DNA of 64,000 nucleotides from Coriobacteriales bacterium (GTDB taxonomy: Bacteria; Actinomycetota; Coriobacteriia; Coriobacteriales; UBA8131). Position numbers and translations under genes: made by a program. Location: NCBI GenBank assembly GCA_031277035.1, contig JAISLY010000048.1, positions 1,629 to 65,628 of the forward strand, given 5' to 3'. The notes beneath the pieces were generated by a model, which was not told where the DNA came from, searched no databases, and saw nothing but the letters and a program-made list of their open reading frames with translations. This document shows positions 1-64,000 of the stretch, in pieces. Within the stretch, counting starts at the first letter, position 1; every line of letters begins with the position of its first letter.

Positions 1-762
1 CGATCCGTCATCCTGAACGGCAAGAGCACCTGTTACCGTACCGCCCTCCATGAGCAGTTTTTTAGCAACCGTATTGAAGTATGCCTCAATCCCCAGATTT
101 GCAGCCTCGCCGCCAAGGGTCTTCATGAAATAGCCGCCGGGGCTTGCCTCGTCCCCCTTGTCATAGACGTGCCAGCACAAAGGAGAAAGTCCCAACGCCA
201 CCACCTCATGAAAAACGATGCCGTGCCCCTCCAGCCACTCGATGGTCTCTGCGGTCTGGCCAAAGAAGTTGTCATAGAGATGATGCTGCGGAATCCAGTG
301 ATGGAATTTGAGACAGTTGGCAACTGCGTCCTGTACGGTATATGTGCTGCCGGCCTCGCGCGTCCAATGCGTCTCAAAGCCGGTCATGCCTTCGGTTCCG
401 ATAAATGAACCACCATAGGTGCCAAGCCGCTCGATAACGACAGGCTTGAGCCCCAAATCGATAGCCTGGATTGCCGCGGCGGTGCCGGTTCCTCCGCCGC
501 CGATAATGCAGATGTCGGCCGTCACCGTGGTAGTGGGCTCGCCAAGTTCCTCAACCGCCCAAATGTCCTTACCCGTCGCTTCCCCTTCTGCGGCCGGTGC
601 GCCTGAGGCGCCCTCTGGAGAATCTCCGCTCGGTTCTGCGCCCGCTGCCCCGCCCGGCTCCGCGCTCGGAGCGCAGCCCGTAAGGGCAAAAGACGCAGCT
701 GCGCCTGCGGCCACAACACCCGCACCTGCCAGAAAAGAGCGTCTGCTGATGTCAAAACGCAT
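1..762 (-). CDS. Tat-exported FAD-dependent oxidoreductase (fumarate-reductase/flavocytochrome-like flavoprotein), N-terminal 254 codons; 3' end outside window
   Basis: The frame is open to the window edge, so it is absent from the ORF track. From ATG c760-762 it reads MRFDISRRSFLAGAGVVAAGAAASFALTGC, a twin-arginine signal plus lipobox Cys. Further in is EPTTTVTADICIIGGGGTGT, a GxGxxG FAD-binding fold. An SD-like GGGGAAGAG lies upstream. Confidence 0.8.
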   Translation of the reverse strand, partial: MRFDISRRSFLAGAGVVAAGAAASFALTGCAPSAEPGGAAGAEPSGDSPEGASGAPAAEGEATGKDIWAVEELGEPTTTVTADICIIGGGGTGTAAAIQAIDLGLKPVVIERLGTYGGSFIGTEGMTGFETHWTREAGSTYTVQDAVANCLKFHHWIPQHHLYDNFFGQTAETIEWLEGHGIVFHEVVALGLSPLCWHVYDKGDEASPGGYFMKTLGGEAANLGIEAYFNTVAKKLLMEGGTVTGALAVQDDGS

Positions 763-1161
763 CTCTTCCCCACCCTTGCCTCCGGCCACCCTTTCCTCGG
801 CTTTGAGCATGGTCGGCCCTCCCGCTCCTTCGTTCTCCAAGTCCTCGGTTTGCTTTCGCGTCTCGTTGAGCATAGTCCTCTCCTTTTCTCTCCACTCGTT
901 CCTCCCATCCCCCATAAGGGGGCTTACATGCTGTTATTCTGTGCGACCCTCTGCCTTCCTGACAAGAAAAATCGCCCCAACTATCAGTTTCAACGAGAGA
1001 CAATCGGTTTCGAAACGCACAGATGCAATCTCAACTGTCAGGGTATATCGCATGATAGAATGTGTTGATGTGAGGCAAGGCAGGGAGAGGATCGAAAGAG
1101 TATCTGCTCATTTATGAAGCATATATTTTTTCGAAAGGGACTGCCGAGGAGGAGGACAAAA

Positions 1162-2097
1162 ATGAATAAGGATCAGCTGGACTATTTTGCCTGGGCATAC
1201 CGGATGAACAGCTTTTCAGCGGCGGCGGCGCGGGCGCACATTTCGGCGCAGGGTTTGGCCAAGGCCATCCACTCCCTCGAAAACGAACTGAACGTCAAGC
1301 TCTTCACGGTGGACAGCAGCGGTAAACGAATCCCGACTGCCTATGCCGAGGAGCTTATGGGCTTTACGCTTTCTTTCAACCATCATCATCGCGAGCTGCT
1401 GAATCGCTTTAAATACCTCCGCGCTCAGGAGCGACACACCGTCAGACTCGGAGCCTCATTGGGGATACTCGGCCTCCTTGGCCCAGATTTCCTCGAGGAC
1501 TTTAAGCGTGACAATCCGGAGATCACCGTGACCTACAATGAATTGCCTGATGATCTCTGCGAGGAAGCCCTGCTTGACGGCAGCTATGATCTGGCTCTCA
1601 CGCTTGCCCCCTACAACAAGGATTTTGCGACGCACGACCTGCAGTGTATGGAGACCTTTTTCTGGGTGCCCGCAGACGACCCTCTCTCTGAGCGCGAATC
1701 CCTTGTCCGCCTTGACCTGGAAGGAAAGGTGATAGCCATTCCCGGCAAAGACTTCAAATGCTATCGGACAATCATCCGCACCGCGGAGGATGAGGGCATT
1801 GTCCCGGAGAGGGTCGTTTTCTCCTCGGAGATATTCTGGATATACGAGTTCGTTGCCCAGAAAAACGGAATCGGCTTCAGCATCGGGCCTCTGGTTGAGT
1901 TGCCGCTGTTTAAAAGCTACCGGGACGTTCGCGCCGTGCTTTTTAAAGACGCCGTGTGGCGTTTTGGCATCTCGCATATACCGGCCCACCGACTCACAGA
2001 CGCCGAGCAGACCTTCTACGATTACTGCGTCAGGCGCGCCCGCAGAGGCAAGCCTCAGGCTTTGGCAAAGCCCTTCCAGACCGACTCACCCGTATAG
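1162..2097 (+). CDS. LysR-family transcriptional regulator
   Basis: ORF 1114-2097. ATG 1162 is preceded by GAGGAGGAGGA. The N-terminal wHTH reads FSAAAARAHISAQGLAKAIHSLENELNVKLF. The gene is divergent from the flavoprotein gene. Confidence 0.85.
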   Translation: MNKDQLDYFAWAYRMNSFSAAAARAHISAQGLAKAIHSLENELNVKLFTVDSSGKRIPTAYAEELMGFTLSFNHHHRELLNRFKYLRAQERHTVRLGASLGILGLLGPDFLEDFKRDNPEITVTYNELPDDLCEEALLDGSYDLALTLAPYNKDFATHDLQCMETFFWVPADDPLSERESLVRLDLEGKVIAIPGKDFKCYRTIIRTAEDEGIVPERVVFSSEIFWIYEFVAQKNGIGFSIGPLVELPLFKSYRDVRAVLFKDAVWRFGISHIPAHRLTDAEQTFYDYCVRRARRGKPQALAKPFQTDSPV

Positions 2098-3161
2098 ATG
2101 AGCGCCTCCTCCTCGCCACGGGCAACACGAAGAGCGCCAGCGGCAAGAGCCTCCATCTCAAACTCGCCCGGCATCGCGACAATGGGAGCAATCCATCCAA
2201 GCGTGTCAGTCAAGGAGCGCACTACCGAGGGGTTATTGGTGATACCACCGGTCAGAATGATGGCGGCGACCTCTCCCTTCAAAACGGCCGCCATCGAAGC
2301 GGCGTATTTTGCAATCTGATACAGCATCGCGTCAAAAACAAGTGCCGCGTACGCGTCGCCCTCCTGGATGCGCCGCTCGACCTCGCGAGCATCGGAGGTG
2401 CCCAGATGGTCGATAAACCCACCGTTTTTGGTCAGTCGATCCTTCAGCTCTGTCTCGGTCCAGGCGCCTGAGAAACACAGCTTCACGACGTCGATGGTCG
2501 CAATTGATCCGGCACGGGTGGGGGTCATCGGCCCCTCGCCACGGATGATGTCGTTGCCGTCCACCATGCGCCCTGCGCGATGCGCGGCCACAGAGATGCC
2601 GCCGCCAATATGGCAGACGATAAGGTTCGTCTCGTGATACGCAAGGCCCTGCTCTGCGCAATACCGCAAGGCAATCTCCTTTTGGTTCAAAGCGTGCAGG
2701 TGGCTCTGGCGGTAGACATCGGACAGGCCGCTGATTCGGGCTATCTCATCGTATTCGTCCACGTCGGGAGGGTTCACGATGTAGGCCACGCCACCGTATT
2801 CCCTGACGAAAAGATCACAGATCTGCGAGCCCAGCTGGGCCGGATGCTGCCCGGCCATGCCCTTGCGGGCATCAACGAGCAGACGCTCCGTGACCAGGTA
2901 GGTACCGCCCGCAACATTAACCAGGCCGCCGCCGCGTCCAACAAAGATGTCGATAGCGGCCAGATCGATACCCTCGGCCTGAAGCGCGTCGGTGATGGTC
3001 TGCTTGCGGTAGTCGATCTGATCCTGCACCGAGGCATAGGTCTTGAGCACCTCGGCATCATGGCTGACGTTCTTGTCAAAGACCATCTCTTCCTCGTCAA
3101 AAAGTGCAATCTTCGTCGAGGTCGATCCTGGATTGATTGCAAGCACTCGCAGTCTTCCCAT
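2055..3161 (-). CDS. buk: butyrate (short-chain acyl) kinase
   Basis: ORF 2055-3260. The internal ATG at 3161 has an AGGAGAG SD. The N-terminus LRVLAINPGSTSTKIALF and the ~368-aa length fit acetate/butyrate kinase. It lies downstream of ptb. Confidence 0.85.
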   Translation of the reverse strand: MGRLRVLAINPGSTSTKIALFDEEEMVFDKNVSHDAEVLKTYASVQDQIDYRKQTITDALQAEGIDLAAIDIFVGRGGGLVNVAGGTYLVTERLLVDARKGMAGQHPAQLGSQICDLFVREYGGVAYIVNPPDVDEYDEIARISGLSDVYRQSHLHALNQKEIALRYCAEQGLAYHETNLIVCHIGGGISVAAHRAGRMVDGNDIIRGEGPMTPTRAGSIATIDVVKLCFSGAWTETELKDRLTKNGGFIDHLGTSDAREVERRIQEGDAYAALVFDAMLYQIAKYAASMAAVLKGEVAAIILTGGITNNPSVVRSLTDTLGWIAPIVAMPGEFEMEALAAGALRVARGEEEALIYTGESVWKGFAKA

Positions 3162-3260
3162 ATGTTCTCTCCTTCTCAAAAGTCGGGTGCGACCAGGCGC
3201 GTCGGGCGCGGGCAGGTCGCTTATCGTCGGGCGCCGCCTGTGACCCGGCGCCCGGCGCAA

Positions 3261-4175
3261 TCAGGCGCGGCCAAGCGCGGTATAGGCAGCCAGCGCGATG
3301 GAATAGAACTTGTCCGAAGCCTCAGCGGAACGCGGCACCAGCACAACCGGAACCTTTGCGCCGAGCACCGTGCCAGCCGTCGTCGCGCCGGCAAAGCCCG
3401 TCAGCGCCTTGACCAGGACGTTTCCGCAGACCAGGTCGGGCACGATGAGCAAATCGGCATCCCCTGCAACCTCGCTTTCGTAGCCCTTGAGACGCGCGGC
3501 CTCGGCACTCGTCGCGATGTCAAAGGAAAGCGGCCCGTCAACGATGCAGTCGCGTATCTCGCCTTCCACATTCATCCTTCGCAGTGCATCTGCGTCGACG
3601 GTCTCCTTCATCTTCGGGTTGAGCTTCTCAACAGCGGCAAGCACCGCGACCTTGGGCTGCACAAGACCAATGGCGCAAAGAAGGCCGACGGCGTTTTGCA
3701 GGATGGCCTTCTTTGCATCGAGGTCGGGATAGGTGTTGATGGCCTGATCCGAGACCGCAAGCAGCTTATGGTAGCGTTCAAGCTCATAAAATCCCGCCAC
3801 GGAGAGCAGCTCGCCGCTGCGAAGGTCGTTTTCACGGTTGAGGATGGCGCGCATGAAGTCGCCGGTCTCAAGTTTGCCCTTCATCAGCACGTTTGCCTCA
3901 CCGCTGTGCACCGCCTCAACCGCAAGGGCAAGGCTTGTGGGGATGTCGGGTGCAGGTTTGATGCGAAAGTCTGCCTCCCTGGCTCCCTGTTCGGCCAGAT
4001 GCCCCTTTATCAGAGCCTCATCTCCGATAAGAATCGCTTCGATAAGGCCCTCGCGCTGGGCGATAACAACAGACTCCACCGTGTGCGCGTCGTTGGCAGC
4101 AACGACGGCCACGCGGCTTTTAACGGCGCTCGCCTTTACGGCACGGGCAAGATCCTCAAAACTGTTCAGACGCAT
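3261..4175 (-). CDS. ptb: phosphate butyryltransferase / phosphate acyltransferase
   Basis: 304-aa ORF. Its Pta/Ptb-family sequence includes VAVVAANDAHTVESV and GANVLMKGKL. It sits between an acylating ALDH and buk. Confidence 0.8.
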   Translation of the reverse strand: MRLNSFEDLARAVKASAVKSRVAVVAANDAHTVESVVIAQREGLIEAILIGDEALIKGHLAEQGAREADFRIKPAPDIPTSLALAVEAVHSGEANVLMKGKLETGDFMRAILNRENDLRSGELLSVAGFYELERYHKLLAVSDQAINTYPDLDAKKAILQNAVGLLCAIGLVQPKVAVLAAVEKLNPKMKETVDADALRRMNVEGEIRDCIVDGPLSFDIATSAEAARLKGYESEVAGDADLLIVPDLVCGNVLVKALTGFAGATTAGTVLGAKVPVVLVPRSAEASDKFYSIALAAYTALGRA

Positions 4176-4187
4176 CGATTCGCCCCC

Positions 4188-5516
4188 CTACAGCAGGTAG
4201 TTCCCGCCATCTGCCATGCAGAAGCGGCGACGGCGTACGAAGGATTGCGGCCCGGTAACTCCCTCGCCGGTCGGCGTTGCGATGGTCGGTGCGTTTGTGC
4301 CGCTGCCACCAACGCCAAAGGCTGCCATGGTTCCACCGTTTTGCACAAAGATGGTCGTGTTGATGATGGTGCCAAAAGCCGTGACGCGATCGATGCTCTG
4401 AGACCAGATCGAGGCGGAGTGCAGGTTGCCGTGCTCAGCGATGTAGGCGCGCTCCATCGCTTCTTCAAAGTCCCTGCAGCGCACAATCGGAATGATCGGC
4501 ATCATCTGCTCGGTGTGTACGAGCGGATCGTCAAAATCTGTCACATAGACGGCGATGCGCGGGTCGGAATCAATCTCATAGCCGGCGGCTGCGAGAATGA
4601 CGTTGGCCATCTTTCCCACGAACTTCTTGTTCGCCACAAAACCGCCGTCGGGGCCCTCAACATAGCAGAGCTTGGAAACGTTTTTACCCTGCTCAGGGGT
4701 CATGACATAGGCACCCGCCGCCGCAAACTCCTCAAGGAACTCGTCAAATATCTCATCGACGACAAATATCTCCTTCTCGGCGATACACAGCAGATTGTTG
4801 TCAAAGGATGCTGAGCCGAGCAGACCGGCTGCTGCCTTTTTCAGGTCAACGGTCTCGTCAACGATGGAGGGCGGGTTGCCGGCGCCAGCGGCGATGACCT
4901 TTTTACCCGAGGTCATCAGGGTCTTTACCATGGCGGGGCCGCCGGTGCCGACCAGGAGTTTGACAGAGGGGTAGGCCATGATTTCATCAAGAGTGCCAAG
5001 CGTTGGTTCGGCGACCATGACGAAGAGGTTCTCGGGGCCGCCGGCCTCGGTGATGGCCTCGTTGACAAGCTCCACCGTCTTTGCTGAGGTTTTCTTCGCG
5101 CCGGGATGCGCGTTAAAGACCACCGCGTTGCCGGCGGCCACGTTCGCGATGCCGTTGCCGATGATTGTAGCCGCGGGGTTGGTGACCGGCGTCACCGCAC
5201 CAACGACGCCGTAAGGCGCGTAATACTCGACCGTCAGCCCCTTGTCAGTAGCATACATGCCCTTGGGCAGGGCTTCGGTACCCTGAGAGAGCATGACCGC
5301 ACCGGTGTTCTTGGCGATCTTATCCTCGATACGGCCGTAGCCGGTCTCGTCGAACTCCATCTGGGCCAAAAGTTCCATATTGGGCATGACCTTCGCGCGG
5401 ATGGCCGCGATAAAACGATCCCTGTCCTCAAGAGTGTACTCCCTGACCAGCTTCTTCTGAGCTTCCGTTGCCGCCGCGCAGGCCTCCTGAGCCGACGCGA
5501 AGATACCCATTGCCAT
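4188..5516 (-). CDS. CoA-acylating aldehyde dehydrogenase (EutE/PduP-like)
   Basis: ORF 4188-5744. ATG 5516 is preceded by GGAAGGGAG. The protein is 442 aa, with VTPVTNPAAT, GAGNPP and the catalytic Cys in NNLLCIAEKE. Confidence 0.85.
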   Translation of the reverse strand: MAMGIFASAQEACAAATEAQKKLVREYTLEDRDRFIAAIRAKVMPNMELLAQMEFDETGYGRIEDKIAKNTGAVMLSQGTEALPKGMYATDKGLTVEYYAPYGVVGAVTPVTNPAATIIGNGIANVAAGNAVVFNAHPGAKKTSAKTVELVNEAITEAGGPENLFVMVAEPTLGTLDEIMAYPSVKLLVGTGGPAMVKTLMTSGKKVIAAGAGNPPSIVDETVDLKKAAAGLLGSASFDNNLLCIAEKEIFVVDEIFDEFLEEFAAAGAYVMTPEQGKNVSKLCYVEGPDGGFVANKKFVGKMANVILAAAGYEIDSDPRIAVYVTDFDDPLVHTEQMMPIIPIVRCRDFEEAMERAYIAEHGNLHSASIWSQSIDRVTAFGTIINTTIFVQNGGTMAAFGVGGSGTNAPTIATPTGEGVTGPQSFVRRRRFCMADGGNYLL

Positions 5517-5706
5517 AACCGCTCCCTTCCTCTTCTGTTCCCGATCCCTCAACGTCACCAACCCACAGAGGGGCTTCGCCGTTCCTCTTCGCATTCTAGC
5601 AAATATGTTACAGTGGACACAGTGAGGAATCGTAGCAATACCGTTGCAATCCTGTCCCTTTCTTCCTTGGCGGACAGGATTCAGAGGAATATGAAGGAGG
5701 AAGCAC

Positions 5707-6810
5707 ATGCTGACACCGCGCCAGAACGCCGAAGCAATCCTCAACAGGGAACAGCCGGATTATTACGGGGATTTCATGGACACCCTGGCTTTGACCCTCG
5801 ATCCGGTCTTTTTGTTGGATATGGCTGACGCTCCTCCCCCACCTGAGGGCGAGCCTCCCGCTGAGGACGAGCCTCCCGCTGAGGACGACGCTCCCGCTGC
5901 GAGTGGCACCAGGGACGCCGATTCGATCAAGTCCGCCGCGCCGATGCCCGAGATCACCTGGGTGGATTCCTGGGGCGTTACCTTCAAGGCAGGCGGAGAT
6001 GCGCCCGGGCCTCATCCCGTTGCAACTCCCGATACCATCGTTCTCAAGGACATCACGCACTGGCAGGACTATGTGCGCTTTCCTGAGATTGACAACCTCG
6101 ACTGGACCGAGTGTCAAAAGCAGGTCGCCGCGATTGATCGTACGGAGAAGTTCGTGGCAGCCTTCTCCGGAGGCGGCCTTTTTGAGCGTTCGCATCACCT
6201 GATGGGCTTTGAGAACGCGCTTGTCGCCTATATGGAGGAGCCGGAGTATGTCGCTGAGCTGCTCGATGGCATCAAGGAGTGGAAGATCAAGCTGATTCAC
6301 CTGCTGGGGAAGTACATGAAGCCCGACGTCATCTTCTTCCACGACGACTGGGGCATGAAGCGCAACCTGCTCCTGCCGCCGGACCTGTGGCGTGAGCTCA
6401 TCAAGCCGCGACATGCCGAGATCGTGGCGGCCGCTCACGAGCACGGCATCTTCTTCCTGCACCACGCCGATTGCTTCTGCCAGCCGATTACCCCTGACAT
6501 GGTGGAGATTGGCATCGACGCCTGGCAGGGCGTCATCGCGCAAAACGACATCGTTGAGATACAGCGCATCACCGAAGGCAAGCTGGCGATGGTTGGAGGC
6601 ATCGACGGGCCGGCTATCGACACGCCCTATACGACCGAGGAGGAGATTCGTGCCGAGGTGCGCCGCTGCGTGGACAGCTACTGTCCGGCCGGACGCTTCT
6701 TCCCCGGCATCCCCAATGGCACGCTTTTCACGCCGGGGCTGTTTGAGATTTATCTGGACGAGATGACGAGCTACGGTCGGAAGTGGGCGCAGGAGCATCC
6801 GGTCGCCTAG
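5707..6810 (+). CDS. uroporphyrinogen-decarboxylase (URO-D)/MtaA-CmuA-family protein, paralog 1, with Pro/Glu-rich insertion
   Basis: ATG 5707 follows GAAGGAGGAAG. The MLTPRQN start and the overall pattern parallel the second paralog at 49848-50900. Cys motifs are HHADCFC and SYCPAG. Confidence 0.75.
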   Translation: MLTPRQNAEAILNREQPDYYGDFMDTLALTLDPVFLLDMADAPPPPEGEPPAEDEPPAEDDAPAASGTRDADSIKSAAPMPEITWVDSWGVTFKAGGDAPGPHPVATPDTIVLKDITHWQDYVRFPEIDNLDWTECQKQVAAIDRTEKFVAAFSGGGLFERSHHLMGFENALVAYMEEPEYVAELLDGIKEWKIKLIHLLGKYMKPDVIFFHDDWGMKRNLLLPPDLWRELIKPRHAEIVAAAHEHGIFFLHHADCFCQPITPDMVEIGIDAWQGVIAQNDIVEIQRITEGKLAMVGGIDGPAIDTPYTTEEEIRAEVRRCVDSYCPAGRFFPGIPNGTLFTPGLFEIYLDEMTSYGRKWAQEHPVA

Positions 6811-8233
6811 CGTATCGGTCGCGATGGGTACGCCTCGGCCGCAGACGTGCGGGCGGGCCGATAACGAGCACAATCTCGCCCTTCAGGGGCTGCTCTGAGC
6901 TGCGCTGTGCGATACGGGCGGCGAGGTCTTTCGTCGGTGCCCTGAAAACCTCTTCGTGTCGCTTCGTCAGTTCACGGGCAAAGACCGCCTCTCGCTCAGG
7001 AAACGTTGCGGCAATCGCCTCAAGCGACGCACAGACCCGATGGGGCGACTCATAAAATACCAGCGCCGCGTCCAGCGTGGCAAGTCGCGCAAGCAGCTCA
7101 TGGCGCTGCGCGTCCCTGCGCGGGAGAAAGCCGCCAAAGTAAAAGGCCGTCGTCTCAAAGCCTGCTGCCGCCAGAGCACAGGTCACCGCGCTGACGCCCG
7201 GCAGGACTTCGACGGGGATGCCCGCACGACGACAGGCGGCAACGAGGTGCATCCCCGGATCGCTGATACCAGGCGTACCCGCGTCGGAGACGTATGCCAT
7301 ACGGCTTCCCTCCTGTATCCGGTGGATAAGGGCGGGGGTTTTCTCCCGGATGACGTGCTCGTCGCAGCGCTCCATCGGCACCCTGAGGTTGAGATGGGTC
7401 AACAATCGCCGCGTGACGCGCGTATCTTCTGCCAAAATGAGATCGACCGACGCCAGGGCCTGCGCAACCCGCGGTGTCAGGTCACCTAAATTGCCTATTG
7501 GAGTAGCACATATGAGCAGGGCGCCGCGGCCTTCGGCACTCCCCTCGCTGCGCCCTTCCTCGGTACTGCTCTCAAAAAACGGCCGACCCGCTTCTCGCCA
7601 CACCTCCGCGACGGAGCTGCCGTCGGCAAAGACGACGGCGGGGGCAATCGCGAGCAGGGGCTCCACAACAAAGTCGCGCTCCAGGGCCAGGGGGTGAGGC
7701 AGGAGCAACACAGGCTCGTCGCTTACGACCCCCTCAAAATCGATGATATCCACATCGAGTGTACGCGGCCCATTCACCTCGCCATGCGTGCGCCCAAATC
7801 TTTCTTCGATACCCTTCAGCGCCCTCAACAGAGCAAAAGGGTCTTCCTGCTCCACTTCGAGCAGGGCCACCGCATTGGTAAACGTCGGCTGATCCGTGCG
7901 ATAGGCGGGAGCGGATTGCATAAGGGGGCTCAGGGAGCAGACGCGCACGCCTTCAAGCGCCTCGATTGCCGCTACGGCCGCCATGAGCGTGGCCGGAGGG
8001 TCGCCCGCCCAGGAGGCAAGATTGGAGCCGAGGGCGATAATCACCCGGCGGGAGCCTGTTGCGACAGCCCTGCTCACAGCGGCATGTTCGTCTGTTGCGG
8101 CGCCCCGCTCCGCAGCGGCACGTTGAGCTGTTGCGGCGCCCCGCTCCTCAACGGTCTCGCAGTCAAGCGCGGCGGGGCGGTCAGCCGCCTCGTTTCTGTT
8201 TGTCGTGTCGTCCATGTCTGCCATTATACTCAT
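6728..8233 (-). CDS. fused HPPK (FolK) / 16S rRNA C1402 2'-O-methyltransferase (RsmI)
   Basis: Single 501-aa ORF. ATG 8233 follows AAGGAGGTGAT. The N-terminal half matches the HPPK pattern (VIIALGSNL...PRTLDVDIIDF...LLLPHPLALERDFVVEPL). The C-terminal half matches RsmI (LLICATPIGNLGDLTPR...ILAEDTR...VSDAGTPGISDPG...YESPHR...ARELTKRHEE). Confidence 0.8.
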   Translation of the reverse strand: MSIMADMDDTTNRNEAADRPAALDCETVEERGAATAQRAAAERGAATDEHAAVSRAVATGSRRVIIALGSNLASWAGDPPATLMAAVAAIEALEGVRVCSLSPLMQSAPAYRTDQPTFTNAVALLEVEQEDPFALLRALKGIEERFGRTHGEVNGPRTLDVDIIDFEGVVSDEPVLLLPHPLALERDFVVEPLLAIAPAVVFADGSSVAEVWREAGRPFFESSTEEGRSEGSAEGRGALLICATPIGNLGDLTPRVAQALASVDLILAEDTRVTRRLLTHLNLRVPMERCDEHVIREKTPALIHRIQEGSRMAYVSDAGTPGISDPGMHLVAACRRAGIPVEVLPGVSAVTCALAAAGFETTAFYFGGFLPRRDAQRHELLARLATLDAALVFYESPHRVCASLEAIAATFPEREAVFARELTKRHEEVFRAPTKDLAARIAQRSSEQPLKGEIVLVIGPPARLRPRRTHRDRYARRPDAPAPTSDRSSSSRPDKSQTAPA

Positions 8234-8443
8234 TCGCCATCACCTCCTTTGTTAAAGCGTCCAAACCACCAACCCGGACAAACGGCATCTGCCGATTATC
8301 CGGCCCACCTCAAAAGGCTTCTTGCGATACAATCCTTGCGATACAATCTCTCGCAGGGAAGCATGAGGCCTGCCTTCAAGGCCCCTGCTGCCCCTGAAAC
8401 CGCTCGTGCGTCGATACCAAGGATTGGCAGGGTCGTCTTCTCC

Positions 8444-9247
8444 ATGCGCTTTATCTCCTGGAATGTCAACGGTCTGAGGGCAGTGCTCAAAAAGGGCCTG
8501 TTCTACCCGGCTTTCTCCGCTTTTGACGCGGATGTCTTTGCGCTGCAGGAGATAAAACTCCAGGCGGGGCAGGTTGAGTTGGAGCTTCCGGCTGCGTATT
8601 ACCAGACGTGGAGTTACGCGGAGAAGAAGGGCTATGCGGGCACTGCGGTCTTCTCTCGGGAAAAACCCCTGAATGTCATCCATACGCTGGGCTTAAAGCC
8701 CGGGGGAGACAAAGCCCTGCCGGAGCTGATTGACCCCTCTGTCCTTGACACCGAAGGACGGCTGTGCGCCGTGGAGTTTGAACAGTTCTGGTTTATCTGC
8801 TGCTACACCCCCAATTCGCAAGACGAGTTGCGACGCCTTGACCTGCGCCTTGCCTGGGGGCGTGCCTTTACGCGCTTTGTCAGGCGCCTGGCGAAGCAAA
8901 AACCAGTCGTCATCTGTGGCGACATGAACGTCGCCCACGAGGAGATTGACCTTAAAAACCCTAAGACGAACCATTTTAACGCGGGTTTTACCGACGAGGA
9001 GCGCACGGATTTCTCCGCCCTGCTCAAAGCGGGGTTCACCGACAGCTTCCGCCACCTGTACCCCGATGTGACTGGCGCCTATTCCTGGTGGAGCTTTCGC
9101 GGCAACGCGCGGGCGAACAATACGGGATGGCGCATCGATTACTTTGTCGTCTCAAACGATCTTACGCCCCATATCCGGGAGGCGAGCATCTATCCCGAAG
9201 TCACGGGCTCTGACCACTGCCCGGTTGGCCTTGAGCTTGCGCTGTAG
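8444..9247 (+). CDS. xth: exodeoxyribonuclease III
   Basis: This is the C-terminal 267 aa of ORF 7694-9247. It starts MRFISWNVNGLRA and contains FALQEIK, VVICGDMNVAHEEIDL and SDHCPV. The upstream part of that ORF is antisense to folK-rsmI. Confidence 0.85.
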   Translation: MRFISWNVNGLRAVLKKGLFYPAFSAFDADVFALQEIKLQAGQVELELPAAYYQTWSYAEKKGYAGTAVFSREKPLNVIHTLGLKPGGDKALPELIDPSVLDTEGRLCAVEFEQFWFICCYTPNSQDELRRLDLRLAWGRAFTRFVRRLAKQKPVVICGDMNVAHEEIDLKNPKTNHFNAGFTDEERTDFSALLKAGFTDSFRHLYPDVTGAYSWWSFRGNARANNTGWRIDYFVVSNDLTPHIREASIYPEVTGSDHCPVGLELAL

Positions 9248-9372
9248 CGCTCTTGAGTTGGGGCTCCTCAGATTGTGACACCGCGGAGAGATAGCCTGAG
9301 GCAGGCCGGGAAGCTTGCTGGGAGGGCAGACTGGGAAGCTGACTGGGAAGCTGCTCAGGGTCAGAGGATTCC

Positions 9373-10125
9373 TCAGTCGCGAGCAGTCATCAAGCCGAAT
9401 TTCATCTTGATACGCTCCAGTTTGCCAATCATCGGATGCGCCAGAACAGCCAAAAAGATGACGGTTGCCACCCCGTGCAGGATGTTAAAGGGCAAGCCCG
9501 AGACCACGACCGCCACAAGCGTCGAAACCGAGATGGACTCTGAGAACATCAGCAGGTATAAGACATCCACAATGAGCCCATACAGGACGGTTACCGCAAG
9601 CCCCCCATAGAGGCAGAGGAGAAGGATACGGACAAAGTCAATGCGCCTGGCGTGAGCGAGGGTAGAGAGGGCCAGGTTGATCTCTCCATTGAATGCGGGC
9701 TCCTTTGCCTCTCTCTCGGCCCTCACTCCCAGCTGCAGAGCGCGGCTTTTGCGATAGAAGAGCAGTCCGGCTATCAAACCAATCATGCCGAAGGCCACCA
9801 TCTGAAACGGCGTCCACGGCCCCTGTCCAAAGATGAAGTTTGAGACGAGCGCTGCCAGCGCCCCTACAAAAAAACCGCTTTCGGCACCGAGCGCAACACC
9901 GGCGATGATAATGATGGCCGCCATCGGCTTAAACTGTGGCAGCATGAAAAAGGCGGCTCGTGCGGCCACGGCAAGCGCACACATGACCGCAAGCACCACC
10001 ACCTCGCGAGCACGGGGCCTTCGGCCCTCAAAGCGCACCGCCATGAACACCAGTGCCAAAACGATGACACCAAAGGCCAGAAGATAATAACTGGGAAAGC
10101 TCACGCCGTACGATCCGCCTTTCAA
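9373..10125 (-). CDS. polytopic membrane protein, ECF-transporter S-component-like
   Basis: 250-aa ORF with a TTG start, so the start is uncertain. It has 5-6 hydrophobic helices and a GQGPWTPFQM motif that I associate with ECF S components. Confidence 0.5.
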   Translation of the reverse strand: MKGGSYGVSFPSYYLLAFGVIVLALVFMAVRFEGRRPRAREVVVLAVMCALAVAARAAFFMLPQFKPMAAIIIIAGVALGAESGFFVGALAALVSNFIFGQGPWTPFQMVAFGMIGLIAGLLFYRKSRALQLGVRAEREAKEPAFNGEINLALSTLAHARRIDFVRILLLCLYGGLAVTVLYGLIVDVLYLLMFSESISVSTLVAVVVSGLPFNILHGVATVIFLAVLAHPMIGKLERIKMKFGLMTARD

Positions 10126-10252
10126 TTCGTCCAGTCTTTCCGATCTTTCCTATCTTTCCGGTCCGTCCGACTCGCTGTCAGCCCTGCCACCGTCCCGCCG
10201 GCCGACCCGCCGTCAGTTCTGCCACCCGCGCCACCTCCGCCACCCGCCGCAC

Positions 10253-11512
10253 TTACATCGAACGGGGGTCGTACTTGTCCAGGCCACGGATACTCGGTGG
10301 GATAAACGCGCAGAGCGCCAAAGCCGTCAGGGCCAGCCCGCAGACCAGATACCAGGTCTGCGATTTGACGCCCTCCCCCGCCAGGGTCACGACAATCATA
10401 CCCAGAGGTGTGGCAAAGTTGATGAGCGAGTTAAGCAGCGCCATGACGCGCCCGAGCTTGAGGGGTTCGATTCGCTTTTGCACCGTCGCGTTCAGCGGGC
10501 CCTGCATGAAGGGCCAGACCAGACCAAGGAAGACAGCAGGCGGCAGGAACCACAGGAAGGCCGAGGAGGGCAGCTGACTGATGGCAAAAACGATGAGCCC
10601 CTGCGATATGCACGAGAGCAGCACCAGGCGGATGAGATGGCGTCCACCGCCCCAGATGCCAAGGATGATTGAACCGATGAGAAAGCCTGAACCAAAGAAT
10701 ATCTCCGAGAGGGAAACCTCAAAGCCACCACCCCCAAAGTGCTCATGCACCAGCAGGGGCCAGAGCGCGTTAACAGGCTGAAAGATGAGGATGCCAAACA
10801 TGACGAACAGGAAGAGCAGTCCCAGGCCTCGAACCGCCCTGACCGACCGCGCACCCTCAAGGAACTCGGAGATGACGCCGGTGCGCTGCTCAATACTCAG
10901 ATGGATGCCGGGCAGGCGAGCAAACATCAGGATAACAGCGGCCAGCGCGGCTCCCGTCGCATGAAAGATGAGCGTGGCCTGCAGACCAAAGATAGTGTAG
11001 AGCAAAACGCCGAGAGGCGGTGAGATAATCGCGCCGCCGCCGATGATGGTCTGCGAAAGGCCATTGACCCGCCCCAGGTGCTCTTCGGGCACAATCAGGG
11101 GCACCATGGCCTGAAAAGAGGGCCCCTGGAAGGCCTGACCGATACCCCGGATGACGAGCAGCGTGAAGACGAAGGGCACCGATGCCTGCCCAAAGATGAC
11201 AACCAGGGTAGAGATGAGAGAGGCGGCCGAAAGGAAGACCTCGGAGGCGACGAGGAGTATCTTACGGTCGTAGCGGTCTATCAGAGGGCCGATGAAGGGC
11301 CCGAGCAGGGCTCCGGGAATAGAATACATCCCCATACCGAGCGCGAGAATCACCGTATTCGAGGTGGTAATCGTCAAATGCCAGATCAGCGAATAGCCCG
11401 CCGCCATCGAGGCCAGCAGGGAGATGGCAACACTGAGGAAGAGGACGAACAGGAGGCTCTTCCATCTATCGGGCACCGGCGTGCCGTGGGCGGTAAGCCG
11501 CGTCGTAACCAA
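10253..11512 (-). CDS. MFS transporter
   Basis: 419-aa ORF with about 12 TM segments and a GPLIDRYDRK loop motif between TM2 and TM3. The start codon is TTG and uncertain. Confidence 0.75.
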   Translation of the reverse strand: MVTTRLTAHGTPVPDRWKSLLFVLFLSVAISLLASMAAGYSLIWHLTITTSNTVILALGMGMYSIPGALLGPFIGPLIDRYDRKILLVASEVFLSAASLISTLVVIFGQASVPFVFTLLVIRGIGQAFQGPSFQAMVPLIVPEEHLGRVNGLSQTIIGGGAIISPPLGVLLYTIFGLQATLIFHATGAALAAVILMFARLPGIHLSIEQRTGVISEFLEGARSVRAVRGLGLLFLFVMFGILIFQPVNALWPLLVHEHFGGGGFEVSLSEIFFGSGFLIGSIILGIWGGGRHLIRLVLLSCISQGLIVFAISQLPSSAFLWFLPPAVFLGLVWPFMQGPLNATVQKRIEPLKLGRVMALLNSLINFATPLGMIVVTLAGEGVKSQTWYLVCGLALTALALCAFIPPSIRGLDKYDPRSM

Positions 11513-11538
11513 GGCAGGTTCCTTACAGACAGCAGCGC

Positions 11539-13458
11539 TCAGATGCGAGCATCTGCGATGGTCTGGGCAAAGTCAGTCAGCGGCATGCTGCCCAGATCGC
11601 CCTTTTGACGCTCGCGCACGCTGACGCCGCCGCCCTGCTCCTCGCGATCCCCGACGACGAGCATGAAGGGTATCTTCTGCTTCTGCGCCCGGGCTATCTT
11701 GGCGCGCATCGGCTCGTTTGTGTCATAGACCTCCACACGACCGCCGACGCGCGTAAGAGCGTCGCGCACCTCAAAGGCATACCCATTGTGCCGATCGGCT
11801 ATGGGGATGACGGCCGCCTGCACGGGTGCAAGCCAAAGCGGCAGGGCACCGGCGTAGTGCTCGAGAAGTATCCCCAAAAAACGCTCGATTGAACCAAAGA
11901 TGGCGCGATGCACCATCCAGGGTTGCTCTGAGCTGTTCTCCGCCGTGCGGTAGCTGAGGTTAAAGCGCTCCGGGAAGTTGAAGTCGACCTGAATGGTTGA
12001 GCACTGCCAGGTGCGTCCGATGGCATCTTTGACCTTGATGTCTATCTTGGGGCCATAAAAGGCGCCGTCCCCCTCATTGATGTCGTAGGGCAGGTCATGG
12101 ACCTCGCAGGCCGCCTGGAGCGTCTGGGTGGCAATCTCCCATTTCTCATCGTCGCCGATGGATTTCTCCGGTCGTGTTGAGATCTCCGCAGTATAGGTGA
12201 AGCCAAAGGTACCCATGATATGGTCGACCAGGTCGAGGATTGCCACAATCTCGCCCTGCAGCTGATCGGTGGTGCAGAAGATATGCGCGTCGTCTTGCGT
12301 AAAGCCTCGCGCGCGCAAAAGGCCGTGTACCACGCCGCTCATCTCGTGGCGATATACCGTCCCAAACTCAAAGAAGCGCAGCGGCAAATCGCGGTAGGAA
12401 CGCAGCTCATTGCCGTACAGCATCACATGCCCCGGGCAGTTCATCGGCTTGACCCCGTACTCGGAAAGTCGGCTCATATCCTTCTCATCGGACTCGTCGA
12501 CCTGGAAAAAGTACATATTATCCCGGTAGAAATAATAATGCCCGGACTGCTTCCAGACGTCCGCGTTATAGATATGCGGGGTGATGACCTCCTCGTATCC
12601 GCGTGCGTACAGGTCGCGGCGCAGCCATTCCTGCAGGATACGGATGACGCGCGCACCATTGGGTAGATACAGGGGCAGGCCAACGCCGGCCTTCTCATCC
12701 ATCATATAGATGCCAAGCTCGCGCCCAAGACGGCGATGGTCGCGCTTTTCTGCCTCCTCAATGCGCGTCAGATAGGCCTCAAGGTCCTTTTTGGAGAACC
12801 AGGCGGTACCGTAGATGCGTTGCAGCATCTGTCGCTCGCTGTCGCCGCGCCAGTACGCCCCCGCGACCTTTGTGAGCTTAAAGGCCGCGACGAGAGCCGT
12901 GCTGGGAATGTGCGGCCCGCGACACAGGTCGAGGAAGTCGCCCTGCTGGTAGACGGAGATGACCGCGTCTGAGGGCAATTCGTTGATAAGTTCGAGCTTG
13001 AGCGGCTGGGCGGAGAAGATTTCGCGGGCCTCATTGCGCGAGATTTCGCGACGGGTAAAGGGGCGACCCTCGGCGATGATGCGAGCCATGCGCTCCTCGA
13101 TGGCGCTCAGGTCGTCGGGCGTAACGGGGCGGCCTATCTCGACATCGTAATAAAAGCCATCCTCGATGGCCGGCCCGATGCCAAACTGCGCACCCGCAAA
13201 AAGCTCCTGGATTGCCTCGGCCATGATATGCGCGGTCGAATGGCGCAGGATGTCGAGGGCCTCGGGAGACTTTGCGGTGATAATCTCGACCGTGGCGCCT
13301 TCATACACCGGCGCGCAGAGGTCGACGGGCTCACCGTCCAGCTTGCCGGCAAGGGCAGCCCGTGCCAGGCCGGCGCCAATGGATGCGGCAACATCTGCCA
13401 CGGTAACGTGCGTATCGCGAAGCTCCCTTATGGAGCCATCGGGGAGTCTGATATTCAT
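11539..13458 (-). CDS. thrS: threonine--tRNA ligase
   Basis: 639 aa, from ATG 13458. It has a TGS-like N-terminus, the HSTAHIMA editing motif, class II core motifs and an anticodon-binding C-terminus. Confidence 0.95.
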   Translation of the reverse strand: MNIRLPDGSIRELRDTHVTVADVAASIGAGLARAALAGKLDGEPVDLCAPVYEGATVEIITAKSPEALDILRHSTAHIMAEAIQELFAGAQFGIGPAIEDGFYYDVEIGRPVTPDDLSAIEERMARIIAEGRPFTRREISRNEAREIFSAQPLKLELINELPSDAVISVYQQGDFLDLCRGPHIPSTALVAAFKLTKVAGAYWRGDSERQMLQRIYGTAWFSKKDLEAYLTRIEEAEKRDHRRLGRELGIYMMDEKAGVGLPLYLPNGARVIRILQEWLRRDLYARGYEEVITPHIYNADVWKQSGHYYFYRDNMYFFQVDESDEKDMSRLSEYGVKPMNCPGHVMLYGNELRSYRDLPLRFFEFGTVYRHEMSGVVHGLLRARGFTQDDAHIFCTTDQLQGEIVAILDLVDHIMGTFGFTYTAEISTRPEKSIGDDEKWEIATQTLQAACEVHDLPYDINEGDGAFYGPKIDIKVKDAIGRTWQCSTIQVDFNFPERFNLSYRTAENSSEQPWMVHRAIFGSIERFLGILLEHYAGALPLWLAPVQAAVIPIADRHNGYAFEVRDALTRVGGRVEVYDTNEPMRAKIARAQKQKIPFMLVVGDREEQGGGVSVRERQKGDLGSMPLTDFAQTIADARI

Positions 13459-13471
13459 GGCAGCCGCGTGA

Positions 13472-13909
13472 TCATCGCTTCACCGGAGTACAGCAAAAGG
13501 GGCAGACCGTCCAGTCTGGATTGAGGGCGTGCCCGCAAACTGAGCACTCGTTTTTTAACTGGGTGCCACAGCGGGGACACATCAGGTATTCGCGTTCAAC
13601 CGGATAGCCGCATTTCCCGCATTCTCCATACTTCATCAATTCGCGCTGCTTGAGGGTAAAGTCGAGATCCTGCTCGTCTCGGTCGGACAGCAGCATCGGT
13701 GGTCGCAGCATCGAATAGGCAAAGGCGCCCAGGAAGGGCACGAGTGAGATGACCCCCCAGATGACCGGGTTCGAACCGCGCAGGTAGGAATCCCGGATGA
13801 CCCATATGATGGAGATCAGGTACAGGATGCCGATAAAGATAACGACGGCAACACCGAACATCCGCATCTCGGGTGTGATAATCGAATCGAATATTGAGCT
13901 GAAATCCAT
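13472..13909 (-). CDS. small membrane protein with PLDc_N-like two-TM region and C-terminal double zinc ribbon
   Basis: ATG 13909 follows AAAAGGA. There are two TM helices (IIWVIRDSYLRG...LVPFLGAFAY). Zn-ribbon Cys pairs follow: CGKCG...CPRCG...CSVCG...CPFC. The stop lies 13 nt before the thrS start. Confidence 0.6.
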   Translation of the reverse strand: MDFSSIFDSIITPEMRMFGVAVVIFIGILYLISIIWVIRDSYLRGSNPVIWGVISLVPFLGAFAYSMLRPPMLLSDRDEQDLDFTLKQRELMKYGECGKCGYPVEREYLMCPRCGTQLKNECSVCGHALNPDWTVCPFCCTPVKR

Positions 13910-14180
13910 AAAAGATCCTTTTCCCGGTTCAGTCCTCGGTGCGCACATCTCCTCGACGATGCGCCAGTAAAGTGTCGACGATGCCAAAGAGGCAGAGGGC
14001 ACCGCGCGCCGCAATCAGGTATACACCTGAACCTCCGTATTCTATCAGAATCCGCGCCAGCTTGGCACCCGCCGTTTTTGGGAGGTCGTGGACAGGGCGG
14101 CGGACGAAGGGCAACGTGCCGTCCGCCCTTTTGAAAGCGTGCAGAGAAGGCGGCGGACGAAAGACAGGGGGTCGAGGCGT

Positions 14181-15566
14181 TTAGGGCTGCTGACGCATCC
14201 AGGCAAGTGCTTCGCCCGCGACGGTTATGGAACCGGTGACGACAAGGGGCGCCTGCGCAGCGGTAAGCGCATCAAGGGCTGTTGAGACAGAGGGGTAGCT
14301 CAGGGGCACAAAGCCGGTGAGCGCGGCGAAGAGCGCGGCGAGTTCATCTGAGGGAATCGCGCGCGCCGAGGAGCTCTGGGTGAGCACGATCTCAGCGAAA
14401 AGAGGCGCGAGGGCGCCGATGATGCCGGCGGCATCCTTATCGGCAAGGACGCCAAGCAGCAGCGTGAGAGGCGCTGCGTCTGGCCTGGGGGCTTTGAGCA
14501 GGCCCTGTTCATCGAGGCCAAAGCGCTCGGTGAGGGCCTGGGCAAGCGCGGCTGCCGAGGCCGGGTTATGGGCGGCGTCTATGAGAAACAGCGGATTGTC
14601 GCGCAGAATCTCAAAGCGTCCGGGGATGCGCAGGGTATCGAGCGCGGCCTGGGCCTTTGCGCCATCGAGGGCCTGGGCGCGGGCGGCCTCGGCAGCCGCG
14701 ATTGCCGTCGCAAGGTTGTCGCGCTGGTAGGCAGGGCCTGGGAAGTGAAGGGTGTCGGCGGCGCGGGCGGCAGGGGCGGCAGCCCCGGCGGGGACGGGGG
14801 CAGCATATGCGGCGGGGGCGGCAGCCCCGACGGGGACGGGGGCAGCTCCAATGGCCGCCTCAGCCCCGACGCGGGCGGCAGCTTCAGCGCCCTGGACGAT
14901 AATCGCCTCCACGCCCACCTCGGCGCAGCGGGCAAGAAATATCTCGCGGGTCGCAGCGGTGCCGGGGCCGAGCACCGCAAGGGAGCCGGGCTTGATAATC
15001 GCGGCCTTCTCCGCGGCAATCTGCTCAGGCGTGGTGCCGAGAAGAGCCGTGTGGTCAAGCCCGATGCCGGTTATCACGGCAACGACGGGGCTGATGACAC
15101 TCGTGGCGTCCCAGCGACCGCCAAGCCCGCATTCAAGCACCGCGCAGTCTACCCGCCTGCGCGAAAAGATCAGGAAGGCGGCTGCGGTGAGCAGTTCAAA
15201 CTCGGTGACCGTCTCAATAGTTCCCGCCGCAATCAGACGCGTCGCGGCCCCATGGGCAGCAAGCAGGGCACAGGCAAAGTCCTCGCGGGAGACAACAAGA
15301 CCGTCCAGCTCCACACGTTCCTCGTAAAAGACCAGCTCAGGGGAGGTATAGAGCCCAACTCTCAAGCCCTGAGAACGCAGCAGGGCCGCGATGAGACGTG
15401 CGGTTGATGATTTACCGTTCGTGCCCGCTACCTGGATGCAGGGGTAGTCCAGATGCGGGTCATCAAGCTCGCACAGGATGCGGGTAATCGGCACGAGCGA
15501 CGGGTCGATGCCAAAACGCAGCGCATCGTGCAAAAGGGCCAGGGCTCTTTTGTAGGTATCAGACAT
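14181..15566 (-). CDS. folC: bifunctional folylpolyglutamate synthase / dihydrofolate synthase
   Basis: 461 aa with a Mur-ligase P-loop VAGTNGKSST. Its start overlaps the valS stop by 1 nt (TGATG). It contains an Ala/Pro-rich insertion. Confidence 0.9.
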   Translation of the reverse strand: MSDTYKRALALLHDALRFGIDPSLVPITRILCELDDPHLDYPCIQVAGTNGKSSTARLIAALLRSQGLRVGLYTSPELVFYEERVELDGLVVSREDFACALLAAHGAATRLIAAGTIETVTEFELLTAAAFLIFSRRRVDCAVLECGLGGRWDATSVISPVVAVITGIGLDHTALLGTTPEQIAAEKAAIIKPGSLAVLGPGTAATREIFLARCAEVGVEAIIVQGAEAAARVGAEAAIGAAPVPVGAAAPAAYAAPVPAGAAAPAARAADTLHFPGPAYQRDNLATAIAAAEAARAQALDGAKAQAALDTLRIPGRFEILRDNPLFLIDAAHNPASAAALAQALTERFGLDEQGLLKAPRPDAAPLTLLLGVLADKDAAGIIGALAPLFAEIVLTQSSSARAIPSDELAALFAALTGFVPLSYPSVSTALDALTAAQAPLVVTGSITVAGEALAWMRQQP

Positions 15567-18442
15567 CAGGCAAACGAGGCCAGCTGTTCATCAATCTGGG
15601 CAAGCTCAGCCTCAAGCTCGGCGGCATCGGCGCGGGTCTTCTCCACAACCTCTGGCGCGGCCTTCGCGAGAAAGCCCTCGTTCGCCAACTTCTTTGAGAG
15701 GCGTTCCCAGTCGCCTGCCGCCTTCTCCCGTTTGCGGGTAAGGCGTGCTCGCTCGACCGCAAAGTCGATGAGTCCTTCCAGGACGACATAGACCTCCAGG
15801 CCCTGGATGATGTTCACCGAGGACTGCGGCGGCTTGCTCGCGTCGGGCGCGACCGCAAAGTGGGCGATTTTTGCCATGCGCCGAAGCTGCGCGGCCTGGG
15901 CCTTGAGTGCTCGGGTGTCATCGGCTGCCCGCTGGCCACCGGTTCGAACCACGACGTCCAGCTCCTGCCGTGGCGAGATACCGTAGCTGGCGCGCACGGC
16001 GCGCACGGTGGTGACCACGGCGCACAGCAGCTCGATGGAGCGCTCCGCTTCCTCGTCGATATACGCGCTCAAGACGTCGGGGTCGGGCCAGGCGGCCACC
16101 ATGAGCGAGGGCCGCTCGTCACCATGCGGCAGGGTACGCCAGATGCGGTCGGTGACAAAGGGCATCATCGGATGCAAGAGTCGCAAGGCGGTGTCAAGGA
16201 CGAAGACGAGGTTGCGTCGTACCGCAGCGCGTGGCTCATCTCCCTGCGTGAGCTGGCCTTTTGCAAGCTCGATATACCAGTCGCAGAACTCGTTCCAGAA
16301 AAAGGCATACAGCGCGCGTGCCGATGAGCCGAAGTCAAAGTCCGCATGCTCATTGTTCAGGACATGCGTAAGGCGGGCCAGACGCGAAAGAATCCAGCGG
16401 TCAGCGGCGCTGTAGGCCTGCGGAGTGACCCTCTGGGAAACGGCCCCCGCGTCGGCGCGGGGCACGGCGTCAGCGGCGACCCCCGCGTCGGTGGCGCCCG
16501 CGTCGGTGGCGCCCTCTGCGGTTACCGCGGCGACCCCCTCTGCGGCCCCCGCGGCGACCCCCTCTGCGACCTCCTCGGTGGCCCCCTCGGCGGCCCCCTC
16601 AAGGTTCATCAACACAAAACGCGCGGCGTTCCATATCTTCGTTGCGAAGTTGCGATAGACGCCAAGTTTCTCCTTGTCGAATTTCAGGTCCTGAGCACCC
16701 GTCACCTGGATAGCCAGGCCAAAGCGCATGGCGTCAGCGCCATATTCGGCAATCAGCTCCATCGGGTCGATTCCGTTGCCACGCGATTTGCTCATGATAT
16801 TGCCGTATTTATCGAGCACCGTGGGGTGAATGATGACATCGGTGAAGGGTACGGTACCAGAAAGGCAATACATCGAGCTCATGACCATGCGGGCGACCCA
16901 GAGAAAAATGATGTCGCGCGCGGTGGAAAGCACCTGCGTGGGATAATATGCCGCCAGCTCGGGCCAGGCCGCCAGGGTCTCAGACGAAGCACCAGAGGCA
17001 ACATCGCCAGGCCAACCCTGCGTGACAAAGGGCCAGAGTTGTGAGGAAAACCAGGTGTCGAGCACATCCTCATCCTGCCGCAGCGCGGCGCCACAAATTG
17101 GACAGACGGTGGCATCTTCCTCCAGAGCGTCGATCCAGCCACAGCTATCACAGTAAAAGACCGGTATGCGATGCCCCCACCAAAGCTGCCGCGAGATGCA
17201 CCAGTCGCGGATGTTTTCCATCCAGTGAAAATAGATGTTCTCCCAACGCTGCGGATGAAAGGCGACGCGCCCGTCGCGCACCGCCTCGATGGCCGGCGCC
17301 GCAAGCCCTTTCATCGCAACGAACCACTGCTCAGAAGCCCAGGGTTCGATGGTCGTAGCGCATCGGTAACAGTGGCCGACGGCGTGGTCGTGCTCTTCGA
17401 CGCGCTCGAGTAGACCGAGCTCATCAAGGGCCGCTACCACCGCCTCGCGGGCCTGCTCGCGCGAAAGCCCGGCAAAACGTCCGCCGTTGGTGTTGATATA
17501 TGCCTGCTCGGTGAGGATATTGATCTGCTCCAGATTATGCCGCATGCCCATCTCAAAGTCGTTGGGGTCATGGGCCGGCGTGACCTTTACCACACCGGTG
17601 CCAAAATTTCTGTCCACATAATCGTCTGCAAAAACAGGGATGACGCGATCCATCAGAGGAAGACGAACCTGGGCGCCTGCCTCTACAAGGGCCCGGTAGC
17701 GCGCGTCGTCGGGGTTGACGGCCACGCCCGTATCGCCAAGCATCGTCTCGGGGCGGGTTGTCGCGACGACGAGATACTCAAAGCCGCCCACCGGCTCGAC
17801 CAGCGGGTAGCGCAGGTGCCAGAGATGCCCGGTCTCCTCCACATGCTCAACCTCATCGTCTGCCAAAGCCGTCGTACAGCGTGGACACCAGTTTATGATG
17901 CGCAGACCGCGATAGATGAGGCCCTCGCGATACCAATCGACAAAGACGCGCCGGATGGCCTTCGCGTAGTCCAGATCCATCGTAAAGTGCTCCTGGGCGT
18001 AATCGCAGGAGCAGCCCATGCCCTTGAGCTGCTCGATAATCGTTGAGCCATAGGTTTTCCGCCAGTCCCAACAGGCCGCGACAAAGGCCTCGCGCCCCAG
18101 ATCAAAGCGCGTCAGGCCCTCGGAGGCAAGTTTTTGCTCGACCTTGTTCTGAGTCGCAATGCCGGCGTGATCGGTGCCGACAATCCAGCGGGTGGGCCGG
18201 CCCTGCATGCGGGCGCGGCGGGTCAGGATGTCCTGCAGGGTGTTGTTGAGTGCATGGCCCATGTGGAGCACCCCGGTGACATTCGGGGGCGGGATGACGA
18301 TGGTATGGGGAGCCTTCGCAAAATCGGCAAAGCCGGCGGCCTCACGCGAGAAGTAGCCGGCCTCAAGCCAAAACGCAAACAGGGGCGCCTCGATGTCGGA
18401 GGGCTCGTAGGTCGTGGGCAGAACATCCGGTGCCTCAGGCAC
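15566..18442 (-). CDS. valS: valine--tRNA ligase
   Basis: ORF 15566-18643. I prefer the GTG at 18442 ([18 protein letters not shown]...) because everything upstream overlaps clpX. Class I motifs are present ([19 protein letters not shown] as IMSKSRGN), with a coiled-coil C-terminus. Confidence 0.9.
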
Positions 18443-19820
18443 TGGCCTGCACCTTCTTACGCCGAGAGCCGGAGCGGTAGACGGCGGTTGGAGGCTGTTC
18501 GCCCCGCACCGCCTCGGCGGTGACCACAATCTCGGAGATTGTGTCGTTGCCGGGAAGCTCATACATCGTCTCCAGGAGCGTCCGCTCGCAGATGGAGCGC
18601 AGGCCCCGGGCACCCGTACCGTGCTCGACGGCCTCGGCGGCAATCGCCTTTAAAGCCCCATCGGTAAAGGTCAGCTTCGTGTCCTCAAAGGCAAACATTC
18701 GCGCATACTGCTTGACCAGCGCGTTCTTCGGCTCGGTGAGAACCCGAATCAGGTCTTTTTCTGAGAGCTCGTCCACGCTGCAGATGACCGGGATGCGGCC
18801 GACGAACTCAGGGATCATGCCGTAGCGGTTCAAATCCTCCGGCAGCGCCTTTGCAAGGAGCTCGGAGGACTGGCGGCTGTGCGGCTTTTTAATCTCGGCC
18901 GAAAAGCCGACCCCCTTCTTTCCGATACGCTCCGAGATGATCTTGTCCAGCTCAACAAAGGCACCGCCGAGGATGAACAGGATGTTGGTCGTGTCGATGT
19001 GCAGCAGTTCCTGCTGGGGGTGTTTGCGCCCTCCCTGTGGCGGAACCGCTGCCTCGGTGCCCTCGATGATCTTCAGCAGCGCCTGCTGCACGCCTTCGCC
19101 GGAGACGTCGCGTGTGATGGAGAGGTTTTCTGCCTTGCGGGCCACCTTGTCTATCTCGTCGATATAGACGATGCCAATCTGCGCGGCCTCGATGTCCATA
19201 TCGGCAGCCGTGATGAGCTTGAGAAGGATGTTCTCCACATCCTCGCCCACATAGCCGGCCTCGGTAAGCGCCGTCGCATCGGCGATGGCAAAGGGAACCT
19301 GCAGGATGCGGGCAAGGGTCTGCGCAAGCAGGGTCTTGCCGCAACCGGTCGGGCCGAGCAACAGGATGTTGCTCTTGGCAAGCTCAACCTCGTCATCTTC
19401 GGACGCATCGCCGAGGGCCACGCGTTTGTAGTGGTTGTAAACCGCGACGGAAAGGGCCTTTTTGGCGCGCTCCTGGCCGATAACGTAGTTTGAGAGCTCC
19501 TCGTAGATTACCGAGGGGATGGGCAGATCCTCAAGCGGTGGGCCGAGTCTGGTCTCGGAGCGTTCGGCTTCTTCGGTGAGAAGGTCGTGCGCGACGATGG
19601 CCTCGCACAGCTGCACGCACTCATCACAGATAAAGACATTGGGGCCTGCGATAATCTTTCGCACCATGTCCTGCGACTTGCCGCAAAAGCTGCAGCGCAC
19701 CTCATCAAAGCCGTCAAAGCCTCCAGAGCCGTCGTCAAAGCCATCAAAGCCGCCTGAGCCTGAGCTACCCGGGCCTGAGCCACCCGGGCCAAAACCAAAA
19801 TTGCCGGTACGATGTGCCAC
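18435..19820 (-). CDS. clpX: ATP-dependent Clp protease ATP-binding subunit ClpX
   Basis: GTG start at 19820. It has a Zn-binding CSFCGK...CDEC and Walker [10 protein letters not shown] Gly-rich N-terminal extension precedes them. Confidence 0.95.
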
Positions 19821-20443
19821 TATTCAGCCTTCTTCTTGATGTCGCGAGCATAGAATATCTCGTCCACGAGACCATAGTCTCTGGCGGCCTCGGCCGTCAT
19901 GAAGTTGTCGCGCTCAGTGTCGTCGTGAATGCGCTCAAGCGGCTGACCGGTGTGATCGGCAAGTATCTGGTTCAGGCGCTCACGGGCAAACAGAATCTCA
20001 CGGGCCGCAATCTCAATTTCGGTCTGCTGCCCCTGCGCGCCACCGGATGGCTGGTGGATCATGACGCGCGAATTAGGCAGGGCGTAGCGCTTGCCCTTGG
20101 CTCCGGCCGCGAGCAGGACGGCACCCATTGAGGCGCACTGGCCAATACAGATGGTGCTGACGTCGCACTTGATGAACTGCATCGTGTCATAGATGGCCAG
20201 CCCCGCCGTAATCACGCCGCCCGGCGAATTGATATACAGGGAGATGTCCTTTTCGGGATCGTCGCTTTCCAGGTGCAGAAGCTGGGCGACAACGGTGTTT
20301 GCCACATGGTCGTCAATGGCATCGCCGAGAAAAACGATGCGGTCGTTGAGCAGGCGAGAGTAGATGTCAAAGCTGCGCTCGCCCCGCGGGGACTGCTCGA
20401 TAACATAGGGTATGAGTTGTGAGTGTGCTGCTTGGTGCGTCAT
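19820..20443 (-). CDS. clpP: ATP-dependent Clp protease proteolytic subunit
   Basis: 207 aa with the catalytic Ser in GQCASMG and His in MIHQP. Confidence 0.95.
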
Positions 20444-20551
20444 GGCGACTCCTTCGCTTGCTGCTTGTATGGGGCATGCGTGCTGTCGGTCAGGCGCTTT
20501 GCCCCTTACGGTTCTGTCCCGTACTGTTTCCCGTATCCCGTACTGCCTTCA

Positions 20552-22045
20552 TTATGCCTTATTGTCTTTTGCGTTAGCAGTATCTTGCTTCTTTGTTGAC
20601 GCGCCTTTATCCGCCGGTTGCCCAGCCGTAGTCTTCTTCGCTCCTGAAGCGGCCTTTGTCTTCGAAGCAGGCTTTTCCTTCGATGCAGGCTTTTCCTTCG
20701 ATGCAGCCTTTGCCTTCGAAGCGGTCTTTGTTTTCGATGCGGTCTTTTCGCCTGGTCTGAGGATAATCGCCTCTTCCTGCGCCCGCTGGGCCGCCTTGTA
20801 GCGCAACAGACGTTCGCGCAGCTCGGAGAGACGAGCGTCGGCCTTCCACTGAGCGAGCAGGGCGGCCGGATCGTCGACTCCGCTCTCCTCAAACTGCTCA
20901 AGAATCTCCTCTTCGCTGATTGTAAGGCCCAGATGGCGGGCCAGGGCGTCAAGGGCAAGCTCCTGGCGAGTGAGTTCTGCCGCCTGCCGCTGCGCATCGG
21001 CGCGGAATTGATCGGCCGTGAGGTTCGAGTTCGCCAAAAATGCGTCAAAGGCCATGCCCTGGCGCTGGAGCGCGGTGAAGAAGTCCTGATAGATGCTCTG
21101 TTCGTTGGCAGTGAGGAGCGCGGCGGGCAACTCCCCCTCAAACTGCACGCGCGCGGCAAGCTCATCGCTTATTCGACGCTCGCGCAGCTGGGGTATCTCC
21201 CGTTCCTTCTGCTGTGTGATGGTCTCAGCAATTCGAGCGCGAAAATCCGCGACGCTCTCAAATTCCAGCACTTCCCTGACCCAGGCGTCAGTCAGGTCGG
21301 GCGCCTGCTTTTCCTCGATGGTCTTGACGGTTGCCTTGACATGAACAAGGTCGGCCTGCCCGACGAAGCCAAGTTCTCCCGGGCCATACTGGTAATCGAA
21401 CTCGGCTGGCACACCGATCTCAAGTCCGATGAACTTCTCATCAAAGGAGGCAGGCATCGCACCACTGCCAAGATCGTACGGGACGTTTTCTCCCGTCAGG
21501 GCCTCAACAACATTCCCATCGGCGGTCGTCTCAAGCTCGGCGTAAAGAAAGTCGCCGGCCTGCACGGGCCGATCGGTCACCGCGTTAAAAGTCACGTAAT
21601 AGCCGAGCATCGCCTTAATCTGGGCTTCTATCTCCTCATCGGTCGCCTCCTGGGAAGGCAACTCAATCTCGACCGGGTCGTAGGAGGCAAGCTCCACGAG
21701 GGGCCGGACGGTAAAGGACAGGGAGAAGCTGAAATCCGTCCCCTCCCTGACAAGATCGATTTCGTCAAAGTCCGGCTTGTCAAGCGGCACATGCCCCTCG
21801 GCATCGATGGCCAAAGGCCAGGCGTCCTGCACCAGTCGGTCGGTCGCCTTCGCAAGGAAGTACTCCCTGCCGCCATAGAAGTTCTCCAGAATCCGACGCG
21901 GAGCCTTGCCGTGTCGAAAGCCCGGGATACGAACCTTGCCGGCCTCCTTGTAGGCCGCCGCAATACCCCTGTCAACCTCCTCGGCCGTAAGCAGCGCCGT
22001 CACCTGAACCCTGTTGTCCTCAGTTCTCGTACTCCTTGTTTCCAA
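20552..22045 (-). CDS. tig: trigger factor with Lys/Ala-rich repetitive C-terminal tail
   Basis: 497 aa. The start codon is TTG and uncertain by a few codons. The ribosome-binding signature GFRHGKAPRRILE is present. It sits directly upstream of clpP-clpX. Confidence 0.9.
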   Translation of the reverse strand: METRSTRTEDNRVQVTALLTAEEVDRGIAAAYKEAGKVRIPGFRHGKAPRRILENFYGGREYFLAKATDRLVQDAWPLAIDAEGHVPLDKPDFDEIDLVREGTDFSFSLSFTVRPLVELASYDPVEIELPSQEATDEEIEAQIKAMLGYYVTFNAVTDRPVQAGDFLYAELETTADGNVVEALTGENVPYDLGSGAMPASFDEKFIGLEIGVPAEFDYQYGPGELGFVGQADLVHVKATVKTIEEKQAPDLTDAWVREVLEFESVADFRARIAETITQQKEREIPQLRERRISDELAARVQFEGELPAALLTANEQSIYQDFFTALQRQGMAFDAFLANSNLTADQFRADAQRQAAELTRQELALDALARHLGLTISEEEILEQFEESGVDDPAALLAQWKADARLSELRERLLRYKAAQRAQEEAIILRPGEKTASKTKTASKAKAASKEKPASKEKPASKTKAASGAKKTTAGQPADKGASTKKQDTANAKDNKA

Positions 22046-22319
22046 AGTCGCCTCGTTCCTCTCGCCGTCCTAATGCCTCGAAAGCGCCGAGGCCGACGCT
22101 TTCCCTGTAAAACCCGGCAAAACCACCCGATTTTAGCGTAGCCACTATATCACACCTCAAGCGTCGCTTCGCGGGGCCGTAACGCGAATTGTGGCCGTCG
22201 CGCGAATGGCGGCAGCCCATGCGTTGCGTCGCGGGGCCGTAGCGCGCATTGTGTCCGTAGCGCGCACGGCGCAGCTTGCGGCTGCGTGCCGGAAAGCGCC
22301 AGACCGTCTGGGATGCCTC

Positions 22320-23870
22320 TCACGGCACATCGCCATAGACCTGCACCTGGTCTCGCCCGTTCTCCTTCGCAGCATACAGAGCCTCGTCAGCCTTTTTGAT
22401 AAGGTCGGCAAAATCCTCTGGCTGGGAGTCTCTGATTGAGGCAATGCCGATACTGATCGTCACCGAAAAAGAGAAGCCCTCCCCCTTAAAGACCTTGCTT
22501 GACAGCTGCTGACGGATGTCTGCTGCCACAAGCCGCGCTCCCTCGATATCGGTATGCGGCAGCCACGCGCAGAACTCCTCGCCGCCGTAGCGGCCACAGA
22601 TGTCGGTGTGACGAAAGCGGCGGTTGAGTATTCGGCCAATAAAGGCAAGCACCTCATCGCCCACCGCATGGCCCCAGGTGTCGTTGATCGCCTTAAAGAA
22701 GTCGATGTCCATCATCATCGCGGTACCCGGCAGGTCGGGCTGACGCATGTTGAGGTCAAAACTGCGTCCGGCCTCGCGAAAGAAGGCCTCACGGTTAAAC
22801 AGGCCGGTCAAGCCATCGCGGCGGGCCAGCTTCTGGAGCTCCTGCATCATAAAATGGCTCTCCGTGTTGTCAAAGATGATCAGAGAGGTGCCTTCGCGCT
22901 CCGAACCCGAGGTCAGAGGTGAGGTTGAGACGTTCAGGTAAAGCTTGCGGTTATCAACCTCAAGCTCAAAGTCGTAAAGGCCCTCCTTCTCAAAGAGCTC
23001 TGCGGGAAAGCCCTCAAGATCTGTAAGCGGAAGCCCAACCCGTGCCTTTGCAAGAACCGGGAAATAGCGCTGCGCCATGCCGTTGAAGTCTAACAGGCGG
23101 TTGGAGGCATCCACCAGAATAAAGGCATCGCGCATGTTCTGAACGATGAGTTCGCGGCCCGTGGACTGCCAACGTCTCTGACGAAACCGCACCAGATACC
23201 AGCACAGCATCAACACTGTGAGCGTGAGGGCAGTGGGCACCGGATTCCACTCACCAGGCACGACGCCCACGATTTTTGCCGTCTGGGCAAGGATGGGCAG
23301 AAGGCAGGCGATGATGAAGACGGCGCTTGCCCTGCGCTGACGTTCCACAAGAAATCCGCGAAGAATAACGATGGTGCCCAGTATCGTGAAGGCAAACGCA
23401 AAGATGAAGCAGGGGTAGTAGAGGATGCCGGGGTGTACCCCGAGGTGCGCCTGCCAGCCGGTGGTGAGGTAGTCGAGGCCGGCATAGTAAAGATGCGTGT
23501 AGGGGTAAAACAGCACCGACACACAGCAGACCGCCGGCACTGAGAACAGCAGGGCGACCTTCCAGGTTGCCAGGCGCGGCGCACCCACGTAGTCGCGGGC
23601 GAAAAGATAGTACAGCGAGCCGAGGAAGGGGGCGCCCAGGTAGGTGACCTTGACCGCAACGACGGCAGCCCCAAGGTCTGGTGCAGTGACCTCGAAGAGA
23701 TAGCCGACCGACATCAAGGCGATGATCACGGAAAACATCGCGAAGAACATCATGCGTTTTTGCTGCCAGAGGCTAAGCGCGTAGAAGGCGAGGATCATTG
23801 ATGCCACCGCAACGACGTGCTGGAAGATTATGACGAAAGCAGTGATTGCAGTTCCACCCTGCCGAAACAT
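22320..23870 (-). CDS. membrane-bound diguanylate cyclase (N-terminal 7TM sensor-type domain + PAS-like + GGDEF)
   Basis: ATG 23870 (MFRQGG). About 7 TM helices, then a GGDEF domain with an intact GGEEF and an RxxD I-site (RHTD, 5 residues upstream). Confidence 0.85.
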   Translation of the reverse strand: MFRQGGTAITAFVIIFQHVVAVASMILAFYALSLWQQKRMMFFAMFSVIIALMSVGYLFEVTAPDLGAAVVAVKVTYLGAPFLGSLYYLFARDYVGAPRLATWKVALLFSVPAVCCVSVLFYPYTHLYYAGLDYLTTGWQAHLGVHPGILYYPCFIFAFAFTILGTIVILRGFLVERQRRASAVFIIACLLPILAQTAKIVGVVPGEWNPVPTALTLTVLMLCWYLVRFRQRRWQSTGRELIVQNMRDAFILVDASNRLLDFNGMAQRYFPVLAKARVGLPLTDLEGFPAELFEKEGLYDFELEVDNRKLYLNVSTSPLTSGSEREGTSLIIFDNTESHFMMQELQKLARRDGLTGLFNREAFFREAGRSFDLNMRQPDLPGTAMMMDIDFFKAINDTWGHAVGDEVLAFIGRILNRRFRHTDICGRYGGEEFCAWLPHTDIEGARLVAADIRQQLSSKVFKGEGFSFSVTISIGIASIRDSQPEDFADLIKKADEALYAAKENGRDQVQVYGDVP

Positions 23871-23989
23871 CGATTCTGACCTGATAATTCTACCATAATC
23901 ATGCGGTTGAAAAGAAGGGGGATTATCGCCGCCTGCGATCCTGCGTCTCAAGTGGGGCCAGAGACACGGATAGACCGAGACGCTGTCGA

Positions 23990-25903
23990 TTATCGCCGCC
24001 TGCAATCCTGCGTCTCAAGTGCCCCCTGCAGGCGGCACAGGTGAGCAAACAGCCCTTCCTGCGCCAGCAGCGCGGCGGGGCTGCCCTCCTGTGCGACGTA
24101 GCCCTTATCGAGCAGAACGATGTGGTCGGCGTGCAGCACGGTGCGCATGCGGTGGGCAACCATGAGCACGGTCTTGCCCGCCGAAAGCGCGCCGATGGCC
24201 TGCTGCACGCGCGTCTCGCTCTCAGGGTCAAGGGATGCCGTCGCTTCATCGAGCAGGACGATCGGCGCGTCTTTGAGCAGTGCGCGGGCAATCGAGAGGC
24301 GCTGGCGCTCCCCGCCCGAGAGCGTTGCGCCGTTCTCGGCAAGCACGGTGTCCAGACCCTCGGGCAGGCGCTCGATGAACTCGTCGCACTGAGCCGCATG
24401 TGCCGCCGCCTCGACCTCCTCATCAGTGGCGTCACGCCTGCCCAGGCGGATGTTCTCACGCACGGTGGTAGCAAACAGCACCACCTCCTGAAACACCTCG
24501 GAGAAGTTTTTGAGCAGCGTCTCGGGATCAACCGTGGCGACATCCGTGCCTCCGAGCCTGATTGTGCCCTCCTGTGGGTCCCAGAGACGGGCCGCAAGTT
24601 TTGAGACGGTCGTCTTGCCTGAGCCGGACGGACCGACCAGCGCGGTCGTCTGACCCTGCCGTGCGACAAACGTGACGCCATTGAGAACCGGCGTGCCCTC
24701 CTCGTAGGAAAAGCGCACGTTCTCAAAGACAATGTCGAAGGTCTGTGGAACAAACGCAGTCGAGCCGGTAGCCACAGGATGTCTCTCGATTTCGGAGAGT
24801 CGTTCGTTGCTGATATCGACGGCGAATATCTCGAGGATATTCATGAACATCTCGCTTACAGGGTCATAGATGCGCGTAACAAGCAGGACAAAGAGGAAAA
24901 ACATGCTCAGGCTCAGCTCGCCTGAGACAAGCAGCGCCACGCCAGTCAGAAGAGTTGTGGCGATTCCCAACTGCAAAAGTGAGCACGCCGAGGTAAGCGC
25001 AACTGAAGCAGTAAGCTCATAGCGTCCCTGTAGTTTCTCGACCAGCGCAAACTGTTGGTCAAGGCGCTCCCTGATACGTTCCTGCCGGTTACAGGCCCGA
25101 ATGTCCTGCGCACATTCGATGAGTTCCTGAACGGCCTCGGCACTGGCCAATCTGCCGTCATTCATCTCGCGCCCTCTTCGCCTTTGGGCGCCATGACCTG
25201 CGAATACAATGGCCGCTGCTGCAGGAAGGACCCACAGGCAGGCCACCATCATGCGCCAGTCACACAGGGCGAGCACCACAGCTGAAGCAAACAGGTAGGC
25301 AAGCATGCCCCAAAACTGCGGAAGGGCGTGAGACAGCGCGTGCTCGCTGCTCTCTGCATCGCTCATAATCAGCGTCGTGAGGTCGGAAAGGTCGCGCCTG
25401 CTGAAAAATGACAGGGGCAAAAGACGCAGACGTTCGGCGATGGCGATACGTTTGCGGCTGCTCTCCTCGTAGGTGTCGCAAAACGTTGCCCGATACCTGC
25501 GCCTCTGCGAAATGCCCACGGCAAGCAGCGTCACCAGAAACGCAAGCAGGTATTTCCAGGGCGCAATCACAGATACGCCTCCGCCCAGCAGCGGACGCAC
25601 GAGGTCAACGACGGCCATAAACAGGATGAGCATGGGCACCATGTTCGCGGCATTGGAAAGGGCCGAGTACACCACAGCCCGCACAAATATCTGCGCGCCC
25701 TGTTCGGAGAGGTGATAGCGGCGCATGAAAAAGCCGCGGACGCCTTTGCGGGGAGCCCTGGCGGGGTCTTGCGAAGAGCCTTGCGGAGGGGCGCCTGGAG
25801 CGGCTTGCGGCGGGTCGTGCGGAGGGTCTGCTGGCGGGGCGCCTGGAGCGCTCTGATGCGGATTGTTGAGAGAAACTTCATGCTGCGCGCTACTGCCCGT
25901 CAT
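23990..25903 (-). CDS. ABC exporter, fused permease/ATPase (heterodimer partner 2)
   Basis: ATG 25903 overlaps the upstream gene end by 14 nt. A 6-TM region is followed by Walker A GPSGSGKTT and the signature LSGGERQR. Confidence 0.85.
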   Translation of the reverse strand: MTGSSAQHEVSLNNPHQSAPGAPPADPPHDPPQAAPGAPPQGSSQDPARAPRKGVRGFFMRRYHLSEQGAQIFVRAVVYSALSNAANMVPMLILFMAVVDLVRPLLGGGVSVIAPWKYLLAFLVTLLAVGISQRRRYRATFCDTYEESSRKRIAIAERLRLLPLSFFSRRDLSDLTTLIMSDAESSEHALSHALPQFWGMLAYLFASAVVLALCDWRMMVACLWVLPAAAAIVFAGHGAQRRRGREMNDGRLASAEAVQELIECAQDIRACNRQERIRERLDQQFALVEKLQGRYELTASVALTSACSLLQLGIATTLLTGVALLVSGELSLSMFFLFVLLVTRIYDPVSEMFMNILEIFAVDISNERLSEIERHPVATGSTAFVPQTFDIVFENVRFSYEEGTPVLNGVTFVARQGQTTALVGPSGSGKTTVSKLAARLWDPQEGTIRLGGTDVATVDPETLLKNFSEVFQEVVLFATTVRENIRLGRRDATDEEVEAAAHAAQCDEFIERLPEGLDTVLAENGATLSGGERQRLSIARALLKDAPIVLLDEATASLDPESETRVQQAIGALSAGKTVLMVAHRMRTVLHADHIVLLDKGYVAQEGSPAALLAQEGLFAHLCRLQGALETQDCRRR

Positions 25904-27758
25904 CGAAAGCCTCCCCTTTACGCGTGCCGATTTCCCAGCGTACGGACGTACAGTAGTCATCCCACATACGTCGATACGGGCCATCGGCCTCCACCAGAGC
26001 ACGGTGCGTTCCCCGTTGTACCACCTCGCCGTCGACGATTACCAGAATCTGGTCGGCGTCAAGCACCGATGAAAGCCGGTGCGCAATCATGACAACCGTA
26101 CGCCCCTCCATGACGCGCTTGAGACTTCGCTGGATACGCGCCTCGTTGTCGGCATCGGCAAAGGCCGTCGCCTCGTCCAGCACGAGTATCGCCGCATCCT
26201 TGAGGATTGCGCGGGCGAGCAGCACACGCTGCTGCTCGCCGCCAGAAAGGTACGCGCCGCCCGCGCCGATACGCGTGTCTATGCCCTGCGGCAACTTGGC
26301 CACAATGTCATCGCACTGGGCATCCGCCAAGGCCGCCATAACCTCCTCACGCGAGGCATCGGGGCGGGCGGCGCGTACATTCTCCAGGATCGTATCGCAA
26401 AAGAGCCTGCCGCCCTGAAACACAAAGGCGACGTTTTCCATCAGGTCGCGCGGGTCAAGGTCGCGGACATCGCGGCCGCCCACCCTGACCACACCAGAGC
26501 GCACGTCCCAGAAGCGAGGAATCAGCGCGGCACAGCTTGACTTGCCGGAGCCAGAGGGGCCCACCAGCGCAAGCGTCTGGCCGGGTGCGACTGTAAAGGA
26601 CACGTGCGAGACAGCATCGCGCGGTGCACCTGGATAGGCAAAACAGACATTCTCAAAGGCGATGGACGCATCGCGCATATCATCAGCAAGCTCAGGCTGG
26701 GGCAGAGGCTCGATTGAGAGAATGGCGTTGACCCTTCGCAGGGCGGTACGCGCCGACATGCTGGACTGTCCAACGTACATGATGCGCGTGAGCATACTGG
26801 GGGTTATTCCGCACAGTGCAGCGTAAAAGATGAAGTCGGCGGCAAAGCGCGCCCAGTCTCCGGATTCGGTCGATGCGGCGGCAAAAGCCACGACCGGGAT
26901 TAACAGAAGGAAGGCCGAGCCGACGACCATTGCGAAGGCGGTCTGAGGCCGTTCGGCTGCCTGCGCGAAGCCGAAGGCCAGATTGCCATAGGCAACGATG
27001 GCGCGATAGAAGCCCTTAAAGGAGTAGGTGGTCTGCTGAAACACCTTCACCACCGGAATCCCACGCACGTATTCCACGGCCTCGCGGTTCATGGAATCGA
27101 GGGCATCCTGATAATCGTCCATCGCAGAGGCGGCGCCCTTACCCATCGTCATGCCCAGCAGCGCAGAGCCCAGGACGATTGGCAGCAGGCAGGCAAGCCC
27201 CATGCGCCAGTCAAAGCTGAAGCTTAAAACGAGAAAGGCCACCGGAGTCACTATCGCGCCCACAACATCGGGCAGCTTATGTGCGATGACATCCTCGGTC
27301 AGATCGGCACCAGCGTCCACATGCCGACGCAACTCCCCCGACGAGACGCTCTGGTAGTAGCCAAGCGGCACACGCAGAAGATGCTCACAGCAAACGGTAC
27401 GTATCTGCGTCGCGATATGAAAGGCAGCGCGATGTGTGCAACCCAGGCCCGACATATAGGCCAGGACGCCAGCTGCCGCCGAGCCGGCAGCAATCCAGCC
27501 GAATGTCGCTGTGTCAGAAGCGGCGGCCAGTACGATGGGGTCGGCGGCCAGGGACACGGAGGCCGTTGTGAGAAGGTCACGGGCAATACGCCAGATGCAG
27601 AGATACGGGACGAGTGCCAGTATCGCGGAGAGGGCAGACAGCACACAGCCCAACACGACCTGCCAACGATGCGCGCCGGCATATCGCAGCAAGGTGAGCA
27701 GCCCATCGCCGCCCGCATGCTCACCTGATTGTGATTCGGATGTTACCCTATGCTCCAT
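25890..27758 (-). CDS. ABC exporter, fused permease/ATPase (heterodimer partner 1)
   Basis: 622 aa. A TM domain is followed by Walker A GPSGSGKSS and the signature LSGGEQQR. Confidence 0.85.
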   Translation of the reverse strand: MEHRVTSESQSGEHAGGDGLLTLLRYAGAHRWQVVLGCVLSALSAILALVPYLCIWRIARDLLTTASVSLAADPIVLAAASDTATFGWIAAGSAAAGVLAYMSGLGCTHRAAFHIATQIRTVCCEHLLRVPLGYYQSVSSGELRRHVDAGADLTEDVIAHKLPDVVGAIVTPVAFLVLSFSFDWRMGLACLLPIVLGSALLGMTMGKGAASAMDDYQDALDSMNREAVEYVRGIPVVKVFQQTTYSFKGFYRAIVAYGNLAFGFAQAAERPQTAFAMVVGSAFLLLIPVVAFAAASTESGDWARFAADFIFYAALCGITPSMLTRIMYVGQSSMSARTALRRVNAILSIEPLPQPELADDMRDASIAFENVCFAYPGAPRDAVSHVSFTVAPGQTLALVGPSGSGKSSCAALIPRFWDVRSGVVRVGGRDVRDLDPRDLMENVAFVFQGGRLFCDTILENVRAARPDASREEVMAALADAQCDDIVAKLPQGIDTRIGAGGAYLSGGEQQRVLLARAILKDAAILVLDEATAFADADNEARIQRSLKRVMEGRTVVMIAHRLSSVLDADQILVIVDGEVVQRGTHRALVEADGPYRRMWDDYCTSVRWEIGTRKGEAFDDGQ

Positions 27759-27825
27759 GCGCTTCTGCTATCGCCTGTCCTGTTTGTGCCCTGGTAGCCA
27801 GACGGGCCGATGCCCAGCACCCCTC

Positions 27826-28428
27826 CTACGCACCAAGTGCGCGCGCGAAATGCTTCTTGAAGATGACCAGGCCCAAACCGCCCCCGATCAGCGCACCAAC
27901 AACACAGGCCAGGGGGGCGAGCAGCAGGTTGATGCCCGTCAGGCCCTGCAGAAGCTGACTCACCTGCTCAGAGCTCATATGGGCATTCAGCATCATCTGG
28001 GTAAACAGGTCGGCCGAAAATATCGCAAGGATGCCGTGGCCGACCCAAAAACACAGAACCCACACCACAAAGGCAGCCATGTTGGCGAGAGGGCTCGTGT
28101 ATCTCCCCATGCGGACAATGACCTCGGCGAGTGCCCCTCCCACAATGACGCCAAGCACCGCCGTCCATATCTGACCCAGCAAAAATGCGATAAGGGCAAC
28201 GATGATCGAAGAAATCAGGCAGGCCCCTGGTTTACGAATGTTGGCGCGCATATACATCCACACGGTACCTGCAAGAATCGCCCCGACCGCATCGCCGTAA
28301 AAATACGTGGTCAGCGTGATGCTGCAGGTCATTGCTCCCACCAGCATCGCGATAAACAGCAGAAGCGAAAAAACGGCCAGACGGATAACGTCCTTACCCT
28401 GCCACCTGTTCGAACTACCGATTGCCAT
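27826..28428 (-). CDS. ECF-transporter S component, Trep_Strep/MptD-like
   Basis: ATG 28428 follows GAAAGGAAG. The protein is about 200 aa and strongly hydrophobic, with a basic motif near the C-terminus (IFKKHFAR). It lies directly downstream of the ECF A-A' and T genes. Confidence 0.65.
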   Translation of the reverse strand: MAIGSSNRWQGKDVIRLAVFSLLLFIAMLVGAMTCSITLTTYFYGDAVGAILAGTVWMYMRANIRKPGACLISSIIVALIAFLLGQIWTAVLGVIVGGALAEVIVRMGRYTSPLANMAAFVVWVLCFWVGHGILAIFSADLFTQMMLNAHMSSEQVSQLLQGLTGINLLLAPLACVVGALIGGGLGLVIFKKHFARALGA

Positions 28429-28553
28429 ATGCTCACACTTCCTTTCCTCCTTCTCACGACTCATGCGCCGCGAGACACCAATCCTGCCAATCCTGCCAAT
28501 CCGGTTCACACTGCCTGCACTGCCCACACTGCCCACACTGCCTGCACTGCCTG

Positions 28554-30251
28554 TCAGCCCCCTGGCCGGTAGGCTCCAGAAAACTCCTCTTTCCTGGCCC
28601 TGCCGAAATCTCCCGATGCTGTCAGGCTCACCTCAGCACCAACATGGTCGGGAGCTAAAACCTCCAGTACGCGCGGCAGGGTCTCGTCGGTGAGCTCGTA
28701 GGCACTGCGCACCCTGCCGTCGGCCACCTCAATCACCTGATCGCAGGCCGATGTCACAAGCTCCGCGTCGTGCGTGATAACAAAGATGCAGCGCCCCTCA
28801 TCGGCAAGACGACGAATCTCACCGGCGCAGCGCCTCATGTTTGCCAGATCCAGGCCACTCGTTGGCTCATCCAATACGAGCACCTTTGCCCCTGCGTACA
28901 CGCCCACCGCCACGGCAAGCCTCTGTTTCTCACCACCCGACAGACTCGCCGGGTGACGCTCATCTGTGCCGCTCAATCCAAAACGTTCGATGAGTTCGTC
29001 AATGTGCGCCGGGCCGAGCGGCACAGGCGCCCTCGATGCGGCAGAGCCTGCGGGGGCGAGACTGATTTCGAACTCCTTGCGCACGCTGGTGCCAAACAGC
29101 TGGTACCCCGACTCCTGCAACACCAGATAGACGCAGCCCGTACGCCTGCGCACGTCCAGCGGCTGCGCACTGATGGCAAGGCCACCGTAGGTCTCACGCA
29201 GCAGTCCAGCCATGACCTGCGCCAGGGTTGATTTGCCCTGCCCGTTGCGTCCCACAACAGCAATCGCGTGCCCACCTGTCGCCGAAAACGACAGGCCTTT
29301 GAGAATCTCCCTGCGCGGGCCATACCCGGCGCGAATCCCGTCCGCCTGGATGTCAAGTGCACGAGCCGTATCACGGGGATGCTCGCGTGAAGTCTGCGCT
29401 TGCGGCCCAAGACAAAGATCGCGCAAGGCCCATGCACGCAAGCCCAGCTCTGCTGTTGTGCGCGGGGGCAAAGCGGCAAACTCCTGAACATGCCAGTCAT
29501 GGACGATATGGCCCTCACTCATGCACACCACCCGATCGACCAGACCCTCCAGCCAGTGCAGGCGGTGCTCTACGATAAGGATTGTCTTTTTCAACTCCTT
29601 CAAACGCTGCAAGGTGCGCTTCACCGCCTGCGTGGCAGCCGCGTCGAGATTTGCCGTCGGCTCATCCAGAATAAATATCTCCGTACCCATTGCGCATACC
29701 GTGCCCAGCGCAAGTAATTGCCGTTGCCCGCCAGACAGGTCGTGGATGTCCCGCTCAAGCAGGTTCTGTAAGCCCAACGTTTCAACCGTCTGGGCAACGC
29801 GATTTAAAATCTCCTCGCGTCGTATGCCCAGATTCTCGCAACCGTAGGCCAACTCGGAGGTAGTATCCAGATTGAAGAATTGGCTGCGCGGGTTTTGAAA
29901 GACCGACCCGACAACCCGGCAGAGGTCGTCCATCTCCCACTGTTCAAGCTCGATGCCATCGATGAGGACGCGTCCCTGTTTGACGCCCTCGTAAAACGTG
30001 GGGATAAGCCCGTTGCAGAGCCGGGTCAGCGTAGTTTTGCCGCACCCGGAGGGGCCGGTGAGGCAGACGCACTCACCGCGCGCTATCTTCAGTGTGACGT
30101 CATTGAGTATGGGGTATTTCTTCTGCGACAGGGCACCGTACGAAAAGTTAACTTTATCGAACTCAATTGCATGAAGAGAGGGTGCCGGCTTCTCAAAGTG
30201 CTGCACCTTCGCGACATGCGGCTTTTGTTGCATGCTGGCAGCCATCGCCAT
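28554..30251 (-). CDS. ECF-type duplicated ATPase (fused EcfA-EcfA')
   Basis: Its ATG at 30251 overlaps the T-component stop by 1 nt. It has two ABC cassettes (GPSGCGKTT...LSGGQRQ and GRNGQGKST...LSGGEKQR). Confidence 0.85.
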   Translation of the reverse strand: MAMAASMQQKPHVAKVQHFEKPAPSLHAIEFDKVNFSYGALSQKKYPILNDVTLKIARGECVCLTGPSGCGKTTLTRLCNGLIPTFYEGVKQGRVLIDGIELEQWEMDDLCRVVGSVFQNPRSQFFNLDTTSELAYGCENLGIRREEILNRVAQTVETLGLQNLLERDIHDLSGGQRQLLALGTVCAMGTEIFILDEPTANLDAAATQAVKRTLQRLKELKKTILIVEHRLHWLEGLVDRVVCMSEGHIVHDWHVQEFAALPPRTTAELGLRAWALRDLCLGPQAQTSREHPRDTARALDIQADGIRAGYGPRREILKGLSFSATGGHAIAVVGRNGQGKSTLAQVMAGLLRETYGGLAISAQPLDVRRRTGCVYLVLQESGYQLFGTSVRKEFEISLAPAGSAASRAPVPLGPAHIDELIERFGLSGTDERHPASLSGGEKQRLAVAVGVYAGAKVLVLDEPTSGLDLANMRRCAGEIRRLADEGRCIFVITHDAELVTSACDQVIEVADGRVRSAYELTDETLPRVLEVLAPDHVGAEVSLTASGDFGRARKEEFSGAYRPGG

Positions 30252-31054
30252 CAGAAAAGTCCCATAAACGTCAGGCTGTCGTATGCGCACACGGCAGAAG
30301 CGATGGTGAGGGCGACAAAGCTCAGCAGAAAGCAGCAATCGGCACGACCAATACAAAGCGCATAAAGTGAGGTACGCGAGTGTCGGGAATCGATGCCTCT
30401 CACCGTAGCCGCTCGCGAAACCTCGTCAGTGACAACCGAGATGCGCAACATCAGGGGAACCGCGAAGTACTCGATCATTCTCAGTGGATGTTGCAGCACA
30501 CTGTGCAGGGACAGACGAATCCCACGCAGCTTCATGGCGCCCACCACCGCAGACGCCTCGGCGGCCAAAGTGGGAAAGAAGCGCAACGAGACCGACAGTG
30601 CCACGATTAAGAGGCGTGGCACATGCATGCGCTGAAGTGCGCAGGCCAGCTCGCCAACACGGACGGTGAGAACCAGGTGAGTGGCGAGCATGGCAATGGC
30701 GTACATTTTGCGCATCATCATGAGCATGGCGCCAACCGACACAAGGAAGGGATCCGCCGATACAGAACACAGCACTGCGACAAGCCAGAGGGCGGCATAG
30801 CCCACAAGCCATTTAAGCGCGTTTACCCAGCGACCACCATAGGCAAGAAGCGCCGCCGCCAGAACAAGGCCTGCGATGTCGAGAAAGGCAGGCGTCGGAG
30901 TCGTGGCCATGAGGTTCATCATAACAAGGATGGCAAGCTGGATTCGCGGGTCGACCGAACGCCTCTCCGCCAGGGCCTGCTCGAGGCGGCGCTCAATATC
31001 TCTGGCGCGCAGCTGCGATCCTGCTCTACGCCAACTTCTCAGCGCTACCGCCAT
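30251..31054 (-). CDS. ECF transporter transmembrane (T, CbiQ-family) component
   Basis: ATG 31054 follows GGGGAGGTG. The protein is about 267 aa and polytopic, with CbiQ-like motifs MKLRG and RAATVRG. Confidence 0.75.
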   Translation of the reverse strand: MAVALRSWRRAGSQLRARDIERRLEQALAERRSVDPRIQLAILVMMNLMATTPTPAFLDIAGLVLAAALLAYGGRWVNALKWLVGYAALWLVAVLCSVSADPFLVSVGAMLMMMRKMYAIAMLATHLVLTVRVGELACALQRMHVPRLLIVALSVSLRFFPTLAAEASAVVGAMKLRGIRLSLHSVLQHPLRMIEYFAVPLMLRISVVTDEVSRAATVRGIDSRHSRTSLYALCIGRADCCFLLSFVALTIASAVCAYDSLTFMGLF

Positions 31055-31189
31055 GTCCACGACACCTCCCCTTTTCCGATGCCAGAGCATTGCCCGGATA
31101 CGCGACCTGCAGCGGTATCGCCAACAAACATCTGGCTCAAACAAAATTCCATTGACGCTCCTCATGAAAGGAACACGCGAGTTTCATTG

Positions 31190-31219
31190 ATATTAGTCTT
31201 ACCTAACTATTCTTAACAA
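31190..31219 (-). promoter_or_regulatory. candidate sigma70-type promoter of the ECF/ABC operon
   Basis: On the minus strand the sequence reads TTGTTA, 18 nt, TAATAT, in an AT-rich patch about 135 nt upstream of the T-component start. Confidence 0.4.
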
Positions 31220-31261
31220 TGGTGGCGCTTTTGGCCTGTTCTGTCAAGCATCGCATTTTGC

Positions 31262-31290
31262 GTTGAGAAATGCGCGGGGAATGGATACAA
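31262..31290 (+). promoter_or_regulatory. promoter of tRNA-Gly
   Basis: TTGAGA (31262-31267), a 17-nt spacer, then TACAAT (31285-31290). The element ends 18 nt before the tRNA 5' end. Confidence 0.6.
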
Positions 31291-31308
31291 TGGTACGCTC
31301 CCTGATGC

Positions 31309-31384
31309 GCGGCAGTAGTTCAATTGGTAGAGCATCAGCCTTCCAAGCTGATTGTTGCGGGTTCGAGTCCCGTCTGCCGCTCCA
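31309..31384 (+). tRNA. tRNA-Gly (anticodon UCC), CCA encoded
   Basis: The sequence folds by hand into a 76-nt cloverleaf. The acceptor is GCGGCAG/CTGCCGC. The anticodon stem TCAGC/GCTGA carries the loop CTTCCAA. The T-loop is TTCGAGT and the 3' end is TCCA. Confidence 0.9.
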
Positions 31385-31397
31385 TATGACCCCAACT

Positions 31398-31424
31398 AAA
31401 AAGCCCCCCTGCGGGGCTTTTTTG
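31398..31424 (+). terminator. rho-independent terminator after tRNA-Gly (bidirectional shape)
   Basis: AAAAAGCCCCCCTGCGGGGCTTTTTT: a GC stem AGCCCC/GGGGCT flanked by an A-tract and a T-tract. Confidence 0.7.
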
Positions 31425-31440
31425 GTTGGGGCCGTACGGC

Positions 31441-31470
31441 TGTAGAGACGGGACTCGAACCCGAGAGGGA
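31441..31470 (-). pseudogene. 3'-terminal tRNA fragment (T-arm + acceptor strand only)
   Basis: The minus strand reads CTCGGGTTCGAGTCCCGTCTCTACA. It shares an 18-nt identical T-arm (CGGGTTCGAGTCCCGTCT) with the adjacent tRNA-Gly in inverted orientation. No matching 5' acceptor, D-arm or anticodon arm could be found. Confidence 0.5.
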
Positions 31471-31490
31471 TTTTCGCGTTAATTATCCCC

Positions 31491-31515
31491 AAAAAGCCCC
31501 TTGCGGGGCTTTTTG
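31491..31515 (+). terminator. second copy of the terminator hairpin
   Basis: AAAAAGCCCCTTGCGGGGCTTTTT, followed by the same GGTTGGGG as the first copy. Confidence 0.55.
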
Positions 31516-31532
31516 GTTGGGGTCGTGCATTC

Positions 31533-31582
31533 TTTACACGAACTTGATGTATGGCTTACCGCCGCTTGATATGCCCTTCTTA
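31533..31582 (+). promoter_or_regulatory. candidate Pho-box array upstream of pstS
   Basis: Five hexamers are phased every 11 nt: TTTACA (31533), TTGATG (31544), CTTACC (31555), TTGATA (31566) and TTCTTA (31577). This resembles the TT(A/T/C)ACA direct repeats bound by PhoP/PhoB-type regulators. Confidence 0.4.
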
Positions 31583-31731
31583 CGATTATCCGCAGCTGCT
31601 GCCCGCTTCATACGAGTCGCACTCATAGCCGGGCAGCAGCAACAGACAGATGGCCTCGGTTGGCCGTTCCGGTCGCAGAGCGCCACGGTGAGGGTATCGG
31701 AAGAAGGGCCCTTAACAGAAAGGATCACATT

Positions 31732-32769
31732 GTGAAGCATTGCATCTCCAGAGGAACAACCCCCGGAAGCAAAACTGACCATGACAGAATCACCAAAGAC
31801 GCAAACACCCCGACAAGACCCACCCGAAGAAGCTTCGCCAGAGGGCTTATCGCCATCCTGGCCGCCGCTCTGCTCGCCCTCTCCTTTGGCTGCACCGCGC
31901 CCAGCTCAGACGGCAACGCGGATACAGACGCAGGTGCAGACGCTGGCGCGGCAACGCCCGCACCAGAACCATCCGCTCCCTCCGGCACTCTCAATGTCAT
32001 CTCCCGCGAGGACGGCTCAGGCACACGAAGCGCCTTTGTCGAGCTCTTTGAAGTTCAGGCCGAGGGCGCCGATGGCAAAAAGGTCGATGCGACCACCTCT
32101 GCGGCGGTTGTCACCAACTCGACCTCGGTCATGATGACCACGGTGGCGGGCGACGCGAACTCCATCGGCTATATCTCGCTCGGCAGCCTGAATGACACGG
32201 TGCGCGCACTGCCCATCGATGGCGTTGAGGCCACCGCTGCCAATGTGAAGTCAAACACCTATCGCGTCAGTCGCCCCTTTAATATTGTCACCTCCAACAG
32301 TGCAGGCCTAAGCCCTGAGGCCCAGGATTTCATCGCCTTTATCCTGAGCGCTGAGGGCCAGGCGGTCGTCGCTGAGAACAACTACATCGCCATAGCAGAC
32401 AGCGCCGCTGCGTACAAGCCCGCGGACGGACTTTCCGGCAAGGTCGTCGTTGCCGGTTCCTCCTCTGTCTCCCCCGTGATGGAAAAACTTGGTGAGGCGT
32501 ATGCGGCCCTTCAGCCAGACGTCACAATTGAGGTGCAGACCAGCGACTCTGGAACCGGCATAACCTCAACCATCGAAGGCGTCTGTGACATCGGAATGTC
32601 CTCGCGCGAGCTCAAGGACAGCGAGAGCAGCCAGGACATCACGGCCACAACCATCGCCATCGACGGAATTGCGGTCATTGTGAACAACGACAACCCGCTC
32701 TCGGGCCTGACCACTGAGCAGGTGCAAAAGATTTATCTTGGTGAGATTACGACCTGGGACGAACTCTGA
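31732..32769 (+). CDS. pstS: phosphate ABC transporter substrate-binding lipoprotein
   Basis: ORF 31660-32769. GTG 31732 follows GAAAGGA. The signal peptide carries the lipobox LALSFGC. The PBP_like_2 pattern (REDGSGTR...) is present, and pstCAB follow. Confidence 0.85.
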   Translation: MKHCISRGTTPGSKTDHDRITKDANTPTRPTRRSFARGLIAILAAALLALSFGCTAPSSDGNADTDAGADAGAATPAPEPSAPSGTLNVISREDGSGTRSAFVELFEVQAEGADGKKVDATTSAAVVTNSTSVMMTTVAGDANSIGYISLGSLNDTVRALPIDGVEATAANVKSNTYRVSRPFNIVTSNSAGLSPEAQDFIAFILSAEGQAVVAENNYIAIADSAAAYKPADGLSGKVVVAGSSSVSPVMEKLGEAYAALQPDVTIEVQTSDSGTGITSTIEGVCDIGMSSRELKDSESSQDITATTIAIDGIAVIVNNDNPLSGLTTEQVQKIYLGEITTWDEL

Positions 32770-33632
32770 TGCAGAAATCCGCAGGAGCCCTGCGTGAGCG
32801 TCTCGCCTTCATAGCCTTTGCAACCGCCGCGACACTCTGTGTCGTGGCGGTGCTCCTCATATGCGCCTTCCTGCTGATAAACGGCCTGCCGACTCTGCTT
32901 CGTGAGGGTCCGTTTGCCTTCATCGGCAACACGACCTGGCAGCCGGCCACCGATACGTACGGCATTTTCTCAATGGTCGTCGGCAGCCTGTACGTGACTG
33001 CCGGGGCCCTTGTCCTTGGCGTACCGCTCGGCCTGCTGACAGCAATCTACCTCTCACGCTTTGCCAAGGCTCGCACCAAACGCCTCCTTCAGCCGGCTGT
33101 CGAGCTGCTCGCCGGCATTCCTTCGGTCGTCTACGGCTTCTTTGGCCTGGTTGTCATCGTGCCGCTGATACGTCAGCTCTTCAAGGTGCAGGGCATGGGT
33201 ATTCTCGCCGCTTCAATCGTCCTGGGAATCATGATCCTCCCCACCATCATCGCCGTCTCAAAGGCTGCGCTTGACGCCGTACCGTCCAGCTATTACGAGG
33301 GCGCCCTGGCTCTGGGCGCAAGCCACGAGCGATGCGTCTTTTCAATCATCGTTCCCGCCGCGCTCTCGGGCGTCGTCGCCTCGGTAATCCTTGGGGTCGG
33401 CAGGGCTATCGGCGAGACGATGGCGGTGGTGATGGTCGTCGGCAACCAGGTGCGCATGCCCGTCGGAATCTTTGAGGGCGTCCGCACGATGACCGCCAAT
33501 ATCGTTTTGGAGATGGGCTATGCCGCCGACCTGCATCGTCAGGCGCTGATTGCCACCGCCCTGGTACTCCTTATCTTCATCCTGGTGATAAACCTGCTCT
33601 TTTCCCTCCTCAGAAAGAAGGCGAGAGGATGA
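32769..33632 (+). CDS. pstC: phosphate ABC transporter permease PstC
   Basis: 287 aa, 6 TM, with the EAA-like loop ALGASHERCVFSIIVP. The start overlaps the pstS stop by 1 nt. Confidence 0.9.
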   Translation: MQKSAGALRERLAFIAFATAATLCVVAVLLICAFLLINGLPTLLREGPFAFIGNTTWQPATDTYGIFSMVVGSLYVTAGALVLGVPLGLLTAIYLSRFAKARTKRLLQPAVELLAGIPSVVYGFFGLVVIVPLIRQLFKVQGMGILAASIVLGIMILPTIIAVSKAALDAVPSSYYEGALALGASHERCVFSIIVPAALSGVVASVILGVGRAIGETMAVVMVVGNQVRMPVGIFEGVRTMTANIVLEMGYAADLHRQALIATALVLLIFILVINLLFSLLRKKARG

Positions 33633-34618
33633 CGCCGATGCGCTTGATTCACGATGGGGCATCCGGGCCGACAGCCCTGAAGCCCGCACCCGCCACCGCG
33701 GGAGCTGCCACCACCGCGGGCGCCGCGGGAGCTGCCGCCGCAGGTGCTGCCGTACGCCGCACAGCCCGGGTGCGCAGGCGCGCTACGCACCGCTCTGTCC
33801 GCGACCATATCCTGCATGCGCTGCCCTGCCTGGCGGCACTTCTCACCGCCGCACTGATTGGCTTTCTCATCATCTACATCCTTGTCATGGGCATCCCCCA
33901 CATCTCGCCCGATTTATTCTCAATTACATATAATTCGGTCAATGTCTCCCTGATGCCCGCTCTCATCAACACCGTGCTCATGACGCTGCTCGCCCTGGCC
34001 TTCGCCGTCCCCATCGGCCTTGGCGGTGCCATCTTCCTCGCGGAATACGCCCGGCGTGGCAATCGCCTCGTCGGCCTGATCCGCATCGCCGCCGACACCC
34101 TGGCCGGCGTGCCCTCCATCGTCTATGGCCTCTTTGGCCTGCTGTTCTTTGTGACTATGCTCGGTTGGCGCATGTCGCTTCTGGCAGGCGCCTGTACGCT
34201 TGCCATCATGATTCTGCCCCTGATCATATCGACTGCCGAAGAAGCGCTGCGCGCGGTACCCGATGCCTGGCGCGAGGGAAGTTTTGGCCTTGGAGCCGGC
34301 CGCCTGCGCACGGTCGGACGGATTTTGCTGCCCTCGGCGCTTCCCGGAATCCTCGCGGGCGTCATCCTCGGCATTGGGCGCATCGTCGGCGAAAGCGCGG
34401 CGCTCATCTATACCGCCGGCACGGCGACCAGCCTGCCGACCAGCCTGTTCGATTCCACTCGAACCCTCTCGGTGCATATGTACGTCCTTGCCAGCGAAGG
34501 ACTGCATCTGGAGAAGACCTATGCCACGGCCGTCGTTTTGCTGCTCCTGGTCCTGTTGATTAACACGGCTTCTGTCGTTTTGGCCCGTCGTCTTTCGAGA
34601 AAGGTACGCAATGTCTGA
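33629..34618 (+). CDS. pstA: phosphate ABC transporter permease PstA (Ala-rich N-terminal extension)
   Basis: 329 aa with the motif [14 protein letters not shown]. It overlaps pstC through ATGA. Confidence 0.9.
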
Positions 34619-35588
34619 GCCAGCACCCCCCGTTTTAGAGAAGCAGCGCGTTCGGCAGGTGAATCTGATGAGTTTTGTTGAACAGGCGGTTCAGGTCGCT
34701 GAGATTGCCGAGACTCTCCAGGTTGCCGAGACCCTCCAGGCCGTCGAGGCGCTCCAGGTTGCCGAGACTGCCGAGACAGTCCAGGTTGCCGAGATCGCCG
34801 ATGCTACCGAAATCGCAAAAGCTGCCGAAACGGTCGTCTCCGCCAAGTTGCACACCGAGAACCTCGACCTCTTCTACGGGAACTTTCAGGCGCTCCATAA
34901 GGTCAATCTCGCCATTCCTCCCCTTTCCATCACCGCATTCATCGGCCCTTCCGGCTGTGGCAAGACCACGCTGCTTAAAACCTTCAACCGCATGAACGAT
35001 CTGGTGGAAGGCTGCCGCATCGAGGGCGACGTTCTGCTCGATGGCGATGAGATTTACGGGAACATGGACGTAAACCACCTGCGTAAGCGCGTCGGCATGG
35101 TCTTTCAAAAGCCGAACCCCTTTCCGATGAGCGTCTATGACAATATCGCCTTTGGACCAAGAACCCACGGCATACGGCGCAAGGGCGACCTTGATGAAAT
35201 TGTGGAACGTTCGCTGCGCGATGCCGCGCTTTTTGACGAACTCAAAGACAGACTGCGCCACAATGCCCTCGGCCTTTCTGGCGGGCAGCAGCAGCGTCTC
35301 TGTATCGCACGGGCGCTGGCCGCGGGCCCTGAGGTATTGCTCATGGACGAGCCGACCTCCGCGCTTGACCCGGCTTCAACCGCGCATATCGAGGAATTGG
35401 CAATCAAGCTTGCCGAACGCTATACCATCGTCATCGTCACACACAACATGCAGCAGGCGGCGCGCATCTCGGACAGAACCGCCTTTTTCCTGCTCGGAGA
35501 GATTGTCGAATGCGACACGACCGCAAAGATATTCTCCAAGCCAGGCGATTCGCGCACCGAGGACTACATCCGTGGGCGCTTTGGATGA
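34611..35588 (+). CDS. pstB: phosphate ABC transporter ATP-binding protein PstB with ~75-aa repetitive N-terminal extension
   Basis: Walker [10 protein letters not shown], signature LSGGQQQR and the PstB-typical C-terminus [10 protein letters not shown]. No in-frame ATG lies closer to the core than codon 20. Confidence 0.9.
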
Positions 35589-35720
35589 GTTGTCCTGCTC
35601 CCTGCGCCCCCCAGGAGTGTATACTTGACGATGTTGCCTGCGGATGCTGTCTGCGGGCACGGGACATTGTGTGCAGACGCTGAAGATGGTCTGCGGACGC
35701 TGTCTGCATGAAGGGATCGT

Positions 35721-36413
35721 ATGTCTGTGATCTATTACGTTGAGGACGACCCGAATATCCGGGATCTTGCCATTTACGCCCTTGAGCAGGCCGGGCTTGC
35801 CGCCCGAGGCTTTTCAAACGCCCTTGAGTTGTATGCCGCCTGCGAAAATGAGCTCCCCCGCCTCTTTTTGCTCGACATCATGTTGCCCCACGAGGACGGC
35901 ATCCAGATTCTCAAGCATCTGCGCGCCGGGCGCGCGACCCGCGACATCCCCATCATGATGCTCACCGCCAAGGGCAGTGAATACGACGTGGTCATGGGCC
36001 TGGACGCCGGTGCCGACGACTATCTGGCAAAGCCCTTTGGCATGATGGAGCTGGTCTCACGCGTCAACGCCCTGCTGCGCCGTCGCGACCGCGATACGGA
36101 GGCTGAGGATGGCGAGACGCTGCTCATCGATGGGCTGACGCTTTCTCCGGCGCAGCGCCGGGTTACGGTCGACGGTACGCTCGTGGTGTTGACCTACAAG
36201 GAGTTTGAGCTGCTGCAGCTGCTGATGGAGCGCCCGGGGCGCGTCTTTAGCCGTGACCGGCTGCTTGAGGCGGTCTGGGGCTGGGAGCACAGCGTCAGCA
36301 CCCGAACCGTGGACGTGCATATCCAGACCCTGCGCCGCAAACTGGGCGCAGCCGCCTCGATCATAGAGACCGTGCGTGGCGTAGGCTACCGAGCCAAGGA
36401 GGCTTCACGATGA
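35721..36413 (+). CDS. OmpR/PhoB-family response regulator
   Basis: 230 aa. The receiver domain has LLDIMLP and TAKG. The winged-helix output has LTYKEFELLQLL and RTVDVHIQTLRRKL. It is adjacent to pstSCAB. Confidence 0.9.
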   Translation: MSVIYYVEDDPNIRDLAIYALEQAGLAARGFSNALELYAACENELPRLFLLDIMLPHEDGIQILKHLRAGRATRDIPIMMLTAKGSEYDVVMGLDAGADDYLAKPFGMMELVSRVNALLRRRDRDTEAEDGETLLIDGLTLSPAQRRVTVDGTLVVLTYKEFELLQLLMERPGRVFSRDRLLEAVWGWEHSVSTRTVDVHIQTLRRKLGAAASIIETVRGVGYRAKEASR

Positions 36414-37132
36414 TAGACGAGGTCGCTCGACGCCGACGTGAGTTCACGGCCAACGTCTCCCATGAGCTCAAAACCCCGCTGACCGTCATTTTGGGCTATG
36501 CCGAGTTGATGAAACGCGGCACGACGCGCCCCGCAGACGTCGTCCGCTTCTCCGAACTCATCTACAGCGAGGCGCGGCATATGATGAGCATGGTCGAAGA
36601 CATCCTGGTCATCTCTGAGCTCGATGAGACCGAAGCTGCCCCACAGGGCGCCCCGAAGTCCTCGAACATGGAGGGTTCAAAGCTTGACCTGGTCGCCCTG
36701 ACGCGCAACATCGTCGAGCGCCTGACCCCCTTTGCCGAGCAGAGCCAACTGAGTATCGAGCTGAGCGTCGGGGAGCCCGAGCTGGTAGTGCACGGGCCTG
36801 AACGCATGATTACCGAGATGATCTACAATCTCTGCGAGAACGCCATCCGCTATAACCGCCCCGGCGGGTCGGTCTGGGTGGGCTTGAGCAGAAATGAGGC
36901 GGGCGGGGCGCGTCTGGAGGTGCGTGACACCGGGATTGGCATCGCCTCGCGACACCACGAAAAGGTCTTTGAGCGTTTTTACTGTGTGGATAAGAGCCGC
37001 TCGCGCAAGACCGGCGGCACCGGCCTTGGTCTGGCAATCGTCAAACACGGGGCACACTACCTCGGCGCCCAGATGCAACTCGAAAGTGAACTCGACCAGG
37101 GAACGAGCATCACTCTGGACTTCCCAGCCTGA
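36410..37132 (+). CDS. histidine kinase consisting only of DHp + catalytic domains (no sensor/TM region)
   Basis: 240 aa, overlapping the RR gene through ATGA. The H-box SHELKTPLT begins at residue 16. N-box NAIRYN, G1 DTGIGI and G2 GGTGLGL are all present. Confidence 0.85.
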   Translation: MIDEVARRRREFTANVSHELKTPLTVILGYAELMKRGTTRPADVVRFSELIYSEARHMMSMVEDILVISELDETEAAPQGAPKSSNMEGSKLDLVALTRNIVERLTPFAEQSQLSIELSVGEPELVVHGPERMITEMIYNLCENAIRYNRPGGSVWVGLSRNEAGGARLEVRDTGIGIASRHHEKVFERFYCVDKSRSRKTGGTGLGLAIVKHGAHYLGAQMQLESELDQGTSITLDFPA

Positions 37133-37210
37133 GAAGGTTTTATCTTGGTCTATACTGAGGCGGTGCGTTTGACGATACGCCTCAGGGACCAGAAGGGATG
37201 TGCAGGACGC

Positions 37211-38236
37211 ATGGGCACAGTCGTGGACACCTCGGATGAGAGCATCGACACCGACAGCGGCCGCGACGGGCGCGGGTGGGGCGACGGCGGCAGCGGCGAG
37301 GGCGGCAGCGGCGAGGGCGGCGGCCAGCGCGGCAGCGGCGACGGCGACAGCGGCGAGGCTGGCAGCCTGGATCTTTATACGGACGACAGCTGCAACCTGC
37401 CCCGCGAGTGGCTTGCCACGCACAGGGTGGGCCTGCTTCCCCTCAGTGTGACGCTTGATGGCAGGGATTATCCAAGCGAACAGCGGGACGACCCCGCCGG
37501 TTTTTATGCCGCGATACGCCAGGGCGCACGTCCCTCGACCAGTGCCATCCCCAAAGGGCAGATTGAAGAGGCGTTTGGGAAATCGCTTGAGCGGGGCAGG
37601 GACATTCTCTATATCGGCCTGCCCGCAAAGCTCTCGAGCAATTTTACCCAGGTTCAGGACATCGCAGGGCAGATTGCGGCCGGATGCACGCAACAGGTCT
37701 GCTGCATGGATGCCCGTGTGGCGACGATGGGCCAGGGCCTGCTGGTCAAAGAGGCGGTGCGTCTGCGCGATGCGGGCGAGTCGCTCGAGGCAATGCGCAC
37801 CGCCCTTGAGAACCTGAGCGATCACGTGAGAATACTGTTCATGCTGGACGATCCTCAATTTCTCAAAGTCGGCGGCAGAGGAGAGGAGGCGCTTGAATGG
37901 GTGGCGCGTTTTATCTCAAAACTGAGCGTTAAACCTCTGCTCACCATAAACCGCCAGTGCGCCATCAAGTTTCACAGCGCCTACCGCAGCCGCAAACGCG
38001 CGCTGAACCAGATGATGGAATATCTCCGCAGTATGATAGATCACGCACACGATCAGGTGGTCTACGTGCTGCATGCGGACATCCCGCGCCTTGCGGAGAT
38101 TATGGTCGACGCGGTACAGGAAACACTTGGCATCGGGCAGCAAATTGCCGTTGCGGAGGTTTCACCGGTGATTGGCGCGCATGTTGGCCCCGGCACCGTG
38201 GCGCTTGTCTTTGTGAGCACCGAGGCGCGAAACTGA
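37211..38236 (+). CDS. DegV-family (fatty-acid-binding) protein with Gly/Asp/Ser-rich N-terminal extension
   Basis: ATG 37211 (MGTVVD). The DegV pattern is present: DSCNLPREW..., PSTSAIPKG and SPVIGAHVGPGTVAL. Confidence 0.8.
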   Translation: MGTVVDTSDESIDTDSGRDGRGWGDGGSGEGGSGEGGGQRGSGDGDSGEAGSLDLYTDDSCNLPREWLATHRVGLLPLSVTLDGRDYPSEQRDDPAGFYAAIRQGARPSTSAIPKGQIEEAFGKSLERGRDILYIGLPAKLSSNFTQVQDIAGQIAAGCTQQVCCMDARVATMGQGLLVKEAVRLRDAGESLEAMRTALENLSDHVRILFMLDDPQFLKVGGRGEEALEWVARFISKLSVKPLLTINRQCAIKFHSAYRSRKRALNQMMEYLRSMIDHAHDQVVYVLHADIPRLAEIMVDAVQETLGIGQQIAVAEVSPVIGAHVGPGTVALVFVSTEARN

Positions 38237-38432
38237 CCGACGGGTGACGGCAGGCTCAGGCGGGTGACGGGTTCATATGAGGCAAGCTGGTGGAGGGTTC
38301 AGACGGGCTGCAAGTGGAGGGCGGCAGGCTCGGGCGGGTGGCGGGTAGGTGGCAGGCTCAGGCGGGTGGCGGGTTCATGTGCGGCAGGTGGAACGGTCAG
38401 CACATCTGGTATATCCGATACAGGTGGGAGGA

Positions 38433-38651
38433 ATGGTGGAGAAGCTGTTGTTGCAGGTGGACGGAATGAGTTGCGGTCATTGTGAGATAGCGGTACAGGA
38501 GGCGCTTCGCAAACTGCCCGGCGTCAAAAAGGCTCGGGCGAACCGCCGCAAGAAAACGGCGCTCGTCGAATACGAGGCAGGAGCGGTAAGCCCCGAGGCA
38601 CTCAGAACAGCCGTCGAGGAAGTCGGATTCCAGGCGACACTTCCCGCCTGA
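38433..38651 (+). CDS. copZ: heavy-metal-associated (HMA) copper chaperone
   Basis: ATG 38433 follows GGGAGGA. The protein is 72 aa and carries the MSCGHC metal-binding motif. Confidence 0.85.
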   Translation: MVEKLLLQVDGMSCGHCEIAVQEALRKLPGVKKARANRRKKTALVEYEAGAVSPEALRTAVEEVGFQATLPA

Positions 38652-38835
38652 ACGGCGTCCGAAGGCCATAAGACGCCTGGGGCGCCCAAAGACGCCTGGG
38701 GCGCCCGAGGCGAGCATCTCGCTTTGCGACTGTGAGCAGGCGCCTTTTTCCCTTCTTTACAGTTGTCTGACGGAGTATGTCGGGAAGATGTCGATTCCAA
38801 ATTTGCTATTCCATTTGCTATATTCTTGACAAAGA

Positions 38836-38863
38836 CAGATTCGTCCGTATGTCTCATCACTAT
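38836..38863 (+). promoter_or_regulatory. candidate promoter of the pirin gene
   Basis: TTGACA (38836-38841), 16 nt, then TATGTC. Just upstream are two direct TTTGCTAT repeats in a locally AT-rich patch. Confidence 0.35.
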
Positions 38864-38898
38864 CCGGTACGTGTGGCACACAACGAAAGGGGAACATC

Positions 38899-39606
38899 AT
38901 GTTAAGAGCTATCGAGAGCGGGACTTTGGGACGCGGTCAGCACGGTTGGCTGGACAGCCACTTTCACTTTTCCTTCGCGGACTATTACAATCCTGAGAAC
39001 ATCAACTTCGGGGTATTACGGGTCTGGAACGACGACATCGTCATGCCGGATACCGGCTTTGAGCTGCATCCACATAAGGACATGGAGATCATCAGCTACG
39101 TTATCAATGGCGAATTGAGTCACGGCGATTCGATGGGCAACAAGCAAACGCTTACCCGTGGACAGGTGCAGTACATGAGCGCCGGAACCGGCGTCTGGCA
39201 CAGTGAGCACAACTGGGGTAAGGATCCTCTGCGTTTCTTCCAGATATGGATATTCTCGGATGAGGATGGATACCAGCCTGCCTATGGTGATTTTCGCTTC
39301 ACCTGGGAAGACCGAATCAACCGTTGGCTGCCGGTGGCAAGCAGCACGGAAAACAGTGCGTCAGAGGCGCCAATCAAGATACATCAGGACATCAACGCCT
39401 ACGCGACCTATCTGACCGCTGGCACCACGCTGCCCTTTGAGGTCGGGTCTGGCCGACAGGCCTATCTGGTGCTCGCCGAGGGCAAGGCGCGCGTGGGTGG
39501 CATCGAACTTGCGACACGCGACGCGGTGGAGATTGTTGAGGAGGATGTGAGCATCGAGGCACTTGAGGACGCGCATATCTTCGTCATCGAGATGGCAAAG
39601 GCCTGA
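38899..39606 (+). CDS. pirin-family protein (bicupin)
   Basis: 235 aa with the cupin metal motif LHPHKDMEIISYVINGE...H. An SD GAAAGGGGA precedes the start. Confidence 0.85.
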   Translation: MLRAIESGTLGRGQHGWLDSHFHFSFADYYNPENINFGVLRVWNDDIVMPDTGFELHPHKDMEIISYVINGELSHGDSMGNKQTLTRGQVQYMSAGTGVWHSEHNWGKDPLRFFQIWIFSDEDGYQPAYGDFRFTWEDRINRWLPVASSTENSASEAPIKIHQDINAYATYLTAGTTLPFEVGSGRQAYLVLAEGKARVGGIELATRDAVEIVEEDVSIEALEDAHIFVIEMAKA

Positions 39607-39642
39607 TCAGGACAGCTTTTCGTTTCATCTGCCCCTTCCAAC

Positions 39643-39684
39643 TGCGCGCTTTGAGGCGACCTTTCGCTTCAGGGCGCGCGTTTT
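39643..39684 (+). terminator. rho-independent terminator after pirin gene
   Basis: A 14-bp stem (GCGCGCTTTGAGGC / GCTTCAGGGCGCGC, with 3 G-U pairs), an 8-nt loop, then GTTTTGG. Confidence 0.55.
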
Positions 39685-39767
39685 GGTAGGAGGCGACTCC
39701 CCGGCTTCAAAGTGCGCCCCGGAGTGCACTGTTGTGCGCGGGCGAGGGTGCCGATGGAGGAAGCGCT

Positions 39768-40667
39768 CTACTCGATGACGAGGCGGTTGCCGCCGTCATC
39801 CTGAGCAAGCGAGAGACGACTGATTGCCTGCTTCAGCAAAGGTTCGATCTCATCTTTTGGCCCGGGCGTCTGCCAGGCAAGGCCGATGCTGACCGTCGCC
39901 ACCGTCCAGCTGCCCGAAAGAGTGGGTACCGCCATCTCGGCGATGGCGTCCTGAATCCGCGAGACGACGATTTTCGCCGCCTGCCCATCGGTATTCCACA
40001 GCAGCACGCCAAAAAGGTCTTCCTCAATACGCGCAAGGAAGTCCGAGGCGCGCTTGATGGTGTGCGCCAGTGCCCCGGCAACCTCTTTGAGAAGAAGGTC
40101 GCCCTGGGGGTGGCCAAACTTGTCATTGTAGGCGCGAAAATCGTCAATATCGATAAACAGAATCGAGAGGGGCGCCTTCTCGCGTACGGCGTGGGCCCAT
40201 TCGATTTTCAGGCGCACCTCAAAACTGCGCAGGTTTGGCAGTCCGGTGAGAAGGTCGTTCAGGTTGAGGGCCTCCACCTCGCGGCGGAGACGGGAGTTTT
40301 CCAGCTGGGTTCGGATGCGCGATTTGACGATGATGGGGCGAATCGGTTTGGAGATATAGTCGATTGCCCCAAGCAACAGGCCCTTCTCCTCTGCCTGTGC
40401 GGTATCGCTTCCCGAGATGACGATGACCGGAATATCCCTGGTCGAGGTGGATTCCTTGAGTTCTTTGAGGACGGTGTAGCCGTCAGGATCGGGCATCATG
40501 ATGTCGAGGAGAATAAGATCGGGGTGCTCCGCAAGGGCAAGCCGGATACCCTCATCGCCGCTGTCTGCTACCAATATCTCATACTCGCTGCGCAGCAGCT
40601 GCCCCAGGGTCTCAAGATTGAACCGCTGATCGTCAACAATCAAAACCTTGGGCTTAGCAGTTGACAT
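39768..40667 (-). CDS. response-regulator receiver + degenerate GGDEF domain protein
   Basis: ATG 40667 follows GGAAAGAGGGG. The receiver has VLIVDDQ, LLDIMMPDPDG and ISKP. In the GGDEF fold the signature is replaced by EEDLF, while the RxxD motif (RASD) is retained 5 residues upstream. Confidence 0.8.
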   Translation of the reverse strand: MSTAKPKVLIVDDQRFNLETLGQLLRSEYEILVADSGDEGIRLALAEHPDLILLDIMMPDPDGYTVLKELKESTSTRDIPVIVISGSDTAQAEEKGLLLGAIDYISKPIRPIIVKSRIRTQLENSRLRREVEALNLNDLLTGLPNLRSFEVRLKIEWAHAVREKAPLSILFIDIDDFRAYNDKFGHPQGDLLLKEVAGALAHTIKRASDFLARIEEDLFGVLLWNTDGQAAKIVVSRIQDAIAEMAVPTLSGSWTVATVSIGLAWQTPGPKDEIEPLLKQAISRLSLAQDDGGNRLVIE

Positions 40668-40771
40668 ACGCACCCCTCTTTCCTGTCTACGGATCTCTCA
40701 TTATAGCGTTTTGTCGAGGTGATGGCGTTGGGCGTAGGCGGCAGCTTTCTCAGGGCGGCGGCGCTGGAGGC

Positions 40772-42118
40772 TCAGGGCGTTTTGCCGAGGTGATGGCGTT
40801 GGGCGTAGGTAAGCAGTTCCGCGCGCTCGTTGGGCAGCCTGCCTTCGATAACGGCGTCGAGAAGAGCGTCGAGGGCCAATCCGAGCTGCTTTCCCGGTAC
40901 AAAGCCGACTTCTATCAGGTCAGAGCCATCAACTGCCAGATCGACCCGTCGAAAGCAGGGCTCGCTCGCCAGCAGTTCCTCAAAAGCCTGCCGCGTCGCC
41001 TCGATACGCGCCATCCGTTCCTCTAAATGCTCACTGGCATGCGCGGCCATGTCCCCCAACTTCACGAGGAGCAACAGACGCAGGCGCTGCTCGCCCAGGC
41101 GGCTCAGCCAGCGCAGCAGGTTCTCGGGCCTGATGTTTTCCTGATGCCAGCGGATCAGTTCGGCGACGGTCTCAATCGTCTCCCGATCAAAGCGCAGAGC
41201 GCCCAGACGTTCTCGCGCAAGTTTTGCCCCCTCGATGTTATGGCCGTAGAAGTGGCCTCGGCCACGGGCGTCCAGGGAGAAGGTCTGCGGCTTGGCAAGA
41301 TCGTGCATCAGGAGCGTGAGGCGTACGAGCGGCTCGGGCGCGGAGGCGCACACGGCGCGCGCCGTGTGCTCCCAGACATCATAGCAGTGATACGGCGTGT
41401 GCTGCTCAAAGCCGATGGTCGGCGCGATTTCCGGGATAAGAACCGCGAGCACATCGGGAAAGCCGAGCAGCACCTCACAGACGCCATCGCCTTTGAGCAG
41501 CTGCATCAGCTCAGGCTGAAGGCGCTCGGGCGCGAGTTGCGCAAGGCGTGGAGCCGCGCGATGCAGCGCCTCGGCGAGGCCTGGGGCAAAGGCAAAGCCG
41601 AGCACCGAGGCAAAGCGCAGGGCGCGCAGGACGCGCAGAGCGTCCTCGCCGAGGCGCTGCTCCACATCGCCAACAGTCCGAATCAACTTCGCCTGGATGT
41701 CGGCCTGCCCGCCAAAGGGGTCGACCAGACCGCGAGCGGGATGAAAGGCAAGAGCGTTCATCGTAAAGTCTCGTCGGGCAAGGTCATCGACCAGCGAGGT
41801 GCTAAAGGAGACCTCTGAGGGGCGGCGTGCGTCAAGGTAGGGGCCCTCTGTGCGATACGTCGTTACCTCGACAGCCAGATTATCGAGGAAGGCGGTCAAT
41901 GTGCCGTGGCGAAGGCCGGTATCGATAACCCGGGCGCCTCGCGCCACGAGCAGAGCACGGGCCGCTTGGGGCGGGGCGGAGCTGGCAAGATCCCAATCGT
42001 GAATCGGCGCTCCCAACAACTGGTCACGTACGCATCCTCCAACGATACAGGCTTCAAAGCCGCCCGCTTCCAGAGCCGCCATCATCGCGGCGACCTGTTG
42101 GGGCATCTCTATCTGCAT
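40772..42118 (-). CDS. cca: CCA-adding tRNA nucleotidyltransferase with HD domain
   Basis: ORF 40772-42145. The start is ATG 42118 or 42106. Motifs GGCVRD, RRDFTMNA and an HD region (LLMHDLAKP) are present. Confidence 0.85.
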   Translation of the reverse strand: MQIEMPQQVAAMMAALEAGGFEACIVGGCVRDQLLGAPIHDWDLASSAPPQAARALLVARGARVIDTGLRHGTLTAFLDNLAVEVTTYRTEGPYLDARRPSEVSFSTSLVDDLARRDFTMNALAFHPARGLVDPFGGQADIQAKLIRTVGDVEQRLGEDALRVLRALRFASVLGFAFAPGLAEALHRAAPRLAQLAPERLQPELMQLLKGDGVCEVLLGFPDVLAVLIPEIAPTIGFEQHTPYHCYDVWEHTARAVCASAPEPLVRLTLLMHDLAKPQTFSLDARGRGHFYGHNIEGAKLARERLGALRFDRETIETVAELIRWHQENIRPENLLRWLSRLGEQRLRLLLLVKLGDMAAHASEHLEERMARIEATRQAFEELLASEPCFRRVDLAVDGSDLIEVGFVPGKQLGLALDALLDAVIEGRLPNERAELLTYAQRHHLGKTP

Positions 42119-42290
42119 TCGTGTTGCCAAAGGCCTCACTGCCAAAGATGTTCGTGCCGGTGTTCGTTCCGGAGGTGTTACTTACGTGCCGGTGTTCGTC
42201 TCCTCTGCCTCTCTTTCGTATTATACTGTTGTCGGTACCACGTTTGCAGCGCTCACCCATTGACCGACCGTGCTCAGGGTATGACGACGG

Positions 42291-42441
42291 GCGGCTCGCA
42301 GGCGGGCGGAACACAGGCGGCGGAACGCAGGCGCGGCAGGCGGCTTGCAGGCGCGGCAACAAGTGCCAGGCGGCGGGCGGAACACAGGCGGCGGAACGCA
42401 GGCGCGGCAGGCGGCTCGCAGGCGGACAACAAGTGCCAGGC
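42291..42441. repeat. 71-bp tandem repeat (~2.1 copies), G-rich, intergenic
   Basis: Units start at 42302 and 42373 and are near-identical (GCGGGCGGAACACAGGCGGCGGAACGCAGGCGCGGCAGGCGGCT...AACAAGTGCCAGGC). A partial copy lies at 42291. Confidence 0.85.
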
Positions 42442-42498
42442 ATGGCAGACAGCAGGCAGGCGGCACCGGACAACAGACGACAGCGAAAGGCGGTAGAG

Positions 42499-42969
42499 AT
42501 GAACCTTGACCTCAGCATCCAGCACATCGACGTCCATACGAACGATTTGGAAGAATCCCTGCGCTTTTATACGGAGGTGCTCGGCTTTCGCTATCTCTTT
42601 GCCCCCGAAGCCGACGCCGAAGCCCCCCTTGAGCTGATCTGGCTGCGCAATGACAACGGTGTGGTCATCGAGTTGACCCGCGAGCGACGCGGCGACTACG
42701 ATGCCGAGGCGGTAAACCGGGCAAGCGCGACGCATGTGGCCCTGCGCACGCCGGACATAGACGCTGCGATGGAGTGGCTGCGTCAAAACGATGTGGAAAT
42801 TGAGTTCGGTCCGGTGCAGATGGCCTTTGCCTTTGACCGTGAGCTTGCCGATGAAACGGAGCGCTCCGTCTTTGGCTACACGGACGGCAAAAGCGCACAG
42901 ATGCGCCTCGCCTTTTTCCGCGGGCCTTCCGGCGAGCGCTTCGAGCTGCTCCAGGATGATCTGCGATGA
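42499..42969 (+). CDS. VOC (glyoxalase/bleomycin-resistance/dioxygenase) family protein
   Basis: ATG 42499 (MNLDLSIQHIDVHTNDLEESLRFYTEVLGF), 156 aa. The upstream part of ORF 42121-42969 merely translates the tandem repeat. Confidence 0.75.
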   Translation: MNLDLSIQHIDVHTNDLEESLRFYTEVLGFRYLFAPEADAEAPLELIWLRNDNGVVIELTRERRGDYDAEAVNRASATHVALRTPDIDAAMEWLRQNDVEIEFGPVQMAFAFDRELADETERSVFGYTDGKSAQMRLAFFRGPSGERFELLQDDLR

Positions 42970-44009
42970 AGGCCGTCTATGTGACGCGCACCTTTGACGG
43001 AGCGAGTGGCACGCCGGGTAAGGTCGAGGTTCTCGAAGTCGCCAAGCCTGCGGTCAGGGACGATGACGACGTTCTTGTCCACATCGCCTACTCGGCTCTG
43101 TGCGGCTCAGACGCGCACTATATCAAGGACAATCTCTTTCCCTTTGAGCCGCCCTTCGCGGTCGGACACGAGTTTTCCGGCGTTATTGAGGAAGCGGGGG
43201 CACACGCTGTGGCCAGGGGGTTTGCGCCCGGTGATGAGGTGACGGGCAACTTCGTGCTTGAGTGTGGCTTTTGCGATATGTGCCGTACGGAGAAGCGTCA
43301 GTTCTGCGAGCATGCGACGGCCAACGGCTCGGCCCAGGCGGAATACATCGTGCTGAAGGCCGCTCAACTCTATCATCTGCCCCCGGGAACCAGCCTGCTC
43401 GAGGGGGCGCTCATCGAACCTTTCACAATTGCCTGCGGCGTTATCGACAAAGCGCGGCTGCGCCTGGGGCACAGTGTGCTCATCCTTGGGGCTGGCAGCA
43501 TCGGGCAGATGCTCGTTCAGCTCGCACGACTGAACGGCGCCTCCCTTGTCGCCGCTTCAGCCCGCACCCCCTCAAAGCGCGAGCTCGCCCTGAACCTTGG
43601 CGCGAACGCCGTCATCGACCCTTTGAACGAGGACATCTTTGCCCGCTCGCACGAACTCGCAGGCCCGGGTTTTGATGTCGTGCTTGAGGCCTCGGGTTCC
43701 CTTGAGTGCGCGCAACAGGCCCTTGACCTCGTGGCGCCGGGCGGCACGGTTATCCTCATGTCCTACTATCCGCCCGACCAGCCGATAGCCATCGACCTCT
43801 TTAAGCAGGTGGTCGTGCGCGAAATCACACTCAGCGGCCTGCAGCTCTCACAGAATAACTGGCCACGGGCGCTGCGAATGTTTTCGCGCGTGGATGTGCG
43901 CCCGCTCATCTCAAAGGTCTATCCTCTGCAGGAGGCGCCACAGGCCTACGCCGACCTGATTGCCGGACGCTCCCTGAAACTCGTTTTGGACTGTCGGGAT
44001 GTCTCGTGA
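42966..44009 (+). CDS. zinc-dependent medium-chain alcohol/polyol dehydrogenase
   Basis: 347 aa, overlapping the VOC gene through ATGA. The catalytic Zn motif is CGSDAH...GHEFSG. The structural Zn site is CGFCDMCRTEKRQFC. The Rossmann motif is GAGSIG. Confidence 0.85.
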   Translation: MKAVYVTRTFDGASGTPGKVEVLEVAKPAVRDDDDVLVHIAYSALCGSDAHYIKDNLFPFEPPFAVGHEFSGVIEEAGAHAVARGFAPGDEVTGNFVLECGFCDMCRTEKRQFCEHATANGSAQAEYIVLKAAQLYHLPPGTSLLEGALIEPFTIACGVIDKARLRLGHSVLILGAGSIGQMLVQLARLNGASLVAASARTPSKRELALNLGANAVIDPLNEDIFARSHELAGPGFDVVLEASGSLECAQQALDLVAPGGTVILMSYYPPDQPIAIDLFKQVVVREITLSGLQLSQNNWPRALRMFSRVDVRPLISKVYPLQEAPQAYADLIAGRSLKLVLDCRDVS

Positions 44010-44980
44010 GTGAATCCACTGAACCCACCGGCCTGGTGTTTAACGTACAGAACTACTCGGTACACGACGGGCCGGGCATCCGCGTCGAGTTCTTCATGAA
44101 GGGCTGCCCTCTGAGCTGCGAATGGTGCAGCAACCCCGAGGGCATCTCGCCTGCGCCCGAGCCGGCCGCCTATCCCGACAAGTGCATGGGTATGGCGGAA
44201 TGCGGCAACTGTCTGAAGGTCTGCCCGAGTGGCGCTCTGCTCTTTACGGCCGACGGCTTTATGGGCGGCATCGATCGCACAGCCTGTATCGCCTGTCTGG
44301 CCTGCACAAAGGCCTGTCTGACCGGCGCTCTGACCGCCTGGGGCAAACGCTATACGGTTGCAGAGGCGATGGACATCATCCGGCGCGACCGGGTTTTCTT
44401 TGAGAAGACCGGCGGGGGCGTGACCATCTCCGGAGGCGAGGCCCTGCTCCAGCCCGAATTTGTCCGTGCCGTCTTTGAGCAGTGTCGGGCGGAGGGCATC
44501 AATACCTGCCTGGAATCGGCCCTGTTCATCAAACAGAGCCTCCTTGACGATGTGCTGCCGCTCACAGATCTCTTCATCGCGGACATCAAGACGATGGATG
44601 CCGAGAAGCACCGTGTGCGCTGCGGCGTAGACAACGCGCCCATTCTCGCGAATCTTCGCTATCTGGTTGCCCACGACGCGCGGCTCGTCATTCGAACGCC
44701 GGTGCTCAAGGGCTTTAACGCCACGGATGCAGAGATTGCCGCAATCGGGCGCTTTATTCTCGAGGACCTGGACAACCGGGTGCTCCAATACCAGCTTCTC
44801 CCCTACCGACAGCTCGGCACGGAGAAGTACGCCTCGCTTGACCAGGACTATCCAATGGCCAGTTTTGAGGGATATGATCGGGCAGAATGGGAGCCGGACA
44901 TTCGCCACTTTCTTCAGATGCTGCAGGATATGGGCATCAACGCCGTCTCCGGCAACAACAAGAAGCTGGATCTGGGATAG
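44006..44980 (+). CDS. glycyl-radical enzyme activating protein (radical SAM, with two ferredoxin-like clusters)
   Basis: The GTG start overlaps the ADH stop (GTGA). It has VHDGPGIRVEFF, the radical-SAM motif CPLSCEWC, and then the Cys clusters CGNCLKVCP and CIACLACTKAC. Confidence 0.9.
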   Translation: MSESTEPTGLVFNVQNYSVHDGPGIRVEFFMKGCPLSCEWCSNPEGISPAPEPAAYPDKCMGMAECGNCLKVCPSGALLFTADGFMGGIDRTACIACLACTKACLTGALTAWGKRYTVAEAMDIIRRDRVFFEKTGGGVTISGGEALLQPEFVRAVFEQCRAEGINTCLESALFIKQSLLDDVLPLTDLFIADIKTMDAEKHRVRCGVDNAPILANLRYLVAHDARLVIRTPVLKGFNATDAEIAAIGRFILEDLDNRVLQYQLLPYRQLGTEKYASLDQDYPMASFEGYDRAEWEPDIRHFLQMLQDMGINAVSGNNKKLDLG

Positions 44981-45130
44981 GAGTCCGCGCGCAAAGGGGC
45001 GCGGGACGGTCAACATGCCAGCTGTGCGATGGCACACAGGGGCAGGAATTGCCTGCTTGTACCTCTTGCCCTCTACACGTTTTTGGCGGAGCATTCGATG
45101 TCCCCGGGCCGGACGGAGCGGCACGGACAG

Positions 45131-45162
45131 ACAGGAAGACAGGAAGACAGGAAGACAGGGAG
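45131..45162. repeat. 8-bp tandem repeat (ACAGGAAG x3 + ACAGGGAG) abutting the nitroreductase RBS
   Basis: Read directly from the sequence. The last unit supplies the GGGAG located 6 nt before ATG 45169. Confidence 0.8.
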
Positions 45163-45168
45163 CAGTGG

Positions 45169-45834
45169 ATGGACTTATCAGAAGCAATCAGGGCACGGCA
45201 CTCGGTGCGCCAGTACGAGGGCATCCCGCTTGAGCCCGATGCTGCACGGCAGCTCGGTGCGTACGTTGAGGAATGCAACCAGCTAAGCGGTCTGCACATG
45301 CAGCTGGTGCTGGATGACAGCAGGGGCATAAGCGGACTCAGGCGCCTGCTTCTGAAAAACGCAGAAAACTACCTGGCCATCGTGGGCGCACATGAGAGCG
45401 GCCTTGAGTACAGCGGAGGCTACTGGGGCGAGAAGGTCGTGCTCAGAGCCACGCAACTCAACATCGCCTCCTGCTGGTTTGCCATGGGCGCCAAGAAGGA
45501 CAAGGTACAGATAGCGCCCGGCGAGAAGCTGCTCATCGTTGTGGCGCTGGGTAACGCCGCCCAACCGGGCAAGCCGCACACATCAAGGCAGATGACCGAG
45601 CTTTATGCCAATGAAAGTGGCGGCGAGCTTCCTTTGTGGTTCCTGGCGGGCATGGATGCCGCAATTCTGGCACCAACAGCCAACAACCAGCAGAAGTTCC
45701 GCTTTACCCTGCTGCCGGACGGCATCGTCAAGGCTGAGTCGCTGGGCGGCGCCTGGGCGGGCATCGACCTGGGAATAGCCTGCTGTCACTTTGAGATTGG
45801 CGCGGGCACGGAGAACTTCAGCTGGGCGAATTGA
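45169..45834 (+). CDS. nitroreductase-family flavoprotein
   Basis: ATG 45169 (MDLSEAIRARHSVRQY...), 221 aa. The upstream part of ORF 44887-45834 overlaps the activase gene and intergenic DNA. Confidence 0.75.
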   Translation: MDLSEAIRARHSVRQYEGIPLEPDAARQLGAYVEECNQLSGLHMQLVLDDSRGISGLRRLLLKNAENYLAIVGAHESGLEYSGGYWGEKVVLRATQLNIASCWFAMGAKKDKVQIAPGEKLLIVVALGNAAQPGKPHTSRQMTELYANESGGELPLWFLAGMDAAILAPTANNQQKFRFTLLPDGIVKAESLGGAWAGIDLGIACCHFEIGAGTENFSWAN

Positions 45835-45874
45835 CAATTTGGAACCGTCCCTTTTGTCAACTCGCAGGCACCCG

Positions 45875-46492
45875 CTACGATGCCACCAGCAGGATAAACT
45901 GCACGAACAGTCTGGCGCCGTAGGCTATGATGACTGCGCCACATACGGTGTTAACCCAGCGAACATGGCGTGGGCTAAAGCGGTGACCAAAGACTTGAAG
46001 TACCAGGGTAATGCCAAAAAACCAGAGCGCCGAAGCACACATGACGGCAGCGACAAACACCCAGCCCTCAGCATCCGACATCGTGGCACGGGAGGCACCG
46101 AGCAGCATGGTGCCGTCGATGATTGCCTGCACGTTTCCCCAGGTCACCACAAAGGCTGACAGCGCAACCTTTCGTAGTGGAACATCCACATCTTGTGCTT
46201 CGGGTGCATTTTTTGCGTTGCGTATGAGCGCGACGCCGATATACATCACGATGAGACTGCCGACAAGCAAAATGACCAGCTTCGCCATCGGCACGTTTTG
46301 CATGAGGACGCCGATCCCAAGGAAACAGGCAAGCGCAAGCGTCATATCAAAGAACACGACGAGCGCAGCCGTCACCCACGCACGGGTGCGTCGTCCGGTC
46401 AGTGCGGAGTTGATGACAAACAGGTTCTGCATTCCAACGGGCACGACATACGCCAAGCCCAGAATCAGACCCTGCACAAAAATTTGAAGCAC
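45875..46492 (-). CDS. LysE/ArgO-family amino-acid exporter
   Basis: 205 aa with a GTG start. The N-terminus matches the pattern GLILGLAYVVPVGMQNLFVIN and there are 5-6 TM helices. Confidence 0.8.
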   Translation of the reverse strand: MLQIFVQGLILGLAYVVPVGMQNLFVINSALTGRRTRAWVTAALVVFFDMTLALACFLGIGVLMQNVPMAKLVILLVGSLIVMYIGVALIRNAKNAPEAQDVDVPLRKVALSAFVVTWGNVQAIIDGTMLLGASRATMSDAEGWVFVAAVMCASALWFFGITLVLQVFGHRFSPRHVRWVNTVCGAVIIAYGARLFVQFILLVAS

Positions 46493-46655
46493 CTTCGCCT
46501 TTTTTCGCCTCGACGTGCCATAGCACGATGCCGTTTCGGCACCCCACAGCGCCTTTGCGCCTCACCATCAAACGGAACGCTACCGCTTGCCCACAGCGCC
46601 TTTGCGCCTCAGCGTCCCGCCGCGCCCCGCGCCGCCGCAGAGCGCGCATGCCTCA

Positions 46656-49277
46656 TCAGTCGATGGAAAGCTCCGTGCGGTTGATGAGGTCGTCCTGCAA
46701 AACCGGCGACATCTCCGTGAAGTAGGTGCTGTAGCCCGCAACACGCACGAGCAGGTCGCGGTAGTCCTGCGGCTTTTTCTGAGCTTCGAGCATCGTCTCT
46801 TTGGTGATGACATTGAACTGACTCTGCTTGCCGCCCATGCAGAAGTAGCCGTCTATCAGGTTCATCATGTTGTCGCGACCGGTCTCACCAGAAACCGTGT
46901 TGGGCGAAAACTTCCAGTTGAGGATAACGCCGTTGGTTATCTCAGCCTGGTCGATCTTTGCAATGGAGCGGGCGATGGCCGTCGGACCCGAGACATCGTG
47001 CGATCCGCCGTAGGTGTGCACCGCGCCCAGGCAGTCAGAGATGGGCTCCCAGTCCACACGCCCGTCGGGAGAAGCCTTCATCTCGCCGCCGAGCGCGACG
47101 TTGATGGAGATTGAGTAGACGCCAGGGATGAAAAAACCACCGCGTGCGGTCTTATGCTTCTTCATCTCGGTGGAGAACAGATGCGCGATGTAGACGGCGT
47201 ATTTGTCCGCATAATCGTCATCGTTGCCGTAGTGGTGCACCCTGCTGCTGTTCACGTAGGCGTAGACCTGGCGATAGCCAGTCCAGTTGTTCTTGCAGGC
47301 CTTGATAAGGTCCTCGCCTGAAATCAGCTTCTCATCAAAGACGAGCTGCTCGACCGTCGAGAGAATATCCGCGCAGGTTCCCAGTCCGCAGCCCTGCGGG
47401 CCGGAGCGATTGTAGCGTGCGCCGCCCACAACGATATCCCTGCCCGTCTCCACACAATCGTGATAGAGCAGGCTCAGGTAGGGCAGGTACTTATTCTGCT
47501 GGTTGGCGAGGTCTATCTTGTTTGTCATGTTGCAGAGCACCTCGACCCAGTATTCAAACTGCGTGCGCACCGCGTCCATGACCTCATCCATCGACTGCAT
47601 ATCCTTGAGGTAGCCGGTCTGGGGGCCCACCTGGGTATCGTCGTCAAAGGTCTTGCCGTCGTTTAAGGCGAGTTCGACGACATAGGCCATGTTGAGATAC
47701 CCGCTGTCGTGCCAACCGTGCATGTAGCCGGGAATGGTGGGCTCAACGCAGCCGACGGGCATGTACTGACGCGCAAGCTCAAGGGGGATGCCGTCATCTA
47801 CCAGGCCAGGAATCATCACATCGTCATTGAATATCTTGGGCTCACCGCAGCCGATACGCGCGACGTTAAAGACCTTGATCTTAAACTCCTCGGGCGAACC
47901 GGAATGAAGACGGACGCCAAACCAGGGCACCGGCATGCGCGTGTGCGCGTATGCGTCAAGCGCGATGTAGCTCAGGTCATTGGTGACATCGTTTCCCTCG
48001 GCGTCAACGCCGCCGACATCCAGGGAGATGCCGCCGTAGAAGGTGCCCGACGCAAAGATGATGCCAAAGCGGTTGCGCAGCTTGTTGAGCTCGCGCATCT
48101 TGACATAGAAGTTCTCGGTCAGCTCCTGACAGAACTCACGGCTTAAAACAGAGGTGTCATAGAAGGGTGCCAGAAGGACATCAAAACGACCGTAGCCCAC
48201 CGAGTGGCCGTTTGCCTCAATGCAGGTGATGCAGTAGGCAAAATGCAGCAGCTGGACGGCCTCCCAGAAATCCCGCGGGGGCTGGGTTGCGACGTGATAG
48301 CAGTTCGCCGCCATACGCTCAAGCTCCCGTTTGCGCTGAGGGTCGCCTTCCTTCTCGGCTGCCTGGGCGCACAAATCGCCATAGCGGTTCGTCCAGCGCT
48401 CGATGGCATCAAGGACGATAAGCGCACTGTCGTAGAAGTTTGCCTTACGCGCAAAGTCGGGGTCATCGGCCTCAAGCGCGGCCTGGTAGCCGAGCACTTC
48501 CTGGCGGATGCCCTCCCAGCCAAGCGTGAGCACCTTGGCGTGATCGGCGTTGCCGTGCCCGATGCCCTGCGTCATATAGTGGTCAAGGTTCATCAGATGC
48601 TTGCCAAACTGACTCCCCTTGAGATCTTCCTCATCAAAGGATGCCATGGCGATGTCGACCAGCGTGTTTCCCTGCCGCCAATACTCCGCGTAGGCCTTGA
48701 TGGCGTCCTGGTTTTCCGGCGGGACAAAGAGCTTGTCGTTGGGGCGTTGGTCCATCGGCCAGTTCTCAAACTCGTCGATAATCCAGTCCATGCCGTATTC
48801 GGGATAGATGCCGCATTCGTTTGCCGGCGCGGCAATGTCGCCAAGCAGCAATTCGTCGTCGTAGAGAAAGACCTCGCAGTTATCGAGCACATAGGCCAAG
48901 ACGTGGGCATTCTTCAGACCCAGCGGCTCGCCATCATAAATCTGGTAGGCCTCGGTGACGAGACGGCCGCGCACCGGATCGACGCTTGGCGTCTTGGTAC
49001 GTATCCATTCGAGCAACCGGTTGATACGTGGGAAGGGAGACTTGTCGCCGACGCGGCCAGAGACGCCCACACCCCACTCCTTGTCATAGGGCTCGATGGC
49101 CAGAGGGACGATTCGGGGGTCGCCCTCGCGCATCGGCGCCTCGCGCTCCTCCCTGGGCTTGTACCCTGTGGTCGCGCTGGCGCTCGTGTTCGCTGCGGTT
49201 GTGGTTGTGGTTGCGGTTGCGGTTGCGGTTGCGGTTGTGCGTGCGGCGTCCTTTGCTGTCGTACTCGTCGTGCTCAT
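46656..49277 (-). CDS. glycyl-radical enzyme (PFL-fold), 1,2-eliminase/dehydratase-like, substrate unknown
   Basis: ATG 49277 lies 6 nt after GGAGGT. The C-terminal glycyl-radical motif is LVRVAGYSTYF and the thiyl loop is VGCVEP. YGNDDDYAD and GIGHGNADH are also present. The N-terminus is a Thr/Ala-rich extension. Confidence 0.9.
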   Translation of the reverse strand: MSTTSTTAKDAARTTATATATATTTTTAANTSASATTGYKPREEREAPMREGDPRIVPLAIEPYDKEWGVGVSGRVGDKSPFPRINRLLEWIRTKTPSVDPVRGRLVTEAYQIYDGEPLGLKNAHVLAYVLDNCEVFLYDDELLLGDIAAPANECGIYPEYGMDWIIDEFENWPMDQRPNDKLFVPPENQDAIKAYAEYWRQGNTLVDIAMASFDEEDLKGSQFGKHLMNLDHYMTQGIGHGNADHAKVLTLGWEGIRQEVLGYQAALEADDPDFARKANFYDSALIVLDAIERWTNRYGDLCAQAAEKEGDPQRKRELERMAANCYHVATQPPRDFWEAVQLLHFAYCITCIEANGHSVGYGRFDVLLAPFYDTSVLSREFCQELTENFYVKMRELNKLRNRFGIIFASGTFYGGISLDVGGVDAEGNDVTNDLSYIALDAYAHTRMPVPWFGVRLHSGSPEEFKIKVFNVARIGCGEPKIFNDDVMIPGLVDDGIPLELARQYMPVGCVEPTIPGYMHGWHDSGYLNMAYVVELALNDGKTFDDDTQVGPQTGYLKDMQSMDEVMDAVRTQFEYWVEVLCNMTNKIDLANQQNKYLPYLSLLYHDCVETGRDIVVGGARYNRSGPQGCGLGTCADILSTVEQLVFDEKLISGEDLIKACKNNWTGYRQVYAYVNSSRVHHYGNDDDYADKYAVYIAHLFSTEMKKHKTARGGFFIPGVYSISINVALGGEMKASPDGRVDWEPISDCLGAVHTYGGSHDVSGPTAIARSIAKIDQAEITNGVILNWKFSPNTVSGETGRDNMMNLIDGYFCMGGKQSQFNVITKETMLEAQKKPQDYRDLLVRVAGYSTYFTEMSPVLQDDLINRTELSID

Positions 49278-49342
49278 CACACTACCTCCAGTTACTCTGT
49301 TGTCCCTGATCTACGGTATCTGCTGTCATGTCTGCTCTGGTT

Positions 49343-49600
49343 CTATCCTATCTTCAGTTGATATTCCTCCACGGCGCTGGAGAGGTCAATCTCCTCGGGA
49401 GGCACCACTTGCTTGACCTCCTTGATGAGGTCGCAGGCCACACAGCCCCTCGGGTTGAACAGCCCCTTAAAGTGGCAGTCGCGTAAATCGCGGCGCTCGT
49501 AGAGGCCATCGTCGCGCTCAACATAGGTGACGCTGAAGGATTCCTCCTTGCTGTTGACCGGACACCAGCCCTCGAAGAACTTCAGGACTTCCTTTGCCAT
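49343..49600 (-). CDS. 85-aa four-Cys protein of unknown function (possible GRE small subunit)
   Basis: ATG 49600 follows GGCAGGAGGTG, a strong SD. Cys residues are C13, C52 and C63-x2-C66, with His53 adjacent. The stop is 66 nt upstream of the GRE start on the same strand. Confidence 0.65.
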   Translation of the reverse strand: MAKEVLKFFEGWCPVNSKEESFSVTYVERDDGLYERRDLRDCHFKGLFNPRGCVACDLIKEVKQVVPPEEIDLSSAVEEYQLKIG

Positions 49601-49634
49601 TGCAACACCTCCTGCCTCTCAGAAATCAGCTTCC

Positions 49635-49663
49635 AGTGTACCACGCACCGCCGATGCCTGAAA
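49635..49663 (-). promoter_or_regulatory. candidate internal promoter for small protein + GRE
   Basis: The minus strand reads TTTCAG, 17 nt, then TGgTACACT (an extended -10), about 35 nt upstream of the small-protein start. Confidence 0.3.
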
Positions 49664-49707
49664 GCGACCTTTCAACTTTCTCAGCGGCTTTCTCGTGCTC
49701 TTGCCCC

Positions 49708-49838
49708 ATTCTCGCCCCAGGCCGGGCCCGTTCTCGCCCCGGGCCGCCCGCCGTACTTGCCGCAGACTCGCCCCGGGCCGCCTCACTGCCGGCTCGCTCT
49801 CGCCCCGGGCCACCCCACTGCCGGCCCGTTCTCGCCCC
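49708..49838. repeat. five copies of GGGGCGAGA(A) motif (minus-strand sense) in 22-34-nt register, intra-operon intergenic
   Basis: On the plus strand, (T)TCTCGCCCC occurs at 49708, 49731, 49766, 49798 and 49829. Two adjacent 32-nt units are nearly identical. A sixth copy lies at 50938-50947 in the 5' UTR of the URO-D gene. Confidence 0.85.
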
Positions 49839-49847
49839 GTCCACCCT

Positions 49848-50900
49848 CTAATGCGTCTTATAGAAGGTCTTGCAGTACTTTGACGCCTCATCGTTGACGA
49901 TGTAGTTCTTCTTCCTGTTCTCCTCATCGCCCACCGCCACCAGAAAACCGCCGAGGAAGCAGTAGCCGCCACCCGGCGCGAGGCGGTCGATGCTGTCGCG
50001 CACCGACTGGCGAATCTCCTCCTCAGTGACGCCATCGGGATGCTCTGGGGACTGGAGCGGGTCGACCAGGCGCTCGCGCCCATCCCAGCCGCCCATCAGC
50101 ACGAGGCTGTTGCCATACTTCTTCTTCACCGCGTCGAGGTCGTTGGAGGTCTGGGCGGGGTCCCAGGCAGTGATGCCGATGCCGGTGAGCAGGTCGAAGA
50201 AGGCCTCAGACTTGCCACAGTTGTGCATCGTCATCGGCAGGCCGCGCTCACGCCCGTAGCGGGTGAACTTGGCGTGGTGCGGCAAGACGAACTCACGATA
50301 CATGTCCACGGAGATAAACGGCGCGTTCCAGCTGGCCGTGTCGTCCATCAGGCAAAGCGTATCCGGCTGGTACAGGTCGATGGTCTTCTCCACAACACCG
50401 ATATAGAAGTCCGAGAGGTAGTGGAGCAGTTCGTGAACCAGCTCAGGCTCCTCATACATGGCAATCATCGCATCCTCAAAGCCCATGAAGGAGACGAGGT
50501 GCTGAAAATAGCCAAAGTGCAGGGCAAAGGCCACAGCTGTCTGTTTGCGGTCGATGGGGATCATGTCAAAGTGTTTCTTGACCGTCTGCTCCCAGTCGAC
50601 ATCGGAGAAGTCCGGAGCCTTGATGATCTCCCGCCAACGTGGCAGGTCGTCAAGCGGCAGGATGAAGCTGCTGTTATCGGGAATCAGGGCCATCTCTGCG
50701 GAATCGGTGGCAACGTAGTTGACGCCCCACAGGTCAGGCCCACCATTATTGAGGCGATGCTCGCCAAGGATGGGTGGCTCGAAAATCTGGCTCGGCAGAT
50801 CCCATTCCCAGCCGGGGAATGCTCCCATCGTATACATGGGCACCCACTCCGGCACCTCGCCGCGCAGGCACATCAGGTAGTTCTCCTTAGGGGTAAGCAT
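49848..50900 (-). CDS. URO-D/MtaA-CmuA-family protein, paralog 2
   Basis: 350 aa. ATG 50900 follows GAGGAAGGAAG. MLTPKENYL, HNCG (H-x-C-G) and a later GGGYCF are present. This is the first gene of the GRE operon. Confidence 0.8.
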   Translation of the reverse strand: MLTPKENYLMCLRGEVPEWVPMYTMGAFPGWEWDLPSQIFEPPILGEHRLNNGGPDLWGVNYVATDSAEMALIPDNSSFILPLDDLPRWREIIKAPDFSDVDWEQTVKKHFDMIPIDRKQTAVAFALHFGYFQHLVSFMGFEDAMIAMYEEPELVHELLHYLSDFYIGVVEKTIDLYQPDTLCLMDDTASWNAPFISVDMYREFVLPHHAKFTRYGRERGLPMTMHNCGKSEAFFDLLTGIGITAWDPAQTSNDLDAVKKKYGNSLVLMGGWDGRERLVDPLQSPEHPDGVTEEEIRQSVRDSIDRLAPGGGYCFLGGFLVAVGDEENRKKNYIVNDEASKYCKTFYKTH

Positions 50901-50963
50901 ATTCTTCCTTCCTCGTCGCGTTAAAACGTACCCTCCGTTCTCGCCCCCCTTTTACTTCGTATT

Positions 50964-50998
50964 CGCTTTGACCAGTATACGTCTCTTTGCGCTGTCTG
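50964..50998 (-). promoter_or_regulatory. candidate promoter of URO-D/GRE operon
   Basis: The minus strand reads TGGGCA, 17 nt, then TATACT (the -10 at c50964-50969), about 65 nt upstream of ATG 50900. Confidence 0.35.
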
Positions 50999-51101
50999 CC
51001 CACCTGTTTGTTGTGTGCGCTTCTTCCGTGCGCTCCCCTCGTGCGCGCGTCCCGCGTTCGGCCCCTGCCTCAGCGTGCGCGTCCCGCGCCCGGCCTGCGC
51101 C

Positions 51102-52094
51102 TCAGCGTTCCTCGCGGAAGTAATTCAAGCCGCAGCCCGCAGGCATCGCATGCTCCTTACTCTGGCGCACGCTCGTGATGATGAGCACCAGGATGGTGGC
51201 CACGTAGGGCACCATATCGTAAATCTGCGCGGGCAGGCCGGGGATGCTCACGTACATCCGCATGATCATCAGACCACCAAAGATAATCGCGACCAGTATG
51301 CCTCTCAGCGGACTCCAGGTCGCAAAGATAACCAGCGCGACCGCCAGCCAGCCGTAGCCGGTCACGCAGCCATGCACCCAGACGCCCGAGGTTGTCACCA
51401 TGCTCATATACATGCCGCCGATGCCGCAGATGCCGCCACCGATGACCGTCGCGAGGTAGCGATAGCGCGAGACGTTAATGCCGGCCGCATCGGCAGCGGC
51501 AGGGTCCTCACCCACCGCCCTGAGGTTCAGGCCAAAGCGCGAGACGCGGAAGAACCAGAACATGCCAAGCGCCAGGGCGATGGCAAAATAGACCATCCAG
51601 TTGTATTGGAACAGCAATTTGCCGAGGATGGGTATCTCGGAGAGCAGCGGGATGTGCAGAGGCGAGAAGGCCGCCTTGGTCACAGAGCTGACCGCCACAT
51701 AGCCGCCGGCCGCAAGCCCGAAGTATTCTCCGAAGAAATTGCCAAAGCCCGTGCCAAAGATGGTGAGAATCAGGCCGGTGACGTTTTGGTTCGCACGCAG
51801 CGTGATGGTGAGAAAGGCGTAGATAAGCGCCCCGAAGGCACCTGCGAGAAACGAGACCGTGAGCGCTACGAGCGCCGAAATCACGCCGTTGGGGACAATC
51901 CCGGCTGCGGTAAGGGCCTGCTCGTAGCAGTAGGAGCCGATAAGGCCGGTGATGGCCCCCATGAACATCATGCCCTCAACGCCGAGATTCAGGTTGCCCG
52001 ACTTCTCGGTCAGTATCTCACCAAGAGCTCCGAGCAGCAGGGGGGTGCCGGCCAGTACGGCGGCCATCAGCAAGGCGGTCACAATGTCGATCAT
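51102..52094 (-). CDS. ABC transporter permease (BMP/simple-sugar type, second permease)
   Basis: 330 aa and polytopic, starting GALGEILTEKSGNLNLGVEGMM. The start overlaps the upstream stop by 1 nt. Confidence 0.85.
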   Translation of the reverse strand: MIDIVTALLMAAVLAGTPLLLGALGEILTEKSGNLNLGVEGMMFMGAITGLIGSYCYEQALTAAGIVPNGVISALVALTVSFLAGAFGALIYAFLTITLRANQNVTGLILTIFGTGFGNFFGEYFGLAAGGYVAVSSVTKAAFSPLHIPLLSEIPILGKLLFQYNWMVYFAIALALGMFWFFRVSRFGLNLRAVGEDPAAADAAGINVSRYRYLATVIGGGICGIGGMYMSMVTTSGVWVHGCVTGYGWLAVALVIFATWSPLRGILVAIIFGGLMIMRMYVSIPGLPAQIYDMVPYVATILVLIITSVRQSKEHAMPAGCGLNYFREER

Positions 52095-53284
52095 CAGGCA
52101 GACTCCTCCCGCTTCTGTCTATCGGTCTGGCCGGGCGAAGCGCTGTCGCTGCTGGTGCTGGCGCCGCCATCGCCACCGCCGCCACCGGCCCTGCCGGGCG
52201 AAGCGCTGCCTCGAAAGACCAGGCGGTAGGTGATGAAGAACTCGCAGCCGAGCATGAAGAACAGGATGATGCCAATCAGAAGCGAGGACGCCGAGGCAGG
52301 TATCTTGTAGATGGTCTGGATGGTGTTTGAGCCGCGTTCAAGCATGGCGATAAAGACGGAGACGGCCAACATGCCAAAGGGATTCATCTTGGCGAGCCAG
52401 GCAACGGTGATGGCCGTAAAGCCCACCCCGCCGGCGATGCCCTCCGCAATCGTGTAGTCGGCGCCGGAAAACTGCAGAAAGCCAACGATGCCACACAGTG
52501 CCCCCGAGAGGAACATCGTTCGCATGATAACCCGCCCGACGTTCATGCCCGCATAGCGCGCCGTGTTCTCACTGGCTCCAACGACCGATATCTCGTAGCC
52601 CTGCTTGGTGCGATTGAAGTAAAACCAGGCAACAAGAACCAGGACGAGTGCAAGTATCCAGCCCCAGTGTACGCCGAGAATCTGCGTCAGGCGGCCGCCG
52701 GGGACGAGCATCGGCATTTTGGGGAAACTTGAGCCCGGGGCCTTCCAGGGGCCGTTCATCAGATATTTGATGACAGCCAGCGCCACATAGTTGAGCATAA
52801 GGGTAAAAAGGGTCTCGTTGGTGTTCCACTTTGCCTTGAAGAAGGCCGGAATCAGGCCGTAGATACCGCCTGCCACAATGGCCGCAAGCAGCATGACGGC
52901 AATAAGCAGCGGGCGGGAGAGAAAGTCCGCCATAAAAAAGCCAAAGTAGCCCGCGGCCAGAGCGCCGACGATGATCTGTCCTTCTCCGCCGATGTTCCAG
53001 AATTTCATCTTGAAGGCAAGCGCCAGGCCAAGAGCGCAGATGAGCAGTGGTATGGCGAGCTTGATGGTCTCCTTGATGACTGTCGGTGAGCCCCAGGAGC
53101 CCACAACCATGTCCCTGTAGACAAAAAGCGGGTTATGGCCGAGTATCAAAATGAGCAGGCCACCGGTAGCGAGCGCGGCCACAAAGGCAAGCGCCCGATA
53201 GGACCAGGCTCTGCGCGACGAGATGTCGTCGCGCTTGACCATGCGGACAAGCGGTTCTCGTTTCTGTCGGGCCGGTACGCTCAC
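52094..53284 (-). CDS. ABC transporter permease (BMP/simple-sugar type, first permease)
   Basis: 396 aa. The GTG start overlaps the ATPase stop (GTGA). It is polytopic and ends in a Gly/Ser-rich tail. Confidence 0.8.
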   Translation of the reverse strand: MSVPARQKREPLVRMVKRDDISSRRAWSYRALAFVAALATGGLLILILGHNPLFVYRDMVVGSWGSPTVIKETIKLAIPLLICALGLALAFKMKFWNIGGEGQIIVGALAAGYFGFFMADFLSRPLLIAVMLLAAIVAGGIYGLIPAFFKAKWNTNETLFTLMLNYVALAVIKYLMNGPWKAPGSSFPKMPMLVPGGRLTQILGVHWGWILALVLVLVAWFYFNRTKQGYEISVVGASENTARYAGMNVGRVIMRTMFLSGALCGIVGFLQFSGADYTIAEGIAGGVGFTAITVAWLAKMNPFGMLAVSVFIAMLERGSNTIQTIYKIPASASSLLIGIILFFMLGCEFFITYRLVFRGSASPGRAGGGGGDGGASTSSDSASPGQTDRQKREESA

Positions 53285-54876
53285 GCAGCCTCCCCGGTCG
53301 CGGAGCCGGTCTCAGAATCGAGGCCCTCTGCGCCAGCGACGTGCACCATCATCAGGCCGACCTCCTCCTTGGTGACCGCACGAGGGTCGACGATACCGCT
53401 GATTCGCCCACCGCACAACACGAGCAACCTGTCGGAGATTTCCATCAGCACGTCGAGGTCCTCACCGATGAAGACGACCGCGACGCCTCGGGCTTTCTGC
53501 TCGTTGAGCAGGTCGTATATCTTGTAGGAGGAGTTGATGTCAAGGCCGCGCACCGGGTAGGCGACGATAAGCACTCCCGGCTCCTGAGCTATCTCGCGGC
53601 CAAGCAGAACCTTTTGGACATTGCCGCCCGAGAGGCGCCCCACCGAGGTGCTCGTCGAGGGTGTGACAATCTCAAGCTCCTCTATGAGGCGCTCGGCCAG
53701 AGCCTTTGGCCTGACGCGGTCGACAAAGGGGCCTTTGCCCTTACGGTAGCCGCGCAGCATGACGTTGTCCGTTATATCCATCGAGGCCACAAGCCCCATG
53801 CCGAGGCGGTCTTCGGGCACGAAGGCCATCGAGATGCCACGCCGGGCAATCGCGCCCGGTGAGAGGCGGTCGATCCGTTCTTTTTCGCAAGGCGTCTTGG
53901 CGAGGTCTGGATGCGGGGGGCTGTAGGAGATTGAGCCGCTGGTGGGGGGGTTCAGGCCGACGATGGCCTCGCAGAGTTCCCTTTGGCCGCTGCCCGCGAT
54001 GCCGGCAATGCCGAGTATCTCGCCGGCATAGACCGTAAAGCTCACGTCATCGAGAGTCGTTACTCCCTCATGGTCCACACAGGTCAGGGCATTGAGCTCA
54101 AGGCGCTCGGGGCCGCCTGAGGCCTCGGGTCGCTCAATCATCAGATTGATTGGGCGCCCCACCATCATCTCCGTGAGGCGGGCCTGATTGGTCGTCGCCG
54201 TCTCGACGGTGGCGATAAACTCGCCTTTGCGCAGAATCTCCACACGGTCCGAAATCGCGAGCACCTCATGCAGCTTGTGGGTGATGATGATGATCGATTT
54301 GCCGTCAGCTTTCATGTTGCGCAGCACGGCAAAGAGTTTTTCGGTCTCAAGCGGCGTCAGCACCGCCGTTGGCTCATCGAGGATGAGAATGTCGGCGCCG
54401 CGGTACAAAACCTTGATGATCTCGACGGTCTGTTTCTCCGAGACCGACATATCGTAGATTTTCCTGGCGGGGTCGAGCTCAAAGCCGTATCGCTCGGCAA
54501 GACGGGCAACCTCGGCGTGTATGCTCTTGCGATTCAGGGTGACCGAGCCGCTCAGGCCAAGCGCGATGTTCTCCGCGGCCGTCAGAACGGGGATCAGCTT
54601 GAAGTGCTGATGGATCATGCCAATCCTGAGATCGAAGGCGTCCCTGGGTGAGCGGATGGTCACGGGGCGGCCCTGAACATAAATCTCGCCGTGGTCGGGG
54701 AAGTAGACGCCTGAGAGCATGTTGACAAGTGTGGTCTTTCCGCTGCCGTTCTCGCCGAGCAGGGCGAGTATCTCACCCTGTCGCAGCTGCAGGCGCACAT
54801 CTACATTGGCACGTACCCTGCCGAAAGACTTGTAGATATGTTCCATGCTGACCGCAAGCGGTACATCCTCATTCAC
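53281..54876 (-). CDS. ABC transporter ATP-binding protein, duplicated cassette
   Basis: ORF 53281-54966. I prefer GTG 54876, which lies 5 nt after GGGAGGG. The first cassette has GENGSGKTT. The second cassette shows LSGGNVQK. Confidence 0.85.
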   Translation of the reverse strand: MNEDVPLAVSMEHIYKSFGRVRANVDVRLQLRQGEILALLGENGSGKTTLVNMLSGVYFPDHGEIYVQGRPVTIRSPRDAFDLRIGMIHQHFKLIPVLTAAENIALGLSGSVTLNRKSIHAEVARLAERYGFELDPARKIYDMSVSEKQTVEIIKVLYRGADILILDEPTAVLTPLETEKLFAVLRNMKADGKSIIIITHKLHEVLAISDRVEILRKGEFIATVETATTNQARLTEMMVGRPINLMIERPEASGGPERLELNALTCVDHEGVTTLDDVSFTVYAGEILGIAGIAGSGQRELCEAIVGLNPPTSGSISYSPPHPDLAKTPCEKERIDRLSPGAIARRGISMAFVPEDRLGMGLVASMDITDNVMLRGYRKGKGPFVDRVRPKALAERLIEELEIVTPSTSTSVGRLSGGNVQKVLLGREIAQEPGVLIVAYPVRGLDINSSYKIYDLLNEQKARGVAVVFIGEDLDVLMEISDRLLVLCGGRISGIVDPRAVTKEEVGLMMVHVAGAEGLDSETGSATGEAA

Positions 54877-54998
54877 GTCAGCCCTCCCTGTCCGGAGCGG
54901 TGCGGTTCGAAGCGGCCTGGGCGGTACTGAAACGGGAGGATGGAGCCATCCCGGGGACGACTCCATCCTGTACGATACTCTCAGAAACGTACCCTCGG

Positions 54999-56186
54999 CT
55001 ATTCTACCACGGTGCAGCCGGGAACGATGTAGTTCCAGGAAGGCGCGGAGGTCTCCTCCTGCTCATGATAATAGTCGCCCTCGGGCAGGTCGATGGAGAC
55101 GGGGTTGCCGTCAAAATCGACTCCCTCGCCGGTCAGGGGGCCGGAGAAGACGTGCAGCTCACCGGAGATGATCTTCGCACTGGCATCGTCGATGGCCTCC
55201 TTCGTGCCCTCGGCGGCAATCTCGGTGTTCAGCGGTGAGAGGTACACGGCGCCATCAGCCAGACCGCGGCACCAGTCAACCGGAATCTTCTCGCCAGCGA
55301 TAAGGGCCTGCACGGCCTCGGTGACATAGATGCCCCAGTCGATACGCGCCGAGATGAGCGAGGCCTTGGGCGCGGCCGGAATCATGTCGTTGTTGTAGCC
55401 GACCTGCCATACGCCGTTCTCCTCGGCCGTGGTGGCCGGCGCGGTGGAATCGGAGTGTTGCGAGATGACGTCGCAGCCGCGCTCGATGAGGGCCTTGGCA
55501 ACCTGGGACTCAACGGTCGGGTCATTCCAGGAGTTCGTGTACATGATGTCCATCGTCACGTCGGGATTGACGCTCTTGGCACCCAGGTAAAACGCGGTGT
55601 AACCGCTGATGACCTCGGCAAAGGGGAAGGCGGCAACATAGCCGAGCTTGCCGGTCTGGGTCTTGAGGCCAGCAGCGATACCAGCAAGGTAGCGCGCCTC
55701 AAAGATGGAGGCAAAATAGTTATGGAAGTTCGGAAGGCCCTCGATGGCTGCCTGGTAGCCGGTGGCATGGCAGAACTGCACGTCGGGGTATTCGGCCGCA
55801 ACCTCCTTGACGTAATCCTCAAAGCCGAAGCTCGTCGCAAAGATGATGTTGCAGCCCGCATCGACCAGCTCACGAAGCGCGGTATCGCACTCGGCGCCCT
55901 CGGGGACGTTGAACTTGTTGATGATCTGATCGTCGCGCAGCCCAAGAGCCTGCTGCATCGCCTGGGTACCCTGGTCGTGGTTGTAGGTGTAACCCATGTC
56001 GCTCGGGTCAGAAACATGCACAAAGCCAATCTTGATGGTCTCCGCCGTGATGGCCGCTCCAGCATCCGCGTCGCCTTCGGGTGGCGCGGCTGGTGCCTCT
56101 GTCTCCTGCGACGCCGGTGCGCCGCAGCCGACCAGCATCATGGCCGCCAGAGCGAATGAAACAACAAGTGCCAGAAACTTCTTCAT
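54999..56186 (-). CDS. BMP-family (PnrA-like) ABC substrate-binding lipoprotein
   Basis: ATG 56186 follows AGGAGG. The signal peptide and lipobox read MKKFLALVVSFALAAMMLVGC. The BMP pattern includes KIGFVHVSDPSDMGYTYNH. Confidence 0.85.
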   Translation of the reverse strand: MKKFLALVVSFALAAMMLVGCGAPASQETEAPAAPPEGDADAGAAITAETIKIGFVHVSDPSDMGYTYNHDQGTQAMQQALGLRDDQIINKFNVPEGAECDTALRELVDAGCNIIFATSFGFEDYVKEVAAEYPDVQFCHATGYQAAIEGLPNFHNYFASIFEARYLAGIAAGLKTQTGKLGYVAAFPFAEVISGYTAFYLGAKSVNPDVTMDIMYTNSWNDPTVESQVAKALIERGCDVISQHSDSTAPATTAEENGVWQVGYNNDMIPAAPKASLISARIDWGIYVTEAVQALIAGEKIPVDWCRGLADGAVYLSPLNTEIAAEGTKEAIDDASAKIISGELHVFSGPLTGEGVDFDGNPVSIDLPEGDYYHEQEETSAPSWNYIVPGCTVVE

Positions 56187-56414
56187 TACTGCCTCCTGAT
56201 CCCTTTCCTCGGTATCCTTACTCTCCTCAGGTGTCCGCGGGCATCCTCCTTTGGTCGTGCCTGCGCGAACCGGCACGACGGCGGCCGAAACCGCTCGTTT
56301 GCCATTGCGCGATTGTACGGCATCGACGCACGCTTGCATAGCCTCATCATCTGAATCATCTGAGAGTTAACCGCGATTTCATATGAAGGGGCGCGAAAGG
56401 TTTGCCAGAGGGCG

Positions 56415-56517
56415 GTCGCATACCGCCCCGCGTACGCCTTCCGCTCGCCATAGCCATATCTATCTCCTTTCTCGGGGGAGTCGTCGCATACCGCCCCGCG
56501 TACGCCTTCCGCTCGCC
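56415..56517. repeat. perfect 35-bp direct repeat, 68-bp period
   Basis: GTCGCATACCGCCCCGCGTACGCCTTCCGCTCGCC occurs at 56415-56449 and again at 56483-56517. Both copies lie in the divergent BMP/metY intergenic region. Confidence 0.9.
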
Positions 56518-56548
56518 GCATCGTATCTGCGTCATGTCCCGCGGGGGC

Positions 56549-56576
56549 TTGACAAGTCGCGCAAAGCGTGTAGGCT
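56549..56576 (+). promoter_or_regulatory. candidate metY promoter
   Basis: TTGACA (56549-56554), 16 nt, then TAGGCT (56571-56576). This would give a leader of about 345 nt. Confidence 0.45.
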
Positions 56577-56928
56577 ATGCAACTTAGGTATTCTTTTAAG
56601 TTTCGTAGGTTTTAAAGGAGCGAGCACTTTGGCCACCGGTTCCACATCTACCGACCGTTGCGTCGCCACCCGCATGGAGACCATGTCCATGTCCGGGCTC
56701 ATGCGCGCTCTGGCGCACGCGCATGAGCATGCCGCATGTCCAGCGCTTGGCTGATGTGTCCCAACTGGAATCTCCTCACCCCCTTTCTCCTCTCTCCTTC
56801 CTTCTCGACCACAGCCTCCTCGCATCAGCCAAACGCTGGACATTCTCGCGTCGAACCACCCATAAAGGCATTCCCGACCCTGCCGCCCCCTGGTGGCGGC
56901 AAAACGGCACCGCACAGGAGGAAGATAT

Positions 56929-58368
56929 ATGAGTGAGTCTACGATCACTGGGGCGAGCGCCGAAACCGGCACGTCGCAGACGCCAGAGGCAGCGGGCAAG
57001 ACGCCTGCCTCGTCCTACCGCTTCGACACGGTGAAGGTGCACGCCGCCTATGACCCGAAGGAGCATAACTACGCCTTCAACGTACCCATTTACCAGACGG
57101 CATCCTTTGAGATGGGCGACACGGCCCGCGGGGAACGGCTCTTCCGTCAAGAGGAGCTCGGTTTTCTCTACTCACGGGTGGGAAACCCCACGGTGGACGT
57201 CTTTGAGCGACGCGTGGCCGCCCTGGACGGCGCGGTGGGAGCGGTTGCCCTGGCAAGCGGTATCGCGGCGGTAAGCCATGCCATCCTAAACCTGGCCGAC
57301 GCGGGCGACCACATTGTCGCGAGCCCATACCTCTACGGCGGTACCCACGATCTTTTCAAGTCCATCCTGCCGCGCTACGGCATCACGGTCGATTTGGCCA
57401 AAAGCCTTGCGCCCGCAGATCTACAGGCGCTTATCCGTCCCACCACCAAGGCCCTCTTTGTGGAGAGCATCGCAAATCCCGTCAATGTCATAGCCGATAT
57501 CGAGGGTCTGGCAAAGCTGGCCCATGACAACGGCATACCGCTCATTGTGGATAACACCTTTGCGACGCCCTATCTCGTCCAACCCATTCAACACGGCGCT
57601 GATGTCGTGGTGTACTCGGCCACCAAGGGTTTGAGCGGGCATGGCGCCCTCATCGGCGGCCTGGTGCTTGAGGCGGGCCGCTTTGATTACGGCAACGGCC
57701 GTTTTCCCCAGTTCACGGATGCAGGATTTACCCTGCGCGACCGCTCGGAGCGCTACCGCAGCTTTTGGGAGGTCTTCCCTGAGACTCCATTTACCGCACG
57801 GATTCGCCTTGCGCTGCTCAACTACTTCGGAGCGGCGCTTGGCCCCTTTGACGCCTGGGTCGCCCTGCTCGGTCTGGAAACCCTGAGCGAGAGGCTGGAC
57901 AAGCAGCTGGCAAACGTGAGGCACCTGATTGCGTATCTGGAGACGAACGAGCATGTCGCCTGGGTCGAATACCCCAGTCTGCCCACGCATCCCAGCTACG
58001 CCCTGGCCCAGAAATACGCTCCACGCGGAGCGGGCAGCATCTTCTCCTTTGGCTTCAAGGGCACGATAGAGCAGCAGGAACGCTTCATAGACGCGGTGCG
58101 CCTGTGGAGCTACCAGGTAAACGTCGGTGACGCAAAATCCCTGATCGTCAATTCTCCAAAGACCACACACTCCGAACTGACCGCAGATGAGCAGACGGCA
58201 GCCGCGCTTCGGCCCGAGACCGTCCGACTCTCGGTTGGGCTGGAGGATGTGGCCGATCTCATCGAGGACCTTGAGCAGGCGTTTGCCGTCGTCTTTGGCG
58301 GCGGTGCGGCCACAGCCGCGAATGCCGCCGCCCCCGCCGCCCCCGCCGCGAATGCCGTGGCAGGTTAA
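56929..58368 (+). CDS. metY: O-acetylhomoserine sulfhydrylase (aminocarboxypropyltransferase)
   Basis: ATG 56929 follows AGGAGGAAG. It belongs to the PLP-dependent Cys/Met metabolism family, with the PLP lysine in YSATKGLSGHG. An Ala-rich C-terminal tail is present. Confidence 0.9.
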   Translation: MSESTITGASAETGTSQTPEAAGKTPASSYRFDTVKVHAAYDPKEHNYAFNVPIYQTASFEMGDTARGERLFRQEELGFLYSRVGNPTVDVFERRVAALDGAVGAVALASGIAAVSHAILNLADAGDHIVASPYLYGGTHDLFKSILPRYGITVDLAKSLAPADLQALIRPTTKALFVESIANPVNVIADIEGLAKLAHDNGIPLIVDNTFATPYLVQPIQHGADVVVYSATKGLSGHGALIGGLVLEAGRFDYGNGRFPQFTDAGFTLRDRSERYRSFWEVFPETPFTARIRLALLNYFGAALGPFDAWVALLGLETLSERLDKQLANVRHLIAYLETNEHVAWVEYPSLPTHPSYALAQKYAPRGAGSIFSFGFKGTIEQQERFIDAVRLWSYQVNVGDAKSLIVNSPKTTHSELTADEQTAAALRPETVRLSVGLEDVADLIEDLEQAFAVVFGGGAATAANAAAPAAPAANAVAG

Positions 58369-58375
58369 CACGGTC

Positions 58376-59422
58376 ATGCCCAGCGCCAAAACACCGCATA
58401 AGGCCCTCGCCTCACCGGTAAGCGACCCCCGATTCTGGAAGCCACACTCGGGGGTTTGGTACGCGCTGGCCATCCTCGCCTTTCTCGCAGCCCTGGCCGC
58501 CAACGTCCTCATCCCGGCAAACATCCCCGGACTGCTACCCGGCAAGGACTTCTCTTCGGACTACCCCGTCGACCCGACAAACTACCGCATCCTGCTCGGT
58601 GCGATGGCGCTGTTTCTTGCGCTGCTCTGGCCTCTCGCACACTTCCTGCCCCGTCTACGGCAGCGCCTTTTCCATAAGGCTCAGTTCATTTTCGCGGGTG
58701 CCCTGGCGCTGGCCGTCTGGGATATTCTGACCTCCAAGCTCTTTATCCTCAAACCACCGTACTTTCCCGGCCCGGTCAACATCATTGCCTATATCCCCAC
58801 CAACTGGGAAAACCTGCTCACCCATATCGCCGCATCCAGCCAGCTGTTCATCGCAGGCATGGTGCTCGGAACGCTTGCCGGTATCGTCACAGGCATCCTG
58901 ATTGGCTGGTATAAGCAGTGGTTTTACTGGCTGTTTCCCATCCTGAAGTTCACCGGCGTCATCCCGGCCACCGCCTGGATGCCCATCGTCACCGTTGCCC
59001 TCAAGCCGGCACCGGTTGCCATGACCTTCCTTCTGGTCATTGCCTCGTGGTTTGTCATCTCCTTTATGATGTGCCAGGGGATGCAGTCCACGCCACGAGC
59101 CCTCTATGAGGTCAGCGAGACGCTCGGGGCATCGAGGAGTTTTCTGCTCTTCCACGTCGCGATACCCAACGCACTGCCCAGTATCTTTACCGGCATCTCC
59201 ACTGCCACCAGCATGTCCTTTTTGACCCTGGTCGCAGCCGAGATGATGGGCGCCACTGCAGGCCTGGGCTATTTCATAAACTACTCAAAGGCCTTTAACA
59301 AGTATTACCAGGTCTACGCGGCTATCATCATCATGTTCCTCGTCTTCTCCATCCTTTTAGCCCTCATCGACCTGATACGCAACAGGGCGCTGCGTTGGCA
59401 GAAGGGCCTGGTGCAGCAATGA
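58376..59422 (+). CDS. ABC transporter permease (NitT/TauT/SsuC-like)
   Basis: ATG 58376 lies 8 nt after the metY stop. The protein is polytopic, with the EAA-loop-like sequence ETLGASRSFLLFHVAIPNALPSIF. Confidence 0.8.
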   Translation: MPSAKTPHKALASPVSDPRFWKPHSGVWYALAILAFLAALAANVLIPANIPGLLPGKDFSSDYPVDPTNYRILLGAMALFLALLWPLAHFLPRLRQRLFHKAQFIFAGALALAVWDILTSKLFILKPPYFPGPVNIIAYIPTNWENLLTHIAASSQLFIAGMVLGTLAGIVTGILIGWYKQWFYWLFPILKFTGVIPATAWMPIVTVALKPAPVAMTFLLVIASWFVISFMMCQGMQSTPRALYEVSETLGASRSFLLFHVAIPNALPSIFTGISTATSMSFLTLVAAEMMGATAGLGYFINYSKAFNKYYQVYAAIIIMFLVFSILLALIDLIRNRALRWQKGLVQQ

Positions 59423-60195
59423 GTGCGCTGATAGAGGTCAGGAAGGTCACTCGCATCTATGGAGAAGGCGAGGAGACCACGCAGGCGCTGGCTGCGGTCT
59501 CCCTGACCGTTGAAAAGGGGGAGTTCGTCTCGCTCATCGGCCCCTCGGGCTGCGGGAAAACCACCCTTTTGCGCCTCATCGCCGGTCTGGACAGCCCGCA
59601 GGAGGGCAGTCTGAGCCTGGAAGGTGAACAGATTGAGGGCCCCAGCTACGATCGTGGTTACGTCTTTCAGCAGGGCGCCCTGTATCCCTGGGCAACCGTT
59701 GCGGACAACATCGCCACCGGCCTCAAAGCGCGCGGCGTCTACCGCCAACAGAAGGGGCGCGTCGGCGAGTTCATCAAGCTGGTTGGCCTGACGGGCTTTG
59801 AGCGTTCCTACCCTCACCAGCTTTCCGGCGGCATGGCGCAGCGTGTGGCCATTGCCCGGGCGCTCATCAATGAGCCGCGTGTCCTGCTGCTGGATGAGCC
59901 GATGGGCGCACTGGACGCCTTTACGCGCATCGAGCTGCAGGATCGGCTGGGCGATCTGTGGCAACATCTCAAATCTACGATGGTGCTGGTCACGCACGAT
60001 GTGGATGAGGCCATCGCGTTAAGCGACCGTATCGTTATCATGACCCCCCGGCCAGGACGCATCGCGGAGATAATCGATGTCGGCCTGGGCCGCCCGCGCT
60101 CTCGCAGCGATCCGGATTTTCTGGCTCTGCGGGCGCGCATTCTTGAGGAACTCCATCTGGCCGGCCATAAGGCCGAGCCGGAGTTCAGTATTTAG
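59419..60195 (+). CDS. ABC transporter ATP-binding protein (NitT/TauT/SsuB-like)
   Basis: It overlaps the permease gene through ATGA. Walker [10 protein letters not shown], signature LSGGMAQR and Walker B LLLDEP are present. Confidence 0.9.
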
Positions 60196-60387
60196 GGAGG
60201 AGGAGACTTTGGTTTGAAGAGCCTCAGGGGCTCATGGCCTTAGAGCCGGCCGACTGCCTGTGCGTCGGCTCGGCAGTCTTCTCACACAAGCAGGGCGACC
60301 TTCCCATATCTTGTGAAGGAGCACAGGAGGGTCGCCTGCCCAGTATGGAAGCGCACTGGAGCGCTTCCCGGAAGAAAGGATAGCACA

Positions 60388-61491
60388 ATGGAACTTACAC
60401 GCAGGAATTTCGTCAAATTGATTGGAGGGTCGTCCCTCATCATCCTGGGTGGCAGTGCGCTTGCAGCCTGCGCAAAGGAGAGCCCGGCGGGCGAAGCAGG
60501 AACAGAGGGCGCAACGGGAGCAGATGGAGCCGGGGCTGACGCGGCCGCGGCAGGCGGAGAGTTCCCGCTTGGCTCAACCCAGATACAGGCCCTTGGCGGC
60601 GGCGTGTGCGGCGCACCGGCCTATATCGCCAAGGATAAGGGCTTTTGGGCCGAGGAGGGCATCGATGTCGAGCTGGTCAGCGGAACCTTTGCCCAGCAGC
60701 AGTCAGGCCTGCAAAGCGGGCAGTTCTTTGCCACCAACGGCGACTTCCAGTTCTTCCCTGCCATCAACGAGGGCCTGGACATCAAAATCCTCGTCGGCCT
60801 TCATCAGGGCTGCATCAAGTTGCTGGTGCCCAGCGACTCCCCCATCACGTCGGTTGCCGATCTGAAGGGCAAGATTATCGGCGTGGACGAGATTGGAGGT
60901 ACGCCCTGGGCAGTGACCTCGGTGGCTCTTTCCGAAGTCGGGATAGACCCCAGCGCAGAGGGCGGCGAGGTCACCTGGGCTCCCTATGACCTCTCGGTTC
61001 TGGAGGAGGTCGCGGGACGCGGCGAGGTGGATGCCTTTGCCGCCTGGGATCCCTTTGGTGTGACAGCTGAGCGCAACGGCTTTCGCGTATTGGTGGACAT
61101 CGCCGAGACCGAGCCTTTCAAGGGCAAGTACTGCTGCTTCCTCTATGCCTCAACAGATGCCATAGAGAACAGCCGCGACCAGGTACGGGCCATCTACCAG
61201 GGTTGGGTAAAGGGCGCCGAGTGGATTGCCGAAAATCCCGCGGAGGCCGCCAAGATCATCACCGATGGCAGCGAGCACGAGGCATATGTTGCCTCAGAGG
61301 ATGTCGCGCTCATCGAGGAGCTGCTCTCGAGCTACCATTACGATCATACGCACGGCAGCTCTGAGTTTGAGACCACGAAGGAAAATGTCCAGTACTTTGC
61401 CGAGAAGCTCAAGGGAACCGGCTACCTGCCGGCAGACTTTGATGAGGTTGCCTTCGTCGATCAGGTGATCTTCGACCCCTCCACGCTGTAG
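60388..61491 (+). CDS. ABC substrate-binding lipoprotein (NMT1/SsuA-TauA-like) with Tat-type signal
   Basis: ATG 60388. MELTRRNFVKLIGGSSLIILGGSALAAC combines a twin-arginine motif with a lipobox. The body is periplasmic-binding-protein-like. Confidence 0.8.
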   Translation: MELTRRNFVKLIGGSSLIILGGSALAACAKESPAGEAGTEGATGADGAGADAAAAGGEFPLGSTQIQALGGGVCGAPAYIAKDKGFWAEEGIDVELVSGTFAQQQSGLQSGQFFATNGDFQFFPAINEGLDIKILVGLHQGCIKLLVPSDSPITSVADLKGKIIGVDEIGGTPWAVTSVALSEVGIDPSAEGGEVTWAPYDLSVLEEVAGRGEVDAFAAWDPFGVTAERNGFRVLVDIAETEPFKGKYCCFLYASTDAIENSRDQVRAIYQGWVKGAEWIAENPAEAAKIITDGSEHEAYVASEDVALIEELLSSYHYDHTHGSSEFETTKENVQYFAEKLKGTGYLPADFDEVAFVDQVIFDPSTL

Positions 61492-61525
61492 GAACGCTAT
61501 AGGGTAGGGGTATTACAGGAGACTT

Positions 61526-61576
61526 GCAGGGCTGCTCTACAGCAACAAGCTGCAGGGCAGCCCTGCCCCTTTTCGG
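61526..61576 (+). terminator. terminator hairpin after the ABC operon
   Basis: GCAGGGCTGC (61526-61535) pairs with GCAGCCCTGC (61557-61566), followed by CCCTTTT. The T-tract is weak. Confidence 0.45.
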
Positions 61577-61625
61577 CACCTTTTCGGCGAGGCGCTCTGT
61601 CAGGGGGAGGCATGCCATCGAGTCG

Positions 61626-61634
61626 TGTTATCAT
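61626..61634 (+). promoter_or_regulatory. extended -10 element (TGTTATCAT) for the low-GC islet
   Basis: Read directly from the sequence. It lies about 38 nt upstream of ATG 61672, which has the SD GGAGGTG. Confidence 0.4.
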
Positions 61635-61671
61635 ATGTCTGTAGGCTCGTGACGCAGAATGGAGGTGGCAG

Positions 61672-61857
61672 ATGGCAACTTCGAGCTTTGGGCAGATAGT
61701 GGTTTTGGACGATGACATGGCCGATCGCATCATCGAGTCGAACAAGACCGCCAATGACCACCCCTTTGGTCAACCGACGGGATTCTTTAAACATGGCACT
61801 GAAGAAGATGCCGAAAGATTGATGGAACGTATGCGGCGGGCGGCGAACAGGCAATGA
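61672..61857 (+). CDS. 61-aa hypothetical protein (candidate antitoxin/partner of downstream GNAT-fold protein)
   Basis: A strong SD GGAGGTG lies 4 nt upstream of the start. The stop overlaps the next start (ATGA). The protein is acidic in the middle with a basic C-terminus (MERMRRAANRQ). I recognise no family. Confidence 0.6.
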   Translation: MATSSFGQIVVLDDDMADRIIESNKTANDHPFGQPTGFFKHGTEEDAERLMERMRRAANRQ

Positions 61858-62438
61858 GTTACGAGGTTTTCTCGCTCGGGTCTCTTGCCCGCAATAAGGA
61901 CGACAAAGAACTCCTTGAGGGCAGACTCAAGGAGTTCTGTTGTGTGCGGGATGAACAACTGGAGCGCTTCATTCGCGACCAGGCATTTTTCTATGAATCC
62001 AAGGGCTATGGTCGAACCTACCTTATCTTTGATACGGAAGGCGAAGACCTCGATACTTTTCCGCCCATTGCAGCTTTCTTTACGTTAGCACTGACTGCAA
62101 CTGACTATTCAGGCATTAGCAGAAACAAAAAAGAAAAGGTGCTTGGCTCAAAGCCTGGTCGCAAAACTTTCAGATCGTTTGCTGGTATTCTTATAGGCCA
62201 ACTTGCGCGTGACGACCGGTATGACTCCAGTTTTATCGACGGCGAAACGCTGCTCAGAGAATGCGAGAATTATATCGAGTTGGGCCGACAGTACCTTGGA
62301 GGGCGCATTGTTTATCTGGACTGTAAAAAGCCCCTTATCGAAACCTATCAGAGAAACAGCTATCGCCTGCTTTCTGACGAGCCAACCGATGAGGGTTACT
62401 ACAAGATGTATAAGGTACTGCCTGACAAGCTCGCGTGA
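61854..62438 (+). CDS. GNAT-fold protein resembling TacT/AtaT-type acetyltransferase toxins, divergent acetyl-CoA loop
   Basis: 194 aa. The block order parallels the TacT sequence as I recall it: GRTYLIF ~ ARTFVVC, IAAFFTLALTAT ~ VAGFYSLATGSV, ILIGQLARDDRY ~ [12 protein letters not shown] and ETYQRNSYRLL ~ NFYIHHGFKS. Confidence 0.55.
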   Translation: MSYEVFSLGSLARNKDDKELLEGRLKEFCCVRDEQLERFIRDQAFFYESKGYGRTYLIFDTEGEDLDTFPPIAAFFTLALTATDYSGISRNKKEKVLGSKPGRKTFRSFAGILIGQLARDDRYDSSFIDGETLLRECENYIELGRQYLGGRIVYLDCKKPLIETYQRNSYRLLSDEPTDEGYYKMYKVLPDKLA

Positions 62439-62466
62439 TTAAGGTTTGCGAGAGTCTAAGGGGTAG

Positions 62467-63384
62467 ATGTGGTGTGGCGAGCCTGTTTGGTTCTTCACAG
62501 AACAGGCACACCATCGAATAGCTGATAGAGGTTTACTGATTAGGGAAGGAAACAGGGTAGGTCACTTGTCTAGCGCAAGGAACACAGGTAATCGCCATGA
62601 GTACGAAGCCAGGTATGCCGCTGAAATGGCTCGGCGTATTCTTGGTGTGGATGCCGAGGTCTGGGATACTGCGAGTCGCCAAGGCGCACCAGATGTAAAG
62701 CTCATATTCCAAGATGGGCGCATAGGGATGTTAGAAGTAACGAAATATGATGAGAGATTTGAACTAATGGAAGCCTTGAAGCGAGACCATTGGGAGCTTG
62801 AGGAATACGGTCGTTGGGTCTGGACATTGGCTGTTGACAACTTTTCCGATTATCAGTTTTTGAGGGAGAACTATAAGCACATCATCGATACCTGCGAGGC
62901 GCATGGGGCAACAAAACCGGATTCGGTTCCGTTTGCGATACAACACATCGATCCTGTTTTTCGCAGACTTGTCACCTCAAAGTCAAACATATATGCAGCA
63001 CCAGATTTAGGCAAACTTGACCAAAAAGGGAACTTGCGAAAAACACACGTACTACCAACAGCACGCTGTGGTTTTTCGTCAGACGGATGGGAGGATCTTC
63101 ATGATGCTCTCGTCTCAATGTTCGCAGACCAGGCGATTTCTCATCGATGCAGAAAATTGATAAATACTGCTGCTGATTTCCGCTGCTTGATGGTTGCATG
63201 CGGATTGAACAAACTGCCATTCTCGATAGCTGACAAGTTGAATTTTAGTAAGAGCGCCCCAGTCCCTTCAACAGAGCCGCCCCTTCCGACTGGCATAGAC
63301 GCCCTGATACTTGTCCCTCAGTATAGTGGCTCTGTACTCCTATGGAATGATGGCCTATGGACTATCCACCTTCCCTGGGATTGA
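62467..63384 (+). CDS. hypothetical protein, possible PD-(D/E)xK nuclease-fold N-terminal domain
   Basis: 305-aa ORF in low-GC DNA. The start is uncertain: ATG 62467 with a closely spaced SD, or TTG 62566 after GGGAAGGAAACAGGG. The motif string reads EYEARYAAE...GAPDVKLIFQDGRIGMLEVTKYDE. Confidence 0.5.
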   Translation: MWCGEPVWFFTEQAHHRIADRGLLIREGNRVGHLSSARNTGNRHEYEARYAAEMARRILGVDAEVWDTASRQGAPDVKLIFQDGRIGMLEVTKYDERFELMEALKRDHWELEEYGRWVWTLAVDNFSDYQFLRENYKHIIDTCEAHGATKPDSVPFAIQHIDPVFRRLVTSKSNIYAAPDLGKLDQKGNLRKTHVLPTARCGFSSDGWEDLHDALVSMFADQAISHRCRKLINTAADFRCLMVACGLNKLPFSIADKLNFSKSAPVPSTEPPLPTGIDALILVPQYSGSVLLWNDGLWTIHLPWD

Positions 63385-63560
63385 TTTATGGCTCGACCAT
63401 CTCGCTGGTAGCGCTCGGGCTCGGTGCAGCCTTGATGATTGCCGTCAGGTCGCTGGGCTTGCTTTTGGTGTTGCTGCACTGTTTGCTCATACCCGCGGCT
63501 TCACTCCCTCGCTTCTTTACCGATAGATTTAAAGATTGCAGATTACAGATCCAGCCATAA
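63357..63560 (+). CDS. possible 67-aa two-TM membrane peptide
   Basis: The ORF overlaps the 3' end of the previous gene by 28 nt. It has two hydrophobic helices (STISLVALGLGAALMIAV and LGLLLVLLHCLLIPAA). Third-codon positions are G/C-rich. No clear SD is present. Confidence 0.3.
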   Translation: MDYPPSLGLIYGSTISLVALGLGAALMIAVRSLGLLLVLLHCLLIPAASLPRFFTDRFKDCRLQIQP

Positions 63561-64000
63561 AGCGGGGCGGACACCGCTGTCGTCGTCTTCGACGTAGTCG
63601 CCGCCGACGTCCACGTAACCGTCACTGTCGACAACGGCGGCATAAACCAGGCGGCGACCGGGCGAACGCAGCCACCACCAAAGACTCGCTCCTTGGTATT
63701 TCGCCACACGGTGGCTGTCGCTATTGAAGTACCATTTTACCTCGTCGATGCTGAGCAGGAAGACTTTGTCACGGGTGGGGTTACCGCCTGAAGCGCTCCG
63801 CCATCCAAGGTGGCTGGGGTTCTGGTTGATGACCTCGACGATGCGGCTCTTGAAATATGCGGGAAGGCTGTTGTAGTATGCATTGTTCAGCCACGTCCGC
63901 AAAGTGCACCCTTCCCAGGTGATTTTACCACTGGATCGATGATACGGCATCTGTGCGATGATTCCTTTTGCTATGTAGAGGGCACGGTTGTTCGCATTGT
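63543..64000 (-). CDS. DUF6273-like domain protein, C-terminal part (5' end outside window)
   Basis: The frame stays open upstream of the listed Met to the window edge (...NANNRALYIAKGIIAQMPYH...). The pattern W.GCTLRTWLN...FLLSIDEV...WWWLRSPG...GVRPALWL matches a domain I recognise from secreted or surface proteins. Confidence 0.6.
   Translation of the reverse strand, partial: NANNRALYIAKGIIAQMPYHRSSGKITWEGCTLRTWLNNAYYNSLPAYFKSRIVEVINQNPSHLGWRSASGGNPTRDKVFLLSIDEVKWYFNSDSHRVAKYQGASLWWWLRSPGRRLVYAAVVDSDGYVDVGGDYVEDDDSGVRPALWLDL

Follow-up and report, generated by a model that had tools for sequence, protein, structure and literature searches.

The stretch of Coriobacteriales DNA analysed here (64,000 nt, hereafter the window) carries a gene for an 85-amino-acid protein with four cysteines, which is strictly linked to one clade of glycyl radical enzymes (GREs). 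In our estimate the chances are about even that this protein is a dedicated, clade-specific accessory protein which binds a metal through its four cysteines and attaches to a diol-dehydratase-like GRE, and its most likely form would then be that of a stoichiometric small subunit of the enzyme. That the protein binds a metal, attaches to the GRE and has an accessory role is what we infer from the linkage of the gene to the GRE and not to the activating enzyme (AE) or the alcohol dehydrogenase (ADH), from its translational coupling, from the matched narrow distribution of the two partners and from the invariance of the cysteines.

The small gene and its Shine-Dalgarno sequence are located as follows:

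49343..49600, minus strand: gene of the 85-aa four-cysteine protein, ATG start at 49600 (open reading frame and translation)
49608..49613, minus strand: Shine-Dalgarno sequence AGGAGG of the small gene, 7 nt 5' of ATG 49600

This ORF is a real gene, and its translation (85 aa, minus strand) reads MAKEVLKFFEGWCPVNSKEESFSVTYVERDDGLYERRDLRDCHFKGLFNPRGCVACDLIKEVKQVVPPEEIDLSSAVEEYQLKIG. The first-pass annotation had described an 85-aa four-cysteine ORF at this place, and the ATG-initiated ORF of 85 codons on the minus strand was confirmed. Its statement that the gene possesses one of the best Shine-Dalgarno sequences of the window holds as well, because, among the ORFs of 60 aa or more in the 64 kb, no more than 11 start sites have a perfect AGGAGG located 4–10 nt upstream. 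The distance of 66 nt which had been given between the stop codon and a GRE gene on the same strand is essentially right, the TAG (49345–49343) being separated by 62 nt from GTG 49280 and by 65 nt from ATG 49277. The residues proposed for a metal site, however, had to be revised. The protein contains exactly four cysteines, C13, C42, C53 and C56 (C-x28-C-x10-C-x2(5)-C); C13 had been placed correctly, but C52, C63 and C66 are in fact C42, C53 and C56. The histidine that had been assigned to the same site as H53 is H43 (an offset of +10), and since this residue varies between H, R, Q, N and D in the homologs, it is not a conserved ligand candidate. The protein is acidic, with a net charge of about −5, and its public record is MDR2197468.1 (locus tag LBO07_05845), a 'hypothetical protein' of a Coriobacteriales metagenome-assembled genome (MAG).

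The small gene is the first of its transcription unit and is preceded by a 247-nt spacer filled with repeats:

49699..49847, no strand assigned: tandem repeat of ~32 nt in 4–5 copies, core CTCGCCCCGGGCC, within the 247-nt spacer 5' of the small gene

The repeat may represent an operator or a promoter-region element. A riboswitch in the spacer was also considered and rejected after the Rfam search had returned no match, and the scan for promoter and terminator consensus sequences did no better than with shuffled sequence. Between lineages the protein is conserved, but the regions upstream of its gene are not.

The partner enzyme is encoded immediately downstream:

46656..49280, minus strand: GRE, with the Pfam domains PFL-like (PF02901) and Gly_radical (PF01228)
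49285..49289, minus strand: ribosome-binding site GGAGG of the GRE, with a spacing of 4 nt to GTG 49280 and of 7 nt to ATG 49277

The probable start of the GRE is ATG 49277, as this codon is better spaced from the GGAGG at 49289–49285. Behind a low-complexity, T/A-rich N-terminal extension, the enzyme carries the sequence GCVEP, a C-x-E eliminase Cys loop, and the glycyl motif RVAGYS. With a PFL-like barrel, a glycyl radical domain and the C-x-E Cys loop it has the make-up of a 1,2-eliminase; the C-x-E motif is defined for GRE 1,2-eliminases in section 5.6 of PMC13450708. The best NCBIfam match of the GRE is the HpfG model NF048009 with 920.6 bits, below the equivalog cutoff of 1000, and the closest solved structures are those of the glycerol dehydratase (GD, 1R8W) and the propanediol dehydratase (PD, 5I2A). 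Seventeen clusters exhibit 68–87% identity to the GRE of the window, after which identity drops to 53% or less, a level at which hundreds of HpfG-like GREs are found. Judged by their sequences, the partner GREs form a discrete clade and represent an uncharacterised 1,2-eliminase. The literature searched held no description of either this clade or the small protein. The partner GRE shares the C-x-E Cys loop, the GxGH sequence and an operon with ADH and ALDH genes for the aldehyde product with both HpfG, the dehydratase of (2S)-3-sulfopropanediol (DHPS), and the B12-independent glycerol and propanediol dehydratases. It differs from HpfG not only in the low identity to the HpfG-like clade and the below-cutoff score, but also in the residues past the Cys loop (GYMHGWHD versus GKTYGWHD). 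Several invariant cysteines, including those of a YC[ILV][TI]C motif, are particular to the GRE clade linked to the small protein.

The AE and the ADH of the window are encoded on the opposite strand:

44006..44980, plus strand: GRE-activating radical-SAM enzyme (AE) with a ferredoxin-like insert, in a separate convergent operon
42966..44009, plus strand: Zn-type alcohol dehydrogenase, a homolog of which stands beside the GRE in most related loci

The operon, which has the order glyoxalase-ADH-AE, converges on the pair formed by the small gene and the GRE gene, and the same layout was found in locus L027. The Zn-ADH presumably reduces the aldehyde product of the GRE pathway.

To describe the genomic setting, the contexts of 11 distinct loci were annotated uniformly by tblastn and HMM search. 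The statistics rest on this number because the family is rare; the scans of the genome and the metagenome contig collections gave 3 loci each. The small gene lies within a GRE operon in 11/11 distinct loci, and it was likewise present in 4/4 of the loci that had been reached from the GRE side (L016–L018 and L021). Two types of operon can be distinguished. In Type A (the window, L006–L008, L009/L016, L010, L017, L018 and L027) the small gene is located directly 5' of the GRE gene, and in L007/L008, L009 and L027 the stop codon of the former overlaps the start codon of the latter in the sequence ATGA. The named sources of this type (those of the window, L016–L018 and L027) are Coriobacteriales or Actinomycetota MAGs. 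The genes for the ADH and the AE are situated downstream, or in a convergent operon, or are unmatched in the sequence retrieved, as is the case in L009, L010 and L017, where a match was found for neither. Type B (L001–L005 and L021–L025, with L023 and L024 originating from human gut metagenomes) is arranged as MFS, small gene, Zn-ADH, GRE, AE, ALDH and transporter, and these loci also carry a divergent unit of TPR, DUF4125, DUF4037 and CoA-transferase genes. Since in Type B the ADH gene separates the small gene from the GRE gene (in L005 the stop codon of the small gene overlaps the ADH start by 4 nt), adjacency to the GRE is not universal; the GRE is nevertheless the only constant neighbour of the small gene.

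Three loci of the sister GRE clade (L019, L020 and L026) have neither a homolog nor a called small ORF upstream of the GRE. An HMM search of the six-frame ORFs of L019 and L020 gave no match, and no analogous small ORF precedes the GRE gene of L019. The co-occurrence with this GRE clade, which the first-pass annotation had proposed to examine, is therefore complete among the 11 loci and absent from the 3 sister loci, and the small gene is strictly linked to a single GRE clade. Identity between the small proteins (55–85%) tracks that between the GREs (68–86%), with a mirror-tree r of 0.79 over 36 pairs, a correlation to which shared genome history would give rise likewise.

A search of 5.8 billion protein clusters revealed homologs of the small protein in 32 clusters, with an identity of 58–95% over the aligned part (55–87% as also given) and E values of 2e-15 to 6e-43. 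Their named sources are again Coriobacteriales or Actinomycetota MAGs, and all of them are annotated as 'hypothetical'. Between loci, pS amounts to 0.59–0.95 (synonymous sites are saturated) and pN to 0.09–0.32; the small protein is under strong purifying selection. In all 33 aligned members the four cysteines are invariant, the remote relatives P0034 and P0037 (31–34% identity) among them. Other invariant columns in the alignment of the homologs are G11, FSVTY (22–26), ERRD (35–38), D41 and GLFNP (46–50). The last two cysteines form a CxxC pair in most members and a Cx5C pair in P0030, P0031 and L021, a variation one would not usually expect of a rigid site of the knuckle type. The C-terminal tail bears the motif V-E-E-[FY]-x-[LM], in which E79 is invariant and which is confined to the GRE-linked members. 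When 1.84 billion representative proteins were searched exhaustively with an HMMER profile, no more than 7 representatives were found; the family is therefore very narrow, which matches the small size of the partner GRE clade.

The two remote relatives, P0034 (E = 2e-10) and P0037 (E = 2.5e-4), are proteins of 64–68 aa which have kept all four cysteines and lack the acidic C-terminal tail. Their genomic contexts are phage-like: one is encoded beside a tape-measure gene and the other among genes for Bro-N, P63C, Ltp, NYN and YoeB, and no GRE was found near either of them in these regions. Hence the domain itself is not GRE-specific. When 50,697 phage genomes were searched by tblastn with the phage relative, no match was obtained, nor did the scan of the viral contig collection give one.

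Two AlphaFold2 models of the small protein were of moderate confidence (pLDDT 73 and 76, pTM 0.59 and 0.64). They predict a three-stranded beta-sheet core (residues 3–40) with antiparallel strands at residues 3–13, 18–28 and 34–40. In the models C13 stands at the end of strand 1, C42 lies in a less confident loop and short helices begin at C53xxC56, while the C-terminal tail is of low confidence. Such an arrangement, with one CxxC at the N-terminus of a helix and two distant cysteines, would be typical of a structural metal site, in which the four cysteines would converge in space. Neither Pfam, NCBIfam nor PHROGs contained a significant family for the protein. When all PDB chain sequences were searched with a profile (E ≤ 10), the single match (E = 0.81) was spurious. 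The sequences searched included 2YAJ, 4PKC/9PZJ and 9O8U, of which the alpha chains of BSS (4PKC/9PZJ) and MASS (9O8U) were confirmed to be present. Foldseek searches of the PDB with both models gave nothing below E = 0.8 and no redox-protein fold. Against BFVD, the best match was an uncharacterised siphovirus protein (E = 0.058, TM 0.53), a borderline result that agrees with the phage-borne remote homologs. In hhalign comparisons only the CxxC was aligned, both with the rubredoxin of C. pasteurianum (probability 0.5%) and with the HiPIP of C. vinosum (0.9%). The view of the first-pass annotation that the protein is unlike the small subunits known from GREs is thus upheld by sequence (PDB profile and hhalign) and predicted fold (Foldseek) alike, and the novelty it had suggested for the family accords with the lack of a Pfam or NCBIfam match and with the 'hypothetical protein' of the public annotation.

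According to a review of June 2026, small subunits occur in three GREs only, namely HPAD, BSS and MASS (PMC13450708, section 4.2). The gamma subunit of HPAD carries two [4Fe-4S] clusters; the small subunits of BSS are beta and gamma, those of MASS beta, gamma and delta. MASS delta, which contacts the glycyl radical domain, resembles rubredoxin and contains mononuclear Fe, whereas all the others are HiPIP-like (PMC13450708). The roles of these subunits are only partly understood (solubility, gating, and installation or persistence of the radical), that of the iron cofactors being called 'enigmatic', and none of the six C-O-cleaving eliminases reviewed is described with a partner subunit (PMC13450708). 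Precedents for small subunits that bind a metal through four cysteines are thus provided by HPAD, BSS and MASS. HpfG and the glycerol and propanediol dehydratases are among the enzymes for which no small partner protein is described. Like the HiPIP-like subunits (BSS beta and gamma, HPAD gamma, i.e. HpdC/CsdC, and MASS beta and gamma), the protein of the window is small, has a conserved set of cysteines, is encoded in the operon of a catalytic GRE and is restricted to one clade. In the HiPIP-like subunits four conserved cysteines, or three and a histidine, ligate a [4Fe-4S] cluster. The 85 aa of the window protein presumably fall within the size range of these subunits, and by analogy its role would plausibly be structural or regulatory and not catalytic. 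Unlike them, it shows no sequence similarity, has a different cysteine spacing from HiPIP and is predicted to form a three-stranded beta-sheet core instead of a HiPIP-like fold; moreover, its partner is a C-x-E 1,2-eliminase, whereas theirs are X-succinate synthases or arylacetate decarboxylases. With MASS delta it has in common a four-cysteine site in a very small GRE-associated protein (the association being one of operon in the present case), and a comparable regulatory role may be suggested by analogy. However, rubredoxins possess two CxxC(G) knuckles, while here one CxxC or Cx5C is combined with two isolated cysteines. The 'spare-part' proteins GrcA/YfiD are also small and functionally tied to a GRE, but since the small protein contains neither a Gly_radical domain nor an RVxG motif, its mechanism would be entirely different from theirs.

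If it is indeed an accessory protein of the GRE, the small protein would fold as a small beta-sheet domain, which the four cysteines (C13, C42 and, at the helix start, C53/C56) would staple by binding a metal, with Zn, mononuclear Fe and a small Fe-S cluster as candidates. The acidic tail VEE[FY]xL is likely to act as a docking element, a proposal made because it is present solely in the GRE-linked members. Once docked, it would, by analogy with the subunits of BSS, HPAD and MASS, either keep the catalytic subunit stable or in solution, or modulate the glycyl-radical domain, i.e. the installation or the lifetime of the radical. In neither case would it take part in the chemistry of the substrate. 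That the acidic protein might be attracted to basic residues particular to its GRE clade was considered and set aside, the GREs of the clade being more acidic overall than those of the sister clade.

Several other explanations must be weighed against an accessory protein of this kind. Many ferredoxins and rubredoxins are small and acidic, and the small protein, itself small and acidic (net about −5) with four invariant cysteines, might be a low-potential electron carrier similar to them, which either supplies the radical-SAM cluster of the AE or quenches the glycyl radical. It must be noted, however, that the gene follows the GRE and not the activase: the AE is unmatched in L009, L010 and L017 and in both the window and L027 it is part of another operon. 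In addition, the protein has neither the CxxCxxCxxxCP of ferredoxins nor the paired knuckles of rubredoxins, the hhalign probabilities against rubredoxin and HiPIP are below 1%, and no redox-protein fold was detected by Foldseek. Thus, although GRE activases need a reductant and reduction of the radical has been proposed for HPAD gamma (PMC13450708), an electron carrier seems rather unlikely. We regard as similarly unlikely that the protein is a partner of the ADH or of another pathway enzyme, or a transient assembly or maturation chaperone instead of a stable subunit. The operon type found in the human gut, in which the gene is directly 5' of the Zn-ADH gene with the 4-nt overlap of L005, would suit an ADH partner, but the Zn-ADH is unmatched in L009, L010 and L017 and is located in the other operon in the window and in L027, while the GRE is never missing. 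The role of a chaperone would agree with the part in solubility that has been proposed for gamma subunits (PMC13450708), and sequence analysis does not separate such a role from that of a subunit.

It is quite improbable that the protein acts outside the enzyme as a small regulator, be it a metal or redox sensor or a zinc finger, which governs how the GRE operon is transcribed or translated. The position of the gene at the head of the unit, behind the 247-nt tandem-repeat spacer, would speak for such a function, as would the occurrence of the remote relatives in phage accessory regions, a common setting for small regulators, with Bro-N, Ltp and toxin-antitoxin genes as neighbours; a Cys4 site could also sense O2 or the redox state. 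Yet the protein is acidic (net −5) and has no helix-turn-helix or other nucleic-acid-binding signature in Pfam, and the ATGA coupling implies that it is made in about the same molar amount as a very abundant enzyme, as regulators typically are not. Furthermore, the lack of conservation of the upstream regions contrasts with that of the protein, and PucR-like (HTH_30) regulators are already encoded in the loci. Lastly, a phage-derived gene that merely hitch-hikes, with no role in the GRE pathway, is very improbable indeed. P0034 and P0037 are phage-borne and the best BFVD match is a siphovirus protein, but the linkage to the GRE has been kept over two operon architectures and down to 55% identity, purifying selection is strong, in three loci translation of the gene is coupled to that of the GRE, and no phage genes surround the GRE-linked copies.

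The accessory protein of a GRE thus remains the preferred reading. The first-pass annotation had suggested that a new GRE accessory family may be defined by this gene; comparative genomics supports it as a candidate for such a family, conserved and linked to the GRE operon, and the accessory function keeps the even chance given at the outset. A more far-reaching proposal can be made only tentatively, namely that the protein is the first accessory subunit of a 1,2-eliminase GRE, an orphan Cys4 fold which would operate in trans as a metal module that determines how stable the catalytic subunit is or how accessible the glycyl radical domain. This fold, elsewhere seen only in a few phage proteins, would then have a role analogous to that of MASS delta or BSS beta. 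What is new in comparison with the known GRE small subunits is the class of the GRE and, according to the models, the fold.

A cysteine-rich element of another kind was noticed in the sister clade. An insertion of 13 residues with the pattern C-x2-C-x3-C-x5-C, e.g. GRCIDCSSQCPRYAKCAGAG, is present in 19/22 of the sampled HpfG-like GREs, about 35 residues past the catalytic Cys loop. It is absent from the clade linked to the small protein and from the solved structures of GD, PD and 9RCO. The pattern suggests a putative Cys4 metal site in cis in the HpfG-like enzymes, and perhaps auxiliary metal modules have been needed repeatedly among GREs; the small protein might parallel the insertion of the sister GREs, which would have been lost in the partner clade. 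A strict exchange between cis and trans is weakened by P0055 (L019), P0067 and P0115 (L026), which are devoid of the insertion, L019 and L026 being devoid of the small gene as well.

If the more far-reaching proposal on the small protein is true, metal-bearing accessory modules would be recurrent and independently evolved across the classes of GREs, and not peculiar to the enzymes that activate hydrocarbons or arylacetates. A Cys4 partner of this kind, the fourth case and unrelated in structure to the others, would bring small subunits to the eliminase/dehydratase GREs, the largest and fastest-growing class, and would offer a simpler, two-gene system in which the functions of such subunits, i.e. 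solubility, radical installation, radical lifetime and redox protection, may be studied. As the alpha subunits of BSS and MASS are insoluble without their partners and that of HPAD is almost inactive, the small gene should probably be co-expressed whenever a GRE of this clade, from the Coriobacteriales of the gut and the termite gut, is produced.

The surroundings of the small gene and the glycyl radical enzyme (GRE) that follows it were examined together with retrieved loci of two GRE clades, the small-protein-linked clade to which the GRE of the window belongs and its HpfG-like sister clade. The features concerned are listed below.

42121-45834, + strand: gene array for a glyoxalase-family protein, Zn-ADH, GRE activase and TM1586-type nitroreductase
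46656-49280, - strand: 874-aa GRE ORF, with clade-invariant Cys at residues 135, 156, 304, 350, 353, 384, 478 and 662
about 47640: gap in the GRE (aa ~546/547 of the 874-aa ORF) equivalent to the Cys-rich insertion of the sister clade
49194-49237, + strand: hexanucleotide repeat (TGCGGT) x 7.3 within the 5' end of the GRE ORF
49699-49847: GC-rich ~32-nt tandem repeat, 4-5 copies
49848-50900, - strand: URO-D / MtaA-CmuA-like methyltransferase homolog (PF01208, E = 1.6e-17)
L001 973-4730: example of a type-B operon
L020 2079-4619: example of a sister-clade GRE
L011 24-230, L012 116-322 and L013 8001-8195, also L014 and L015: remote homologs of the small protein

The + strand array is convergent with the genes for the LysE exporter, the GRE and the small protein, and its glyoxalase-ADH-activase order is repeated in locus L027. 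On its upstream side the small gene is adjoined by the methyltransferase homolog, which scores far under the NCBIfam cutoffs and was found beside the small-GRE pair in none of the other loci. The 247-nt spacer between these two genes is filled by the ~32-nt tandem repeats and gave no match in an Rfam search. The repeat core, CTCGCCCCGGGCC, is absent elsewhere in the window, and at least four matches to it were obtained in none of 100 shuffles. GC-rich tandem repeats also lie upstream of the small gene of L009, the core GCCGGCA being common to both loci.

The hexanucleotide repeat gives the GRE of the window a low-complexity, T/A-rich N-terminus. Variable and seemingly disordered N-terminal extensions are present in other GREs of type A (small gene directly upstream of the GRE) as well, as examined in L006, L009, L010 and L017, while type-B GREs carry MATVLEYAKRD right at the start. 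The GRE of L006 (JGI contig SAHD_10000525) contains an in-frame stop (DKE*GVG, ~9370), owing either to faulty assembly or to pseudogenization; the gene is intact in the near-identical contigs L007 and L008.

Upstream of every type-B operon (L001-L005, L021-L024; the last two, L023 and L024, from human gut metagenomes) lies a divergently oriented unit with genes for a TPR protein, DUF4125, DUF4037 and a family-III CoA-transferase, and downstream come genes for an ALDH, a 438-aa transporter (with a CitMHS match in L005) and a PucR-like regulator.

The remote homologs listed above, 64-68 aa long, retain the complete set of four Cys of the small protein and lack the acidic tail. Their setting is phage-like, with a tape-measure gene adjoining in one context and, in the other, an Ltp-like lipoprotein gene and a NYN gene as the two flanks and Bro-N, P63C and YoeB genes around; no GRE was found in these regions (L011-L015).

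The sampled HpfG-like GREs share ~50% identity with the GRE of the window. An insertion of 13 aa that contains C-x2-C-x3-C-x5-C, as in GRCIDCSSQCPRYAKCAGAG, is present ~35 residues past the catalytic GCVEP loop in 19 of 22 (sister-clade GREs P0056-P0156); P0055, P0067 and P0115 are without it. It is likewise missing from the window's GRE clade and from the solved structures of glycerol dehydratase (1R8W), propanediol dehydratase (5I2A) and 9RCO, and may constitute an undescribed in-cis metal site. One sister-clade locus (L026 2089-7245) harbours tandem GRE paralogs of 861 and 831 aa, followed by one activase, ALDH and PTA.

The small-protein-linked clade, for its part, has eight invariant Cys that occur seldom or not at all in the sister clade; among them are those of a C-x2-C motif, YC[ILV][TI]CIE, and one that takes the place of Thr in the conserved RIG(T/C)GEPK segment. 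The stretch past the Cys loop reads GYMHGWHD, whereas that of the sister clade reads GKTYGWHD. These differences suggest that the small-protein-linked GREs act on a substrate other than DHPS.
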